A stretch of 64,000 bases of DNA. Source: Bacteroidota bacterium (GTDB lineage: Bacteria; Bacteroidota; Bacteroidia; 2-12-FULL-35-15). The stretch spans positions 15,330 to 79,329 of the forward strand of contig JAOQAG010000019.1 in assembly GCA_025963715.1 (NCBI GenBank), given 5' to 3'. Shown one piece after another: positions 1-64,000 of the stretch. The notes under the pieces were generated by a model. It searched no databases, was not told where the DNA came from, and saw only the letters and a program-made list of their open reading frames with translations. The translations under genes were made by a program, and so were the position numbers. How positions within the stretch are numbered: position 1 is the stretch's first letter; every line of letters begins with the position of its first letter.

Positions 1-910
1 ATGCGCCCATACAACCGCTGCCTGCTGCAGTAACTGCCTGGCGGTATGTTTTATCAGCACAATCGCCTACGGCAAACACGCCGGGAAGGTTGGTTTTGCT
101 GGATGCACCGATCACATCAATGTAACCCAGGTCATCCATATTCAATTGGCCTTTAAAAATATCGGTGTTTGGTTTGTGCCCGATTGCCACAAAAAAACCG
201 GTCACATTCAACGTACGTAATTCATTTGTTTTGTGATTTTTCACTACCACGCCTTCTACGGCATCTTTTCCAAGAATATCATCTGTTTCGCTGTCCCACA
301 AGATCTCGATGTTCGGCGTATTTTTTACGCGGTGCTGCATGGCTTTGCTGGCGCGCATTTCGCTGCGGCGAACGATCATGTACACTTTTTTACACAATTT
401 GGAAAGATACGTTGCTTCTTCGGCAGCGGTATCCCCTGCTCCAACAATAACTACATCCTGGCCACGGTAAAAGAAACCATCGCATACAGCGCAAGCAGAA
501 ACACCACCGGCATTCATTCTCAGACGGTTTTCATTTTCCAGTCCCAACCATTTCGCGGAAGCGCCGGTAGAAACAATTACGGTATCGGCTGTGATCTCCA
601 TATTTTCATCGATCCAGATTTTTTTAGGAGTGGAAGTCAGATCTGCTTTTGTAGCCATTCCAAAACGTACTTGTGTACCAAAGCGTTCAGCTTGTGCTTT
701 CAGATCTTCCATTAATTCCGGGCCGGTAATTCCTTTCGGGTAACCGGGAAAATTATCTACTTCGGTAGTTTCTGTCAATTGTCCGCCCGGCGTTAACCCG
801 GTATATAAAACAGGTTTCAAATCTGCACGGGCAGCATAAATTGCTGCGGTATATCCTGCTGGCCCACTGCCGATGATCAGGCATTTCACGTGTTCTTTTT
901 GCTCACTCAT
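1..910 (-). CDS. trxB: Thioredoxin-disulfide reductase, 3' end runs off the window (absent from ORF track)
   Basis: Manual translation from ATG at 910: MSEQKEHVKCLIIGSGPAGYTAAIYAARADLKP...GGQL...VSACAVCDG...YRQAVTAAGSGCMGA. Confidence 0.95.
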   Translation of the reverse strand, partial: MSEQKEHVKCLIIGSGPAGYTAAIYAARADLKPVLYTGLTPGGQLTETTEVDNFPGYPKGITGPELMEDLKAQAERFGTQVRFGMATKADLTSTPKKIWIDENMEITADTVIVSTGASAKWLGLENENRLRMNAGGVSACAVCDGFFYRGQDVVIVGAGDTAAEEATYLSKLCKKVYMIVRRSEMRASKAMQHRVKNTPNIEILWDSETDDILGKDAVEGVVVKNHKTNELRTLNVTGFFVAIGHKPNTDIFKGQLNMDDLGYIDVIGASSKTNLPGVFAVGDCADKTYRQAVTAAGSGCMGA

Positions 911-1029
911 AATAGTTTTTTGATTTTCAGTTAAATGTGGTGCAAAATTAACATTTTGTTCCGTTTGCGCAGGTTGATTTTATCCACAACGCAGGTAAAA
1001 TAACTGATTTATTAGTAATCGAACCCTTG

Positions 1030-1899
1030 TTAGTGCGGGTAAATGGTATCGTAGGTAACGCCTGAACCGCACCATACACCCAAACCGCCGCCATTGATAT
1101 TGTTGAGTACGGTAACGGGTGACGCAAAGGGGTTTCCGTTGCTCTGGATAGCGGTTTCGAAGGTGGTGTAAAAATCTTTGCTTGCCCGGTCGATGGTGCA
1201 GAATTTTATATAGATGGTATCTGTCAGCAAATAATAACCGCGCTGCCCGTCCGGATCATTTTCCGGCGTGTTTACCACATCTGTTGCATCGTATCCGCGA
1301 TCATACGCAAAATCAAAGCTTTTGCCGTCAATGAATTTATCATCAAACGTTGCTCCACCGGGTGCAATATAACGGCGGTCCCGCGGGCGTTTCGCCAGCC
1401 ACCTGTAATTATTCCCTAATCCGGAAGGATCGGATAAATGTGCATTGGCAAATCCTACGCTATCATGCGGTGGATCTGCTTTCCACCAAACGGAATCCAG
1501 CGCAATGGGCGCAGGAATAGTAGTAGTAGCAGTGTAGGTGTTGCCTTGTGCAATTACCGTTAAGTTATAGCTCTGTCCGGGGATCCCGATAATGGTATGT
1601 CCTTTATACACCAATCCCAGTGATGAAGAACTGTCGACCGTCAGCCCCAGCGTATCCACCATTCCGTTACTGCTTACATATATTCTTGCATCAAGGATGA
1701 ACAGATCGGTAAGACCGCCGCCGCTTACAGATGAAAATAAGGGAATATTTTTGGTAAGGATCACTTCCGGATATTTTCCGTTTTCGATGCTGCCTTCGAT
1801 CACCACTTTACTTTGCGATCCGGGCAATGTTACATTGATATCTTCCGTACAGGCCGACAAAAGTGAAACAGCAATAATGGATATGAATAATTTTTTCAT
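1030..1899 (-). CDS. DUF4249 family lipoprotein
   Basis: Lipobox LLSAC, VVIEGSI motif, typical position downstream of a TonB-dependent receptor. Confidence 0.8.
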   Translation of the reverse strand: MKKLFISIIAVSLLSACTEDINVTLPGSQSKVVIEGSIENGKYPEVILTKNIPLFSSVSGGGLTDLFILDARIYVSSNGMVDTLGLTVDSSSSLGLVYKGHTIIGIPGQSYNLTVIAQGNTYTATTTIPAPIALDSVWWKADPPHDSVGFANAHLSDPSGLGNNYRWLAKRPRDRRYIAPGGATFDDKFIDGKSFDFAYDRGYDATDVVNTPENDPDGQRGYYLLTDTIYIKFCTIDRASKDFYTTFETAIQSNGNPFASPVTVLNNINGGGLGVWCGSGVTYDTIYPH

Positions 1900-1923
1900 G
1901 TCTTTTATTAAAAATCGTGCGTA

Positions 1924-4395
1924 TTAAAATTTAAAATTCCAGGTAACCGATGGCAATACCGGGAACAGGTACACTTGTTTTGCTGTGATGTGCAGGTTCC
2001 CGCTGGTTACGCTTCCTTCGTTTGCAAAATATAAGATATAAGGATTGTGTCTGTTGTATACATTAAATACACTCAGGTTCCAGCTCGATTCATAATGTTT
2101 CAGCCATTTTTTAGGAACCACTACTGTTTCAGGATCTTTTCCTTCGCGCTGCGCTTTATCCGTAAGCACTTGTTTTTTACGCGCCAGGTGTTTCGCACGA
2201 TCAGGCGTGTAGTTGATGGAAATATCCAAACGGTGATAAGCTGGCATGCGGTAAGCGTTACGGTCGCTGTACTCATACGTTACATGCCCGTCGATCACGT
2301 AATACGATGTAGGAATGGTGATCGCATTTCCTGTTCCGTATACCCAGATGGTGGAGAACGTTAATTTTTTATTCAGGTCGTAGCTCAATACAACAGACGC
2401 ATCGTGGCGACGGTCGTATTTTGCATAAAATTGTTTGCCGCGGTTCAGATCCGGGAATACGCGGGTGGTATAGGATAATGTGTATCCTATCCAACCATTG
2501 AATTTACCAACGCGTTTTTTCAAAAAGAATTCGGCGCCGTATGCTTGCCCTGTACCAAATACAAAACTATTATCGGCATTATCATTTATACTTGCACCCG
2601 GCAGGGAACCGTCCTTGTATTCGATCTGATTTTTAAGTGTTTTGTAATACAGCTCCACGGAAGCTTCATAGGTATTGTCCTTGAAATTGCGGAAATAACC
2701 AACGGAATACTGTGTTCCTTTTTGCGGCTGCACCAGCTCCGACGACGGCACCCACACATCGGTAGGTAATGTTACCGCGGATAACGACGCTAAGTGAATG
2801 TATTGTAAATTGTACGTATAGGATGCTTTGATGGATGATTTGGAATTGAGCGTAAAACGGATGTTGAAGCGCGGTTCCAATCCGCCGTAATCTTTAATTT
2901 TTTGATTGGAAGTGTAATGAATGATTCCGGAATTTTGTCCGGTGATCGGATCTTTCACATAACGATCGAAAGGACCTACTTTCAGGAAATACGAATAACG
3001 CAAACCTGCATGCAGCTTGATCTTATCGGTTACATCAAAATCGTCGGAAGCATAAATGGCGGCTTCATGCGCACGTTCTTTGATGACCGGAAAATTAAAA
3101 TCAACATCGCCTTGTTTCGCAGAAACGCTGGTAGGTGTAAATGTGTGGAAGATGTAATTGATCCCGAATTTTACTTCGTGTCGCACGCTCGGAAAATAAC
3201 CGAAATCTACTTTTCCGTTCCAGTCGCGGATCCCGGAATGCAAACCAAAATCAAAACCGGCTTGCCCGGCTTTAAAATCAAAATTATAATCGCTGAAGAT
3301 CGCGGACACGTTCATGAATAATTTATCGCTGAACAAGTGGTTCCAACGCACTACACCCGTGGAATTTCCCCAGGAAATATTGAGGCTGAAACCTGCGGAC
3401 GGGTCATTGAACTGCATAATGTCGCGACCGAAATAACCGCTGGCAAAGATCCTGTCCTTATCGGAAATGCGCCAGTTTAATTTTGCATTTAAGTCGTAAA
3501 AGAATACACCGGAATGTTTAAGTGTGGAGCCGGGTTTTGCAAACGGACGGGAGATCGCATCAATATAGGTACGGCGACCGGAAACAATAAACGAAGCTTT
3601 ATCTTTTTTGATGGGGCCTTCCAGCGTTAAGCGCGATGAGATCAGCCCGATGCCGCCTTCTGCGCGGTATTCCTTATTATTTCCGTCTTTCATGGAAATG
3701 TCGAGCACGGAAGCCAAACGTCCGCCATACTGCGCAGGCATTCCACCTTTGATCAGGTCGACGCTTTTAATGGCATCGCCGTTGAACACGGAGAAAAATC
3801 CCAATAAGTGGGAGGCATTGTATACCACTGCTTCATCCAGCAGGATCAAATTCTGATCGGGGCCACCACCACGCACATAAAAGCCGGTATTACCATCACC
3901 GGCGGATTTTACACCGGGCAACAGCTGAATGGTTTTTAATACATCCACTTCCCCTAAAAAAGCAGGTAATTTTTTGATCTCTTCCATGTCGAGTTTTACT
4001 GCACCCATGGTGGTACTAGAAACATTTTTATCGCTTTTTTCGGAAGTTACTTCCACTTCTTTTGCATCAATGGCGGTAGGTTGCAACTCCACGTTGATGC
4101 GCATGTCCTTATCAAGGGTAATTAGCTTTTCATAATTCTGATAACCTATGTAGGAAACCACCAGGTGGTAGGTACCGGCTTCCACGGTAATGGAATAAAA
4201 GCCGTATTGATTGGTGTTACCGCCTTTTAGGGTTTCTTTAATGTATACGTTGGCACCAATGCTGGATTCGCCGTTGGAAGCATCCTTTACATAACCGCTG
4301 ATCGTAAATTTCTTTTTTTCCTGTGCATTGGCATTCATGGTTAGCAACTGCAGGAAGGCAAAAAATGCAATAAATTTTAAATACTTTAAAATCAT
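1924..4395 (-). CDS. TonB-dependent receptor with N-terminal carboxypeptidase-like domain
   Basis: Signal peptide, TISGYVKD..GE, plug motifs LPGV and RGGGPDQNLILLD, C-terminal WNFKF. Confidence 0.93.
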   Translation of the reverse strand: MILKYLKFIAFFAFLQLLTMNANAQEKKKFTISGYVKDASNGESSIGANVYIKETLKGGNTNQYGFYSITVEAGTYHLVVSYIGYQNYEKLITLDKDMRINVELQPTAIDAKEVEVTSEKSDKNVSSTTMGAVKLDMEEIKKLPAFLGEVDVLKTIQLLPGVKSAGDGNTGFYVRGGGPDQNLILLDEAVVYNASHLLGFFSVFNGDAIKSVDLIKGGMPAQYGGRLASVLDISMKDGNNKEYRAEGGIGLISSRLTLEGPIKKDKASFIVSGRRTYIDAISRPFAKPGSTLKHSGVFFYDLNAKLNWRISDKDRIFASGYFGRDIMQFNDPSAGFSLNISWGNSTGVVRWNHLFSDKLFMNVSAIFSDYNFDFKAGQAGFDFGLHSGIRDWNGKVDFGYFPSVRHEVKFGINYIFHTFTPTSVSAKQGDVDFNFPVIKERAHEAAIYASDDFDVTDKIKLHAGLRYSYFLKVGPFDRYVKDPITGQNSGIIHYTSNQKIKDYGGLEPRFNIRFTLNSKSSIKASYTYNLQYIHLASLSAVTLPTDVWVPSSELVQPQKGTQYSVGYFRNFKDNTYEASVELYYKTLKNQIEYKDGSLPGASINDNADNSFVFGTGQAYGAEFFLKKRVGKFNGWIGYTLSYTTRVFPDLNRGKQFYAKYDRRHDASVVLSYDLNKKLTFSTIWVYGTGNAITIPTSYYVIDGHVTYEYSDRNAYRMPAYHRLDISINYTPDRAKHLARKKQVLTDKAQREGKDPETVVVPKKWLKHYESSWNLSVFNVYNRHNPYILYFANEGSVTSGNLHITAKQVYLFPVLPSVTWNFKF

Positions 4396-4561
4396 AAGAT
4401 CATAGATTATTATAACGGGCTTTTTTAGTTTCCGCCTGCAAATTTACTGTATAATACTACAAATGAGGAATATTATTGTTTTTGCGGGCACTAAATTTCC
4501 GGGGCAAAACTATGGAAACATTTTTCGATTTCAAAGTTTCCGGACTTATTTTTTGAAAACC

Positions 4562-4569
4562 TATCTTTG
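4562..4569 (+). promoter_or_regulatory. Bacteroidetes -7 promoter element
   Basis: TATCTTTG matches TAnnTTTG just upstream of ATG 4575. Confidence 0.5.
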
Positions 4570-4574
4570 CAGCG

Positions 4575-4934
4575 ATGAAGGTTTTGAAAAACATGTTCTT
4601 TAAACCGGTCTTTCTGCTGGTTTCCTTCCTGCTGCTGAATTTTTCGGTAATGGCGGATGCAGCGCGTGTAAAAGAGGCTGCAGGTACGGAACAATCCAGC
4701 ATCAAAAAAAGCGAGCTGCTGGAGTCGAAAGGTATTATTGAACCGGCGATCGAACTGCTAAATGGCAGCAATTTTCAACAAAACTCCTCTTTTTTCAAGA
4801 AAAACAGCAGTCCGCAAGCCAATCTTGAGCTAAAAGCTTCCTTAACAGCGCATTTTTATTCTTTGAATTGTGATTTTTTCCATCACATTTCTTCTGTTCC
4901 CCTCTACCTTTTCAACCGGAGCATCCTGATCTGA
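4575..4934 (+). CDS. Hypothetical exported protein
   Basis: Signal-peptide-like N-terminus, preceded by TAnnTTTG. Confidence 0.6.
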   Translation: MKVLKNMFFKPVFLLVSFLLLNFSVMADAARVKEAAGTEQSSIKKSELLESKGIIEPAIELLNGSNFQQNSSFFKKNSSPQANLELKASLTAHFYSLNCDFFHHISSVPLYLFNRSILI

Positions 4935-5014
4935 TCTCTGTATTATTTTTTTGACAAACCGGTAAAGCAAAGCGCTTTGCTGCATTTATTCATTTAAATC
5001 ATACAGTATATATT

Positions 5015-5134
5015 ATGGAAACAAATCAAAATAACACCACACCGGAACAAAAAGGCAATGGCATCGGGCCGGTTGTGATCATCTCTATCGGATTAATTGC
5101 GGCATTGGTTGCATTAAAATTGTTTATGAGCTAA
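5015..5134 (+). CDS. 39-aa single-pass membrane protein (not in ORF track)
   Basis: METNQNNTTPEQKGNGIGPVVIISIGLIAALVALKLFMS*; its TAA overlaps the next ATG (TAATG). Confidence 0.65.
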   Translation: METNQNNTTPEQKGNGIGPVVIISIGLIAALVALKLFMS

Positions 5135-6105
5135 TGAATCCGCTGTTACAACAAATCATTATTGGATTAACCAAAAAGAATCGCGCCGGAACGCGCGATT
5201 CTTTAAATAAATATGGCCTTGCCAGGGAGTTTTACAAATTAAAGATCACCGGCTTTCACTTAATAAAAGATATTCTGCTGATGGCCATCGGTGTTTTGTC
5301 GGCAGGGTTTGGGCTCGAAAGTTTTTTACTTCCCAATTCCTTTATTGATGGCGGCGTTACGGGGATCTCACTGCTGACATCGGAATTAACGCATACATCC
5401 CTTTCTATTTTAATTGTGGTGATCAACCTGCCGTTCATTATTCTCGGTTATAAACAGATCGGGAAGGGCTTTGCGCTCAAGAGCATTCTTGCGATCTGCG
5501 GGCTGGCAGTTGTGATCAGCACGGTACATTACCCGGTGATCACATCGGATAAATTGCTGGTAGCGGTTTTTGGCGGCTTTTTCCTGGGAGCGGGAATAGG
5601 TTTGGCAGTAAGAGGCGGCGGTGTGCTGGATGGCACAGAGATTTTAGCGATCTACCTCACCAAGCGCACAGGCATGACCATGGGTGATATTATTCTGGTT
5701 TTTAATATTTTTATTTTTTCGGTTGCTGCTTACCTCCTCTCGGTCGAAACGGCGCTTTACTCGATCCTCACTTATCTTGCAGCAGCAAAAACAGTGGATT
5801 TTGTGATCGAAGGTGTGGAGGAATACATTGGTGTTACCATTGTATCCGCCCACAGCGATGCGATCCGGGTGATGATCATCCAGAAAATGGGACGCGGCGT
5901 TACTATTTATTCGGGGAAACGCGGCTTTGGAAAACGCGGTGACAGCTTAGCGGAGATCGATATTGTATACTCGGTGATCACGCGACTGGAAATTGCACGC
6001 ATGCAAACGGAGATCGAAAAAATTGACCAGAATGCGTTTATCGTGATGAACAGGGTGAAGGATACGAAGGGCGGGATTATAAAGAAGAGGGCCTTGGACC
6101 ATTAG
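5134..6105 (+). CDS. YitT family membrane protein (DUF161/DUF2179)
   Basis: FLLPN..IDGGVTGIS, GG..DGTEILA, C-terminal IDQNAFI. Confidence 0.9.
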   Translation: MNPLLQQIIIGLTKKNRAGTRDSLNKYGLAREFYKLKITGFHLIKDILLMAIGVLSAGFGLESFLLPNSFIDGGVTGISLLTSELTHTSLSILIVVINLPFIILGYKQIGKGFALKSILAICGLAVVISTVHYPVITSDKLLVAVFGGFFLGAGIGLAVRGGGVLDGTEILAIYLTKRTGMTMGDIILVFNIFIFSVAAYLLSVETALYSILTYLAAAKTVDFVIEGVEEYIGVTIVSAHSDAIRVMIIQKMGRGVTIYSGKRGFGKRGDSLAEIDIVYSVITRLEIARMQTEIEKIDQNAFIVMNRVKDTKGGIIKKRALDH

Positions 6106-6470
6106 CAACGAATAACGAATGAAAACGAATAACGGATCTGTGTAAAAAAAGTTCAAAGTTTAAAGTTCAAAAGTTTAAAATTTGCTATGTGTGAGTTCTG
6201 TGAGCTGTGTGATGGAACGCGGATAAGGCGGATGGGACGGATTGATGCGGATTTAATTTTTATGTGTACTACACAATAATGCAAGCAGGATCAATTCCCC
6301 TCTTGAGAGGGGTTAGGGGTGTGTTGGTACGGATAACGCCCGCCTGAACGATTTGGGCAGGAACAAAACGAATTTACGAATCTGTGTGGTGCTGTGTTTA
6401 TTTATTATCAAAATCACAAAAAAGAACTGTCATCCCGCAATGTTGCGGGATCTCATGAATGCTTGCAGGG
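6106..6470 (+). repeat. Intergenic mosaic of repeat modules joined by CTGTGT-like junctions
   Basis: ACGAAT, AAAGTTC, CGGAT, CCCCTCTTGAGAGGGG, CGCCCGCCTGAACG and GTCATCCCG..CGGGATCT modules, each recurring elsewhere in the window. Confidence 0.8.
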
Positions 6471-6581
6471 TGTATTTAATTTGTGCATAAAAACAACAGA
6501 GTACCATTAAACTTTAAGCAATTAAAAGAGTTTATATACATTACGAATACGAAAGACTAACGACTATATACAAAATACTAT

Positions 6582-8939
6582 ATGTGGAATTACATCGCCG
6601 GAAAAATTCTCCGAAATAAAATCACGTTTCTTATTGTGCTTGGGTTGATCACCGGGTTCATGGTCTATGAAACCTGCCAGATCAAATTGTCATACGACTT
6701 TGCACGCGTGTTACCGGTAGATGATCCGTCGTACATGGATTACATGAGCTTTAAGAAAAAATTCGGGGAAGACGGCAACGTGATGGTGATCGGATTTAAA
6801 AGCGATAATTTGTTTGAAGAAAAATTATTCAACAGCTGGAGCGGACTGGATCAGAAAATAAAATCGATCAAAGGGATCAAGGATGTGCTGGCATTAACGA
6901 GCTTGTACAACGTAACAAAAAACGACAGCCTGCATAAATTTGAATTCAAACCGATCAGCGGCGCGGCTCATTATTCGGCGCAGCAGCTGGATTCACTTAA
7001 ACAAATCATTTATTCGCTGCCATTTTACGACGGCCTTGTTTACAATAAGGAAACCGGCGCTACATTAATGGCGATCACCTTTAACAGCGCCGACCTGAAC
7101 AGCAAGCACCGGTTGGAAATGGTGAAAGACATCACTACAGCGGCAGATGCATTTGCAAAAGAAAACAATGTACCCGTGCATTATTCAGGCATGCCTTACA
7201 TCCGCTCGCACATCATGGAAAAAGTATCGGGCGAAATGGGTTTGTTCATGACGCTTGCGGTAATTGTAACCGCCGTTATTTTGTGGCTGTTCTTCCGCTC
7301 TTTCTCTTCCGTGATCGTATCGCTGATTGTTGCTGCTATTGGCGTGGTGTGGTCACTTGGCGTGATGCAGTTGTTCGGTTACAAGATCACCATCTTATCG
7401 GGATTGATCCCGCCGCTTATTATCGTGATCGGGATTCCCAACTGCGTTTTTCTCATTAATAAATACCATGCGGCGTATGTGAAGCATTCCAATAAAATGA
7501 AGGCGCTCACACAAACCATTGCCAGCATGGGCGGAACGCTGTTTTTAGCCAACGTTACTACGGCGATCGGGTTTGGCGTTTTGTATTATACCAACAGCCC
7601 GATGCTGGTGGAATTTGGCGTTGTTGCAGCAATCGGTGTGATGCTTACGTTTATGATCAGCATGATCGTAGCGCCCATATTCCTGAATTACATTGCTGTA
7701 CCAAAAGCAAAACATACCACGCATTTGGATGCAAAATACATTAACCGTCTGCTTGCAAAAGTGGATTACTGGGTGCAAAATAAGCGTGCGCAAATTTACA
7801 TCGTGATCTCGATCATTACGGTTGTTGGTTTTACCGGCATGACCATGATGCATGTGCTGGGGCATGTGGTGGATGACTTGCCGCAGAAAGATCCGGTGTA
7901 CAGCGACCTGCATTTTTTCGAAGAAAATTTTAAAGGTGTATTGCCATTTGAGATCGTGATCGATACGCGTGAAAAAGATGGCGTATTGAGCAGGAACGGA
8001 GCAATTTTATACAAGATCAACAAGCTGCAAAAAGTATTTGCAAAATATCCGGCATTCTCAAAACCCTTATCAATTGCAGAAGGCGTGAAGTTTTCGTACC
8101 AGGCGTATAATGATGGCGACAAGAAATTTTATACCGTTCCGGGTGCAACAGATCTGAAAACATTATCGGAATTTACCGGAACATTAACGGGACAACAAAA
8201 CAAACTAAAATTTTTTGTTGATAGCAGCAAACGTTACACCCGTGTGAGTTTTCAAATGGCGGATGTAGGATCGGTAGAAATAAAAAGACTGGTTGCGGAA
8301 TTAAAACCGAGGATCGACAGCATCTTTCCGCCGAAGGATTATGATGTTTCCTTAACGGGACATAGTTTGGTGTTTTTAAAATCGAATGATTATTTACTGG
8401 AGAATTTATACGAGAGCTTAGCAATCGAGATCCTGCTGGAAACGCTTGTTGGATTGGCGCTGTTCCGTTCCTTGCGGATCGTGATCCTTTCCAAAATCCC
8501 GGTATTGATCCCGCTGGTGATCACGGCCGGTGTGATGGGATTTTTGGGTATTAATTTTAAACCGACCACTATTTTAATTTTCAGCATTGCGTTTGGGATC
8601 TCCTCCGACGGTACCATTTATTTTCTGACGCGGTACCGGCAGGAATTACGGATCAAAGGCCAAAGCGTGGCGCAGGCAATTTCTACCACCATCCGGGAAA
8701 CCGGGCTGAGCATGATCTACACAGCGATCATTTTATTTTCGGGCTTTGCTATTTTTGCTGCATCGAGTTTTGGCGGCACGGTGGCGCTGGGAATTTTGGT
8801 TTCGCTTACCTTGCTCGTGGCGATCTGCACAAACCTGGTAATGTTACCGGCCATTTTGCTTTCGATCGATAAACGGAAAAGCCGGAGAGCGATGTTAAAA
8901 AAACCGCTGATCGAGATTTCGGAAGAAACGGAAGCGTAG
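6582..8939 (+). CDS. MMPL/RND family transporter
   Basis: Two repeats of TM plus extracytoplasmic loop plus 5 TM; IAFGISSDGTIYF motif. Confidence 0.9.
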   Translation: MWNYIAGKILRNKITFLIVLGLITGFMVYETCQIKLSYDFARVLPVDDPSYMDYMSFKKKFGEDGNVMVIGFKSDNLFEEKLFNSWSGLDQKIKSIKGIKDVLALTSLYNVTKNDSLHKFEFKPISGAAHYSAQQLDSLKQIIYSLPFYDGLVYNKETGATLMAITFNSADLNSKHRLEMVKDITTAADAFAKENNVPVHYSGMPYIRSHIMEKVSGEMGLFMTLAVIVTAVILWLFFRSFSSVIVSLIVAAIGVVWSLGVMQLFGYKITILSGLIPPLIIVIGIPNCVFLINKYHAAYVKHSNKMKALTQTIASMGGTLFLANVTTAIGFGVLYYTNSPMLVEFGVVAAIGVMLTFMISMIVAPIFLNYIAVPKAKHTTHLDAKYINRLLAKVDYWVQNKRAQIYIVISIITVVGFTGMTMMHVLGHVVDDLPQKDPVYSDLHFFEENFKGVLPFEIVIDTREKDGVLSRNGAILYKINKLQKVFAKYPAFSKPLSIAEGVKFSYQAYNDGDKKFYTVPGATDLKTLSEFTGTLTGQQNKLKFFVDSSKRYTRVSFQMADVGSVEIKRLVAELKPRIDSIFPPKDYDVSLTGHSLVFLKSNDYLLENLYESLAIEILLETLVGLALFRSLRIVILSKIPVLIPLVITAGVMGFLGINFKPTTILIFSIAFGISSDGTIYFLTRYRQELRIKGQSVAQAISTTIRETGLSMIYTAIILFSGFAIFAASSFGGTVALGILVSLTLLVAICTNLVMLPAILLSIDKRKSRRAMLKKPLIEISEETEA

Positions 8940-8969
8940 TGCTTTTAAATTTCCGATATTGTAGTACGA

Positions 8970-10310
8970 ATGACCGCACAAAAACTTCCTTTAAGTAAAC
9001 AGATCGCGTATGCTTTTGGCATGATGGGCTGGAGCATTATGATGAACCTGATCGGTGTGATCGTGGTTTATTTGTATGCACCACCTGATAATAGCGGGCT
9101 TCCGAGCCTGATCACACAGGCAACTATTTTTGGTTTTGTAAATGTGATCGCCATTATCATGTCGAGCGGGCGATTGGTGGATGCCGTGTACGACCCATTG
9201 ATAGCGCAATACAGCGACAAGAATAAAAATCCAAAAGGCAGGCGCATCCCGCTGATGAAAAAAGCGATCCTTCCCGCCCTGGTGTTTTGCTGCCTCATTT
9301 TTTATCCGTTAAAACAGGAAGAAAGCAGCACCAATATTGTGTGGCTGGTGATCATGCTGATCGGGTTTTACGTTTCAACGACTACGTATATCATTCCGTA
9401 TTATGCGCTGTTGCCGGAGTTGGCGCCATCCTCGGACGATAAAGTACGATTAGCCACCTGGCAATCGGTGGGTTATGTATTTGGAATTGGCGTAGCTTCC
9501 AATGCATTTAATTTAACAGATCAGCTGCAACATTCCATGCACATTGCTTCGCGGATCACAGCATTGCAATACGCGGTTTTTATCTTTGCGGTCCTTGGTG
9601 CTATTTGTCTTTGTGTTCCTGTATTTGCCATCGATGAACGAAAATACAGCAAGAGTATTCCCAGCTCTGTTCCCTTGCGTACTGCTTTGCGCGATACTTT
9701 GCGCAATAAAAATTTCCTGTTGTTTATTGTTGCTGATTTTTCTTATTTCATCGCGATCACGATTATCACTACCGGTTTGCTTTATTTCTTAAAAGTATTG
9801 CTGAGGCTGGAAGAAGCGCTGGGAAACAAGCTGATGATCATGATGGTGCTGGTGTCGTTTATTTTTTACCCGGTTGTTAATTTTCTTGCACGAAAAATCG
9901 GTAAAAAAATACTGGTGATCTTCTCCTTATTTTTATTGTCGCTGATCTTTTTAGGAATTTATTTCCTGGGGAAAGTGTCCATGGATCCTACCGTTCAAAT
10001 TTATGCACTCATTTGTGTTGCTTCCATTCCGCTTGCTTCGCTTAATATTTTACCAAACGCAATATTGGCGGAGATCATTGAAAAAGACAGTCTTGAATCG
10101 GGTGCAAATAAAGAAGCGATCTATTTTGCGGTGCGTTACTTTTTTGTAAAAATTGCGCAAACATTTGGGATCACGTTGTTTTCGATGTTCCTGATTTACG
10201 GCAAAGATCCGGGTAATGATTTTGGATTAAGGCTGAATGGGATCCTTGGGTTTGTGTTGTGTTTTGTGGCTGCGGTTACGTTTACACGGTTTAAGGAGAA
10301 GAAGGATTAA
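8970..10310 (+). CDS. MFS transporter (GPH/MelB-like)
   Basis: 12 TM, GRLVDAVYDPLIAQYSD, GRRIP, PYYALLPEL. Confidence 0.88.
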   Translation: MTAQKLPLSKQIAYAFGMMGWSIMMNLIGVIVVYLYAPPDNSGLPSLITQATIFGFVNVIAIIMSSGRLVDAVYDPLIAQYSDKNKNPKGRRIPLMKKAILPALVFCCLIFYPLKQEESSTNIVWLVIMLIGFYVSTTTYIIPYYALLPELAPSSDDKVRLATWQSVGYVFGIGVASNAFNLTDQLQHSMHIASRITALQYAVFIFAVLGAICLCVPVFAIDERKYSKSIPSSVPLRTALRDTLRNKNFLLFIVADFSYFIAITIITTGLLYFLKVLLRLEEALGNKLMIMMVLVSFIFYPVVNFLARKIGKKILVIFSLFLLSLIFLGIYFLGKVSMDPTVQIYALICVASIPLASLNILPNAILAEIIEKDSLESGANKEAIYFAVRYFFVKIAQTFGITLFSMFLIYGKDPGNDFGLRLNGILGFVLCFVAAVTFTRFKEKKD

Positions 10311-10349
10311 GGATTTTTGGATTAAGGAATTGGGATTTGCTTTGTGAAC

Positions 10350-10473
10350 GAAATTATAAATTATAGATGATGAATTATAAATTGCTGTGCGAAAAGGAAA
10401 TTATAAATTAGGAATTATAGATTATAAATTGCTGTGTGTAAAGGAAATTATAGATTATGAATTGCTATGTGTG
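10350..10473 (+). repeat. Tandem ~47-bp units of ATTATAA-type heptamers, each ending in GCTGTG
   Basis: Units start at 10350, 10397 and 10444; junctions at 10384, 10431 and 10464. Confidence 0.75.
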
Positions 10474-10514
10474 AAAAAATTAATGAATTAAAAAACTAAC
10501 CAACCATTATACTC

Positions 10515-11057
10515 ATGAAAAATCGCGGGATCCTTATTTTATTTACTTTTATTTTAGCTGCATGTAACAGCAACCAAACAAAGCCGGTGGAACCCGGGAT
10601 GGAATATGTGGAAGCTATTAAAGCGCAGTCGGAATTAATGAAGCAGGCTTTATTAAAAAGCGATTTTAAAGCATTCATTAAATTTTCCTATCCAAAGGTG
10701 GTAGAGATGATGGGCGGAGATGCAAAAATGATTGAAGCATTGGAAACCAGCTCAAAGGATATGGCTGCAGGCGGAACGGTTTTTAATAATGTAACCCTGG
10801 GAGAACCATCCAAAACGGTGAAATCCGGTACGGAGCTGCAATGCACCATTCCCCAAACCATTGATATGAGTGTTACCGGTGGTAAATTAACTGTAAAATC
10901 CACTCTCATCGCAATCTCCGGTGATGAAGGAAAAACCTGGTCTTTCCTGGATACTTCCGGAAAAGATCTTAGAGCCATGCAATTCATTTTGCCTAATTTA
11001 AGCGCAGAGTTAGTGATTCCGGCAGCGGAAGAACCGGTGTTTACGGCGGCGAAGTAA
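10515..11057 (+). CDS. Hypothetical lipoprotein
   Basis: Lipobox ILAAC; 180 aa. Confidence 0.75.
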   Translation: MKNRGILILFTFILAACNSNQTKPVEPGMEYVEAIKAQSELMKQALLKSDFKAFIKFSYPKVVEMMGGDAKMIEALETSSKDMAAGGTVFNNVTLGEPSKTVKSGTELQCTIPQTIDMSVTGGKLTVKSTLIAISGDEGKTWSFLDTSGKDLRAMQFILPNLSAELVIPAAEEPVFTAAK

Positions 11058-11077
11058 TTGCTTTTTTTAGCCACAGA

Positions 11078-11172
11078 TTCACAGATTTTTTCAGATTCAA
11101 ATTAAATTGCACGGATTAATAAAATCGCAAAGCGATTTTGAAAAAATCTGTGTAATTCTCTATCTTTTTTTA
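11078..11172. repeat. Inverted CACAGATT...AATCTGTG module (empty cassette-like site)
   Basis: GCCACAGATTCACAGATT near 11080 and AATCTGTGAATCTGTGGC near 11155. Confidence 0.6.
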
Positions 11173-11246
11173 ATCTGTGAATCTGTGGCAAAATTAGCTA
11201 GTCATAGCACTATGGCAAGATGCCATTAAATAGAATGGCACGTTGG

Positions 11247-11289
11247 GACACTCGCGCCTGCGTAAACGTTGAGACACTCGCGCCTGCGT
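11247..11289 (+). repeat. 17-bp direct repeat GACACTCGCGCCTGCGT x2 next to a REP-like GATTGCTTCG..GCAATGAC
   Basis: Copies at 11247-11263 and 11273-11289. Confidence 0.7.
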
Positions 11290-11350
11290 GCTAGTGTGTG
11301 ATTGCTTCGCTATCGCCCGCAATGACATACTTGTAAGAAATAGAGGAAAT

Positions 11351-12589
11351 TTACCGGTTAATATTATTCGGCCTTGCATACACCATCTGCATCACGTTGA
11401 TGTTGCGCATCGCGAAAGCACCTTCGCAATAACTTAAATAATAATTCCATTTGCGGATAAAGCGCTCATCAAAACCCAATTGTTTTACTTCCGCTAAATG
11501 CGCATTGAACTGATCGCGCCACAAAGCCAGTGTTTTGGAATAATGCAGGCCAATGTCCTTCAGATCCACAAGCGTCATGTTCCCTGTATTGTTAATGGAT
11601 TTGTTGATCGCGCTCACGGATGGCAATAAGGAGCCGGGGAAAATATGTTTCTGGATCCAGTCAACGCCGGTGCGTAAGCTCTCGAAACGGGAATCCGGAC
11701 AAGTGATTACCTGGATGGCAAGGATGCCGCCTTTCGTAAGTAAATCGTTACACTTTTTAAAATACACATCTAAAAATTCGGCACCCACCGCTTCCAGCAT
11801 TTCGATGGAAACAATTTTATCAAATTGTCCTTCCAGCAAGCGGTAATCCTGCAATACAATGTTTATTTTATCGGAAAGATTTTCTTTTTCCACGCGTTCT
11901 TTTGCCAGTTTGTATTGTTCTTCGGAGATGGTTGCCGTTGTTACCTTGCAGCCGTATGTTTTTGCCATGTAAATGGCATTTCCGCCCCAGCCTGTACCAA
12001 TTTCCAGTACGTGATCGGTTGGTTGCAAATGCAGCTGGCGGCACAAACGGTCGTATTTTTGAATTTGCGCTTCCTGCAGCGACAAACCTTCCTGTCTGAA
12101 ATAAGCAGAAGAATAAGTCATGGTAGGATCAAGAAACAAGGCAAAAAAATCGTTGTTCAGATCGTAATGTTCCGAAATATTTTTGCGCGAACCACTTACA
12201 CTGTTAGCACGTTTAAAATGATAGATCTTATTGAAAATTTTGAGGATGTTCAGTGTTACATTCTGCACACTGCTGCCCGAAACGGTAGGTGCGTTATCCA
12301 CATTGATCAAAAACCATTTTATAATATTTGTAATGCTATCGGTGTCCCAGATGCCGTCCATGTATGCTTCGCCAAAGCCAATATCACCGTATAAAACGCA
12401 ACGGCGGAAAAAAGAATCGTCTTTGATCTCAATGTTCGCCACAATGTTTCCTTCACCGTTCCCCAGCTTGATCTGTTCGCCGGAAGGCATTGTGATGTGA
12501 AGCATTCCCGAATTCATTTTGGTGAATAAGCTCAGGATCACTTTTTCATAAAAACCGCGCTTAACGGATGTGATGGCGACTGATGACAT
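11351..12589 (-). CDS. Cyclopropane-fatty-acyl-phospholipid synthase family SAM methyltransferase (UfaM/Cfa-like)
   Basis: GFGEAYMDG, NISEHYDLNN, MTYSSA, VLEIGTGWG, IVSIEMLEAVG, WIQKHIFPG. Confidence 0.93.
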   Translation of the reverse strand: MSSVAITSVKRGFYEKVILSLFTKMNSGMLHITMPSGEQIKLGNGEGNIVANIEIKDDSFFRRCVLYGDIGFGEAYMDGIWDTDSITNIIKWFLINVDNAPTVSGSSVQNVTLNILKIFNKIYHFKRANSVSGSRKNISEHYDLNNDFFALFLDPTMTYSSAYFRQEGLSLQEAQIQKYDRLCRQLHLQPTDHVLEIGTGWGGNAIYMAKTYGCKVTTATISEEQYKLAKERVEKENLSDKINIVLQDYRLLEGQFDKIVSIEMLEAVGAEFLDVYFKKCNDLLTKGGILAIQVITCPDSRFESLRTGVDWIQKHIFPGSLLPSVSAINKSINNTGNMTLVDLKDIGLHYSKTLALWRDQFNAHLAEVKQLGFDERFIRKWNYYLSYCEGAFAMRNINVMQMVYARPNNINR

Positions 12590-12804
12590 GTACGAATTAC
12601 TAATTTATACGAATTTACTAATCTGTGGTTATCTACTATTATCTACTAAATACTAATTTATACTAATATACTAATCTGTGTGTGAAGACCTCTCCCCTTC
12701 ATCCCCTCTCCACAAGAGAGGGGGCTGTGTGTGAACTGTGTTTATTAATGCACGATAATTATTTTCGAAAAACCGTCTACCGACTAATTACTAACTACTA
12801 CTAA

Positions 12805-13593
12805 TTACTTCCTCTTATATACGTCTCTTTGCAGATCCTGGTTTGCATCTTTTTTGTGAAAAGGCAATTTTTTCATGTATAACAAAAGTGCATTCCAGTG
12901 GATCAAAGTTATAATTTTTAATGTTATGAACGGAAAACGGATGCTGTAAAGCAGCAAGTTACGATTGTTCAATGCTTTTTTTGTTCCGGTAAGCGTACTA
13001 ATGAAAAAACGCTTTCCATCCTTAAAATCATCGATGCGGATGTTTAATTTTTCATCCGGGATCGTGAGGTTAAAATCAAAATTGGTATCATGGTCAATAA
13101 ACGGCGACACATAAAAATATTTGACAGTGTTCAGATGGTATTTATTTCCGGAAAGGTTTTGGTTCGTTAATAAATACGGCTTTATTTCACCAAAAGTATT
13201 TCCAACTTCCGAAACACAGCAAAGCGGCAAATTGTTCTCATCAAAACAATAATAAAACGAAACGGGATTAAAATTATATCCCAGTACGTTTAGATTGGTG
13301 AGCAGCATTATTTTCCCATTCCCGATCTGCACGCCATTTTCAGAAAGGTAACGCGTGATCTGCTCCCGGATGCTTTTTGTTTTGTCAGGATTGTCAATCG
13401 GTAATTGCAGATGTTCGTTATCGCGCAGGCTAAAAAAATTGAACCGGTTTTTACTGAACATGAACAACTTTTTGCGCAGCATTTCCACTTCATCCAGGTC
13501 GATATAAAACATAAACACATTGTAATGGAACCGGTGCGAGCGGGGTTCCATGCGGTTGTGCATTACAGTTGCTTTATAGAGTACGGAATTCAT
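12805..13593 (-). CDS. DUF1365 family protein (UfaO-like)
   Basis: HNR..P..HRFHY, LGYNFNPVSFYYC, EVGNTFGE, FYVSPF. Confidence 0.93.
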   Translation of the reverse strand: MNSVLYKATVMHNRMEPRSHRFHYNVFMFYIDLDEVEMLRKKLFMFSKNRFNFFSLRDNEHLQLPIDNPDKTKSIREQITRYLSENGVQIGNGKIMLLTNLNVLGYNFNPVSFYYCFDENNLPLCCVSEVGNTFGEIKPYLLTNQNLSGNKYHLNTVKYFYVSPFIDHDTNFDFNLTIPDEKLNIRIDDFKDGKRFFISTLTGTKKALNNRNLLLYSIRFPFITLKIITLIHWNALLLYMKKLPFHKKDANQDLQRDVYKRK

Positions 13594-13685
13594 CTTTAAT
13601 TGTTAATTTTTCACATCTACCAAATACCAAAACATACTAATATACCAATCTGGGTGCGATCCTGTGTGTGATAAATAGGTAAAAC

Positions 13686-14078
13686 TTAATTTAAATTTAC
13701 TAATCTTTTAAAAATCGCGCCGGTAGGTGTATAATTTATCAGGATCGCCAGTTTCATTCCGCTTGATTTTAAATATTGGTTTACCTGATCTATATTTGAC
13801 TTAGAAAAATTAGCGCTCTTTTTTAATTCTATAATAACCTGCTCTTCTACAATAAAATCGCAAAATGCTTTTCCTATCGTTTCTCCCTGAAATTTTAAAG
13901 GAAAATAAGCTTGCTCCTTAAACAAAATATTTTTGTTCTTTAGCGCTACAGAAAGTGCTTTTTGATAATACTTTTCAGGATGTCCGTAACCTAATTCATT
14001 AAACACATCAAACGCACAACCAACTATTTTAAAACTTAATTCAGGATAGATCAAATCATCTATTATCTTCTTCATCAA
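13686..14078 (-). CDS. GxxExxY family protein
   Basis: VFNELGYGHPEKYY, CDFIVEEQVIIELK, QVNQYLK, LINY. Confidence 0.92.
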   Translation of the reverse strand: MMKKIIDDLIYPELSFKIVGCAFDVFNELGYGHPEKYYQKALSVALKNKNILFKEQAYFPLKFQGETIGKAFCDFIVEEQVIIELKKSANFSKSNIDQVNQYLKSSGMKLAILINYTPTGAIFKRLVNLN

Positions 14079-14139
14079 TTTACTTTTTCGCGCAAATGTA
14101 ATCTTTTGTTACACGCAGCACAACACACAGATTAGTATA

Positions 14140-15402
14140 TTAGTATGCATTAGTATTTAGTAGATTGTTACACAGATCCACAGCACTCTTAAACGCATCC
14201 TCATGAAAGCCGTATTTAAAATAACTTCCGCAAAAATACAGCGGGCCGGTTTCATTTAATATCTGTAATTCATTTTGCGCCATCATGGCCGATACATCAA
14301 ATAACGGATGTTCGTAATCAATTTCGCGAATGATCTTTTTGGGATCCACCGTGCCCGGAATGGCATTGATGGACACAAAATAATTTTTCTTTTTTGACAC
14401 TTGCTGCAGGCTGTTCATCCAGTAAATGGTTGTGGGTACCTGCACTCCTTCCCTGTTCTCGATCCTGTAATTCCAGCTACTCCAGGTCAATTTTGTTTTG
14501 GGCATGATGGATTCATCCGTGTGTACAGTAGCACTATTTTTTTGATACTTGAATGGCGCTAACAGTCTTTTTTCGTCCGCTGTTGGGTTTTGAATTAATT
14601 TTAATGCCTGGTCGGCGTGGCAGGCAAAAATCACTTTATCAAATGTATGTGTTTGTCCGTTTGCCGTTGTCACGATGGCTTTTCCGTTCTCACGCTTTAC
14701 ACTTACAGTCCCGTTATTGATCTGGATCTTATCCTTAAAAGGTTCGATCAATAATTTACGGTACGATTGGCTGCCATCCTGCAAGGTGTACCATTGGTGC
14801 TGTGTGTTCAATCCCAAAAATCCATGATTTTTAAAAAAACGTACCAGTGTAACGATCGGAAAATCCAGCATTTCGTCCATCGGCGTAGACCAAACGGCAG
14901 AACTCATTGGAATTAAATATTTCCAGAGCATATCGTCGCCATAATTAAATTCTTTGATGTATTCTTTTAAGGAATAATTTTCAAATTTAGGATCGTCGAG
15001 GATCTTTACGCTTTCTTTGTTGAAGCGCGTGATCTGCATCAGCATACGAATGTAGCGCGGACTGAAAATATTTTTCCGTTGTGCAAACAAGCCATTCAAT
15101 CCCGAACCGCAATATTCCAGTCCGCTTTCGGTGTGCTGTACGCTAAACGACATTTCTGTTTTTTTGACCGGCGCTTTTATTTCGTCAAATAATCGATGCA
15201 GGTTCGGATAGGTTTCAAAATTAAAAACCATAAAACCGGTATCCATGTAAACCGGCTGCCCGTCTTCATCTACCGTAACCGTATTTGTATGTCCACCTAC
15301 ATAATTATCCTGCTCAAAAATGCTGAGGTCGTATTTTTTGTGAAGAAAATGCCCGCATCCCATTCCTGCGATTCCTGTTCCTATAATGGCTAATTTTTCC
15401 AA
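14140..15402 (-). CDS. FAD-dependent oxidoreductase, amine-oxidase family (UfaD-like); TTG start
   Basis: AIIGTGIAG, GGHTNT, DTGFMVFN..TYP, CGSYFKYGFHEDA. Confidence 0.92.
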   Translation of the reverse strand: MEKLAIIGTGIAGMGCGHFLHKKYDLSIFEQDNYVGGHTNTVTVDEDGQPVYMDTGFMVFNFETYPNLHRLFDEIKAPVKKTEMSFSVQHTESGLEYCGSGLNGLFAQRKNIFSPRYIRMLMQITRFNKESVKILDDPKFENYSLKEYIKEFNYGDDMLWKYLIPMSSAVWSTPMDEMLDFPIVTLVRFFKNHGFLGLNTQHQWYTLQDGSQSYRKLLIEPFKDKIQINNGTVSVKRENGKAIVTTANGQTHTFDKVIFACHADQALKLIQNPTADEKRLLAPFKYQKNSATVHTDESIMPKTKLTWSSWNYRIENREGVQVPTTIYWMNSLQQVSKKKNYFVSINAIPGTVDPKKIIREIDYEHPLFDVSAMMAQNELQILNETGPLYFCGSYFKYGFHEDAFKSAVDLCNNLLNTNAY

Positions 15403-15517
15403 TTTAGTTTATTTTTTTATCTACTAAATACCAATCCCGCACGTGCGGTACTAATATACTAATCTGTGTTTGTTATGTTATATAATCTATTTATACAGAT
15501 TGGTATATTGGTAAAAA

Positions 15518-16657
15518 TTAGTATTTGGTAGATGTTGCTGAATTAATAAAACGCTCAATCGTGTATGTTGTGATCTGTCCGCTTGGTCCGTTAATGTTAT
15601 AATCGCAGCCGTGTGTGGCCCAGGGAAGATCTAAAAAATAATTCTTCACGTGATAGTTGTCGAGTTTCTTTTTTAAATGCACACTGTGCTGAAACCCCAC
15701 CATACAATCGTGTTTACCGTGAATAATGAGTGTTGGTGTGGAATTACTCTCCACAAATTCGAAAGGAGAACTTAACTTATATTTTTCAGGTGCATCTTTA
15801 TAAAGCCCGCCAATGTAATCGCTCAGCACTTTGTCGGTATCTATCACCCATTTATTTCCTTTGACCTGTGCACCCCATACCATATCGGCAGGTGCATAAA
15901 ACGAGATCACGCCTTTTATCCGCGGATCATGAAAAGTATAGGCTGCCAGCAATGCAATTTGTCCGCCTGCAGAGCGGCCCAGCAAAATAAAATTAGCAGT
16001 ATCCACTTTTAATTCTGCTGCATTTGCAATGATGTAATTCATTACTTCTTTTGTGTCTTCAATGGGTGCAGGACATTTAAAATCCGGCGCCATCCTGTAA
16101 TTAACGGATGCCACATTGCAACCATGGTTTGCTAAATAACTATTCAATGCGGGCAATTGCTGACTGTCGCCTTCGGCCCAGGATCCGCCATGGATCACAA
16201 TTACACAGGGAGCAACCTGATTTGTATTTGCAGGATAATAATCAAAGCTTAGTTGTTTTGCATCCGATGATTTTGTATAAGCAATGGTTTTGTATGTTGC
16301 ATTGCCAGCTCCGATGCCGCTGAACATTTTTGTAAACGAAAATGGTTTTTCTAATTGTTGTGCTGCTGTTCCTTTCGCAGGAAATTCGTTTTCAATCGTA
16401 ATTTTTGAAGCATAAAAATACGCGCGAAAAATGGTGGAGCTGAATAAAAGCAACGCGATCAATCCTAAAGTAACGGAAAGGAATTTATAATAATCCGCCC
16501 AAAAGCAACTGATCAGGAAAAGAAACGTAACGAAAACAAATACATATGGAAACTCCGTGATCGCAACTGTTGCACGCCACAACAAGTTTGTTGGTGCTTT
16601 GAATAGCACCAGCAATGAGAGTAAAAAAAGAAGTATGGCGAGTATCAGTCGGATCAT
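15518..16657 (-). CDS. Membrane-anchored alpha/beta hydrolase (HSL-like esterase)
   Basis: HGGSW oxyanion motif, GRSAGG nucleophile elbow, D and HG triad; N-terminal TM helices. Confidence 0.88.
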   Translation of the reverse strand: MIRLILAILLFLLSLLVLFKAPTNLLWRATVAITEFPYVFVFVTFLFLISCFWADYYKFLSVTLGLIALLLFSSTIFRAYFYASKITIENEFPAKGTAAQQLEKPFSFTKMFSGIGAGNATYKTIAYTKSSDAKQLSFDYYPANTNQVAPCVIVIHGGSWAEGDSQQLPALNSYLANHGCNVASVNYRMAPDFKCPAPIEDTKEVMNYIIANAAELKVDTANFILLGRSAGGQIALLAAYTFHDPRIKGVISFYAPADMVWGAQVKGNKWVIDTDKVLSDYIGGLYKDAPEKYKLSSPFEFVESNSTPTLIIHGKHDCMVGFQHSVHLKKKLDNYHVKNYFLDLPWATHGCDYNINGPSGQITTYTIERFINSATSTKY

Positions 16658-16685
16658 GAATTAGATTTTGTTTATTCTGTATTTT

Positions 16686-16826
16686 ACACACCCCTAACCC
16701 CTCTCAAGAGGGGAATTCGATCCTGCACGCATTAAAAATTATTTTCTTGTTTAATGATTAATTAATAACTAAACATTTAAAATTCTGCAGCGGCTATTCC
16801 CCTCTTGAGAGGGGTTAGGGGTGTGT
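16686..16826. repeat. REPIN/MITE-like element: perfect 31-bp inverted repeats around an AT-rich core
   Basis: 16686-16716 is the exact reverse complement of 16796-16826; identical copy at 6294-6324, one-mismatch copy at 25842-25872. Confidence 0.85.
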
Positions 16827-16840
16827 TCTGCATAAAGCAA

Positions 16841-17869
16841 TTATTTTTTCGCAAACAAATAATGACTCACAATCCACTCTTCTCCATTGTTGTAGCCCCA
16901 CAATTCGGCGCAAGCCATGTAAAACAAACGCCAGTAAACCCACCATTTTACCGCCTGATCTTTGCCGTACGTTTTTTCAAACAAAGGCATGATCTGCGTT
17001 TTGTGCTTGTCCATATTCTGCAGCCATGCCTCGGATGTTTTGCTGTAATGCATACCGCTCACATGCCAGTGCTGCTCAATGCTCAGCTCTTCGTTAAAAT
17101 ATAAAAGCAAATCATCGCTTGGCATGATGCCGCCTGTAAAAAAATATTTGCTCATCCAGTCGGTTTCATCGATCACTTCAAATTTGTACGCAAAATCTTT
17201 GTGCGTAAAAATGTGTACGAATAATTTTCCATCCGGCTTTAAACACGTGGCTACCTTGTGCATCAACTTTTGATAATTGCGCATGTGCTCAAACATTTCT
17301 ACTGAAACCACGCGATCAAATGTTTTATCGATGGCGAAATCATTAATGTTTACGGTAATTACGGTAAGATTGGTAATGTTGCGTAGTTTCGCCTGCTCAT
17401 CAATGAAAATCTTTTGTGTGCGTGAATTGGACACGACCGTAAAATTACTTTTCGGATATTTTTTTGCCATGAACAAGGACAAGGAACCCCAACCGCAGCC
17501 TAATTCCAGCACATCCTGTCCATCTTTCAAGTCGGCACGGCTGCAGGTAATTTCCAGCATGTCGTCTTCGGAAATATCAAGATCGGTAACACCGGATTTC
17601 CAATACCCGCTGCTGTATTTTAAATTTTTGCCTAAACAGTATTGGTAAAATTCAGTAGGCACTTCGTAATGTTGTTCGTTTGCTTCGGCAGTATTAATGG
17701 CGATCGGCGATGCTTTTAATTCGGCGATGAGCTTCATTAAATGTGCCTGCTGCAGTTCCACATTTTCTTTTTTCTCTTGTTTTAAACGTTCTTTCAGAAG
17801 GTTGCGAATGCCGCGACGGATCAGGAAATCAGGAACTTTATTTTTTTCGAGTAAGGAATCGTACCACAT
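16841..17869 (-). CDS. CFA-synthase-related SAM methyltransferase (short type)
   Basis: ANEQHYEVP, LKYSSGYW, LELGCGWGSL, VSVEMFEHMRNY, YFFTGGIMPS. Confidence 0.92.
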   Translation of the reverse strand: MWYDSLLEKNKVPDFLIRRGIRNLLKERLKQEKKENVELQQAHLMKLIAELKASPIAINTAEANEQHYEVPTEFYQYCLGKNLKYSSGYWKSGVTDLDISEDDMLEITCSRADLKDGQDVLELGCGWGSLSLFMAKKYPKSNFTVVSNSRTQKIFIDEQAKLRNITNLTVITVNINDFAIDKTFDRVVSVEMFEHMRNYQKLMHKVATCLKPDGKLFVHIFTHKDFAYKFEVIDETDWMSKYFFTGGIMPSDDLLLYFNEELSIEQHWHVSGMHYSKTSEAWLQNMDKHKTQIMPLFEKTYGKDQAVKWWVYWRLFYMACAELWGYNNGEEWIVSHYLFAKK

Positions 17870-17879
17870 AAACGGATGT

Positions 17880-17970
17880 TGGATTTTGGAATTTTGGATT
17901 TAGGATTTAGGATTTAGGATTTAGGATTTTGCTGTGTGTTTGCTGTATGTTATTTGCTGTGCGGGTTGTT
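17880..17970 (+). repeat. GGATTTA heptamer tandem followed by three GCTGT junctions
   Basis: GGATTTAGGATTTAGGATTTAGGATTTAGGATTTTGCTGTGTG. Confidence 0.75.
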
Positions 17971-18013
17971 TAATATTTATTGTTTTTTCTAACGACTAAA
18001 GACTATCTACTAA

Positions 18014-18802
18014 TTACTTCCTTTTCGGTAATGGAACAAATACACTCGTAGTCCGCTGGTATTCCCGGTACAGGTCGCCTTTGGAGCGGATCGATTGTTC
18101 TTCCGTCATAGGGATCCCGGTAATTTTAAAAATAAGGTAACCGATGGTAAGCGGACAAACTACAGCAATCCAGCCGTACGGACTGGAAATTGCCAATACC
18201 AGGACGGAGATCCAGATCATGAGCTGAAAAAAATAATTGGGATGCCGCGAATAATTCCACAAACCATATTCGCATACTTTGCCTTTGTTGGCCGGATTTT
18301 TTTTGAAATGCTGCAATTGCCAGTCGGATAAACCTTCGCCGATAATGGAGCACAGCCACATGCCTGCGCCAATGTATTCCAAAATGGAAATATGCGGAGC
18401 GGGATTTAAAGCGATGATAAAAAACGGAATGGCTAAAAACACATTGGACAATGCCTGCACCTGGAAGAATACAAAAAACTTGAGGTTTTCATTCGGCGCC
18501 CATTCGGCGCGCAATTGTTTGTAGCGGCCTTCTTCCACTTCTAAATGCGAACCTACGCGGATCAGTAAATAAATTCCCAAACGCAGGCTCCACAGCGTTG
18601 CCAACCCGCAAACGATCATTTTACGCGGTTCGTAACCATCGGCCATGAGCCAGATCACCAGGGCAATGACTAAAAAATTGAAGGCCCAGAAAATATCCAC
18701 CACGCCTGCATTTTTAATACGGTAGGCCCAGATCCAGATGATCAGCATGACTGCAGAAACGGCAATGAATGAAAACAGAGGGATTTGCACAAAAGGATTC
18801 AT
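18014..18802 (-). CDS. DUF1295 family membrane protein (steroid 5-alpha-reductase-like)
   Basis: NAGVVDIFW, EGRY, ..DWQL..FK, GLWNYSRHPNYF. Confidence 0.92.
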   Translation of the reverse strand: MNPFVQIPLFSFIAVSAVMLIIWIWAYRIKNAGVVDIFWAFNFLVIALVIWLMADGYEPRKMIVCGLATLWSLRLGIYLLIRVGSHLEVEEGRYKQLRAEWAPNENLKFFVFFQVQALSNVFLAIPFFIIALNPAPHISILEYIGAGMWLCSIIGEGLSDWQLQHFKKNPANKGKVCEYGLWNYSRHPNYFFQLMIWISVLVLAISSPYGWIAVVCPLTIGYLIFKITGIPMTEEQSIRSKGDLYREYQRTTSVFVPLPKRK

Positions 18803-18816
18803 ACGGAAAAGAAGGT

Positions 18817-19149
18817 TTAGTTTTGTTTACTGAAAAGTTCTTTTAATGATTCGTCTTTTTTTAAGCGGAAAAGCTGGATGAGCATATAGGTGCAGCTGGC
18901 AATGCTTCCAAGGCAAATCAGCAGGATCAGCCATGTTATTTTTAGTGCGATGGATCTTTCCTTATAGGCGATCCAGGTAAAGATCACGAGCACGTTTGCG
19001 TAAAAATCCCACAAAGTAGCACGCATCCAGGGAATGCCGCCTAAAAAATTCCATTGCTCAAACAGGTTGCTTTCGAGCGATGTGGAAATCACTTCGTAAC
19101 ACATGTAGACGAGTACACCACTAAAAAGAATTTTAAAAAAGCTGATCAT
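18817..19149 (-). CDS. DUF1475 family small membrane protein
   Basis: PWMRATLWDFY, WIAYKE, LGS. Confidence 0.8.
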   Translation of the reverse strand: MISFFKILFSGVLVYMCYEVISTSLESNLFEQWNFLGGIPWMRATLWDFYANVLVIFTWIAYKERSIALKITWLILLICLGSIASCTYMLIQLFRLKKDESLKELFSKQN

Positions 19150-19155
19150 CCGTTT

Positions 19156-19890
19156 TTATAAAGGTTCTTTCCTGAGTTTAATGATCCGCGTCCAGTGCAG
19201 GACTTTAATGATCGGGTAACTTGGATCAAATTCGTACCATTTTTTTGCAAAATTCACGCTGTTCGGGCTTTTGTGATGGTTATTCTGAAAAAATTCGCCC
19301 ATCATTAAAAAATCAAGTGGTAATGTATTTTTACTGTGATCATCGTTATCATAATTGGAATAACCGTATTTATGTCCGCACCAGTTAACGATGGCACCGT
19401 GGATCGGTCCCATCAAAAAGTGGATCGGCAATAAGGCGAACATCCACCAGGCGGTTGCAAATTTGATGTAAAACAAGGTGTACAATACTGCAAACAGGAT
19501 ACGAACCACCCACATATCGCTCAGCTTGTCCATGAATTTCCATTCGGGATAATTACCGCGGAAAGGCTTTTCGGGCTCCACGCCGTGTTTTGCATAATTG
19601 AGGTAAATATCTTTGGTGCTCATGGTCATTTGCCATACATCTTTAAAAAAGTGCGGCGAATGCGGATCTTTTTCAGTATCGCTGTAAGCATGGTGCATCC
19701 GGTGTAAGATCGCGTAAGCACGGGGATTAAGGAACGACGAGCCTTGTGTAAGGAAAGTAAAAGCATAAAAAAAGCGCTCCCAGAATTTGTTCATGGTAAA
19801 CATTTTATGCGACGCATAGCGGTGCAGAAAAAAAGTTTGACAGAATAAGGAAAGAAACCAATGTGCAATAAAAAATAAGAGGATATACAT
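19156..19890 (-). CDS. Acyl-CoA (delta-9-type) fatty acid desaturase
   Basis: His boxes HRYASH, HRMHH, NNHH. Confidence 0.92.
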
Positions 19891-20057
19891 GATCGTTTTA
19901 TTGGTAAAATTAACTACAGCAATGTACGCAAAAAAATCGGGTTTGGATTGCCCCGGATGCTGGGCTTATTAACAACAACCGAAGCCCTAAAATGTTTTGC
20001 GGTATTATATTCCCCACTTATTGCGTATCTTTACAGTATCAAATAAATTATTAAAAA

Positions 20058-20933
20058 ATGGATTTAAGTAAATTAAAAAAACGTCCTTCCTACCCTTTTG
20101 AAACAATTGCTGTTGCGATCTCTTTTTCACCGCGCTGCGAATTTATCCTGGCGGAAGCAAAACGCTTTTCTACCATTCTCGGTTCTTCCTTATTATTATT
20201 GCATATTGGTGAAAAAAACGCAGAAAAAGAACAGCAGCTGGATAAAATGATGGCAGATGCAGGCATCGATGCCAATCATACACGTGTGATCTGGATGGAA
20301 GGCGAACCGGTGGATACGATCCTGAAACTGTGCAAGCTTAACATTGTGGATCTGCTGATCTTAGGAGCTTTGGAAAAAGAAAACTTTTTGAAATTTTATA
20401 TCGGCTCCATCGCCCGGAGCATTAGCCGCAAAGCAAAATGCTCGGTTTTACTGCTGACCAACCCGAATACTACTCCTCAGAAATTTAAAAAAATTGTAGT
20501 GAACGGTGTAGAAAATGCAAAAACGATCCACACGATCAATACCTCCCTTTATCTTGCGAAAAATTTTCATGTAAAAGAAGTCACCATCGTCAACGAAGTG
20601 GATGTTCCCGGCCTGGCGATGGCAATTGCGGACGACAGCACGGCGCCGCAAACCAAAGAAATTAAAAAAAGCTTTACCGAAGAATCGGAAGAAACGCTGC
20701 AAATGGTGCTTGAAAAGTGCGATGCCAGCGATGTGCAGGTGGCGAATAAAACCATCAAAGGAAAACCGGGATATGCGATCAGTAAATTTGCGAAGGATAA
20801 AAAAGCAGATCTGCTGGTGATCAATTCGCCGGATACGCAGCTGAATGTGTTCGACCGCATTTTCACACACGACATTGAATATATTTTAGCGGACCTGCCT
20901 TGCAATGTATTAATTGTTCACTCCCGTATCTAA
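20058..20933 (+). CDS. Universal stress protein (tandem Usp domains)
   Basis: VDLLILGA..GSIARSISRKAKCSVL; ADLPCNVLIV. Confidence 0.88.
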   Translation: MDLSKLKKRPSYPFETIAVAISFSPRCEFILAEAKRFSTILGSSLLLLHIGEKNAEKEQQLDKMMADAGIDANHTRVIWMEGEPVDTILKLCKLNIVDLLILGALEKENFLKFYIGSIARSISRKAKCSVLLLTNPNTTPQKFKKIVVNGVENAKTIHTINTSLYLAKNFHVKEVTIVNEVDVPGLAMAIADDSTAPQTKEIKKSFTEESEETLQMVLEKCDASDVQVANKTIKGKPGYAISKFAKDKKADLLVINSPDTQLNVFDRIFTHDIEYILADLPCNVLIVHSRI

Positions 20934-20939
20934 GCATTT

Positions 20940-22172
20940 ATGATCAAGCTTGCCCACAATGAATTAATTGTTTTGCTTTTGTCCATCAGCGCCATGCTGA
21001 TCATCTCGCGCATTTTTGCCGAGCTGGGTAAAAAGCTAAAATTACCTGTGGTGATGGGCGAACTGATCGTGGGAATTATTTTAGGTCCGACCGTTTTAGG
21101 AATGCTTTGTCCTGATATTTTTACTTATTTATTTCCACGTACCGGCAATATTCCGATCGCACTCGATGGAATTTTCAGCCTGTCGGTGATCATGCTGTTG
21201 TTTGTTGCGGGAATGGAAGTACAATTGTCGCTGGTGCTGAAACAAGGCAAGGTAGCGGTTTACACCAGTTTGTTCAGCATGGTGATTCCGTTCTTTACCG
21301 GATTTGCTGTAGCTTGGTTTTTTCCCGAAATATTTTCGATCAGCAACGAACCTGCTCCCAAATTATTATTCGCGTTATTTTTCGGAACAGCCTTATCCAT
21401 CTCTGCATTGCCTGTAATTGCAAGGATCCTGATGGATATGAATTTATTCAAAACCAATATCGGGATGGTAATTATTGCTTCCGCGATGTTCAACGACCTG
21501 ATCGGCTGGCTGATCTTTTCCATGGTATTAAGCTTAACAAACGGTGCTGCCGAACATTTAAGCATTTGGTATACGATCGGTTACATCATCGGCTTTGGCC
21601 TGTTCATGCTCACGATCGGGAAGCGCATCATTGATAAAACATTGCCCTGGATGCAAACCAAATTATCGTGGCCGGGCGGCGTGCTTTCCATTTCATTAGG
21701 GATTTGTTTATTGTCGGCGGCGTTTACCGAAGCCATCAACATCCACGCGATCCTGGGTGCATTTATTGCGGGTATTGCGTTTGGCGATAGTGTGCATTTA
21801 CGCGAACAGGCACGCGAGATCATTCACCAGTTTGTGACCAATTTTTTTGCGCCTTTGTTTTTTGTATCGATCGGATTAAAAGTAAACTTTATTGAAAATT
21901 TTGATCCGCTGATCGTTGCCATTGTATTGGTGCTGGCTTATGTTGGAAAAGTGCTGGGCGCTACCATTGGCGCGCGTGTTGGCGGCATGAGCAAAAAACA
22001 TTCCTGGGCAGTTGGATTTGGCATGAATGCACGCGGTGCCATGGAAATTATTTTAGGAACACTGGCATTAAATGCAGGATTGATCTCCAAACCGATCTTT
22101 GTAGCGCTGGTAATCATGGCGCTGGTAACGAGCTTAACGAGCGGGCCGCTGATGAAGAAGTTTATTGATTAA
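20940..22172 (+). CDS. Cation:proton antiporter (CPA2)
   Basis: GELIVGIILGP, SISALPVIARIL, GAFIAG, MNARGAMEI. Confidence 0.92.
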   Translation: MIKLAHNELIVLLLSISAMLIISRIFAELGKKLKLPVVMGELIVGIILGPTVLGMLCPDIFTYLFPRTGNIPIALDGIFSLSVIMLLFVAGMEVQLSLVLKQGKVAVYTSLFSMVIPFFTGFAVAWFFPEIFSISNEPAPKLLFALFFGTALSISALPVIARILMDMNLFKTNIGMVIIASAMFNDLIGWLIFSMVLSLTNGAAEHLSIWYTIGYIIGFGLFMLTIGKRIIDKTLPWMQTKLSWPGGVLSISLGICLLSAAFTEAINIHAILGAFIAGIAFGDSVHLREQAREIIHQFVTNFFAPLFFVSIGLKVNFIENFDPLIVAIVLVLAYVGKVLGATIGARVGGMSKKHSWAVGFGMNARGAMEIILGTLALNAGLISKPIFVALVIMALVTSLTSGPLMKKFID

Positions 22173-22460
22173 GGGAGTTCAAAGTTTAAAGTTCAAAAGT
22201 TTGCTGTGTGGCTCCTGCGGAGCAGACTTTACCACTAAGGCACTAAGAAAACACTAAGAAGGAAAGGAGAAAAAGAGTTTTTGCTGTGGCTCCTTCGGAG
22301 CAGTTTTTTTGCCACGAAGACGCAAAGGCGCAAAAGGATTGCTGATTATTATTTACGAATCATTATAAAGAATATTATAATCATCATAAAGAAACGTCAT
22401 TCCGTGCTTAGCCTGTCCCGAATCTTCGGGAACACGGGATCTCATAAATGTTTGCTCACA
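22173..22460 (+). repeat. Intergenic mosaic of repeat modules
   Basis: AAAGTTC module, two GCTGTG(T)GGCTCC..CGGAGCAG units with CACTAAG or CGCAAA repeats, then a GTCATTCCG..CGGGATCTCAT REP. Confidence 0.78.
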
Positions 22461-22567
22461 TACAATTAGAATTTTTCATTTTTTTAATTCATAATTTTAA
22501 ATTTATAGTTCCTGATTTTTTTTCCTTTTTCATTCATAATTTATAATTCAACATTTATAATTTTTTT

Positions 22568-23149
22568 ATGTTAGGACTTAAGCTGCCAACCGACCCGCGC
22601 TGGGTAAATATTGTAGAAAGTAATATTGATGAAATCTTAACGGATCATGCATGGTGCGAGCAAAAGGCTGCTACCAATGCTTTATCGCTGATCATCAACA
22701 ATCCCAATTATCCGGAACTGGTAACGGCATTACTGGGAATTGTGAAAGAGGAAGTGGCACATTTTGAAATGGTGCACAATTTAATTTTAGCGCGTGGCAA
22801 AACATTAGGCATCGAGCGTCGTGATCATTATGTGAATGAACTGTTCAAATTTATGCAGAAAGGCGGCAGCAGAAAATCGTCGCTGGTGGATCGCTTGCTT
22901 TTTTCAGCTATGATAGAAGCGCGCAGCTGTGAGCGTTTCCGGGTGTTATCAGAAAACATACAGGACGCTGAGCTTGCAAAATTTTACCGCGATCTGATGA
23001 TCTCGGAAGCGGGACATTATACCACCTTTATTGGCTTTGCACGTAAATACGGCGATGATATTGATGTGGATAAACGCTGGAAAGAATGGCTTGAATTTGA
23101 AGCGGCACTGATCGCGAATTACGGCAAAGGCAGTAGCGTGCATGGGTAA
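22568..23149 (+). CDS. miaE: tRNA-(ms2io6A) hydroxylase
   Basis: LTDHAWCEQKAA, EE..HF, LLFSAMIEARSCERF, SEAGHY. Confidence 0.93.
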   Translation: MLGLKLPTDPRWVNIVESNIDEILTDHAWCEQKAATNALSLIINNPNYPELVTALLGIVKEEVAHFEMVHNLILARGKTLGIERRDHYVNELFKFMQKGGSRKSSLVDRLLFSAMIEARSCERFRVLSENIQDAELAKFYRDLMISEAGHYTTFIGFARKYGDDIDVDKRWKEWLEFEAALIANYGKGSSVHG

Positions 23150-23159
23150 CAACCGAATA

Positions 23160-23574
23160 AACATTGTATTTACCCCCGCCCCCATTCACCACAAAAGGCA
23201 CAAAAGAAAACATAAGGCGTAGCGTGAAATGTGCTTGATATTTCCAGGAATTTAGTTGAGAAAAAACGTTTGTGCTTTTTGTTTCTTTTGTGGTAAAACT
23301 CACAATCCTTTGCGAACTCTGCGGTAAAGTACACACAGCAAACTTTGAACTTGCTTTTAATTGGCAGATCCCGGGTCAAGCCCGGGATGACAACACGGAG
23401 TGGAATTGGCTTCCGTTTTTAGTAAACCCAGCATCAGCGCACAGCATACTTTGAACTAAGTACTTGTAGGTGCTAGGCTCTGCCTAGTGACAAGATTTGC
23501 AATGTCACTAGGCAGAGCCTAGCGCCTACGTACACAGCTAACTTTGAACTTTCCAACTTTAAACTTTGAACTCC
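23160..23574 (-). repeat. Intergenic mosaic including a 27-bp-stem hairpin (23466-23529) and a GTCATCCCGGG..CCCGGGATCT REP
   Basis: Three AAAGTT..GCTGTG junctions on the minus strand (near 23335, 23441 and 23533) separating distinct modules. Confidence 0.8.
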
Positions 23575-24564
23575 CTAATCGTCGTGCCCTTTTGCATCTT
23601 TTGGTTTACCTGTTTTCCAAAGTTCCTCTTCAGCGCTTTCTGCTTTTTTTAAAGAATCGGAAACATCTTTGTCGCCAAAACGATCGAGGTTGGGCTTACC
23701 GGCATTTACCCAGGCGGTGTACCACATACTCCCGACAGTAATAATAGCAGCGCGCATCCTGCGTTCCACCATACCGTTCAGCATTTTGTCATAATCTTCG
23801 GTATAGGCTACGGAATATACTTTCATGAGCGTGTTACCGCGATTTTCAAAACTGTATTTTTTATCCTGTGAATATTTTGCATTTAAGATGGCTTCAAATT
23901 TTAAAACGGAATCAACAGCAGCATGACTTGCTTTTACTGTTTCCCAAGCTTTGTTGATGGGCTTATCAATGTATTTTGCTTTGCCTACAAAATAATCGTA
24001 GCCATCGGATTTTAATTCCGGGATCCGCGATTCCCAAAAACCGTGAATCCCTTTTTGATTGGTCATTTGTCCGTTGTAATTTTCGGTAGTATGCAGCGGC
24101 ACATGCGAATCGGCAACGTAATGTCCCAGATCGGCAGAATAATGCAGGATCAGATCCATGTTTCCTTCTTTGAATGCTTCGGTCAGGCGGTACATCATTT
24201 TCTCGATGTGCCATGGAACAATACCGTATGCTTTGAGTGTATCTTCTGAATATTTTTTTACCGCACTTTTCCAGAATTTAGGAACCGAATCAAATGCATA
24301 CGGACCGTAATGATCAATATCGATGTAATGGCGCGGTGCTTCATCGGCATTGGCATACCGGCGTTTATCCGGATCAACGGCATGTTCGGTAATGTATTCG
24401 ATGTGTTTTTTATAAAAGCCGATCATTTCGCCTGGCAATGTAAATACAGCCATGCGATTGATCTTCTGATGGGCGAAAAATCCCCAGGAATACGCCGGTT
24501 CTTTTTGTGGAATTAAAAAGAGTATGGTGCTGATGAGAATAATAATGATACCAATTTTTTTCAT
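23575..24564 (-). CDS. S1/P1 nuclease / Zn-dependent phospholipase C family; start reassigned to MKKIGII
   Basis: WGFFAH, PDKRRY, EAPRHYIDID, HYVADSHVPLH, HGFWES. Confidence 0.88.
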   Translation of the reverse strand: MKKIGIIIILISTILFLIPQKEPAYSWGFFAHQKINRMAVFTLPGEMIGFYKKHIEYITEHAVDPDKRRYANADEAPRHYIDIDHYGPYAFDSVPKFWKSAVKKYSEDTLKAYGIVPWHIEKMMYRLTEAFKEGNMDLILHYSADLGHYVADSHVPLHTTENYNGQMTNQKGIHGFWESRIPELKSDGYDYFVGKAKYIDKPINKAWETVKASHAAVDSVLKFEAILNAKYSQDKKYSFENRGNTLMKVYSVAYTEDYDKMLNGMVERRMRAAIITVGSMWYTAWVNAGKPNLDRFGDKDVSDSLKKAESAEEELWKTGKPKDAKGHDD

Positions 24565-24771
24565 GCTGAGTAAAGATAAGAAATTAAAAGATCGGGGGAA
24601 GAATGAAAAATGGAGACCGCAGGTTTTAAGGAAAAAAGCTGTGATAACAAAAAATGGGAACGCAGATTTATTATGATCCTTATGATCAGGAATGATAAAA
24701 TACAATGTACCGCTTATGGTAAAAATATGATTTGATTGGTTACAAGTTTATCTTTGCAGTATTTAATTAAC

Positions 24772-24872
24772 AGATCCCGGGTCAAGCCCGGGATGACAGA
24801 CAAATGGATGAAAACTCTTACAATTACATACGGCAAACATCTATGGGATCCCGCAACATTGCGGGATGACAG
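24772..24872. repeat. Two GTCAT-type REP hairpins
   Basis: AGATCCCGGGTCAAGCCCGGGATGACA and GGATCCCGCAACATTGCGGGATGACA, matching copies at 23367 and 6429. Confidence 0.8.
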
Positions 24873-25059
24873 CTCTGAAGGGAGTGCTTCTAAAAATCAG
24901 CATTCAGAAAACACAGAAAAGCGAAGCTTCTCTGCGAACTAAAAACAGAAAGCATTCGCATTTACTTTCACATTGTCTTTGCGGCCTCTGCGGTTAAAAA
25001 AACGCTACAAAAAAAGCCTCACATCCCTGTGAAGCTCTTTAAACTCTGTGCCCTCTGTG

Positions 25060-25779
25060 TTAAACCAGTTTTACTAAATATTTCCCTTCCAAAACAGGGA
25101 TCATTTTTGTTTTATCAAGCGACAAACAATATTTTATGTCTTCTTTTAAACCCATTGCCGCAAGGCGTTCGGCGTGAGAAGAATTGTGCAAAAATGTAGC
25201 AGGATGTTGCTGCGCTTTTTCAAACAATGAAGCTACAGCCAGGGCTGCATCACCGGTACGAAATAAATTTGTTTTTAAAAGCCGTTCGGTTACAGCGCCT
25301 GCAAACAAGCTATCCTCCAGGTTAAAGCGGTTTTTCCAACCGGAACAAAGCAGGATCACATTACGGTTTTGCAGCACCAGCCAATTACACAAGGCAGTAA
25401 TATTGGTGAATGCACCGATCACTACCTGGTAAGCGTTGCGTGCTGCTTCAATGGCCTGTGTTCCATTGGTGGTAGAGATCACAATGGTTTGTCCTTTGAT
25501 CTGCTCCGTCATATAACTGTAAGGCGAATTGCCAAAATCAAATCCATCCAGCGCAATGCCGTTTCGTTCGGCACCTACCATAAATCCCTGTTTTTTATAT
25601 TCCTGCGCTTCTTCTACAGTTGCTACCGGGATCATTTTTTCGACACCGTGCTCAAAGGCCGTACACATGGCAGATGTAGCACGTAGAATATCGATGATCA
25701 CCACGATCTGATCTTCTTTGTGATATACCGGGTATAAATACGGTGAAAGGCAAACGTCGACTGTTAATTTTTTTTCCAT
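25060..25779 (-). CDS. comB: 2-phosphosulfolactate phosphatase
   Basis: VIIDILRATSA, GAERNG, DFGNSP, STTNGT, LEDSLFAG. Confidence 0.9.
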   Translation of the reverse strand: MEKKLTVDVCLSPYLYPVYHKEDQIVVIIDILRATSAMCTAFEHGVEKMIPVATVEEAQEYKKQGFMVGAERNGIALDGFDFGNSPYSYMTEQIKGQTIVISTTNGTQAIEAARNAYQVVIGAFTNITALCNWLVLQNRNVILLCSGWKNRFNLEDSLFAGAVTERLLKTNLFRTGDAALAVASLFEKAQQHPATFLHNSSHAERLAAMGLKEDIKYCLSLDKTKMIPVLEGKYLVKLV

Positions 25780-25799
25780 ACGAAGAGGAAATTGTAAGC

Positions 25800-26067
25800 T
25801 CTAAAATTAAAATTCCAATACAGATCGTTATTTGTAAATTTACACACCCCTAACCCCTCTCAAGAGAGGAATTGATCCTGCACATTTTTATAATAGCTTA
25901 AGCAAAATCTGCTTTTATCTGTTTTATCCGCCAAATCCGCGTTCCATTACACAGCACTACACAGCAAAATTAAACTTTTGAACTTTAAACTTTGAACTGT
26001 TTTTACACAGATTCGTAATTTCGTTCCTGTTCCTGCCCGAATCGTTCAGGCGGGCGGTATCCGTACT
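25800..26067 (-). repeat. Intergenic mosaic sharing modules and module order with 6106-6390
   Basis: Reverse complement reads GTACGGATA-CGCCCGCCTGAACG..ACGAATCTGTGT, AAAGTTC..GCTGTGT, ATGGAACGCGGAT.., GCAGGATCAATTCC.CTCTTGAGAGGGGTTAGGGGTGTGT. Confidence 0.85.
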
Positions 26068-27163
26068 ATGCTTTGTAAAATGGGATCTTCACCACTTTCG
26101 CTTTAATTGCTTTATCGCGGATCATGATGTAAATTTCCGAATCTGCTTTTGCTAATGCGGTTGGCACATATCCCATTCCAATGGCTTTATTAAGCGATGG
26201 CGATTGTGTTCCGGAAGTTACTTTCCCAATAATGTTTCCGGCAGCATCCGCTATCGGATAATCGTGGCGGGGAATTCCACGGTCGATCATTTCAAATCCT
26301 ACTAATTTTTTTGAAACGCCTTTTTCTTTTTGTTCCAGCAATGCCGCTTTGTTTGTAAATTCTTTTGTGAATTTGGTGATCCAGCCCAATCCTGCTTCAA
26401 TCGGTGATGTGGTATCGTCAATGTCGTTTCCGTACAAACAGAAACCCATTTCCAGACGCAAGGTATCACGTGCTCCCAAACCAATCGGTTTGATGCCGTA
26501 TTCGGCGCCAGCAGCAAAAATGGCATCCCACATTTTATCCGCCACTTCATTTGCAAAATAAAGCTCAAATCCGCCTGCACCGGTATAGCCTGTATTGGAA
26601 ATAATTACATTGGCTTCGCCGTTGAATGTTCCTCTTTTAAATGTATAATAAGGGATTTCAGAAAGGTTGATGTCTGTTAATTTCTGCAGCGCCAAAATTG
26701 CTTTCGGACCTTGCACGGCCAGCAATGAAACATGGTCGGAGATGTTTTTCATTTCCACACCTTTTGTATTGAATTTACTGATCCAGTTCCAGTCTTTTTC
26801 GATGTTGGAAGCATTTACCACCAGCATGTATTCTTTATCATTCATGCGGTATACCAGCAAATCATCTACAATTCCGCCTTTATCATTCGGCAGGCAGGAA
26901 TATTGGATTTTATCATCGGTAAGCACAGCTGCATCATTGGAAGTAACGCGCTGGATCAGGTCAAGCGCATGCTCGCCTTTTAAGATAAATTCGCCCATGT
27001 GGCTCACATCAAATACACCCATAGCGGTACGCACGGTGTTGTGTTCATCGTTTAATCCGCTGTAAGATACGGGCATGTTATATCCTGCAAAAGGAACCAT
27101 TTTGGCGCCTAATGAAATGTGCTTGTTTTCTAATGCTACGTTTTTTAATTCTGCTGTTTCCAT
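26066..27163 (-). CDS. gcvT: Glycine cleavage system aminomethyltransferase
   Basis: [39 protein letters not shown]. Confidence 0.97.
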
Positions 27164-27281
27164 GTTTGTTTCCTAAAAGGTTGTTTTAATTGTGAAGATG
27201 TAAATTTAACGAAAGTCCCTGATAAATAAGACAAACTTAAAAAAATTCATACGGATGGAATGTGATTGCTTTTTCAGGCGC

Positions 27282-27417
27282 GTTGGGCGTAGCGTCCCGT
27301 TGCATTCTGTTTAACTGACCTCCAGCCGGATTGCAAAATCAGGAACTAAGTGCATTATTTTTTTGTAAAAAGGCGAGACGCCTGTTAATATGGACGTAGC
27401 GGGACGCTACGCCCAAC
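27282..27417. repeat. REP doublet with 18-bp inverted repeats GTTGGGCGTAGCGTCCCG
   Basis: 27282-27299 and its reverse complement ending at 27417; the right arm contains hairpin CGTAGCG-GGA-CGCTACG. Confidence 0.8.
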
Positions 27418-27449
27418 AAGTTTCAGTTCGCCAATTTAATACTGTTTAG

Positions 27450-27600
27450 TTTCTGCAAACATTTATGAGATCCCGTGTCAGGCACGGGATGACAGTTCTT
27501 TTTTGTGATTCCGATACAAAAATAAAATTCAGCACCACACAACTCACACACAGCAAACTTTAAACTTTTGAACTTTAAACTTTGAACTATTTTTTCGTTA
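27450..27600 (-). repeat. Intergenic mosaic (AAAGTTC module, GCTGTGTG junction, GTCATCCCG REP)
   Basis: AATCACAAAAAAGAACTGTCATCCCG..CGGGATCTCAT shared with the 6410-6460 region. Confidence 0.78.
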
Positions 27601-28687
27601 TTCGTACTTTCAATAATCCGTTGAACGTATCGAGGTAATTGTTTTTTTGCGACTCCATCGAATATTTTTCCAGCACGGTTTTTCTTCCGGCGGCGCCCAT
27701 CTTTTTACGCAGCTCATAGGAATCGATCAGCTGCGAAAGTTTACTGATCCAATCTTCTTCCGAATTGGCAATAAAACCATTAATGCCGTCATCGATGATC
27801 TCGGAATTTACTCCTACGCCCGACATGATGGTGGGTACTTCCACCGCCATGTACGACAAACCTTTTAAGCCACATTTCCCTTTTACCCATTCATCATCCG
27901 GCAAGGGCATAATGCCAATATCAAAGCTTTGCAGCGCGCTTACTTCTGTTTCACTCGTCCATTGAATTCCTTCGATGCCAAGCGCTGCATTTTTATAAGT
28001 AGCATCGCCCATCACTTTAAAATAAATGCGGTTACCGTACTTTTTTTGCAGGACTGTTAAAAACGGAACGGCCTGCTCAAAATGCTTGATGGTAGTAATA
28101 CTTCCGCTCCAGCCGATGCAGATCCTGTCGTTATCGCGGTAAGCGGAAGTGCGCCGGAACGTATCCGTATCAATGGTTGTGGGAATTACTTTTGTATTTT
28201 TATTAAATTGCCTGGCGTAGCTGGCGAGGTAATTATTTCCGGCAAAGATCACGTCTGAAATGGCGATGATCTCCCCCGTTTTCTTTTCGCTTTTCAGCCA
28301 TGCCCATTTTTTGTTTGCTTTGGAAGTGTCGAGCAGCCAAATGGAATCATCGAAATCGAAGATGAACTTTGCACCTGTTTTTGCAAATTGTTTTTCGAAA
28401 TACGCCGAGCCGGTCATGAAGGCTTCGCGCTGCACAAAAATAATATCAAATTGTTTTGCACGATGCACATCGTTCATACGCTTCCGCAGGCTTTTCAGCG
28501 TGATCAAAAATTTCTGAAAAATGTTGCCGGGACGGTAAAAGATCCGGTCGGCATTGGCATCGATGATGTACGACAGCTCGCATTCATAGCCATTTGCCTG
28601 CAGGAACGGAAAATATTGTTCGAACCGGTATCGCTGGCTGGGCGAACGGTTGGGACGGTGTGCTGCTATAAATAGGATCCTGGGCAT
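27587..28687 (-). CDS. Glycosyltransferase family 4
   Basis: IGWSGS, FDIGIMPL, GKCGLKGLSYMA.EVP, IIDDGINGF. Confidence 0.92.
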   Translation of the reverse strand: MPRILFIAAHRPNRSPSQRYRFEQYFPFLQANGYECELSYIIDANADRIFYRPGNIFQKFLITLKSLRKRMNDVHRAKQFDIIFVQREAFMTGSAYFEKQFAKTGAKFIFDFDDSIWLLDTSKANKKWAWLKSEKKTGEIIAISDVIFAGNNYLASYARQFNKNTKVIPTTIDTDTFRRTSAYRDNDRICIGWSGSITTIKHFEQAVPFLTVLQKKYGNRIYFKVMGDATYKNAALGIEGIQWTSETEVSALQSFDIGIMPLPDDEWVKGKCGLKGLSYMAVEVPTIMSGVGVNSEIIDDGINGFIANSEEDWISKLSQLIDSYELRKKMGAAGRKTVLEKYSMESQKNNYLDTFNGLLKVRITKK

Positions 28688-28737
28688 TAAAAATTCTTAA
28701 TATAATTATGTTTTCAGCAGCAATTGCCTTCACACCC

Positions 28738-28797
28738 CCTTCGACAAGCTCAGGGTGACCGCACACAGATTCATTGTCATCCTGAGCTTGTCGAAGG
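28738..28797. repeat. REP pair CCTTCGACAAGCTCAGG(G/A)TGAC
   Basis: 22-bp inverted repeat with 1 mismatch (28738-28759 / 28776-28797), CACACAG in the spacer. Confidence 0.82.
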
Positions 28798-28882
28798 ACG
28801 TAAAGATTCGTGATCCGTATCCGCAAAGATAAAAAGTAAGCGCAAACAGCCATCATTTTTTATATCTTTGAAGCTAAGAGTT

Positions 28883-30760
28883 ATGAAGACACTGGATTTT
28901 TTATTTCAACGCAACATGCCACGCGGGGTGATCTTTTTCATCGATATGGGTATTTGCCTGTTTTCGCTGGTACTGGCTTACCTGGTGCGTTTTAACTTTT
29001 CGATCCCGCAAGTGGAGATCGATGCATTTCCGCTGGTTTTTGCACTGGTGCTGGGGATCCGCGGCATCAGCTTTTATATTTCCAAAACTTACCAGGGAAT
29101 TGTAAAATATACCAGCTCTAAAGATTCGCAGCGCATTTTTGTGGTGATCACGGTTGGTAGCATTTTATATGTGCTCATTAATGTGATCTCTTATAAATTC
29201 ATCAACGGAAAATTCCCGATCCCTTTCTCCATCATCATCATCGATTACATGGCCACGGCATTTTTAATGATCAGCCTGCGGGTGATGTTCAAAGCTTTGT
29301 ATTTAGAACTTACTAATCCTAACAAGGAAAAACGCAGTGTGATCATTTTTGGCGCGGGTGAATCGGGGATCATTACCAAACGTACGCTGGACCGCGATGC
29401 GGGAACAAAATACAAAGTGCTGGGCTTTATTGACGATGATACAAAAAAACAAGGAAAAAAATTAGAAGGCACTACCATTTACAGTATTGATAAGCTGGAT
29501 GAATTGCTGCGCGAGAACGATGTATCGAACATGATCATATCGGTGCAAAACCTTTCTCCGGCACGTAAACAGCAGATCGTGGATATTTGTCTCAACCACG
29601 ATACAAAAGTACTGACGGTGCCACCGGTTACCAACTGGATCAACGGGGAGTTGAGCTTCCGCCAGATCAAAAAAGTGCAGATCGAGGAATTGCTGGAACG
29701 TGACCCGATCCAGCTGGACAAAGAAAATATTAAAAATCAATTAGCCGGAAAAACCATCCTGGTAAGTGGTGCCGCCGGAAGTATTGGCAGCGAGATCGTA
29801 CGCCAGGTGATCCGTTTTAATCCAAAAAAAATAATCCTGCTCGACCAGGCGGAATCGCCTTTGTATGAAATGGAAATGGAATTGCACGATAAATACAAAG
29901 AGCAATCCTATGAAATTGTGATGGGCGATATCCGGAATAAGGAACGGATGGAAAATGTGTTCAGTACTTTTCATCCGCAAATTGTTTTTCATGCAGCAGC
30001 GTACAAGCATGTGCCGATGATGGAAAATAATCCTTCGGAATCCATTTATACAAATGTGCTGGGGACAAAAAATTTAGCGGACCTTTCTATTGCGTATCAT
30101 GTAGAAAAATTTGTGATGGTAAGCACCGATAAGGCCGTAAATCCGACCAATGTAATGGGCGCCAGCAAACGCATTGCGGAGATGTACACCCAATCGCTCA
30201 CGAAAAACACAGCAACAAAATTTATCACTACGCGCTTCGGGAATGTACTGGGTTCCAATGGTTCGGTGATCCCGCGCTTTCGCCAGCAGATTGAAGCAGG
30301 CGGACCGATCACGATCACGCACCCCGACATCACCCGCTTTTTTATGACCATCCCTGAAGCCTGCCAATTGGTGCTGGAAGCCGGAGCAATGGGAAAAGGC
30401 GGCGAGATCTTTTTGTTCGACATGGGCGAATCGGTGAAGATCGTTGATCTTGCAAAAAAAATGATCAAGCTATCAGGATTGGCACTGGATAAAGACATTC
30501 GCATTATTTATACGGGTTTACGCCCGGGTGAAAAATTATACGAGGAATTGCTGGCCGACCAGGAAAATACGGTGCCAACACATCACAAACAGATCATGAT
30601 CGCGAATATAAAAGAGAATGATGCTGCATTTATTAATACCGAAATTACCGGGCTGATTGGGCTTTTTGATAAACAGGACAATACCGCGATCGTAAAAAAA
30701 ATGAAAGAACTGGTGCCGGAATTTAAAAGTAATAACTCGGTGTACGAAGTTTTAGATTAG
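28883..30760 (+). CDS. Polysaccharide biosynthesis NDP-sugar dehydratase (CapD/PglF/WbpM family)
   Basis: 4 N-terminal TM, IEELLER, GAAGSIGSE, FHAAAYKHVP, STDKAV, RFGNVLGSNGSV, GLRPGEKLYEEL; TAnnTTTG at 28863. Confidence 0.95.
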   Translation: MKTLDFLFQRNMPRGVIFFIDMGICLFSLVLAYLVRFNFSIPQVEIDAFPLVFALVLGIRGISFYISKTYQGIVKYTSSKDSQRIFVVITVGSILYVLINVISYKFINGKFPIPFSIIIIDYMATAFLMISLRVMFKALYLELTNPNKEKRSVIIFGAGESGIITKRTLDRDAGTKYKVLGFIDDDTKKQGKKLEGTTIYSIDKLDELLRENDVSNMIISVQNLSPARKQQIVDICLNHDTKVLTVPPVTNWINGELSFRQIKKVQIEELLERDPIQLDKENIKNQLAGKTILVSGAAGSIGSEIVRQVIRFNPKKIILLDQAESPLYEMEMELHDKYKEQSYEIVMGDIRNKERMENVFSTFHPQIVFHAAAYKHVPMMENNPSESIYTNVLGTKNLADLSIAYHVEKFVMVSTDKAVNPTNVMGASKRIAEMYTQSLTKNTATKFITTRFGNVLGSNGSVIPRFRQQIEAGGPITITHPDITRFFMTIPEACQLVLEAGAMGKGGEIFLFDMGESVKIVDLAKKMIKLSGLALDKDIRIIYTGLRPGEKLYEELLADQENTVPTHHKQIMIANIKENDAAFINTEITGLIGLFDKQDNTAIVKKMKELVPEFKSNNSVYEVLD

Positions 30761-32087
30761 TTGCCATTAAGACCAAAAGAACATAAAGACAAAATAGTTC
30801 TCACGTAAAGCGCATTTGTAATCTGCACATCTGTAAGCAGTAATTTCTTCTCCTTGTTCTTTTGATTTTAGTGGTCAACTAAATTTATTTCTTAAACTTA
30901 TTCAGGGAATCAACGTCATCCGTATTAAAAACGTATGAATCTCTGCCTATTCCGGGAACTGCATAAATACTGCAAACAATTTTACCGGTGCTGGCATTCA
31001 TGATCGTGATCATTTTTGTTCTAAAGATGAGTGAATAATCAAGGTAATAAAAAGGTTCCCCTCCTTTTAAGATCTTAGCATCCATTTCTGCCGTAGGCAT
31101 TACCTGGTATTTGAATTTTGCTTTTGCGAGCATGTCTTTATTTACAGCATTGTCTATAATATATTGAGGAATGTACAAGGTTCCCTGTAGTGCTTTAGCA
31201 GTCTCTTCTTTATCCGTTTCACTGCTTCTAAAGCCTCTTCCCAAATTTTTAACCAGGTAACCGTTTATTGCCATCAGGTAACCTTTTATATAGCCTGGTG
31301 AATAATGTGTGTAATCATTTTTTTTATTTTCTATGGCTGTAAGCTCATCCGTAGAAGGTTTTGTATTAAAAAAGCCATATTCTATTCCTATAGCGAAAGC
31401 AACCGGAGAATAGGCAACCTGTTTTTCTATCAATTTATCCTTTCTGTAATAAAACATGGTTACAACAAGGTTGGCTGTATAATCGGTTGGGTCCATATAT
31501 ATAATGCCGGAAAGGAAGATCTTGGAAATTTTTAACGGGTCTTTTTTCCATTCAGGTGATTCCGCTTCTTTAGCTGTAAGCACTTTAAAAGGAGTGATCG
31601 TCCATGCATCTTTCATGGCCTGTTCGTACTGCCCCTTTTTATCCGTATCAAACTCCGGGAGAATAAAATAAGTAGTTGTGGCTTTAAATGCCGGAAGATC
31701 AACATCGTTGAGCCTGCTTACCTCTATCTGAGAGTGAATTGAAAATGAAATAAATGTCAAAAAAAGAAAAGTAAAAAGAAAGTTTTTGTTTTTCATAAGA
31801 AGTAGAATTAAAATTTAACGAATTGAAAAAGATCGACGTAAATATAACGATAAAGACAGATGCAGTTTCCGTTTGTGCCAAAAACCTGTCCAGTGGTAGT
31901 TCCCATGTTTCCGACTTGTAGAAAACAGTTTTGACGGAAATGGATTTCTGATTGAAATGGAAATTCCCGGAAATTAAAGCTATAATTTTCAATTTAATCT
32001 TCCGATATATCAGCAGGGCAATACACTCATTGTAAAAAAATAAAAGAACTGGTGCCGGAATTTAAAAGTAATAACCCGGTGTACGAA
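30692..32087 (+). repeat. ~56-bp direct repeat duplicating the capD-like 3' end (30692-30748 and 32032-32087)
   Basis: AAAGAACTGGTGCCGGAATTTAAAAGTAATAAC(T/C)CGGTGTACGAA in both copies. Confidence 0.88.
30885..31796 (-). CDS. Hypothetical secreted protein inside the duplicated interval
   Basis: Signal peptide MKNKNFLFTFLFLTFISFSIHSQ; 303 aa. Confidence 0.75.
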   Translation of the reverse strand: MKNKNFLFTFLFLTFISFSIHSQIEVSRLNDVDLPAFKATTTYFILPEFDTDKKGQYEQAMKDAWTITPFKVLTAKEAESPEWKKDPLKISKIFLSGIIYMDPTDYTANLVVTMFYYRKDKLIEKQVAYSPVAFAIGIEYGFFNTKPSTDELTAIENKKNDYTHYSPGYIKGYLMAINGYLVKNLGRGFRSSETDKEETAKALQGTLYIPQYIIDNAVNKDMLAKAKFKYQVMPTAEMDAKILKGGEPFYYLDYSLIFRTKMITIMNASTGKIVCSIYAVPGIGRDSYVFNTDDVDSLNKFKK

Positions 32088-32099
32088 AAGCTCGATCGT

Positions 32100-32212
32100 T
32101 AACACAGAGTTTCAGAGAAGACAGGGCTTCACGGAGAAAAAAGGCAATAGGCAATAAAGAAAAGAAAAAATCTCTGTGAAACTCTTTTTTTCTCTGCGAA
32201 CTCTGTGTTAAA
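32100..32212. repeat. Inverted AACACAGAG...CTCTGTGTT module
   Basis: Same architecture as 11078-11172 and 24908-25062. Confidence 0.55.
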
Positions 32213-32219
32213 ATGAAGG

Positions 32220-33734
32220 TTAAATATAATTAAACGCATCGCCGATGCAATCGATCAGGTCGGAAGCCAGCATGCTTTCCACCGAACTGGCACGCGCTGC
32301 AAAATTACCGGCGAGCCCGTGCAGGTATACTCCAATAATGCAGGCCTGCTCCGGCGTATAATGTTGCGCAAGCAATGCCGTGATCATACCTGTGAGCGCA
32401 TCTCCGCTGCCGCCTTTTGCCATTCCCGGATTACCGGTAGAATTAAAAAACACGGTTCCATCCGGGCAACCGATAGCCGTGTGTGCGCCTTTTAAGATCA
32501 CATACACTTTATTTTTGATGGAAAATTCGCGCAGCAATTGCAAGCGCTCCATGCCGGAGGATGCTTTACCGGCAAGGCGTTCAAACTCTTTTGGATGTGG
32601 TGTAAAAATACTGTTGGCCGGAATAAATGCCAGCCAGGTTTTATTTTCGGACAGGATGTTGAGCGCATCTGCATCCAGCACCAGCGGTACCGGCGTGTTC
32701 TGGATCAACAGCTTTAGTACATTTTCCGTTTGTTTCTCCTGCCCTATTCCCGGGCCAATCCCAATGGCCTTGTATTTTTCGAGCGAAGGAAGCTCTGTAA
32801 TAAAATTTTGTTCCGTGTCCGGATGGCTCATGGCTTCCGGGATGCTGATCTGCAAAATATCGTTGCCGCAAGCGGGAACATGTACCGTTAACAAACCCGT
32901 TCCGCTTCGCAGGCAGGCTTTTGATGCCAACACGGCAGCACCCATTTTCCCTTTGCTTCCGGCAATGATCAGTGAATGCCCGAAGTTACCTTTGTGTGCG
33001 CTTTTACTTCTGTTTTTCAGTAATGGCGCAACATCGGTTTTGGTTATAAAATAATTTTTGGTAGAAGTATGCGCAATGTATTCCGGGTGCAATCCAAGAT
33101 CCAGCACATCAAACTCGCCCACAAACGCAGCTGTTTCCGGCAGCATAAAGGATAATTTCGGAAACTGAAAACTGAGCGTATACTCCGCGATCATGATCTC
33201 GTCCGAAGGTGCATTTTGCTCATCGCCAAATAATCCCGAGGGAACATCAACGGCGATCACATGTGCATGTAATTTATTTACATGACTGATTACCTGCGCC
33301 ACCAAACCTTCCAGCGGCTTGTTCAATCCCGATCCAAATACAGCATCGATCACTACGCTTTGCGGCGTGATCGTAAATGTTTGTTGAAATGCTTCCGCTG
33401 AATGAATTTCCTGAATAACATTGTTTTTTTGCAGCGCTTTTAAACGCTCGTAATTGGTAATAAAATCAGCAGAGCGTTTTTCCGAATAATTGATGATGAA
33501 TGCTTCGGTTGTGTAACCGCGTTCGGCAAGCAATCGGGCAATGGCTAATCCGTCGCCGCCGTTGTTTCCCAAACCGCAGAGTATTTTAAAATGTATGTTG
33601 GTATCGTAGCGTTCGGTAATCCAGTTGGTGCAGGCAATAGCAGCACGCTCCATCAGATCAATGGGTGCAACGGGTTCCTGCGCAATGGTGTATGCATCCG
33701 CTTCAGAGATTTGTGGAATGGAGAAGATTTTCAT
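32220..33734 (-). CDS. nnr: Bifunctional NAD(P)H-hydrate epimerase/dehydratase
   Basis: LMERAA, GNNGGDG, DAVFGSG, AHKGNFG, DADAL, TPHPKEF, GGSGD. Confidence 0.95.
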   Translation of the reverse strand: MKIFSIPQISEADAYTIAQEPVAPIDLMERAAIACTNWITERYDTNIHFKILCGLGNNGGDGLAIARLLAERGYTTEAFIINYSEKRSADFITNYERLKALQKNNVIQEIHSAEAFQQTFTITPQSVVIDAVFGSGLNKPLEGLVAQVISHVNKLHAHVIAVDVPSGLFGDEQNAPSDEIMIAEYTLSFQFPKLSFMLPETAAFVGEFDVLDLGLHPEYIAHTSTKNYFITKTDVAPLLKNRSKSAHKGNFGHSLIIAGSKGKMGAAVLASKACLRSGTGLLTVHVPACGNDILQISIPEAMSHPDTEQNFITELPSLEKYKAIGIGPGIGQEKQTENVLKLLIQNTPVPLVLDADALNILSENKTWLAFIPANSIFTPHPKEFERLAGKASSGMERLQLLREFSIKNKVYVILKGAHTAIGCPDGTVFFNSTGNPGMAKGGSGDALTGMITALLAQHYTPEQACIIGVYLHGLAGNFAARASSVESMLASDLIDCIGDAFNYI

Positions 33735-33865
33735 TTTTCAGTATTTTTTCCGGAACTAAATTAAGGAAAAATTGGGAGAGGGGAACTGATAATTAAGCAG
33801 GTCGAAAAGTTGGAGGAAATAAAACAATACTGAATTATAAAGACAAACTATATTGTTAGATAACA

Positions 33866-35455
33866 TTATGCTTCTATCTGTATAATTTGTCCTGCATATT
33901 TACTCTTTACAAAATCAATAACAACCCCGCATCCCTTTTTTATCATTTCATCAGTGTATGCCGTCTGTTTTCTTATAACACCATGAGAACCATCATGCAT
34001 TAAGGAATATATAAATTCATTTTTACTTAGAACTTCTTTTTGTTCGCAAAAATCCTTTAAAGTTAAATTAGGTGCTTCAAACTTATTAATTGTTTCAAGT
34101 ACATGCCTAACAGAATTTGGGGTAGTGTGTGATGGCTTGTTTCCATTGGAAACACTATGTATATCTCTAAGATGTTCCTCATAAGGCATTACTAACTCCC
34201 TCGAAAGTATTGTTAATTTATTACTTGAAAGAATTAGAGGTTCTTGAATAATCTTATTCCGAATAAGAATACTCATAAATTCTAAATTATGAGTAAATAT
34301 TAAAAAGCGTATCCTTTCTAATTTTAAATCTATATGCAAGTTCCGTATAATTTGTGAAACAGAATAGACATAATGAAAATCTAAACTGGAAATAGGGTCA
34401 TCAATAATAAAAAATAGTTTCCCATAGTCTTCATCTTTTGAAATTACTTTGTGCATGTCTGCTAAATAGTAACAAAAAGCGACAATACTTTTTTCTCCAT
34501 CACTTAATACGTCAATGGCATTGTTTTCTAATAATTGCGTATTGAATTTTAGGCAAAAAGTTTCTTCGTCAAAACTATATTTATCGCCAAAAAAGCTATT
34601 TAAATATATTTTCAAGCTTTCTACAACCTTTTCTTTCTTACTCACTTTTACGCTACTTTCCTTACCAGAAATGTCATTTTCGAGTTCTTTCTTTTTAAGA
34701 TATAAAGCTTTAATTTTTTTTATTTGCGTCTTCTGCTCATCCTGCAGAGCAATGTATCGTGCCTTACATAACCTTCGGTTAATATTTAATTTTTCCGAAC
34801 TTATATTATTTTTTTTATCATTTATGGTATTTATTTTGAAATTGTTTTCACTGGCATTATCGTCTAAATGTTTAATTTGATTATTAATATTTTTAATAGA
34901 TGCTTCATATTCTTTTTTGTCAATCGACAGTTCAATATTATTTTTCTTTTTATCCAACAATTTCAATAACGTCTTAAATTCGTCAATTAGATATTTATAA
35001 TCTTTTAACTCAACTAACTCGGAGTTACTATCAGATGGGATAAATTTTTTAAGAGAATTATATTCATTTTTAATTTTCAAAAACAAAGAATTATCATTTA
35101 CTAATTCTTTTTCAAGTGCCATTATTGACTGGCTTAGTTTTTTTATTTGTGAATGCACTTGTGCTTCCGAATCATTTAAATATTCTGTGTATTTATCAAT
35201 TAAAGCAATTGCATCGATTTTCAAGATTTGTTCACAGAAAGGGCAATTATCTTTTCCACTGATCTCTTTTGGAAGAAGTGCTAAACCATGCTCAATAAAA
35301 TCCTGTTTACTAACTATTTTATTTTTGAAGTTATCAGCGATTGAGCTTTTAGAATATTTTGTATTAAATAGTGCAATCAAATCAATAAGGAAATTTGCTT
35401 TAGAAAAATAAAAAATTTGAGAAACATCCTTTAAATCCTCAGGAATATTGCTTAA
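33866..35455 (-). pseudogene. C-terminal 529 codons of a disrupted RloC-like AAA_13 ATPase-HEPN gene
   Basis: Zn-hook CPFC, signature LSDGEK, Walker B FIIDDPISSLD, THN, HEPN-like RHVLE..HDGSH; no Walker A; in frame with 59712-60362. Confidence 0.88.
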
Positions 35456-35463
35456 CAATTTAT
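35456..35463 (+). repeat. Left 8-bp target-site duplication CAATTTAT
   Basis: Identical to 59712-59719 and directly abutting the terminal inverted repeat. Confidence 0.92.
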
Positions 35464-35496
35464 GGTACGTATGTGGTTCAACACCATGCCTAAACA

Positions 35497-35563
35497 ATAT
35501 AAAGTTCAGGAACGTGGCTTAGCTTTTAAAGATTAGGCCCCTTTGATATTTGTTCAGGAACTT
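35497..35563 (+). repeat. Left subterminal repeats, consensus T(A/T)TAAAG(A/T)(A/T)(C/T)AGGAACGT
   Basis: 35497-35515, 35524-35542 and a degenerate copy near 35546-35563. Confidence 0.65.
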
Positions 35564-35635
35564 TTCTGTCAGAAAAACGTATAGATAAGTAGAAGTCACC
35601 AATGGGTGACATTTTTATTTATAATAATTAAAAAG

Positions 35636-35890
35636 ATGAAAGAAAAGAAACTTGAATCAATTTTCATTAGACCTAATGAAGACAAAGACTTAGCCTATCG
35701 GTCAGTTAAAACACTTGGTTATGAATTCTTGGTTTCACTTATGCCTTCTGAAGGGCGTGAAGAAGCAGCGTGGGCAGTTCCAAATATTGAAGAGTTGAAA
35801 AAAATCTGCAGTATGCTTAACGATGATTTTTGGTATAAAATCCATCCGCTGGAAACGATTATTGATTGGGAAAGCTTAAATCTGAATTAA
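35636..35890 (+). CDS. Hypothetical protein (84 aa)
   Basis: ATG at 35636 within the tracked ORF. Confidence 0.6.
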   Translation: MKEKKLESIFIRPNEDKDLAYRSVKTLGYEFLVSLMPSEGREEAAWAVPNIEELKKICSMLNDDFWYKIHPLETIIDWESLNLN

Positions 35891-35935
35891 AGGATAAGGT
35901 GCTGTATTCCTTTAATATGGCGTTGACTAGGGATT

Positions 35936-36721
35936 TTATGCTTCATTACATATCCGCACAAATCTATCTCCAATAGATGTAAAGGTAAATTTATTACTAT
36001 TTGAAACATCCACGTCCACATCAATCTCTGTGTTTTCTGGATCATCCGAAGTTTTTTCGGCTTTTACCAGGACATCTGTTTCCCACATTAATAGTCCAAG
36101 AGAAATTAAATTTGAAATACTGAACTCTAATTCTAACCTGGGAATTTTCATTTCTTTAGATAGACGAATAACACTATAAGAAAAACGGCTTAGCTTATAG
36201 CCTTCAGGAGTGTTTGGCGGTGCTAAAAATTGGTAGAGCTTAGCATTAGTTCTCTGTTCATGTTTGACAGTATCTTCTGCATGCACTTTTTTTCTCCTTT
36301 CCGACAGGTCTTTATGAAGGTCATCTAGGAGTTTGGCTTCTAGAGAGGATAGTTTATTGAGTATGGAAATGCAATTTTGTTGAAAAACAACATCCTTATC
36401 TCCTTGAAGGATATGAGCTACCAGATTTGACCATTTGTCTTGTAAACTCTCTTCTTCTTCAAGGGAGCTATATTCAATTAAAGGAGCTAGGATTTTTAAG
36501 GAAACTTTTTGTGGATTAATTTTATTTTGTTCTAGCTTTTCAACGGCTTTGGAAAATATTTTTATTTGATTAGTAAACCGCCTTAACCTTACCTGATCCG
36601 CAATCATTTCACCAACCTCGTTGAATGATGGTCCAAACAAGGTTTTCAAGAGTGCTTCACTCTTATCCAGCAATTGCTTTGGAAGGTTTAAATTCTCGAA
36701 TATTTTTTCAATATTAGCCAT
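35936..36721 (-). CDS. Abi-alpha/DUF4393-like protein
   Basis: GEMIADQVRLRR, KILAPLIEYSSLEEEESLQDKWSNL, C-terminal wHTH SISNLISLGL..FTSIGDRFV. Confidence 0.75.
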   Translation of the reverse strand: MANIEKIFENLNLPKQLLDKSEALLKTLFGPSFNEVGEMIADQVRLRRFTNQIKIFSKAVEKLEQNKINPQKVSLKILAPLIEYSSLEEEESLQDKWSNLVAHILQGDKDVVFQQNCISILNKLSSLEAKLLDDLHKDLSERRKKVHAEDTVKHEQRTNAKLYQFLAPPNTPEGYKLSRFSYSVIRLSKEMKIPRLELEFSISNLISLGLLMWETDVLVKAEKTSDDPENTEIDVDVDVSNSNKFTFTSIGDRFVRICNEA

Positions 36722-36813
36722 GTTATAACTATCTATTGGGTAAAGGTATTACATTAAGGTAAGAGTTTGATAATTTATCTGATTTTACATAGACAGTTCT
36801 ACTGACTTAACTT

Positions 36814-37281
36814 TTAAAGATTAGCCCAAATTTCATCTGTATCCAATTCGCTATCTTTTTTTTGGGGAGGTTTATCACAATCTCGAACTTTAAACTTACC
36901 TTTTCCAGTATCTAAAACAAGTTCTGCAACCCCTTCATGCTTAGACCATTTAATTTTGATTTGACTTTTTATAAAATATTTTGATAGTAGTTCTAAAACA
37001 TATTTTCTTGAATCTAGAACGTGATCGGCATCTTCTCCTTCAGCGCCTCCTGCAGCATAGACTTTGACAATATTTACATTAGAACATTCAGCCAAACTTT
37101 TAATAATAAAATCTTCCAAGTCATTATCATTTTCAGGATTGGATTGATGACGCATATAACCACATTTACCTATAGGATCAGATATCGCAACACTTATGCA
37201 AGGACCCATTCCTCCTGAACTTATTATTTGTGGTGATTCGGCTTTTGCATCCTCACCCATTTCTATTGTTATGTCAAACAT
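36814..37281 (-). CDS. CheD-like deamidase fold protein
   Basis: MGPCISVAISDPIGKCGYMRH has the Cys...His spacing of CheD; KVYAAGGA resembles the CheD K.AGGA motif. Confidence 0.65.
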   Translation of the reverse strand: MFDITIEMGEDAKAESPQIISSGGMGPCISVAISDPIGKCGYMRHQSNPENDNDLEDFIIKSLAECSNVNIVKVYAAGGAEGEDADHVLDSRKYVLELLSKYFIKSQIKIKWSKHEGVAELVLDTGKGKFKVRDCDKPPQKKDSELDTDEIWANL

Positions 37282-37349
37282 GCAATTTCAGTATTTATAG
37301 GCGGAAGATATTCAAAAATAAAGAAAATATATACCTTTATATAAGTACA

Positions 37350-38198
37350 CTATACTTTTCGTTTATTTATTAGCCCCTTTAATTCTTCTACAGAGAGATA
37401 TCTTCCTTCATGTTTTCTATGTAACATTCTATGACAGTTTGCGCATACCAAGGCTAAATCACTCACTCTTGTCCATCTTTCAACTCCTTTACCAATAGGA
37501 GTTTTATGATGACATTCTATAAATCCTTGTCCCACACCAGGATAATAGACTTCAAAATTAAAATCGCATGATTCGCATTTAAGAGTGGTGGCTTGATTTT
37601 TAGCCAAGGTTATAATGCTCATATCACGCTCATAGTATCGGTGTTCTCGCATTTCCTTCTTTTGAGCCCCCTCTAGCACTCCATAATTATCATCAGCATC
37701 AACAAGATTCAGCTTACTTGTAATGATATTATCAAACGATTGCCATATGATTGATTGTTTCCTTTCTTTATTGATTTTAGCAAATCCTTTTCGAGTAACT
37801 ATTAAATCTACCTTGAAGCATAAACCTCTGCTGACTTTTGAAAAATTAAGATTAATTCGACTAGATAGAATCCCTGGACTTTCTTTTCCAAGTACACGAA
37901 CTAATCTTGTATTTGGATAATTTGTAGCATTCTCATCAATGTATACATCATTATCAACTGGTGTTACAAGATGAGTAAGATAGGTTCCCTTTTGAATTCC
38001 TAAGTTGCTGTTTACCGTTTGAAATAAAAGTATTATGTCATCAACACGAGGCAACGATACATTTATTCCATAATGCTCAGACCAATTAAGAGGAAAGATA
38101 CTTCCTACTTCCTGATTCTCATAGGCCCAGCTATTTCCATTATCTCTTTTGACATTTTTGACCCACTTTATATGAGTTTGATCGTATTTCCCATCCAT
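37350..38198 (-). CDS. HNH endonuclease (McrA-like C-terminus)
   Basis: CESCDF..GFIECHHKTP..DLALVCANCHRMLH. Confidence 0.85.
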   Translation of the reverse strand: MDGKYDQTHIKWVKNVKRDNGNSWAYENQEVGSIFPLNWSEHYGINVSLPRVDDIILLFQTVNSNLGIQKGTYLTHLVTPVDNDVYIDENATNYPNTRLVRVLGKESPGILSSRINLNFSKVSRGLCFKVDLIVTRKGFAKINKERKQSIIWQSFDNIITSKLNLVDADDNYGVLEGAQKKEMREHRYYERDMSIITLAKNQATTLKCESCDFNFEVYYPGVGQGFIECHHKTPIGKGVERWTRVSDLALVCANCHRMLHRKHEGRYLSVEELKGLINKRKV

Positions 38199-38377
38199 AT
38201 TAAAAGGTTATTTATAACAGTTTTAGAACAAAGACTACACAGTTTTCAGTGTAGTACTACTTGGATACATTGGATTAATTAGAACTAAAATATCAGTTTG
38301 AAACCAGCTATTCTCACATGTGAAATTTACTGGTTTGCCATTTACTTGGATTCTTTTCCCTGACATGTATGTAAATT

Positions 38378-39529
38378 TTAGATTGATCTTCTACTTCGAT
38401 CTGGGAATACCAATTTCAATAATTTTCTTCTATTTGTTTCGGATTTATCTAACAAGCCCTCCCTTTCATTTAAAGAGTCATTATCATACAATTGACGTAT
38501 TTGCTTATTTAATTCCTTATTCTCTAAAATGAGCTCAAAAGCAGCCTTATTACGTTCATTCAACATCCTATTACGCTTTAGCAATAGAATTTTGTCCATT
38601 AGAAGAGGATGCTTATCCGCTTCGTCACCTTTGTTAACAATAAGTTCAATAAGCTCGTCCTGAAAGATTTTAACCTGTTCTAGTGTTGTTTTTTCAACAA
38701 CTTCTTGAGTGTCACCATACGCTTTATTAGAGTGATAAGAGCTAGAATATTCTTTAAAAACCCTGAAAAGTTTTGAATACTGCTTTTCTTGAATATAATC
38801 AAAGTACATATTTAACCATTTCATAGGTTCTACAGTACCTTCCCAAGTTGGATCTTCATCCCATTTTTGAAAAATATAATTTATGAGTAATTCTTTTAAT
38901 TCATTTGATAACGGTTTCGGTTCAATTTTAAGTTGTTTATCGAACAATAAACGAATAGCTTTAAAATCGTATGAATATATTAGGTTACGAATGTCTTGTT
39001 CTAAATCTGTGTTAGTGCTTTTTACATATTGTTCAATCTCATCTTTAATTTCATCTGGAACGAAACTGTTTGAAATTATAAGCTCAACGATATCGCTTTG
39101 TTGAAGTATTTTAATATTTCCCTTTCCATCAATTAAATATGGAAATTCGAAGTTTGCATCATTTGTATGGGACTTAGAATTCATGAAAATTACATAATTC
39201 GAATAATTTTCTCCAGTATTTGTTTTGCTGGAAAAAGGAACACGAAGTGCTCTTATTAGTTGATGTGAGAATTTAGATACATTGGAGGCAGTTACTTTCT
39301 CCGCTTTAGCTTGAACAGTAATATACTCATTCCCGAAATATAAAGGCACATGCTTATAGAAAATTATATCTTTACCATGCTCTCCAGGCCCGTGCATATT
39401 GATTCGATAAACAATATATCCATTCATACTGAAGAGGGGAATTATTATGCTTTCAATAAAATTATCTTCCGATAAATTTTCTAGATAGGCTGTGATAATT
39501 TTTCTATTGTTAGCTGTCGGTGAGATCAT
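38378..39529 (-). CDS. Mrr-like PD-(D/E)xK nuclease with helical C-terminal region
   Basis: F.ESII.PLF..NGY, GPGEHGKDI, VQAK. Confidence 0.7.
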   Translation of the reverse strand: MISPTANNRKIITAYLENLSEDNFIESIIIPLFSMNGYIVYRINMHGPGEHGKDIIFYKHVPLYFGNEYITVQAKAEKVTASNVSKFSHQLIRALRVPFSSKTNTGENYSNYVIFMNSKSHTNDANFEFPYLIDGKGNIKILQQSDIVELIISNSFVPDEIKDEIEQYVKSTNTDLEQDIRNLIYSYDFKAIRLLFDKQLKIEPKPLSNELKELLINYIFQKWDEDPTWEGTVEPMKWLNMYFDYIQEKQYSKLFRVFKEYSSSYHSNKAYGDTQEVVEKTTLEQVKIFQDELIELIVNKGDEADKHPLLMDKILLLKRNRMLNERNKAAFELILENKELNKQIRQLYDNDSLNEREGLLDKSETNRRKLLKLVFPDRSRRSI

Positions 39530-40158
39530 ATTTTAGTTGAGTTAACCTTTTTTCTTAGTATATCTATGTTTTGTATGGATGCCCCCATCTCTTTTATAAA
39601 TTCAGTAAAATCTGGATTATCTTTCAAAAAGTGTGACCATAGCTTTTTAATCTCTGGGTGCTTTGTCCCAAACACGGTAATACACATCGTGGTAAATTCT
39701 TCTATTCGAACTTCTATTGTTTGATTCTCAGGATTTTTCTTATCAAGTATATTTAAAATTTTATCAATTTCGGTTACCATGCTCTCTTCAATTATTACAT
39801 CGAGATTATGAGCAAATAGATTACGTATTTCGTTAACCTGTCTTATGCCAGGAATAAAGTGACAATATAAACTTCCTTTAGAAGGTAATAAATCTAGCTT
39901 TTGAGAAAATGTTTTTTTTGAAATATTAAGTTTGTTTTTCGATGATCCATTAATTTCTTCCAATTCTGTTATAATAAGGTTTTCGATAAGTAAATGGGAT
40001 GCTATTATTTTTCCCACATGTTGATAGCTCCTTTGAAGCATTTTTCTATTTCTCTGCTGAATCTCACGGAGAGAATAGATGGAATTAAATAATGCATCTA
40101 AAAAGTCATTCGCTGACTTATCGGGAAGTTCTTCTGGGAGATTTGCTTTAGTAGACAT
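39526..40158 (-). CDS. MtlR-like/HEPN-motif protein
   Basis: HLLIENLI..TFSQKL..VNEIRNLFAH (RxxxxH); ATGA overlap with the next gene. Confidence 0.6.
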   Translation of the reverse strand: MSTKANLPEELPDKSANDFLDALFNSIYSLREIQQRNRKMLQRSYQHVGKIIASHLLIENLIITELEEINGSSKNKLNISKKTFSQKLDLLPSKGSLYCHFIPGIRQVNEIRNLFAHNLDVIIEESMVTEIDKILNILDKKNPENQTIEVRIEEFTTMCITVFGTKHPEIKKLWSHFLKDNPDFTEFIKEMGASIQNIDILRKKVNSTKI

Positions 40159-40170
40159 AACAAAATTTGA

Positions 40171-41025
40171 TTATCCTTTACCGCCATTAAGCACAGCCAA
40201 TTTATAACCAATACCGAATCCTATCCATGGTTTATTTGCATATATCCATTTATAAGAATCGCCAGAAACTGGAAAATCAAAACCACCTAAAATTCCAATA
40301 TTTAGATCTCGATATGAAATTAAAAATGCGCCACCAAAACCTATCCCCATTTCATTTGATTTTATTTGAACTTTTCTTCTTGTATTATCAGAAGATATGG
40401 CGATTACAGTTGGAGCAGCAAATATTGCTGCTGTAAATGATAAGCTATTTGTAGTTTTAAGTTTATCTTGATAGAACCTCGTTCGTCCCCACTTTCTTCC
40501 AACATAAACTCCACCTGTTATGTCTGATGAGAAGTCATTTGATATAGAATCTTTTTTATTACCAAATCTATACTTGAATGGTATTGTTGTGACTCCAAAC
40601 TCTGTAGTTGCATATGACAGTGAAATAAATTTAATTGGAATGCACATTTGAGTTCTTTTATCTATTCTTAAATAGTAAAAGTGTTTATCATCTAATAATA
40701 CTGTTGAATTAATGGTATTGGTATCTTTTTGGCATTTTAAATCAGCATCATTAGGTTTAATAGACCAGAAATCAACTTTCAACATGGTGGGATCTTTATC
40801 ATCCTGTACAACAGATGCCTTTAAGCCTTTTTTAGAATTACAAAGAGCTTTGGGGATCGCTGTTTTTTTAGCACTATCAATAGTATAATATATTGTTGGT
40901 GGAAGATAATTTTTTTTACAAATACGTTTATGCATTTTTATTTTATAATGAAAACCTGTTTGCAATTGCGCTTGCATACTACATACCGCAACTACACATA
41001 TTATTGTAAGAATAAATTTTCTCAT
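40171..41025 (-). CDS. Hypothetical secreted/outer-membrane protein
   Basis: Signal peptide; amphipathic beta strands ending WIGFGIGYKL. Confidence 0.7.
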   Translation of the reverse strand: MRKFILTIICVVAVCSMQAQLQTGFHYKIKMHKRICKKNYLPPTIYYTIDSAKKTAIPKALCNSKKGLKASVVQDDKDPTMLKVDFWSIKPNDADLKCQKDTNTINSTVLLDDKHFYYLRIDKRTQMCIPIKFISLSYATTEFGVTTIPFKYRFGNKKDSISNDFSSDITGGVYVGRKWGRTRFYQDKLKTTNSLSFTAAIFAAPTVIAISSDNTRRKVQIKSNEMGIGFGGAFLISYRDLNIGILGGFDFPVSGDSYKWIYANKPWIGFGIGYKLAVLNGGKG

Positions 41026-41028
41026 GTC

Positions 41029-41508
41029 TTATTTTATTAAATATTGGAAATACACGTAGCCTACAACAGCACCGAATTGAATTTGTGCCCATTTGGAGTC
41101 TATTAATTTTAGGACAGTTACTTTGTCGCCAAATTTCAACGTATATGATATAACCTCATCAGTTGATGGTGTTTTGCGAATATTTAAGCTTTTAGTATTT
41201 ACATGATATATTTGCCCAGCTGCAATATGGTTATTTGAAGATGTGCTTGTTTTAGGTTTTGACGCTGAAGGCGTTGGTTTAGTTTGTGTATATTTAGGAG
41301 TGGGTGCAGGAGCTGAATAGCTGCATACTCCACAACTACCTCCAGAATTACAGTGCGCGCAATAATTGCAGGATTTACAAGCTGTACAATTTGCAATGCC
41401 TGTGCATCTACCAAAATCTTTTGCTTTTGTTTCTGTGGTGCTAAAAAAAGCAATTAAACTACCACCAATTATAATAGCAAGAATGGCTATGATTTTAATT
41501 TTTTTCAT
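41029..41508 (-). CDS. Secreted Cys-rich plus SH3b domain protein; start reassigned to MKKIK
   Basis: 8-Cys motif, Pro/Thr/Ser linker, LNIRKTPST..GDKV..WAQI..GYVY. Confidence 0.8.
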   Translation of the reverse strand: MKKIKIIAILAIIIGGSLIAFFSTTETKAKDFGRCTGIANCTACKSCNYCAHCNSGGSCGVCSYSAPAPTPKYTQTKPTPSASKPKTSTSSNNHIAAGQIYHVNTKSLNIRKTPSTDEVISYTLKFGDKVTVLKLIDSKWAQIQFGAVVGYVYFQYLIK

Positions 41509-41684
41509 TAGATTATTTGCATGAATTAGGTTTGTAAATGTGAAAAACTGATTCAATCTTATGACAATATTCTTACCTGCACAAGTTTTTAAAGCAATAT
41601 TTAATCTAGAAAATATTACCATTAGCGTTTGCCGAAAAAGGCAATAAATCAAAAATAATTTCGGCAAGTTCGACTAAAAAAATT

Positions 41685-41860
41685 ACATTTCAATGGACAC
41701 TTTTCGACTTCCAGGACATCGAAATAAAGGTCATTTTTAGAAATGGCTTCAAAAAAATTATCCAATGAAAACACCCGTTTTCATTGGATAATAGAGAATA
41801 AGAAGTTTATGTACTCAAATAATCCATATTTCAATGGACACTTTTTGACTTCCAAGACAA
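41685..41860. repeat. 35-bp repeat x2 (41685-41719, 41826-41860) flanking a 15-bp-stem hairpin (41757-41792); third copy at 62559-62593
   Basis: ACATTTCA(A/C)TGGACACTTTTCGACTTCCAGGACAT. Confidence 0.8.
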
Positions 41861-41885
41861 TTTTGTATAATTATGCTTTACCAAG

Positions 41886-42674
41886 CTATTTCAGCCATTC
41901 GATCTTTGTAATAACAGGTTCGGTGCTTAAGAATGCCATTGAAGCCTTGTTGCTACTATCTATCACTTTGGGTTCTATTGTTATTTTAGCCGCTCTTTCT
42001 ATATTGTCTGGAATTAAATTGAGTATGTATCCCGATCCGAAAATAAAGACACATTGAGATTTTTTGGGACCACCATCGCCTGAGAAAATAGTGGCTACGG
42101 TAGAATATCCTTTACCGTCATCAAATAAGCGCAATGTTTCCGTTGTCTCATCTTCTTTCTTTATATCAAGAAAGTAGCCTCGCTCATCTTTTTTTCTTGA
42201 CATCTTTATCAACATGCCATTATATTCTTTTACTTGTGACGTTTCAGAATTAGCATCACCAACAAGCTCAATTTTAGAAACAACTCTTTCTGCTCCGTTC
42301 ATTGAATATGTCATATTCACTTTTCTACCTAAGTATTTTGGATTAGCAACATACTGATCTTTTTCTTTGAGCAGCACATCTTTTGTCTCTGCATTCATTA
42401 CAAGATCACCTTTGACCATGATATGACCAGGAATGTCACTTGAGCCTTGACAAAAAGCAAAGTTCAACCTTTTGCCATTATCCAATATAATACCTGCATC
42501 TGACGAACCTTGGTATGATCCACACCACATGTTTTTAATCGTACCTGATACAATCGAATCTGCTTTAATAACTTCAACAGTTGGTTCTGCAGCATTTGTA
42601 TTTGTGCCTTGGTTTCCATTGCATGAAGAATGAAAGGCAAGAATAATTAATGAGTAAGCAATTGTTTTTTTCAT
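41886..42674 (-). CDS. Hypothetical lipoprotein
   Basis: Lipobox HSSC; overlaps the stop of the upstream XRE gene. Confidence 0.72.
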   Translation of the reverse strand: MKKTIAYSLIILAFHSSCNGNQGTNTNAAEPTVEVIKADSIVSGTIKNMWCGSYQGSSDAGIILDNGKRLNFAFCQGSSDIPGHIMVKGDLVMNAETKDVLLKEKDQYVANPKYLGRKVNMTYSMNGAERVVSKIELVGDANSETSQVKEYNGMLIKMSRKKDERGYFLDIKKEDETTETLRLFDDGKGYSTVATIFSGDGGPKKSQCVFIFGSGYILNLIPDNIERAAKITIEPKVIDSSNKASMAFLSTEPVITKIEWLK

Positions 42675-43057
42675 TTTTTTCGAATTTTAGTTTTACTGGT
42701 TTGTTTTAATAATGAATCAACCACACCCTTCAAATGTGCATTCTCTGACTTTAAAGATTCGATATGGGCTTCCTGTGCTTCAAAAGTTTTTTGCTCGAAT
42801 TTTGAACGATGGTTGATGACCAATCCATTCGCTTTCTTATTATGCGTCAGATTGAAAACAATGTGCTCATTACCGATTAACTCAATTATTGATACATCGA
42901 GCACATCTGCTATTTTTAAAAGTTTGGAAAAAAGAATGTCTCCACCATTCTCGAACTGCGAGACTCCGCGCTGCGACCAGCCTATGGCCTCAGCTACATA
43001 CTCCTGACTATAGTTAAGGCTTTCACGAATGAGTTTTGTGTTCCTGGAAACATTCAT
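42671..43057 (-). CDS. XRE-family HTH regulator
   Basis: IRESLNYSQEYVAEAIGWSQRGVSQFENG..LLKIADVLDV. Confidence 0.88.
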   Translation of the reverse strand: MNVSRNTKLIRESLNYSQEYVAEAIGWSQRGVSQFENGGDILFSKLLKIADVLDVSIIELIGNEHIVFNLTHNKKANGLVINHRSKFEQKTFEAQEAHIESLKSENAHLKGVVDSLLKQTSKTKIRKK

Positions 43058-43140
43058 TTTTTTTGAAATAAAAGTATTGCAAGGCCAGTGAATAAATTAT
43101 TCGATGAGTGAATAGAATATTTCGATAAAAGTGTTAGTGA

Positions 43141-43545
43141 TTAATAAAACTTGCGGTTTATAAAATCTGAAATATGATTGGCCAGATCAATAGGTGTTGA
43201 ATCTTCGGCAAGCTTGGATTTACCGTAATCAGGATGATTAAAGTTGACAGTAAAAATCCATAGTGTTTCTAATAAGTCTAAACCAAACCAGTCAATGATT
43301 GAATGAATTGTACTTGCGCCTTTTTCTATATTAACAAGTACAGGACTACCATCACGCTTATAACGCCATTCTTCATACCATTCTGGCATATCTTCAAACG
43401 GCCACAAGATGAAATAAGCATCGAAAGCTTCCTCACCAATTACATGCATGTTTACTTTTACAGGTTTCTCAACGAAGCCTTCTGGCAAATGACTTATCTT
43501 GTCTGCGAATTCAAGTAATCTTCTTTTTTGTAATTTCTCTTCCAT
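43141..43545 (-). CDS. Hypothetical protein
   Basis: 134-aa ORF at the end of the transposase-led gene run. Confidence 0.65.
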   Translation of the reverse strand: MEEKLQKRRLLEFADKISHLPEGFVEKPVKVNMHVIGEEAFDAYFILWPFEDMPEWYEEWRYKRDGSPVLVNIEKGASTIHSIIDWFGLDLLETLWIFTVNFNHPDYGKSKLAEDSTPIDLANHISDFINRKFY

Positions 43546-43561
43546 AGTTTTATTATTTAGT

Positions 43562-43699
43562 TTAACATATCCATTCTAAAGCGCCTTTTACATATCCTTT
43601 TACAAATGCTTCCCGCTCGTAGCGTGTCAGCCAATTTCTGTTTGGACCAGCAGATTTCTTGGCCATTGTTTTGATTTGCCTTAGTTGTTTTTTGCGCAT
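43562..43699 (-). CDS. 45-aa hypothetical protein (not in ORF track)
   Basis: MRKKQLRQIKTMAKKSAGPNRNWLTRYEREAFVKGYVKGALEWIC*; starts 1 bp after the upstream stop. Confidence 0.55.
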   Translation of the reverse strand: MRKKQLRQIKTMAKKSAGPNRNWLTRYEREAFVKGYVKGALEWIC

Positions 43700-43700
43700 A

Positions 43701-43922
43701 TTAATTGTAGTTATAGTGTTTTAAATGCATTAATAGAACTTCTTTCCAGACTTCCTGATCCACAATATTTATCCTGGTTGGAATCTCAAGCGGCTTAAAT
43801 TCTAAACCCTCTTTAAGTGATTTTCCATTCTCAAGTTGAACAAAATTGCCAGGTGTCGATAAAAATCTGGCAAAGTGATTCCAAATAAACAGATCGAACT
43901 CAACTTTCTTAAGTGTCTTCAT
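43701..43922 (-). CDS. Hypothetical protein (73 aa)
   Basis: ATGA-coupled to the upstream 52-aa ORF. Confidence 0.6.
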   Translation of the reverse strand: MKTLKKVEFDLFIWNHFARFLSTPGNFVQLENGKSLKEGLEFKPLEIPTRINIVDQEVWKEVLLMHLKHYNYN

Positions 43923-44077
43923 TGAAAGTCCTCCAGAAATAAATGGTTTTGCCTGATAAAATAAAAGGCTTTTTTCGCATCTTTGGTTGCTTTTATGGCT
44001 TCCTCTTCAGGCAAGATGTCCCGAAAAAGATTTAATAGCTCATGATCTAATGCTGTGGGTTTGTAATTTTTTTTCAT
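43919..44077 (-). CDS. 52-aa hypothetical protein (not in ORF track)
   Basis: MKKNYKPTALDHELLNLFRDILPEEEAIKATKDAKKAFYFIRQNHLFLEDFQ*. Confidence 0.6.
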   Translation of the reverse strand: MKKNYKPTALDHELLNLFRDILPEEEAIKATKDAKKAFYFIRQNHLFLEDFQ

Positions 44078-44100
44078 TTTTATTTTGTTTTTATTGGTTA

Positions 44101-45597
44101 CTATTTTGATACAATTCTTTCAAGAGCTTCAACGATTCTCACCATTGCTACAACATCCATGTGACAGTACTCAAGCAGGTCTCGCTTGGTTTGTATTTGT
44201 TCCTTATAAGAAAGCTTATGAAAGTTCTCGTATTGTGCCATCGCTAAAGCACCATTATTAATCCGAAGGTCTTTATAAGATAATTCAGGCACCAATGCAG
44301 GTAATACGCGTTTTATACTATGTGAGCCTTGAAATGAAGGATGATAGTAATGCCGTTTAGCAAAAGGTTCCATAAGGTCTTTTAGTCTGCTAATACGTTC
44401 ATTAATTTCTTCAGCATATTCTGGAAATTTAATGGCCAACTCTTTTAAACGGAGACTCTCAAATCCCTGATTATATACAATGATGCTTCCTTCCTCATCT
44501 GTATCCATTAAAAGGTTCTCTATGAATGCCCTTCTAGGATCAGATCCAGGTTTAGCCAGGAATTCTTTCCGTATCAAATCTGATTTAATATTCTCCTGGC
44601 GAAGAATTGAATATTGAAAACACATTTGCTGATAAGGCTTGGTGCCTTTGTATATTGGTATAGCAGGCATAAAACTCTCAAAATCCATAAAGATTAGAGG
44701 CTCATTGAGATTTAAGTATTGTAAAAAATCTCTGATGGCTTTATGATTTATTTTAGGCTGGCCATTTGATACCGCCTGAGCTTCTATCCATTGACTTTCA
44801 CTTAATTTCGTGTCTTTGGGAATCTGGCTCACTTCATTTATTCCTTGTTCTGATAATTCATCTGCTTTATCTTTCCTAAGCCTTCCAAGATGCCAAATAG
44901 ATTTAGGTGATACATTTCTCCAGCAATGAATCATGAAACCGCAAGGACGAGGTTTGAAGCAATGGCTGCCAATTGAAATTTTAGGCGGCATGCTACTATT
45001 CAATGTAGTTTCTATTTGTTGCAAATGTCTTTCGATGAGAACTTGCGCCTGCTTCGCCCTTGTAGTTACATTTTCAATAATAAATAATTTATTGATATCT
45101 AAAGTGTCGCCCAATACATATGCTTTATTCAAATACGCTATATGGATTTCTGTATCCTTATCATAGCCAGCCTGTTTCAATACATAGTACTGAAAGGCAA
45201 CATCAAGAATCTGCTCTGGAAGCTTTATAGAAGTTGAGCTTTTAACTTCAATAAGTTTATTTTTCTTTTGTGAAGTCACAAATATGTCTGCCTGGAAACG
45301 ATAATTACCGTCAGGTGTTGCAAATGCTGGCTCATAAAATATTTGGTTCTCAGAGTTGAGCAATCTTTTTGTTTCTTCAATCAAATCAAAAGATCTGATC
45401 TTGCCACCTTGAGTTACATCAATTCCACCTCGATAAAGTTGTCTGGCAACAATACCCACAGCGGTTCCTTTATCCATTATTGCTTGTTGTTCAATAGTAA
45501 TAGCAGGGCGAAGCTCAGTGGCTGCACAATGCATAAAAATTGCTTTAAGGCACTGAGTACCTTTCATAAATGTAGATTTCGAGATTTTATATTTCAT
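44101..45597 (-). CDS. DUF2779 protein: Cas4-like PD-(D/E)xK domain plus DnaQ/RNase H-like domain
   Basis: ISKS.FMKG.QC, QADI..LIEVKSS..DVAFQ, CGFMIHC, MDFES, YNQGFE, SIKRVLP, YCHMDV. Confidence 0.85.
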   Translation of the reverse strand: MKYKISKSTFMKGTQCLKAIFMHCAATELRPAITIEQQAIMDKGTAVGIVARQLYRGGIDVTQGGKIRSFDLIEETKRLLNSENQIFYEPAFATPDGNYRFQADIFVTSQKKNKLIEVKSSTSIKLPEQILDVAFQYYVLKQAGYDKDTEIHIAYLNKAYVLGDTLDINKLFIIENVTTRAKQAQVLIERHLQQIETTLNSSMPPKISIGSHCFKPRPCGFMIHCWRNVSPKSIWHLGRLRKDKADELSEQGINEVSQIPKDTKLSESQWIEAQAVSNGQPKINHKAIRDFLQYLNLNEPLIFMDFESFMPAIPIYKGTKPYQQMCFQYSILRQENIKSDLIRKEFLAKPGSDPRRAFIENLLMDTDEEGSIIVYNQGFESLRLKELAIKFPEYAEEINERISRLKDLMEPFAKRHYYHPSFQGSHSIKRVLPALVPELSYKDLRINNGALAMAQYENFHKLSYKEQIQTKRDLLEYCHMDVVAMVRIVEALERIVSK

Positions 45598-46523
45598 TAG
45601 GCCGCGATTTTAGAGTAAGTGTGTGTTAATGATGGTAGGCGTTTTAAAAGTTCATGAAAGCCATAATCATAATCGTACCTGAAGGTGTGACGAAAAGAAA
45701 ATTCCGAGAGATAATTAGGAAGTGTTTTTTGCGTAACATTTCTATATGTTCCTTCAATCATTGACTTGAAATTTTTAAATGCATTCTCTGCAGAATTCGT
45801 TGATGCATTCTCTCTGGTGAATTCATGTTTGTGATGATTAACCATAACATGGTCATATCCCAAGGATTTGAGTTTGTTGTACGCACCCCAAGTATCTGTT
45901 GAAATTGTTGTAGAGACAGGCACGTTAGCTGTTATTATCGGAATAATAGTATCAGCATCTGCTGAAGGAATAACAAACATTTTACACTTACCTCTTCGCT
46001 CAATTATGGCAAGTATTGTAGTGTTGCGTTGATTTCCCCTTCCACGACCCATGTAAAAATGACGCCCCATTCCTTTCCCGCCAGTTGGAACGTAGCTTTC
46101 ATCTATTTCAACTACAGTGTTTGCAAATTCAAAATCCAAACACTCATCCATTAGCTGACGAATAGCATTTAAAACCCTGAAAACCGTAGGGTATGAAAAG
46201 CCATAAGTGCGATGAATTTCTTTAGCTGAAATACCGTTTCGGGAATAAACCATCTTAAACATAATTTCAAACCAATCATTAATCGCAACATGTGTATGGT
46301 CGAAAATTGAATCTACCATTGGATACACATGCTTTAAACATTTAGAACAGATAAATGCTTTCTTACCCCGTAGTCGATGATAATATCTATCAATAGGAGC
46401 ATCACAATTTGGAGAAAAGCAAATCCTGTCTTCGCTCATACGGAATTCCAAGAGGGCCTTGAGACAATGCTCCTCCGTACCATATTTTTTCTTAAAAACT
46501 TGAGTGGTCATGAATTTTTGCAT
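45597..46523 (-). CDS. IS1595 family DDE transposase (ISXO2-like domain)
   Basis: N-terminal Zn ribbon C..PNC..CSKC, VEIDESYV, IERRG, STDTWGAY, H..VNH, TNSAENAF, YLSEFSFR. Confidence 0.93.
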   Translation of the reverse strand: MQKFMTTQVFKKKYGTEEHCLKALLEFRMSEDRICFSPNCDAPIDRYYHRLRGKKAFICSKCLKHVYPMVDSIFDHTHVAINDWFEIMFKMVYSRNGISAKEIHRTYGFSYPTVFRVLNAIRQLMDECLDFEFANTVVEIDESYVPTGGKGMGRHFYMGRGRGNQRNTTILAIIERRGKCKMFVIPSADADTIIPIITANVPVSTTISTDTWGAYNKLKSLGYDHVMVNHHKHEFTRENASTNSAENAFKNFKSMIEGTYRNVTQKTLPNYLSEFSFRHTFRYDYDYGFHELLKRLPSLTHTYSKIAA

Positions 46524-46558
46524 AAGTTTTCTTTTTTTAGAAATTTGTCTTAAAAATG

Positions 46559-46590
46559 TTTGCTTTATATAATAATTGTTTATACATTTG
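46559..46590 (+). promoter_or_regulatory. Canonical Bacteroidetes primary-sigma promoter pointing away from the transposase
   Basis: TTTG (46559-62), 20-nt spacer, TACATTTG (46583-90). Confidence 0.7.
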
Positions 46591-46596
46591 CCTTAA

Positions 46597-46727
46597 CAAA
46601 AGGGAAGATTCCAAAAAGAAGATCCCCGTCCAAGCAAAAAGCCCAGATATACTCGCAAGGTTATTAGGTAAAAAGCTTACAGGACACAAGAATAGACCTG
46701 AATTGCGCCAACAATTCAGGTTTTTTT
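46597..46727 (+). ncRNA. Candidate ~130-nt small RNA
   Basis: Consensus promoter upstream, intrinsic terminator downstream, no ATG in between. Confidence 0.45.
46696..46727 (+). terminator. Intrinsic terminator
   Basis: ACCTGAATTG-CGCCAA-CAATTCAGGT stem followed by a T run. Confidence 0.75.
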
Positions 46728-46741
46728 ATGTCTAAAGCCTA

Positions 46742-47308
46742 TTAAAATCCAGAAACACTATAGTTCTCTGGTCTTTTTTGTTCTTCGGTTAAATTTTTAA
46801 GTATGTCCTCAGCTGGTTCATGACCAGGAAGAATTCTATAGCCCACTTTTTTGCCATCACTCTCTTGCTCAATCCATTCATGGCGAGTAGTGTAGAAGCT
46901 GTATAAGTTGGAGTTATTCATTTTGAGATTAACGAGTTTCTTCTCCTTTATAAGTTTGACCATTTTCTGAGCTAAGTTCTTTAGAGTTTTAGCTGCAGCC
47001 CGTTTACCCTCGATTTTCTCGATAATATCCTCTATGTCACGTTTTCTCCATATAGAATGGTCCTTATCCTCAATATAACGTAGTTTATCCAAGATAGACT
47101 CATTAAATGGGTAATTTGGCCAATCAGGATTAGTGGCAGGTCCGCCATTTCCTTTTTCTTCCGTTTGAGGAACTTCGGAATCGCCTTTAATTATGGCAAG
47201 TGCTTTTTTAAGTCGCTCAGCCTCATCAAGATGCATAATAATTTCATCTTCAAGGCCACGGATAATGGTTTCTAGGTTGTTTTTTACCATTTTTCTTATT
47301 TTTCTCAT
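46742..47308 (-). CDS. Hypothetical protein (coiled-coil N-terminus, possible wHTH)
   Basis: 188-aa ORF upstream of the transposase. Confidence 0.7.
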   Translation of the reverse strand: MRKIRKMVKNNLETIIRGLEDEIIMHLDEAERLKKALAIIKGDSEVPQTEEKGNGGPATNPDWPNYPFNESILDKLRYIEDKDHSIWRKRDIEDIIEKIEGKRAAAKTLKNLAQKMVKLIKEKKLVNLKMNNSNLYSFYTTRHEWIEQESDGKKVGYRILPGHEPAEDILKNLTEEQKRPENYSVSGF

Positions 47309-47357
47309 GCGAAGCTAGTTAAAATATTTGACATTTCCTAATAAAATCATCACATTT

Positions 47358-47376
47358 TTAAGACCAACGGTCTTAA
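47358..47376. promoter_or_regulatory. Operator-like palindrome TTAAGACC-AAC-GGTCTTAA
   Basis: Perfect 8-bp arms between divergent genes. Confidence 0.45.
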
Positions 47377-47551
47377 TCTTTATAATAATTATAAGACGTT
47401 TTTAAAACATTTCTTTGTGTTTTTTATAAGGGCAATAAGGGATTTGAGAAAGTTCATACAGTGATAGGGACAGATATAAAAAAAATAAAATCGGAGGAGA
47501 ATAAATAGGTAGATTTTTCAAAAATCACAACTATTTATGGAAAAAGGATAA

Positions 47552-47890
47552 ATGAATACCTTAATTAAAATACGAAAAGTGGTCAGAGATACTTTACGGG
47601 AGAATTATTTTAGTCCTGCAAAAGACAATTGGGAAATCCATGATGATAATGGATGTATCTCAAAAGGAGATTACAATAAGATCATCCATCAGTGGAATAT
47701 TAATTTTTTGGCAGATTGGGCTTACAAAAACATATATGGTAATACTGACCGAAACCCTAAACTTATAATTAAAGAATGGAGTGGTCAGCTAAGATTGATC
47801 TGTGTGGTTGACGAAAATAGTTCAGCAACAGGCAAACATTACAACACCTCGTTATTGAATGGAGAACCTCAGATTCCGCTGTCTCTATGA
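47552..47890 (+). CDS. Hypothetical protein
   Basis: 112-aa ORF with ATG start. Confidence 0.55.
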   Translation: MNTLIKIRKVVRDTLRENYFSPAKDNWEIHDDNGCISKGDYNKIIHQWNINFLADWAYKNIYGNTDRNPKLIIKEWSGQLRLICVVDENSSATGKHYNTSLLNGEPQIPLSL

Positions 47891-48183
47891 TGCTCGATAA
47901 AAATGCAAGTCATTCTAATATTATCATCCGTAGACTTTTCTTCAGGAAAATATGCAATTAGATCATAATTGTCCACAAAGTAACTAATTACCTCTCTAGC
48001 ATGTGATACGACTGAGTGTTCATATAAATATGCATAGTTTCCACTTTTAAATGGGCAGTTACTTCCACTAATCCCAATAGTCCATCCCCTAATGTCTGTC
48101 GTTGGAGTGCTTATTTTTATTACAGTCATAAGGACTTTTACAATATGCATAGCTTCTGATGAATACTTATTTGTTTCTTCCAT
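47869..48183 (-). CDS. Hypothetical protein; start reassigned to MEETNKY
   Basis: 104 aa; the longer tracked start overlaps the divergent gene. Confidence 0.55.
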   Translation of the reverse strand: MEETNKYSSEAMHIVKVLMTVIKISTPTTDIRGWTIGISGSNCPFKSGNYAYLYEHSVVSHAREVISYFVDNYDLIAYFPEEKSTDDNIRMTCIFIEHHRDSGI

Positions 48184-48245
48184 TTTTTCTAAATGAGCGA
48201 GATTATTTACTAAATTAGATTTACAGATGATAAAAATATAAAAAT

Positions 48246-49166
48246 ATGACAACACTTGCAATTCAGCAAATTGAAGGGTTTAAAATTCTTTATAATTCGA
48301 TTATAGGGTTTATCCCTGGTGGACACATCTCTGTCGAACTTGCTCAGTACCGTGGACGAATTCAACAGGAACGATTAAATAAATTTTCAGTGTTCTTAAA
48401 AGAGGGTTTTGAAAAGACAACAGGAAAACAATTTGATCCAGAGAATTTAAAAACAGAAGATTTTACTGACTCCTTTGAAACTATCATTCGTAAAGTAGTT
48501 CAAACAAAGTCTGAAGAAAAGCTCAAACGGTATAGAAATGTGCTTCTACGCCAAATGCTTGAAAGGGGCGAACATGAGATGTTTAGCAAGTTTGTTGCAT
48601 TAATAGATGAAGTATCGGATATCGAAATCCTTATATTATCTGCAATAATGACCTTTTCTAAGCCAGATAATTTTATTGAAATAATTAGACAATTAGAAAA
48701 TCCCCTCGGAGATACCGACTATCACGCCATTCCAAGATCAGTAAAGCAGGAGGATATTGTTATTCCTAACAGCATCACGTTTAGTCGTGATGAATTAAAG
48801 TTTTACATTCTAGATCTAAAGAGCAAAGGGTTGGTAGACTCCGTTTATCCACTTAGGCAAATAACTTACGGACCACAGCGCCAAAATACACCCTTCAAAG
48901 ATGAAAATTTCAGTCTAAGCATTATAGGTAAAAGGTTTGTCAAATTTATTGATGAGTACGGCAAAGACGAATTAAAAATAGAACCAATGGAATATACATA
49001 CTGCATAGAAGATGGACAGTTCTCGTATGAATTTTCTTATCCAGACAAAAAATGCCATCACAAAGTAGGTGATGTATTTATTGATGAATATGACAACGAT
49101 GTAAAAGTTTTTGAAATTAATCACGAAGAAGGATACATCGTTTGTGGTGGATCAGTGTCGGACTAA
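48246..49166 (+). CDS. Abi-alpha/DUF4393-like protein with C-terminal extension
   Basis: RIQQERLNKF..EDFTDSFE..SEEKLKRYRNVL..wHTH DLKSKGLV..LSIIGKRFV. Confidence 0.55.
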   Translation: MTTLAIQQIEGFKILYNSIIGFIPGGHISVELAQYRGRIQQERLNKFSVFLKEGFEKTTGKQFDPENLKTEDFTDSFETIIRKVVQTKSEEKLKRYRNVLLRQMLERGEHEMFSKFVALIDEVSDIEILILSAIMTFSKPDNFIEIIRQLENPLGDTDYHAIPRSVKQEDIVIPNSITFSRDELKFYILDLKSKGLVDSVYPLRQITYGPQRQNTPFKDENFSLSIIGKRFVKFIDEYGKDELKIEPMEYTYCIEDGQFSYEFSYPDKKCHHKVGDVFIDEYDNDVKVFEINHEEGYIVCGGSVSD

Positions 49167-49171
49167 TGTTA

Positions 49172-49642
49172 TTATCCAGCATAAGAGCGCCTTTGAGCTT
49201 CAAAGTACCAATCACCGATCCACTCATCATTCAATTCAAGAACTTTAAAACTTTCCCATTCCTTATTCTTAGTCATCCACATAGCTTTATCTTCCGAATA
49301 ATTATCAAAAAAATAATTCACTGGTTCTAGTGAGATACCCTTTTCCTTTGCTCGTGCTGCGATAGATAAATTCCGATCTAAATATTTTGTCCAATCTTCT
49401 TCTGTTCTTTTTCCTGAAAAAGCGAAGTCAATAAGCCTGCTTATCATTAATGTTCTAAAAGCTATTTCATGGTTGCTTAAGTCTGTTTCTTTTAAATACA
49501 CCATAAATTTAGCTTCTGGATTTAAATCATCAGAATGTACCGCTTTAGATGGATGGAAAAACGAGGCATAATAAAGCATATCTTTTCTAAAGTTTGCTGG
49601 CAAAAGATTCAGCCAGTTTTCGATTTTTTCTATTGGGTTCAT
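49172..49642 (-). CDS. Hypothetical protein
   Basis: 156-aa ORF. Confidence 0.65.
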   Translation of the reverse strand: MNPIEKIENWLNLLPANFRKDMLYYASFFHPSKAVHSDDLNPEAKFMVYLKETDLSNHEIAFRTLMISRLIDFAFSGKRTEEDWTKYLDRNLSIAARAKEKGISLEPVNYFFDNYSEDKAMWMTKNKEWESFKVLELNDEWIGDWYFEAQRRSYAG

Positions 49643-49652
49643 AGTCTATAAA

Positions 49653-50312
49653 TTAAGCAACTGCATTTAACCTGCTTGCAGATATTTTTTTTCTTGTGTC
49701 AATTATAAAAATATGAGGATGGTTATCTAAACCAAGTTCCTGTAATACTGTTTCAACCATTTCTTTTTGTTTGTCAGTAAAATATGCTAATATAAACACA
49801 GCCTTATTTGTACTGTTAGCAGCTAAGTATATTGGTAGCTGTGCTTGTAAAGCGTGTTTAATCGTGCTTTTTCCAGCAGATGCTAATTTAAATTCTACAA
49901 CCGTTTTGTCGTTAGCACTATTACTCATCACAAAATCTGCACTACCTCTTCCATTATTTACCTCTTGATTTACGTCACAATTTACTCATCTAGTGCTAAA
50001 CCTAAATAATGTTTGAAGTAACTTTTCGTTCCCAGTACGTTTATTTCCTTTATAGAATAAATTACTACAGTTACAATTCTCTATTGTGCGTTTTAGAAAC
50101 GCAGCACATTGAAGTGTTTCTTCCAAAGAGCCTGGCTTGATCCTAAATTCACTCTTGATTATTGATAAAGATGAACTATTAGATTCCTTCGGATAATTTG
50201 GTTTCGCAGCTTGTTGTTTGTTTTCGTAGTGCATATAATATGCAACACCAGCAAGTACAACCACAACAAGTGCAAGCCCGCAAATGATAAGTGTTTTAGT
50301 ATTGTTCTTCAT
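49653..50312 (-). pseudogene. Membrane-anchored PD-(D/E)xK-type nuclease gene with a single in-frame TGA at 49986-49988
   Basis: FRFSTR*VNCDVNQEVNNGRGSADF..VVEFKLAS; both tracked ORFs share one frame. Confidence 0.72.
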
Positions 50313-50398
50313 ATTGCAAAAATATAAAATGCTTTAAATGGTTTATAAAATATTTATTTTTCTCAACTATTGCTTTTGTCATAAAATAGTTTTTAATA

Positions 50399-52414
50399 TT
50401 ATGATTTGTTGAATCCTTGCTTTTGTAATTTTAATTTTTCATAAAGTTCGAAATCCAACAGAGCTGCTATCGTATTTATATGCTTTATTGTGAACCCTTT
50501 CGGCTTATTCTTGCTGTGCAATTCTGCTTCGAGCTCTCTCCGCAGCGAATCCAATGCGGATGTGTTTTCATATTCTATTATTAAAGAAGTCATGCAATTT
50601 TCTATACACTTTTCAATCCAATTTAAGTACGGCTTCAAATCGCTTCTTCCATTTATCGGCTTTAATAAATTATCAATGCTTTCGGGATTAGATTCATAAA
50701 TTACAATTGTTTTCGAGGTTTCTTTTTCATCATTATTATCAACATTAATAGGTGGAGCAAGTGAAATTGTTTTTAATTGTGGTAATAATGGTTCAAGCTC
50801 ATCTTTTAGTGTCATATCAATAGCTGCAACTATACCTAAGTTCTCCTTTTTCCATAGAGGTTTTACATAAATTTTGGCAATAGATACAAATCCATTAAAT
50901 GATCCCCAATAATTCATTGCATAATTATAGGAAGGAATATAAAACTGTTCGCAATACCCTAACAGATCTTCAAAACTTTTATACTTTAAAACAAATACAG
51001 CAAAATTTGAAATGATTACTGACTTAATTGAGCGAATATCGAAGGCCGCTTGCTTTCCGTTTATAAAATTATAAAATGTAATCAGATCAAGTCTTTGCCT
51101 GGATTTCTCTCCAAATAGTTCCGTTACCCTGTTTCCTACATCAATAATAAGAGTATTAATATCTTCGCCAGAAACTTCCCCAAAACTATGTTTGTTCTTA
51201 TTCCATAAAAGATTAACAATATACTCATGCAGTTTTTTTTGTTCGGAGTCCAGTTTATTGGATTTATGCAAATATTTTATTTCGTCACCTTGTAAATGGT
51301 AATCTTTAAGGCACGCAGCAATATCGGCTGCAGTTGGTTCCTGGCTAGAGCTTTTGAATTGAGATAATTTCTGAGAGAAGTTTTCAATTCGTTTCTCTAT
51401 TTTTTCTATAATTTTAGTTTTGTAACTATTGTGATAATAAGAGTTTGAAACCTGGATAACTTCTCTTTGCATATCATCAATTTCAAATTGAATGCTAGGA
51501 GCAACCTTCTCCGAACTTCTATATAAAAACTGCATTAATTCAGGCATTTTAGAAGAGGTTCTTAAAATGGAATTTATATCCTCTTCAGCAATGCCTTTAG
51601 AATCCAGCAACGCCTTTACTTTTTCTGCTGGATTTATTGGCGCGTGTTTAGAAATTATGCTTTTAAGTTGAATAAATGATTTACCAACAAGATTAAGTGC
51701 ATACTCGATATTTTCCCCCTTCTTATTGTTTTTGTATTTTTTTTCTTCGGAAACGGCTAATACAGCGCTAACATATGAACGCCAAGATTTATACAATTCC
51801 CTAACCGCATTATCTATTGTAAGCTCATCATTATCTTTGATAAGCATTTTTGCAATGATGTTTGAATACAAAAGCCCTTTAAATGCATTTATAACTTCAT
51901 CTCTCTTTAATACATCAGTCGAAACACGATAATCATCCTGAACATTTATATTAAGATTACTTTTTTCACTCGATGATCCTAACTCTGAAAACGTTACAAA
52001 TTGTTTCTGATATTTTTCGATTGTCTTAGCTTCCAGGGAAGGTAAGCTCTTTGCAATGATTTGGTTCCTCTCGTTCGCATCTCTAAATACAAATACTGGT
52101 GAACAAAAATTTAAATAGATGTTATCCTTATAACCAATGACGGCTTGATCTCCTTTATTATCAATGGGGATACTATCATGTATATAGCCATTATTAATTC
52201 CAATGTAAAATATAAGCGCATCATCTTCAACAGGTAAAGATTCTGCTTCAGGCAAAAAATTGTATAATAGCAAAAGACTCTGCAACGGACTAGCCGTATT
52301 ATAGAAGAATCTTTTGCTACCAAATTTTCTCTCTTTATAGAAAGAACCAGGTGATATACTTTCACCTGAAAATATTGAATTGAAATTAAACGAGTTTACT
52401 GGTATATATAACAT
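50399..52414 (-). CDS. Large hypothetical protein coupled to the helicase
   Basis: 671 aa, starts 2 bp after the helicase stop. Confidence 0.8.
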   Translation of the reverse strand: MLYIPVNSFNFNSIFSGESISPGSFYKERKFGSKRFFYNTASPLQSLLLLYNFLPEAESLPVEDDALIFYIGINNGYIHDSIPIDNKGDQAVIGYKDNIYLNFCSPVFVFRDANERNQIIAKSLPSLEAKTIEKYQKQFVTFSELGSSSEKSNLNINVQDDYRVSTDVLKRDEVINAFKGLLYSNIIAKMLIKDNDELTIDNAVRELYKSWRSYVSAVLAVSEEKKYKNNKKGENIEYALNLVGKSFIQLKSIISKHAPINPAEKVKALLDSKGIAEEDINSILRTSSKMPELMQFLYRSSEKVAPSIQFEIDDMQREVIQVSNSYYHNSYKTKIIEKIEKRIENFSQKLSQFKSSSQEPTAADIAACLKDYHLQGDEIKYLHKSNKLDSEQKKLHEYIVNLLWNKNKHSFGEVSGEDINTLIIDVGNRVTELFGEKSRQRLDLITFYNFINGKQAAFDIRSIKSVIISNFAVFVLKYKSFEDLLGYCEQFYIPSYNYAMNYWGSFNGFVSIAKIYVKPLWKKENLGIVAAIDMTLKDELEPLLPQLKTISLAPPINVDNNDEKETSKTIVIYESNPESIDNLLKPINGRSDLKPYLNWIEKCIENCMTSLIIEYENTSALDSLRRELEAELHSKNKPKGFTIKHINTIAALLDFELYEKLKLQKQGFNKS

Positions 52415-52416
52415 GG

Positions 52417-53529
52417 TTATCTTTTAGGCCTAAAATCATTTTTTTCATATAATCCATTTGGAATTGGCTCCAAATAAGAGTGAAAGTCATTGGTGCAGGT
52501 AATGGTTAATTCCTGACTTGCCCTGGTACATGCAACATACAAAGGTGTTTTTTCTTTTATTTTTGAATTTTGCTTTGAACAAAAAGGTAAAAACACATTT
52601 TCAAATTGCAATCCTTTCGCACTATGATAAGTAAGAATTTTTGGATTATCCGTCATGAAATCTAAAGTCATAACATCTGGGTTTGCTGCAATGTCTTCTT
52701 CATCATCACTATCACTTTTTTTCTTACGATATTTTACTTCGCACGTGATATCTCTGGCAAGAAGTTCATTAAACAATCTTTCTGCTGCTTCATTATCTGG
52801 CAATAATATACCAACATCTCTTAATCCCTTAGAGGTTATCTGATTTATAATAAATTCTATTTCGGCTGTATCTGATTTACAAACCGCAATAGTTGGAATA
52901 CGTGCTCCTTCTTTTTTACATTGTGATTCTAACGGATCACTGGTTGAATTTAAATGCTGAGCAAATCGGGCAATTTTTTTAGGAAGTCTATGGTTGATCT
53001 TTAAATTACGTATTGGCAAGTTTAAAGTTGCTGCAATTTCTTCTACCGATAAAGTTTTTTCCTTTTTTTCTGTTTTGGTGGTATAATCTCTAACAGTTTT
53101 AATAGGATATAACTTTTGCGCAGTGTCACCGAATAATGCCATGGAGATAGTTGCATTTTTTTGGAATGATTCTATTTCTTCTAAAGTGAAATCTTGAACT
53201 TCATCTACAATTAAATGAGTTACAGTTGGCATGCCAGCATATTTCCACTGGTCATAAGTCATTACTTTTTTCCAGCTATCCTTTGCATATGGGTTATCCG
53301 TGAGAACATCCTTCATGAATTTTTTTAGGGCCTTAGTATATACTATTATCCGACAATCCTCGCCAGTGGCTAAAACTTCAATAGCCCTCCATATGGCAAG
53401 AATGGTTTTCCCACTCCCTGCACAACCTTTTACAACATAGGAATTATTAAGGCTCATTCGCTTGATATTGTACTGATTATCATCTAGTTCACTTTCAGAT
53501 ATGAACCAACTTTCTCTTTGTGCTGCCAT
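52417..53529 (-). CDS. Minimal superfamily-1 (UvrD-like) helicase
   Basis: GCAGSGKT, IVDEVQD, FGDTAQ, NHR, TYHSAKGLQFENV, LYVACTRA. Confidence 0.88.
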   Translation of the reverse strand: MAAQRESWFISESELDDNQYNIKRMSLNNSYVVKGCAGSGKTILAIWRAIEVLATGEDCRIIVYTKALKKFMKDVLTDNPYAKDSWKKVMTYDQWKYAGMPTVTHLIVDEVQDFTLEEIESFQKNATISMALFGDTAQKLYPIKTVRDYTTKTEKKEKTLSVEEIAATLNLPIRNLKINHRLPKKIARFAQHLNSTSDPLESQCKKEGARIPTIAVCKSDTAEIEFIINQITSKGLRDVGILLPDNEAAERLFNELLARDITCEVKYRKKKSDSDDEEDIAANPDVMTLDFMTDNPKILTYHSAKGLQFENVFLPFCSKQNSKIKEKTPLYVACTRASQELTITCTNDFHSYLEPIPNGLYEKNDFRPKR

Positions 53530-53556
53530 ATTTTTTTAAATTAAATTGTTACATTA

Positions 53557-53587
53557 TTTGACAAATATAGAAAATTTATTATATTTG
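53557..53587. promoter_or_regulatory. Overlapping divergent promoters
   Basis: Plus: TTTG(53557-60)-19 nt-TATATTTG(53580-87). Minus: CAAATATA(53562-69) reads TATATTTG. Confidence 0.65.
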
Positions 53588-53609
53588 TAACAGATTTAAA
53601 AAATAAATT

Positions 53610-53951
53610 ATGGATAACACAATTGGCAAAAATCTAAAAGCCCTCAGAGATAGCCTCGGACTTAGTCAAGAGCAGGTAGCTAATTACTTAACGATTGAGA
53701 GGGTGATGATTAGTTATTATGAAAATGGCACTCGATCAGTGCCAATACCAACTTTAATGAAGCTTGCAGATTTATTTGGGGTTGAAACAAAAGACTTATT
53801 AGAAGAAAACCAAAAACAATCTCAACTCAATAGTGCATTTGCATTTAGAGCAAGCAATGTTTCTGAAAAAGATATGGAAGTCATTGCTTCATTTAAAAGA
53901 ATAGCAAGAAATTATATTAAAGCAAAAGAAAAATTAAAATCAAATGATTGA
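53610..53951 (+). CDS. XRE-family HTH regulator
   Basis: LKALRDSLGLSQEQVA..ISYYENG..LMKLADLF; C-terminal AFR motif. Confidence 0.9.
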   Translation: MDNTIGKNLKALRDSLGLSQEQVANYLTIERVMISYYENGTRSVPIPTLMKLADLFGVETKDLLEENQKQSQLNSAFAFRASNVSEKDMEVIASFKRIARNYIKAKEKLKSND

Positions 53952-54651
53952 GCGTCTAAAAATGGAAAAAAGAGCAATTGCCTTTCGCGAAAGGTATAAT
54001 ATTGGTCCAACGGAGGCAGTAAAATATTATGATTTACTGGAACGGTTAGGAATTATCACCCTTTTTGCAGAACTATCAGATGGTGTTTCTGGAATGGCTA
54101 TTAAAGTTGATGATTATAGGTTTATGCTTATTAACCGCAATATGGTTATGGGTAAGCAACATTTCACTATTGGTCATGAACTATACCACTTGTATGAGCA
54201 GGAAGATTTTTCCTTTAAGGTATCAAGTGTTGAAAATTTTTCAAGACAGGATAAAGAGGAGTATTTAGCAGATCTTTTTGCTTCACATCTTCTTTTGCCT
54301 GGTGCAGGCATCCTTGCACTGGTGCCTGATGGAGAATTGGCAAAAAATAAAATTGACATAACTACTATTCTTAAGATAGAACAATATTTTCTATGCTCAA
54401 GGATTGCCGTTTTGTATCGTTTAAAAGAACTAGGATTAATTTCAGACGATTACTCTGAGCAGTTTAAAACGGGTATTGCAAAATCTGCTCTTGACCATGA
54501 TTACCCACGTGATTTGTACTTCGCAACAACAGAAGATAAATTTTTCGGGACTGATTACATTTCTACGATTGAAACCCTTTATGAAAAGGGCATAATGAAA
54601 GAAATTGATTATATAACCAGTATGCAAGATATTGGAATCGCTAAAATTTAA
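53944..54651 (+). CDS. ImmA/IrrE family Zn metallopeptidase
   Basis: FTIGHELYH (HExxH), E..ADLFASHLLLP. Confidence 0.9.
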   Translation: MIERLKMEKRAIAFRERYNIGPTEAVKYYDLLERLGIITLFAELSDGVSGMAIKVDDYRFMLINRNMVMGKQHFTIGHELYHLYEQEDFSFKVSSVENFSRQDKEEYLADLFASHLLLPGAGILALVPDGELAKNKIDITTILKIEQYFLCSRIAVLYRLKELGLISDDYSEQFKTGIAKSALDHDYPRDLYFATTEDKFFGTDYISTIETLYEKGIMKEIDYITSMQDIGIAKI

Positions 54652-54659
54652 TATGCTTT

Positions 54660-55214
54660 ATGACAGAACTATTACTACTCGCGGATTCCGATATACTAAT
54701 CCATTTTTTTAGAGGTAACAAATTAAAATTACTGCCTAAGATTCTTCCTAACAAGATTTGCCTGCTGGATGCCGTTGTTGCAGAGCTGCAGTATGGGAGA
54801 TCTCCGACTCTTTATGATCGGATAATGAAGGAAATTGGCAGCTCTATAATTTTGGAAAAATTTACTGACAAGCCCTTGATCTATAACGAATGGGTGAAGT
54901 TAGTACGAGCAGATATTGGCTCAGGTGAAAGTGCATGTTTAGCAATGGCTAGGTATGAAGGGCATCACATCGCGAGTTCGAATCTAAGAGATATTAACGA
55001 TTATTGTAAGGACAACAAAATCAGGGTGTACACAACTATGGACCTAATTCATGAAGCTTATACTAAAGGTCTATTAACTGAAGATGATTGTGATTCCTTT
55101 ATAATTGATGTTCTAGATGCAGGTAGCAGACTTCCCTGCAGCACATTTGCTGAATACCTTGCAAAACATGCATCCAAAAGTCCCTGGCGGTCATATGACA
55201 GGAGAGTTGCATAA
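54660..55214 (+). CDS. PIN-domain protein
   Basis: LLADSDILIHF, VVAEL, GSGESACLA, IASSN..D. Confidence 0.78.
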   Translation: MTELLLLADSDILIHFFRGNKLKLLPKILPNKICLLDAVVAELQYGRSPTLYDRIMKEIGSSIILEKFTDKPLIYNEWVKLVRADIGSGESACLAMARYEGHHIASSNLRDINDYCKDNKIRVYTTMDLIHEAYTKGLLTEDDCDSFIIDVLDAGSRLPCSTFAEYLAKHASKSPWRSYDRRVA

Positions 55215-55217
55215 AAA

Positions 55218-55436
55218 TTACTTATCGGCCAGTAGCTTGTTGCTAATTTCAGCTTGTTCTTCAGTTGCTTTATTTAAAGCCTTTTTTAATTTCTCTATGT
55301 CAGCTATTATAGCTTCAGGCTCTTCTTCAGCGGCAACTCTTTGATACATAGATTCTATTTCTTTTGTTGCATTAATGGAAATAACAGATAACGCATCCAG
55401 TCTTTTTTTTAAAGATTTTAGTTGTCGTAAGTTCAT
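55218..55436 (-). CDS. Small coiled-coil hypothetical protein
   Basis: 72 aa, follows the XRE gene by 5 bp. Confidence 0.6.
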   Translation of the reverse strand: MNLRQLKSLKKRLDALSVISINATKEIESMYQRVAAEEEPEAIIADIEKLKKALNKATEEQAEISNKLLADK

Positions 55437-55441
55437 ATTCG

Positions 55442-55657
55442 CTAAAAAGTCAATAAATCATTTACACTAACATCCAATGCTTGCGCAATTTTAAACAATG
55501 TCTTTAGTGTTGGATTTGTTTTACCTGCTTCAATACGCTGCATATTTGGCTTTTCAAAATCACAGGCATGTGCCAGCATTACCTGGCTTATTTTATGTTC
55601 CACACGAATCCGCTTAATATTAAGCCCTACTTTCTTTATATACTCCTGGTCAGTCAT
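55442..55657 (-). CDS. Small XRE-family HTH regulator
   Basis: GLNIKRIR..ISQ..LA..MQRIEAGKTNPTLKTL.KIA.AL. Confidence 0.9.
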   Translation of the reverse strand: MTDQEYIKKVGLNIKRIRVEHKISQVMLAHACDFEKPNMQRIEAGKTNPTLKTLFKIAQALDVSVNDLLTF

Positions 55658-55697
55658 TCATTTGCTTTGGAGATTAATATTAGCCTTATTGGTTGAA

Positions 55698-55727
55698 AAA
55701 ATAGTTATCATTAATGATAACTATTTT
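55698..55727. promoter_or_regulatory. Perfect 30-bp palindrome, candidate operator
   Basis: AAAATAGTTATCATT/AATGATAACTATTTT between divergent genes. Confidence 0.6.
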
Positions 55728-55794
55728 AAAATTTAATTTATATTTGTCGGATTAGAATTAATAAAAGGATAAACCGATTTAATATTTAAACGAT

Positions 55795-56205
55795 ATGGGC
55801 ATAATCACAGACATTCAGGTCAATTCCATGTTAGATAGCATCAAGGAATACCAGGAAGAAATCAGGAAGGCAAATGAATTCATTAATTCAATTATATACG
55901 AAGGATCAGTTGATCTTAAGATTGGAAGTAATCTCATGGATAGTTTGATTGACCTTATGGAAATCGCATTTAATGATGAAGATGGGCTTTTTGTATGGTA
56001 TATTTTTGAAAACGAATTTGGCAAAAACAAACTCACAAGAAAAATTGATGGAGATGAAGTAAATATAGATTCAGCAAGAAAAATATTAGATAGACTCTCT
56101 AAACATACAGAATATGTCAATAATCTAGATGAACTTAGATTACAAAACTTGCAGCAAGAGAAAGAAAGAAAATCCAAAAGGAGAGTAGCAAAAAGTAAAA
56201 GTTGA
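55795..56205 (+). CDS. Hypothetical protein
   Basis: 136-aa ORF with TAnnTTTG upstream. Confidence 0.65.
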   Translation: MGIITDIQVNSMLDSIKEYQEEIRKANEFINSIIYEGSVDLKIGSNLMDSLIDLMEIAFNDEDGLFVWYIFENEFGKNKLTRKIDGDEVNIDSARKILDRLSKHTEYVNNLDELRLQNLQQEKERKSKRRVAKSKS

Positions 56206-56212
56206 ATAATGC

Positions 56213-56548
56213 TTATTGAAATACTTCCAAAGCATCCTCCATACGATTAGACTTGCAAAACATAACAAGTCTCTCTAAAGCTATTTTATATACTTCGTGA
56301 ACCTTTTTTTGTTCATCAGTATATGCTAATGGATCAACCAGTAAGAACGCTTTATTCCCTTGTATTATTTGACCTGTTTCAAGAGCGTCCAGAAATTTTT
56401 TTAAAACAATATAGTGTTGCTCGGATTTTTTTTCAATTTTCGCCATCAGATCCCACCTATTAGCCCATTCATAATCTTGTGAATTAGAGATGTTTAAAGC
56501 CAAGCCGAAATGCCAGATTAATGTTATTTCAAGTTTTTGCGTATCCAT
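56213..56548 (-). CDS. Hypothetical protein
   Basis: 111-aa ORF. Confidence 0.6.
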   Translation of the reverse strand: MDTQKLEITLIWHFGLALNISNSQDYEWANRWDLMAKIEKKSEQHYIVLKKFLDALETGQIIQGNKAFLLVDPLAYTDEQKKVHEVYKIALERLVMFCKSNRMEDALEVFQ

Positions 56549-56752
56549 ATCTCAAAAGTACTATTTATTCATAGGATCTTAATTAATTCAAAAAGTTAAA
56601 AGCTAAATTATTTAACAATTCCACTATGTTTATTTATAACAATGGCAATGGTTTCCCTTATTATGAGCGACTAATCTAGAAATCAGCACTAAAATTGAAA
56701 ATCGGCATTTATTTTCAATTTATATTCTATATTTGATAAATATTCCCTATTT

Positions 56753-57274
56753 ATGAAAAGTATAGATATTGAAAGTATTAGGTCTTTTGATCTTATAAAT
56801 AAAAATCTTTTAAATACTTGGGCAGATGCTTGTTCTGTCCTTTTAGAATATAGAAAACATAAAACTCCAGTTAATTTTAAAATTGAAGGGCCTATAAATA
56901 GTGCGACTAAGTTAAAATGGCAATCTTTGAAAAATAAAGTAGGATATGAGGATTTGGAGTCAACTGCTGAATTTGCAGGATATGGAATGGGATTATTAAT
57001 TGTAATATCTCTTGCTGACTTGAAGCCTGTAAGCAGAAGAGCGAAGGGCGATGGGGTTGATATTGTTTGCTCAAAAACAATAACAGATAATGATAATTTC
57101 TTAAATACGACAACTGAAGATTATCTTGTAGAAGCAAAAGGATCTAGAAATAAATCAGCAGTAAAGAAACATTTAAAAGCTGGAATTAAGCAAAGTATAA
57201 AAGCTCCAGGGAATGTGTATGTTGTGTCAACAGAATTTGAAACACCTTCAGCGTTAACACACTTTAGAAAATGA
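56753..57274 (+). CDS. Putative PD-(D/E)xK nuclease
   Basis: ESTAEFAGYG..KGDGVDI..LVEAKG; promoter TATATTTG at 56728. Confidence 0.6.
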   Translation: MKSIDIESIRSFDLINKNLLNTWADACSVLLEYRKHKTPVNFKIEGPINSATKLKWQSLKNKVGYEDLESTAEFAGYGMGLLIVISLADLKPVSRRAKGDGVDIVCSKTITDNDNFLNTTTEDYLVEAKGSRNKSAVKKHLKAGIKQSIKAPGNVYVVSTEFETPSALTHFRK

Positions 57275-58443
57275 AAACAGCAAAAGATTTTCACGAAAAG
57301 GCTATGTCTCTTTACGAGGAGTCCCTTGTTGCAAAATATAAGGTCTCAGATAAGAAACGAATTGAATTGTTAAAACAAGCATTTGAATTTGAAAAGAAGG
57401 CCGCATATTTATTAATAGATAGATTCGATTTAGAGCCCACAAGAAGTAAATTGTTTGCTAGTTCTGCTACAATGGCCTACCAACTTTTAGAATTTAGAGA
57501 AAGTGAAAAAATGGTTGCCCATGGTTTAGCTGGTGACCCTCCTGAGGATATTTTAGAAGAATTAAGAGATTTATTTGATAAAGTAAATTTTTATAGACAT
57601 CTCACTACCAGAGGAATTGAATTGTCGGGCGATGAATTTAGATTTACTTTGGGCAGTGGTGATGAAATTATGAAAGGCCTTGCAAAAGGGGATGAAGTTA
57701 TTCCGAGAATAATGGGAATTGAAGCTTTATATTCTCGTACAGTAGAACGAATGAATAAAAGGCCTTATAGGTTGCATGGCAGATTACCTGCAGAGGATAA
57801 TAATATCGTTCAAATGTATTATAAAACGCCTGTTGCTGCGAGTTTTGCTATCATTTTCAAAATTCCTCGTATGAAAGAAATAGGACAACCTGAAATTCCT
57901 GCTATGGAAACTGCCATTCCATACGTTGATGAAATGCTTGAATGCATGGACTTGGTTAATAATGGGAAAATAAAAGAACTTAAAGACAGAATTTCTGATG
58001 AATCTTATTTTCAAAGTTTCATTATTAATGCTAGAAAAATAGCTCCAGATGGTAGCAATGTGAAACAGGTAGGATTTACTGTTTATCGAAATAACAAAGA
58101 GGAAATTCATCCTTTTGATAAGATACAGGCAGACATTGCATTAGAAAATGCATTTATTGGAATTAAAGGAGAAGATATTAAAGAAAAAGATAAAATTGTT
58201 GTTTCTGGAATTCTGCTAGCTTCAGATACTCCTAAAAAACATATAACTTTAGTGGAAGAAATACAAGAATACAAGAAAAACGGAAAGCCTAAGAAATTGA
58301 AAATAAAACGGCACAAAATCAAATTTGCCAACGAAGCTCAAAGAGAGCTAGTTCGTTTGTACTATGAAGAATCTGTTTCAGTGGAAGTGTATAGATATAA
58401 AAATAATCATTTAGAGTTTATTGATTTAAAGCCAACATTTTAG
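57271..58443 (+). CDS. Hypothetical protein: N-terminal helical-repeat domain plus uncharacterised C-terminal region
   Basis: HEKAM..AFEFEKKAA..EPTRS..A..GDPPEDILEELRDL; ATGA overlap with the nuclease gene. Confidence 0.75.
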   Translation: MKTAKDFHEKAMSLYEESLVAKYKVSDKKRIELLKQAFEFEKKAAYLLIDRFDLEPTRSKLFASSATMAYQLLEFRESEKMVAHGLAGDPPEDILEELRDLFDKVNFYRHLTTRGIELSGDEFRFTLGSGDEIMKGLAKGDEVIPRIMGIEALYSRTVERMNKRPYRLHGRLPAEDNNIVQMYYKTPVAASFAIIFKIPRMKEIGQPEIPAMETAIPYVDEMLECMDLVNNGKIKELKDRISDESYFQSFIINARKIAPDGSNVKQVGFTVYRNNKEEIHPFDKIQADIALENAFIGIKGEDIKEKDKIVVSGILLASDTPKKHITLVEEIQEYKKNGKPKKLKIKRHKIKFANEAQRELVRLYYEESVSVEVYRYKNNHLEFIDLKPTF

Positions 58444-58452
58444 GCTTACCCC

Positions 58453-58509
58453 AATATGAGCACAAAAAAAGAGGAATCTACTTGATTCCTCTTTTTTTGT
58501 GCTCATATT
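58453..58509. terminator. Perfect 26-bp-stem hairpin, probably a bidirectional terminator
   Basis: AATATGAGCACAAAAAAAGAGGAATC-TACTT-GATTCCTCTTTTTTTGTGCTCATATT. Confidence 0.7.
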
Positions 58510-58626
58510 TACTTTACTTCAAGATTTAGTAGTTAATAAAAATTTGCTGCTAAACATTTGAAAGAACACCCAGGCTTAGCAAATACTTGGATTATAAGTT
58601 ATCTTTACTACAAAAAACAACATAAT

Positions 58627-59619
58627 ATGACTGAAGACGAAATTCGTAATAGTTGGATTTACCAAACCACGGGTGAGATCAATCTTCATCAACCTGGAGT
58701 TGATATTGGAACACAGCCAATTCGTGTTGTACATGCTTTGACAATTTATCTTTATCAGCGGACTAATCCTGAATTTTTTAATGAAATTTTATCTGGTAAA
58801 GGTGCAGGGGATAATATTGATCTGGTGGTTGGTGAAGAACCCATTACAATTGAATCTGGTGGTAAAAGAACCCCAAGAGTGCATCTGAATACAAAAAAAA
58901 TTGAACTGCACGAAACTTTTCTTTCTTATTTGTGGGCTACAATTTATTCGATATTTGTTCTTCATTCAGAAACCATTGATTATCCTGAGATAAATGCAAG
59001 GGTTGGATTGATAAGATATCCAATTTCAGAAGCAAACATTGCTTCCGCAAAAGAATTGTTTGCATATGCAAAAAAAATAATACGATTTTTTGATACTTGG
59101 GATAAGGAAACACTTCCCAATCCTGAAGTGTTTCCAGCTGAAAACAGGCACTATGTGCGACAAACTTGCGCCTTTTATACAGAAGCTGTGAAATTTATTC
59201 TATGTCATGAATATACGCACTTAAGAGACCATAGTCATAAATACGCAAATGCTGATGTATCACATTTTCTTGAATTTGAAAAGGAAGCGGATAACAATGC
59301 AATAGATATGATGAAAAAGGGAATTACACCCATCAATCAGTTAGCAGTCGAAAATGGCATTATTTTCGGTCTTTTATCCATGTTTTTTTTCGGTGCTAAT
59401 ACTAGTGGAGGACTGACACATCCTAATGTGGAGGATCGTTTAATAAATGCAATTGAGCGACTTGATTTAATTGACAATCAATATCCCTGGCAATTAGCGT
59501 ATGTTGCTTTTAAACTTTGGGATGAACAATTTGAACTTAATCTAGAATGGAAAAACTTGCCAACATACCAAGAGAAATTCCATGACATTATACTACAAAT
59601 AAAACAAAGGTCCGCATAA
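58627..59619 (+). CDS. Phage exclusion protein Lit-like metallopeptidase (U49); ATG start reassigned
   Basis: FILCHEYTH, EKEADNNA, THP..EDRL. Confidence 0.72.
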   Translation: MTEDEIRNSWIYQTTGEINLHQPGVDIGTQPIRVVHALTIYLYQRTNPEFFNEILSGKGAGDNIDLVVGEEPITIESGGKRTPRVHLNTKKIELHETFLSYLWATIYSIFVLHSETIDYPEINARVGLIRYPISEANIASAKELFAYAKKIIRFFDTWDKETLPNPEVFPAENRHYVRQTCAFYTEAVKFILCHEYTHLRDHSHKYANADVSHFLEFEKEADNNAIDMMKKGITPINQLAVENGIIFGLLSMFFFGANTSGGLTHPNVEDRLINAIERLDLIDNQYPWQLAYVAFKLWDEQFELNLEWKNLPTYQEKFHDIILQIKQRSA

Positions 59620-59626
59620 CCTCTCA

Positions 59627-59673
59627 ACGTTTCCAATCTTTATAAAGCCCAGGAACGTTCCTATTCTTTAAAA
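59627..59673 (-). repeat. Right subterminal repeats
   Basis: Reverse complements TTTTAAAGAATAGGAACGT (59655-73) and TTATAAAGATTGGAAACGT (59627-45). Confidence 0.65.
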
Positions 59674-59711
59674 CTTTAGGACTAAGAGCGGTTCTAAACT
59701 ACATACGTACC

Positions 59712-59719
59712 CAATTTAT
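59712..59719 (+). repeat. Right 8-bp target-site duplication CAATTTAT
   Basis: Identical to 35456-35463. Confidence 0.92.
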
Positions 59720-60362
59720 TTAACACCTTTAATTCTTTAAATGTTTTTTCTTCTTCATACTCAAGATTATTATCGTAAACATTTTGATAATTAAACTTAT
59801 ATTCTTTGGTTGCTTTGTTTACTTTCTCGATATCAAGTTCTTCTTTCGCAGAATCAATAGCGTCCTGAAAAATTATAATTTCTTCACGAAGATTTGTTTG
59901 CAGATCTTCTAACAATTTTTTTTCTTTACTTAAATCTATTACAGCTTTTCCGATTATATACCCTTCTATCTCACCATCTGCTTTATAATGCAATTCTTCT
60001 ATATTTTCTTTAACATAATCACTATTAAATACATGAAAAATATATCCAGTATCATTAATAATTACAGGCTCTTTATTCTTTTGTAATTTTATTGAAAGAT
60101 TTCTTGTTGTTTCCACGTTCTCCTTTTTTTCTTTAATTTGAAATGCAAAGGACCCACTGGTTTTGTTTATGGCTAATAGCTTATTGGTTTTTTCTGCAGT
60201 ATTTACATTAATCAATCGAAACATACGACTTAAAAAAGTTTTTCCACTTCCATTATTAGCAAAAACCCCAATTTTCAAAGCAGTCATAGGAAAAGTAGCG
60301 GTCAAATTTTCATGTGGACCAATATTTTGAGCTTCTATTTTTGTATTAATAGTTTTTGCCAT
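59712..60362 (-). pseudogene. N-terminal 217 codons of the disrupted RloC-like AAA_13 gene
   Basis: Walker A FANNGSGKT, HVFNSDYV..N; the tracked ORF ends inside the transposon TIR. Confidence 0.88.
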
Positions 60363-60448
60363 AATTTGTAAATATATTTTGTTAGTAGTAATCTTATCCC
60401 AATAAAGAAATTGATTCTTTATTGGAATAAGATCTTTCTATGAGATGA

Positions 60449-60658
60449 TTAAATCTTTATAAATTCATATTTATTTTTAATATTAGCAGCAAAATATTCT
60501 CCATGCGAAGATGCACTCATTAAACCCTCATATTCATATTTAGGAACATCTAAATATTGATAAACACCACTGCTTTTAAATTCAATTTCTAAAATTTTTG
60601 AACTGGCATCGTAACCTACCGAGGCTAAATTTGATGATACAACGGAATCTCTTTTCAT
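60449..60658 (-). CDS. KTSC domain protein
   Basis: V.SSNLASVGYD..LEIEF..G.YQY..VP...Y.GL..ASS.G.YF..NIK. Confidence 0.92.
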   Translation of the reverse strand: MKRDSVVSSNLASVGYDASSKILEIEFKSSGVYQYLDVPKYEYEGLMSASSHGEYFAANIKNKYEFIKI

Positions 60659-60691
60659 ATTTTTAGTTTTAATTGTTATTAATTATGATTA

Positions 60692-61954
60692 TTATTCTAA
60701 TTCTAAAAGATTATCTGTTTTCCCAATTAGTTTCAAGTCAGGAATAGAATTACCGGCAATACCTTTTATAGAGCCGATAAAATGATTTGTATTTAGTAAG
60801 ACTTTTTCAAGTTGTTTTTCTCGTTGTTTCCAGATTCGTTCCATTGCTCGTTTTTCCTGTGCATAACTGTTATGCAATTCTGTAAACCCTTCTATAATTG
60901 CTCCAACCTGCAACCTAAATTCATTGCCAGTCAAATAATCATATAACATTTGCATTTTCTCTCCTTTGTTTGTTTGAGAAGAATATGCTTCATTTATTTT
61001 TATTAAACTCTCACGAAGTACCAAAACCAATCCTTTAAAATCCGGGAAGGAGCAAATCCATATTCCATCTTTTTGTCCAATTCGTTCAATACCTTCTGGC
61101 AATGCTTCTGTTACTATTATACAGATGTCGGCTTTATTCGCAACAGCATCTACTTTAAGTTTGTTGATCCATTCGTTGCTGAATGATTTTGTCCGTTTAC
61201 TTTCATACAGGATCGTCCCGCAATCAACCCCGGTTTTATTTCTTACCGTATGAATCACATCTGCACCTTTAACGCCTTTCCCAACTTCTGAAATCAAATC
61301 GAACGGAAATAAGCTTTTCAAGATTTCTTCTATTGCCAGCTCCTGAACTTCTCCTTGTAATTGCATAGAACCCTGCTCGGCTTTACGCTTCATTTCTTCG
61401 GCAAGTTCTTTTTGATCTTCAAGCTGCTTTTCCAACTCTTTTATTTTCATTGTAGATGCTTCATCAACCTGTTTTTTAATTTTCACCTTTTCTTCTTTCA
61501 GTTTTTCTGAAAACTCTTTTTCTTTTTCTAAAGCAACAACATCGCGCAATTCTTCTTTCTCCCTTTTAAGCTTTTCAACTTCTGCTTTGGTTTTATTTAG
61601 ATCTTTAACCTGCCCGGATTTTTGCTCTAATTCCTTTTGCAACAATGCCATTTGTTCAGAAGTTTCTTCTGTTATTGTATTCCGTATAGATTTTTCAAGT
61701 TTCAATTTTTCAGCATTTAGCTTTGTTTTCACTGTCGCATCAACTTGCTCTTGCATACTTTCCTTATCTTTAGCAAGCTGTTCCTTTTCTGCATTCAATT
61801 CATTCAGTTTTTTCTGTAATTCTTTATCTTTTTTAGCATTTTTCTCGGCAAAATCTTTTGAAAGTTTATCCTGAACCTGATGATATAAAATATCACTCAC
61901 GTTAATTTCCTTCCCACATTCGGGACAATTAATAATAGTATTATCTGTATCCAT
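60692..61954 (-). CDS. DUF2130 domain protein
   Basis: N-terminal CPEC, long coiled coil, QGSMQLQGEVQE, FPFD, GADV, ILYESKRTK. Confidence 0.9.
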   Translation of the reverse strand: MDTDNTIINCPECGKEINVSDILYHQVQDKLSKDFAEKNAKKDKELQKKLNELNAEKEQLAKDKESMQEQVDATVKTKLNAEKLKLEKSIRNTITEETSEQMALLQKELEQKSGQVKDLNKTKAEVEKLKREKEELRDVVALEKEKEFSEKLKEEKVKIKKQVDEASTMKIKELEKQLEDQKELAEEMKRKAEQGSMQLQGEVQELAIEEILKSLFPFDLISEVGKGVKGADVIHTVRNKTGVDCGTILYESKRTKSFSNEWINKLKVDAVANKADICIIVTEALPEGIERIGQKDGIWICSFPDFKGLVLVLRESLIKINEAYSSQTNKGEKMQMLYDYLTGNEFRLQVGAIIEGFTELHNSYAQEKRAMERIWKQREKQLEKVLLNTNHFIGSIKGIAGNSIPDLKLIGKTDNLLELE

Positions 61955-62058
61955 GGTTTTCTATTTAATTTTAATTTAGGCTAATGTATCGCATTCAAAA
62001 TTTATAATCCACCCGTAAAAACACGGTAAAAACTGCGTAAATCACGGATGCTTGTTAC

Positions 62059-62478
62059 TTAATTTGCCGTTGCTCCCACCACATCCAACCCAACAGAATT
62101 CGCAGCTCCAACCTTATCCACCTTTAGTTCAAATTTCTTTTGTCCGTGCGGAGGAAAAAAATCATAAACAGTATAATTGCTGCTGCTTAATTCTGTTTTT
62201 GTTTTGCTGTAAAAAGTCACTTTTATTACTGCATCTTTATAATTAGCAACTGTTGCAGCATTGCTGATTGTTCCTTCTATCTTAAACTTATCACCCCAAA
62301 AATTGCTATTGTAGGTACCTGCCACACTCAAAAAAGTAGTTGGCTGTGAGCGCTCTATTTCTTCAACAGATTGTACCTGCTGCTGGTAACCGCCGTTATT
62401 ATTTCCACCATGATTATTGCTACAGGCATATAATCCAATGATCAATGTAAATGTGATGAGTAGTTGTTTTGTTTTCAT
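62059..62478 (-). CDS. Lipoprotein, FxLYD-like fold; start reassigned to MKTKQ
   Basis: Lipobox LYAC; GTISNAA..YKD...VTFYSK. Confidence 0.7.
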   Translation of the reverse strand: MKTKQLLITFTLIIGLYACSNNHGGNNNGGYQQQVQSVEEIERSQPTTFLSVAGTYNSNFWGDKFKIEGTISNAATVANYKDAVIKVTFYSKTKTELSSSNYTVYDFFPPHGQKKFELKVDKVGAANSVGLDVVGATAN

Positions 62479-62894
62479 ATAATTTTTGTTTGTGGTTAGT
62501 ATGTAATTGTTTGGAAGAAGTAGAGAATAAAACCGCGTAAAGATGAACCATCCCTTCCACATTTCACTGGACACTTTTCGACTTCCAGGACATTTTCAGG
62601 GGATCAGTGTTTGTTTCGCCCACAAGCCAAACTGTACAAGCATTACAAGAGTATTTACGGAAGTGATTGCTCCCATGCGCTAAAAAAGAAGATTACCCAA
62701 AGGAAAGAAGCATCAACCTGCTGAACAATGCATTATTATCGATTACGCTTTACTAAAAAACAAAATGAATAAAAGATACGAAGCAATAGATATGCTTCAT
62801 TTCGTAGAAATTTGATTTCTTAATGAAATGGATAAACTTCTCCACAAACAAAAATTAAAATAAATTCCTTAACTTAAAACTCTCAATCAGCAGC

Positions 62895-64000
62895 ATGGCT
62901 TTATCAACACAAAAAATAAAATTACTCCCGCACACGTTGTTGTTGCTATTGGTTATTGCCTGTGCTTTTAAAGGAGTTTGCCAGGAAGTAATAGTACCGT
63001 CTGCACCTAAATATGCTGATGGAGTGTATACAAAAGAAGGAGCACCCTCCCTGAAAACCACAGATCTTACCTGGGAAAACATAAATACACCGGTTTGTTT
63101 TTATAACACTACCGCCGCAAAAAATGCACAATACAAGATCAGTTATTTTAAAAAATATTTTTCACAAGCGCCACTTTCATTCAGCGAATGTGTTTATGTA
63201 AATCCGGCAAACGATCAGCAATTCAACCTCATCCACACCATTCTATTGGCAGATGATAAAACCGTTGCACCCGCACATCCCAATGCATTCCGTTTTTATG
63301 CAGATACAGTGGCTGATCCCGGTGCGCTTGAACCTGCATCGGATTATCTCACGCTCATTAAATTAAAAAAGCCCATCGAGGATTTTTACCAGCCTTATTA
63401 TTTCAAAAAAACAGAGGTTACCAATAAAGAGTACCACCAATTTGTTAACTGGGTGCTGGATTCCATTGCGCGCACGCTGCTTGCCGAGGATAATGAAGAG
63501 GATTCTGTATTTTACATCAATGGCCGGTATGCCGATAAGCCTTTACTGAACAAAGAATTAAAGATCGACTGGGCTGACCCGAACGTAAAAGAAGTATTGG
63601 AATGCCTTTACCTGCCGCCCGAAGAGCGCTTTTACAGAAGAAGGGAAATAGATCCGCGCAGGCTGAATTACAGGTATGAAGTAAATAATGTAACACAATG
63701 CACCAACGTATTCCCCGATACGATGGTATGGCACAATGATTTTCCAGCGCAGGACATACTTACCAACTTGTATTTCTGGCACATTGCTTTCGCTGATTAC
63801 CCGGTGGTTGGCATTACGCAGGAACAGGCCAATGCTTTCCTGGCATGGAAAACAAAACTAAAGCAGGAAGAGCTGGACCGCCTGCACAGCAATTACATGG
63901 TGAGGTATGAGCTGCCCGATGAAATGGAATGGGAGATGATGGCGGCAAAAGACAAAGAGCATTTTTATGCAACGGAATACACGCCTTTTACCGATGCAGG
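62895..64000 (+). CDS. GldK-like FGE-sulfatase/SUMF1 domain protein, runs off the window (absent from ORF track)
   Basis: Manual translation: YYFKKTEVTNKEYHQFVNWVLDS..FPDTMVW..DYPVVGITQEQANAF..YELPDEMEWE. Confidence 0.8.
   Translation, partial: MALSTQKIKLLPHTLLLLLVIACAFKGVCQEVIVPSAPKYADGVYTKEGAPSLKTTDLTWENINTPVCFYNTTAAKNAQYKISYFKKYFSQAPLSFSECVYVNPANDQQFNLIHTILLADDKTVAPAHPNAFRFYADTVADPGALEPASDYLTLIKLKKPIEDFYQPYYFKKTEVTNKEYHQFVNWVLDSIARTLLAEDNEEDSVFYINGRYADKPLLNKELKIDWADPNVKEVLECLYLPPEERFYRRREIDPRRLNYRYEVNNVTQCTNVFPDTMVWHNDFPAQDILTNLYFWHIAFADYPVVGITQEQANAFLAWKTKLKQEELDRLHSNYMVRYELPDEMEWEMMAAKDKEHFYATEYTPFTDA

Follow-up and report, generated by a model that had tools for sequence, protein, structure and literature searches.

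Gabija, in which the OLD nuclease GajA is joined by the helicase GajB, and Hachiman, in which the DUF1837 protein HamA is joined by the SF2 helicase HamB, are described defence systems built from a helicase and a partner protein. Other defence operons are accompanied by CapH/CapP pairs, which are reported to lie upstream of and divergent from them and to be switched on by ssDNA (Lau et al., bioRxiv 10.1101/2022.04.27.489752), and methyltransferase–DUF1848 modules occur with the UG25/UG35 reverse-transcriptase systems (Mestre et al. 2022, PMC9226505). Auxiliary effectors of BREX were surveyed in 2026 (PMC12839542), and a UvrD/SF1 helicase pair of the kind described here is not mentioned in that survey.

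The window analysed here—a stretch of 64,000 nucleotides—carries a gene for a small helicase (HEL) followed by a gene for a large protein of an unnamed family (PART). The original prediction likened this pair to Gabija and Hachiman, and the general logic of that analogy stands, but there is neither an OLD nuclease nor a DUF1837 partner. Like Gabija, the pair combines a UvrD-like SF1 motor with a large partner, and HEL matches many GajB models; PART, however, lacks OLD/TOPRIM and ABC ATPase domains and gives no match to GajA in PADLOC, nor do its distant members, HEL has 370 aa compared with ~500, and the helicase gene comes first in the window. Hachiman differs in that HEL belongs to SF1 and PART has no DUF1837 or HamA match. 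With CapH/CapP-regulated operons the window shares an XRE HTH protein and an M78 peptidase with an HExxH motif, placed upstream and divergent, as well as a palindromic site in the shared promoter, but the operon is HEL–PART rather than CBASS or DISARM, and a third, PIN-like gene follows the peptidase gene. The likeness to UG25/UG35 concerns the clade II relatives of the pair, which are flanked by a methyltransferase-like gene (weakly matching the methylase part only of UG35, 2.9e-6) and by a DUF1848 gene matching RTasDUF1848 (7e-42). No reverse transcriptase is present at any locus of the pair, however, the long C2 proteins of relatives have a NERD-like N-terminus and are not reverse transcriptases, and the window cassette has neither a methylase nor a reverse transcriptase. 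Some relatives sit inside BREX as embedded accessory genes, whereas the copy in the window lies outside any BREX locus.

A conserved helicase–partner gene pair

Both open reading frames were found at the positions originally given for them (Table 1), with 2 nt between the HEL stop codon and the PART ATG and the helicase gene upstream. Among 75 loci from different species, 72 have HEL immediately upstream of PART and in the same orientation, the median spacing being 2 nt, and the two genes stay together in about 70 bacterial species; pairing of this regularity is far beyond chance, and HEL and PART are a conserved, mobile gene unit and a genuine pair. The description of the locus as a two-gene system falls short: the conserved unit in the window has five genes, of which those for the PIN-like, M78 and XRE proteins read divergently from HEL and PART. 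The 5 closest relatives show the same five-gene form. About 50 of 67 relatives have a methyltransferase-like gene and DUF1848 alongside the pair; the window's own clade has neither. Three small open reading frames downstream of PART (108, 92 and 156 aa) were rejected as operon members, having no homologues beside any other cassette.

Table 1. Positions of the cassette features in the window.
Feature	Coordinates	Strand	Basis or remark
PART, 671-aa protein of an unnamed family	50399..52414	minus	No family match
PART N-terminal domain (residues 1-192)	51839..52414	minus	Most conserved part; weakly resembles DarT and 2CompART
HEL, 370-aa helicase	52417..53529	minus	UvrD/SF1 family matches and motifs
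Divergent promoter/operator region, 80 bp	53530..53609		Nested inverted repeats
XRE-family HTH repressor candidate, 113 aa	53610..53951	+	Pfam HTH_3 4e-13; CapH-like position
M78 (ImmA/IrrE-type) zinc metallopeptidase, CapP-like, 235 aa	53944..54651	+	Pfam Peptidase_M78 1.5e-10
PIN-like protein, 184 aa, third gene of the regulator operon	54660..55214	+	Homologues carry DUF3368

By its motifs and family matches HEL is predicted to be a minimal SF1A (UvrD/Rep-like) helicase or translocase consisting of only two RecA-like domains. It matches Viral_helicase1 (1.8e-14), UvrD_C (7.5e-14) and AAA_19 in Pfam, the last two above cut-off, and no nuclease domain was found by the same search, in agreement with the compact, nuclease-free helicase first proposed. 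There are no inserts of 1B or 2B size; these accessory domains of UvrD, Rep and PcrA (proteins of ~650–720 aa) are absent, and the equivalog models for uvrD, rep and pcrA score ~18 bits on HEL compared with cut-offs above 900. The SF1 motifs Q, I, Ia, II, III, IV, V and VI are present in order and at least 90% conserved among 68 family members, and the ATPase motifs are intact in sequence: Walker A is GCAGSGKT (residues 35–42), motif II DEVQDF (109–114) and motif VI LYVACTR (330–336). Conserved sites in the 68 sequences are Q19, GCAGSGK (35–41), V63/T65, DE.QDF (109–114), GD..Q (134–138), N179/R181, TYHS.KGLQF (300–309) and LYVA.TR (330–336). The best PADLOC matches are C3a187 NERD+UvrD (2.5e-23) and GajB (9e-15), RTasHel is also matched, and HelD (6wvk, 6e-5) and GajB (3e-4) were matched in the PDB. 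The subfamily is itself a minimal core, with 1723 homologues of ~350 aa.

The systems of neither protein are represented in PADLOC 2.0.0 and PART belongs to no Pfam family, in support of a new candidate system; a literature search, incomplete in coverage, found no description of the HEL–PART pair, experimental or other.

The partner protein and ADP-ribosyltransferases

The unfamiliar nature of the large gene 2 bp from the helicase was borne out. PART had no match in Pfam, NCBIfam, PADLOC (including at E≤1) or PHROGs, and family and profile searches recognised no catalytic domain in it. A word-indexed homology search with PART, and likewise with a 50-sequence profile, returned one relative only, because low-complexity words saturate the candidate list; exhaustive HMMER was needed, and a library search of this kind (E≤1e-3) produced a family of 602 representative clusters. 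The protein begins MLYIPVNSFNFNSIFSGESISP and is laid out as an N-terminal alpha/beta domain (~residues 1–145), a capping helix (166–191) and then a long all-helical body, with a second conserved block at ~440–555. Residues F11, E18, S19, S21, P22, R29, G32, K130, G180 and G508 are invariant in 67 sequences, and some members end in Top1 zinc-ribbon, SAP or ExoX-C tails. AF2 models were obtained for the full-length protein (pLDDT 87.7, pTM 0.79) and for the N-domain (pLDDT 92.5, pTM 0.88). Foldseek with the full-length model against the PDB and BFVD gave helical noise only and no structural match, and profiles of PART and its N-domain retrieved nothing when run against the sequences of the PDB.

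An ADP-ribosyltransferase-like N-terminus lacking the histidine had been proposed for PART. The histidine is indeed missing from strand 1 (L-Y-I-P-V), and the resemblance itself is weakly supported by the predicted structure. With the confident N-domain model, the top PDB neighbours were Thermus DarT structures (7omx, 7omv, 7omw and 7omy; TM 0.32–0.43, E 0.39–1.0), which make up four of the top five with a probability of up to 0.47; the best of them reached TM 0.42–0.43 over ~207 columns at E 0.39, values that are not significant, and all other PDB matches had TM ~0.13. Among the PDB neighbours of the N-domain model DarT (PF14487, the DarT of DarTG) ranks best and is alone in being coherent, though below significance; both proteins open with a beta-strand and helix of the form aromatic-x6-N-x3-[IL][LF]. 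They differ in that PART has three times the length of DarT, is coupled with a helicase, lacks a DarG macrodomain antitoxin and has no profile similarity: hhalign of the two alignments found nothing (probability 0.09), and a Pfam scan of 67 PART N-domains at E≤10 contained no DarT match. The catalytic residues of DarT, H5, Y62-F63 and E155 in the numbering of the DarT alignment, are without counterparts, as are PFYF and AEFLV, and PART has neither an H-Y-E nor an R-S-E catalytic/NAD+ set. No macrodomain or ARH antidote of the DarG kind was found among the window neighbours scanned, and the downstream open reading frames are not conserved.

A second comparison is provided by two loci (L105 and L106) in which the same minimal SF1 helicase family, homologous to HEL (phmmer 2e-13 and 6.5e-16), is followed by a protein of 530–710 aa combining 2CompART and 2CompARG (PF22546 and PF22545). 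This cassette is named in Pfam, and no experimental work on it was found. The spacing Y-x6-N-x11-P-x6-R is common to the N-termini of PART and the 2CompART proteins, a collinear S-L-E-x-K..Y motif occurs in both, and hhalign aligned them in register over 46 columns at the N-terminus (E 0.013). No similarity to 2CompARG, by contrast, was seen in the helical body of PART. Neither Pfam model matched PART at E≤10 in genomes G000 and G175 and six other PART-bearing genomes, and PF22546, PF22545 and PF14487 were all without a match in the N-domain scan; true members score 1e-34 and 2e-23 with the ART model and 4e-31 and 4e-10 with the ARG model. 2CompART proteins occur in two of 401 genomes of the phylum, a scan of the phylum of G401 giving those genomes again, and in one of 221 genomes of the family of G027, and a metagenome scan with the two-sequence 2CompART alignment found no relative, so the comparison rests on two sequences. 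The shared position and N-terminal signature are suggestive of a relationship between PART and the 2CompART proteins but are not proof of homology.

These observations bear on whether PART has catalytic activity as a DarT-like DNA ADP-ribosyltransferase, with the helicase unwinding DNA for base ADP-ribosylation. The DarT neighbourhood of the N-domain, the pairing of the same helicase family with a 2CompART–2CompARG protein in the sister cassette and the common N-terminal spacing speak for such an enzyme. They are set against structural and profile scores that fall short of significance, the unmatched DarT residues and missing catalytic sets, the failure of all three Pfam models and the lack of a macrodomain or ARH partner, and we regard an active enzyme of this type as unlikely.

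Regulatory genes and genomic context

The region between the two operons contains an inverted repeat, TGTTACA (53547–53553) with TGTAACA (53586–53592), and nested within it a second, ACAAATAT (53561–53568) with ATATTTGT (53581–53588). The repeats overlap two back-to-back TAnnTTTG boxes, TATATTTG at 53580–53587 on the plus strand and its mirror at 53562–53569 on the minus strand. The arrangement TGTTACAAA...TTGTAACA is invariant in the window and in loci L001, L003 and L004, with flanking proteins only 40–55% identical. The XRE gene is divergent in all five of the closest cassettes and co-directional, upstream of HEL, in six sister loci; in the sister subclade HTH–M78 directly precedes HEL–PART in one operon (6/6 loci), so that the HTH/M78 genes are linked to HEL–PART in two arrangements. 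The M78 protein has an intact HExxH motif (HELYH, residues 78–82) and matches the PADLOC capP model (3.4e-20), which aligns to residues 7–163 only; no match confirmed a GAF-like sensor domain at the C-terminus. PIN-like homologues in L003, L004 and a JGI contig carry DUF3368 (PF11848), and this gene could encode a RosmerTA-like toxin; no RmrT model was matched.

The proposed defence role is in keeping with a strongly defence-like context (BREX-embedded relatives, the island and a CapP-like regulator), as judged from lists of neighbouring genes. The pair lies between PglX and PglZ/BrxL in four loci (L007, L010, L016 and L008), after PglX in L015 and next to BrxL in three others (L049, L051 and L064); in Flavobacteriaceae and other loci it is the bare pair that stands between pglX and pglZ on the same strand. 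The window island, of low GC content (32% compared with 42%), holds PDC-S06, Abi_alpha/PDC-S47, an HNH gene and a Lit-like gene; NACHT, RadC, HNH and ArdC are neighbours in L001, and Beta_protein and P4 cII lie beside the cassette in the JGI contig. Because the cassette rides a transposon or mobile island, its defence neighbours could in part reflect shared cargo space. Nor does the regulator prove defence, since HTH/M78 pairs likewise govern DNA-repair regulons and the induction of prophages and ICEs.

Of the 401 genomes of the phylum that were sampled, two contain the PART family, and a genome of the same genus lacks it; almost identical copies are found in members of different families, and one copy from Desulfovibrio falls within the Bacteroidota. 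A housekeeping role was rejected on the grounds of this rarity and absence and of the low-GC island. A phage origin was likewise rejected, the viral collections giving one match among the 2.9 million contigs of IMG/VR, besides a single virome scaffold that is unverified. The window DNA itself comes from a soil-metagenome assembly.

Proposed function and alternatives

We consider the region to be, on balance, a mobile, inducible candidate anti-phage or anti-MGE cassette, with a minimal SF1 helicase translationally coupled to the new-family protein PART as its invariant core. What is observed is the gene content with its conservation and contexts, the ATPase and HExxH motifs, both intact, and an operator that is conserved; from there on we infer a course of action as follows. 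By analogy with CapH/CapP, the XRE repressor would probably bind the TGTTACA...TGTAACA palindrome, which overlaps both promoters, and hold both operons low until ssDNA arising from infection or DNA damage leads the CapP-like M78 peptidase to cleave it. HEL and PART are likely, in view of the 72/75 adjacency and the 2-nt gap, to be made in fixed ratio and to form one complex, in which PART would serve a motor devoid of accessory domains as the subunit that handles DNA and acts as effector. This complex would, somewhat less surely, load on foreign or replicating DNA, a target suggested by the Top1 zinc-ribbon, SAP or ExoX-C tails of some PART members. A conserved polar pocket of the N-domain (E18, S19, S21, R29, K130, D172 and K179) might then bind or chemically modify the exposed strand and block replication; actual ADP-ribosyl transfer is doubtful. 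The PIN-like gene may be a co-induced second effector or toxin, a possibility that we place a little below even chances.

The pair could instead serve a mobile element, an IS1595-type giant transposon or ICE, in replication, transposition, transfer or maintenance or as anti-defence cargo, with the XRE/M78 genes as an ImmR/ImmA-like induction switch. An IS1595 transposase and a DUF2779 nuclease do lie ~4 kb from the window cassette in its low-GC mobile island, DUF2779 recurs close to the cassettes of L003 and the JGI contig and ArdC close to that of L001, and ImmR/ImmA-type pairs control element mobilisation (10.1101/2022.04.27.489752). Most of the 71 genome loci, however, have neither a transposase nor DUF2779 beside the pair, several are inside chromosomal BREX operons or a methyltransferase/DUF1848 operon, an integrase or relaxase is not consistently linked, and PLSDB (72,556 plasmids) gave 0 matches. 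We regard service to an element as quite unlikely. When the presumed 24-kb transposon was searched for 12-bp inverted repeats at its ends, none turned up, and a near-direct repeat alone was seen. We hold it to be very improbable that the genes form a damage-inducible repair or replication-rescue module, in which an IrrE/DdrO-like switch releases a UvrD/HelD-like motor and its adaptor, which would remove stalled complexes or act on damaged DNA. Regulation of repair genes is known for M78/HTH pairs of the IrrE/DdrO type, and the best curated match of HEL is the C-terminal part of HelD (NCBIfam, 3.5e-15, and 6wvk in the PDB); but the NCBIfam score is far below cut-off (55 compared with 419 bits), the N-terminal RNAP-binding part of HelD is absent, and relatives are embedded in BREX. 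The rare, patchy and horizontally transferred distribution, with absence from a same-genus genome, is also unlike that of a repair function.

It is decidedly improbable, too, that the locus consists of two unrelated neighbours, a self-contained RosmerTA-like toxin–antitoxin or abortive system (XRE–M78–PIN) and a separate HEL–PART, with only the intergenic region in common. The M78 protein matches 13 RmrA models (best 1.2e-16), RmrA being an HTH–M78 antitoxin, but the HTH and peptidase are separate genes in the window; the PIN-like protein matches the single-gene candidate PDC-S70 (8.6e-6) and its gene is confined to the window's subclade, and in most loci HEL–PART is without any HTH or M78 gene. 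Against this, five of five subclade members keep all five genes, with the palindrome across both promoters, and the sister subclade has the single operon noted above.

To return to the candidate defence cassette, a further extension of it is speculative and of low probability: PART might be a strongly diverged ADP-ribosyltransferase-derived enzyme, kin to DarT and 2CompART, with an active site rebuilt around E18/S19/S21/R29/K130, that covalently marks motor-exposed DNA. HEL–PART would then form a portable core, the basis of a new class of immune effectors that are driven by a helicase and modify nucleic acids, and would plug into three control layers, a CapH/CapP-type switch in the window, a methyltransferase and DUF1848 writer/eraser in gut Bacteroidales and BREX in Flavobacteriaceae, and it could supply the missing step of BREX, the stopping of phage replication. 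The recurrent pglX–pglZ placement gives a way into the question of how additional effectors are recruited to BREX loci, and a distant tie of PART to DarT-type DNA ADP-ribosylation is possible.

The window carries the minimal version of the cassette—only the helicase and its partner, accompanied by an explicit switch of repressor and protease and by a conserved operator—and therefore separates the core from what is accessory in the larger methyltransferase–DUF1848 operons, in a small construct of <5 kb. Should it protect against phages, a widespread family (~600 clusters) with no Pfam family or solved relative would join the catalogue of bacterial immunity. The PART clusters are mostly from Bacteroidota and include the human-gut species Segatella copri, Alistipes putredinis and Phocaeicola coprophilus.

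A helicase gene and its partner of unnamed family

HEL, a 370-aa minimal SF1 helicase, and PART, a 671-aa protein, are encoded exactly where the original prediction placed them, and PART starts as given there (MLYIPVNSFNFNSIFSGESISP); 2 nt separate the HEL stop codon from the PART ATG. The description of HEL as a compact UvrD-like helicase is borne out by Pfam matches to Viral_helicase1, UvrD_C and AAA_19. Its top PADLOC matches are a 'NERD+UvrD' candidate (2.5e-23) followed by many GajB models, its closest PDB sequences are HelD (6e-5) and GajB (3e-4), and the sole NCBIfam match is to the C-terminal part of HelD, far under the cut-off. Each of the SF1 motifs Q, I, Ia, II, III, IV, V and VI is at least 90% conserved in a 68-member alignment, so HEL should, judged by sequence, be an active ATPase; at its length the 1B/2B accessory domains of UvrD, Rep and PcrA do not fit. 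The HEL subfamily has 1723 members of ~350 aa each.

PART was correctly predicted to lack a known family: it has zero matches in Pfam, PADLOC 2.0.0, NCBIfam and PHROGs, the pair is likewise absent from these four collections, and in each of 50 diverse members the core falls outside every Pfam family. A word-indexed search with PART returned 1 relative only, and an exhaustive profile search returned many more: 602 representative clusters at E≤1e-3, of which 385 pass E≤1e-10, with lengths of 560-800 aa in almost every case. A few members have Top1 zinc-ribbon, SAP or ExoX-C tails, a sequence feature that points to DNA as the probable substrate.

A scan using one genome per species gave 71 PART loci, mostly from Bacteroidota (including Segatella copri, Alistipes putredinis DSM 17216, Parabacteroides acidifaciens, Prevotella jejuni and Phocaeicola coprophilus), with the remainder from Ignavibacteriota and a Desulfovibrio. 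The two genes were originally put forward as a pair, and in 72 of 75 loci the gene immediately upstream, read from the same strand, is indeed a HEL homologue (median gap 2 nt); of the other three, one runs into a contig end, one is a frameshifted copy and one is rearranged. Given this adjacency and spacing, the pairing is real and under selection.

In one complete Bacteroidales MAG chromosome (L013, 6938-10275), HEL (168+207 aa) and PART (244+555 aa) are each present as two ORFs, and this copy is likely decaying.

Positions of the genes and repeats discussed in the text
Feature	Sequence	Position	Strand	Remark
HEL	window	52417-53529	-	370 aa
PART	window	50399-52414	-	671 aa
PDC-S06 ATPase gene	window	33866-35497	-	profile positions 217-748 of 752 matched; N-terminal third missing
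Near-direct repeats TATAAAG..CAGGAACGT	window	~35498-35515 and ~59641-59658
Lit-like peptidase	window	58558-59619	+	353 aa; PADLOC Lit peptidase model 3.2e-18
222-aa ORF	window	59694-60362	-	24 kb from the PDC-S06 gene, same strand
2CompART + 2CompARG protein	L105	6655-8784	+	Pfam
2CompART + 2CompARG protein	L106	5329-6933	-	Pfam
Extended methyltransferase-like gene	L054	4799-6910
Extended methyltransferase-like gene	L058	4827-6938
Extended methyltransferase-like gene	L062/L067	4859-6925
Extended methyltransferase-like gene	L069	4857-6809

Clades, companions and transfer

In a maximum-likelihood tree, 67 PART sequences fall into two well-supported clades, II (50 rows) and I (17 rows). Clade II is mainly from gut and rumen Bacteroidales, and its operon consists of a methyltransferase-like gene, HEL, PART and DUF1848 (Pfam 1.7e-93), or a permutation of these; BrxL adjoins three of its loci. 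A NERD-like (PD-(D/E)xK-type) N-terminal segment is present in part of the methyltransferase-like proteins and, in certain copies from Prevotellaceae, Alistipes and Bacteroides, brings their length to 650-703 aa. Clade I, to which the window belongs, is without the methyltransferase-like gene and DUF1848, with the sole exception of L008, and occurs in three contexts: bare HEL-PART between PglX and PglZ/BrxL of BREX operons (L007, L010 and L016; L008, also in BREX, has both additional genes, and in L015 the pair follows PglX); HTH, M78, HEL and PART as a single operon (6 loci); and PIN-like, M78 and HTH genes divergent from HEL and PART, identical in the window, L001, L003, L004/L005 and a JGI contig. 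The 8 of 71 loci that are BREX-adjacent are, by informal estimate, far more than expected by chance given the size of BREX loci. The searchable literature mentions only pieces of HEL-PART and its companions: DUF1848 and a UvrD-like helicase occur in association with UG25/UG35 reverse-transcriptase systems (PMC9226505), and a 2026 BREX survey (PMC12839542) does not mention the pair.

A contig titled as a Brevundimonas MAG (L053) carries HTH-M78-HEL-PART. Searches of this genome's phylum and of the phylum of the window gave exactly the same matches, which misassignment of the contig or the MAG may explain.

The PART family is rare and patchy, carried by 2 of the 401 genomes sampled from the phylum, absent from the same-genus genome checked and from all 72,556 members of a plasmid collection, and found in phage collections on 1 of 2.9 million IMG/VR contigs and one unverified virome scaffold. 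PART of Alistipes putredinis DSM 17216 (L062) and of Bacteroides mediterraneensis (L067) are near-identical (branch lengths 0.006 and 0.003) and have the same flanking genes though the species are of different families, and this indicates that horizontal transfer took place in the gut very recently. The Desulfovibrio PART is nested inside Bacteroidota in the tree. On these sequence relationships we consider the family to be horizontally mobile.

The unannotated scaffold MT835661.1 ('UNVERIFIED: Bacteriophage sp.', human faeces) has a full operon of methyltransferase-like gene, HEL, PART and DUF1848 at 4695-10485; it may represent defence cargo of a phage, a mobile element or contamination.

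The N-terminal domain of PART

The AlphaFold2 model of PART (67-sequence alignment; pLDDT 87.7, pTM 0.79) predicts an alpha/beta domain (~1-145) with a capping helix (166-191) and, beyond these, an extended body of helices. Invariant residues are concentrated in the first 35 positions (F11, E18, S19, S21, P22, R29 and G32), with K130, D172, K179 and G180 beyond, and there is a second conserved patch at F474-G508. The full model has no significant structural neighbour in PDB or BFVD.

The N-terminus had been predicted to resemble ADP-ribosyltransferase (ART) folds. When the N-domain is modelled alone (pLDDT 92.5, pTM 0.88), Thermus DarT, a DNA ADP-ribosyltransferase, does top the structural search, supplying four of the five best PDB matches (TM 0.32-0.43, ~207 columns, E 0.39-1.0; remaining matches TM ~0.13), but this resemblance between a model and DarT, though suggestive, is below significance, and the other ART comparisons are mostly negative. 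Alignment of PART with 22 DarT sequences by hhalign gave nothing (probability 0.09), the DarT invariants H5, Y62-F63 and E155 have no counterpart in PART, and a Pfam scan of all 67 N-domains at E≤10 recovered neither DarT nor 2CompART.

A sister cassette, with a 2CompART + 2CompARG protein directly downstream of a HEL homologue, is likewise rare, being present in two Bacteroidota genomes (2 of 401). Neither Pfam model matches PART; hhalign places the first 46 columns of PART in register with the 2CompART + 2CompARG proteins (E 0.013, probability 3%), and both have Y-x6-N-x11-P-x6-R spacing as well as a collinear S-L-E-x-K..Y motif. An ART origin of the PART N-domain is a serious possibility, a little short of even. 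That it transfers ADP-ribose is improbable, and with it the reading of PART as a fully active DarT-like enzyme, which has the structural search on its side and the missing DarT invariants against it.

A proposed divergent switch and its working

The pair had been proposed as a two-gene system; the pair itself is conserved, but the conserved unit in the window is five genes (50399-55214). The M78 protein has an intact HELYH motif and matches the PADLOC capP model (3.4e-20) and RmrA models (1e-16). The third gene of the regulator operon is PIN-like, with DUF3368 in its homologues and a PDC-S70 match (8.6e-6). Between the operons is an 80-bp stretch in which the inverted repeats TGTTACA/TGTAACA and ACAAATAT/ATATTTGT are nested and overlap two back-to-back TAnnTTTG boxes, and the outer repeat is unchanged in four cassettes whose proteins are just 40-55% identical. 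The small ORFs that follow PART have no conserved counterparts at other cassettes. CapH/CapP pairs, an HTH repressor and an ssDNA-activated metallopeptidase, are described as sitting upstream of defence operons and being read in the opposite direction (bioRxiv 10.1101/2022.04.27.489752), and their gene and promoter anatomy matches that of the window cassette. The window supplies a CapH/CapP-type switch with a conserved candidate operator, a minimal methyltransferase-free form of HEL-PART, and a link to the BREX-embedded copies.

From the parts list, conservation, contexts and intact motifs, all observed directly, we infer the following as the most likely mechanism. The repressor, an XRE-family HTH protein, would keep both divergent promoters low until the M78 peptidase, activated by ssDNA that arises from infection or damage, removes it. 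HEL and PART would then be co-produced as one complex, the HEL motor giving ATP-driven translocation or unwinding and the conserved N-terminal pocket of PART combining DNA handling with effector activity; the PIN-like protein would be a second, co-induced effector or toxin. We class the cassette with helicase-plus-effector defence modules under a damage-responsive switch. A rival reading, damage-inducible repair, is unlikely; the rare, patchy distribution and the copies in BREX operons speak against it. Another unlikely one takes the window cassette as two independent neighbouring systems: the bare occurrence of HEL-PART is in its favour, and against it are the recurrence of the five-gene arrangement at other loci and the loci where HTH and M78 share one operon with the pair.

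A further unlikely reading is that the pair serves the mobile element itself. The window is ~32% G+C from 34 to 62 kb and ~42% to the left, and the low-GC stretch also holds the PDC-S06 ATPase gene, Abi_alpha/PDC-S47, an HNH protein, DUF2130, the Lit-like peptidase and an IS1595 transposase adjoining a DUF2779 nuclease. The truncated PDC-S06 gene, the distant 222-aa ORF and the near-direct repeats fit a large insertion with putative ends, which would include the whole defence cargo and the HEL-PART cassette with it. Other cassettes of the window's subclade neighbour NACHT, RadC, HNH, ArdC, SocA_Panacea, CoiA, or Beta_protein and P4-cII genes.
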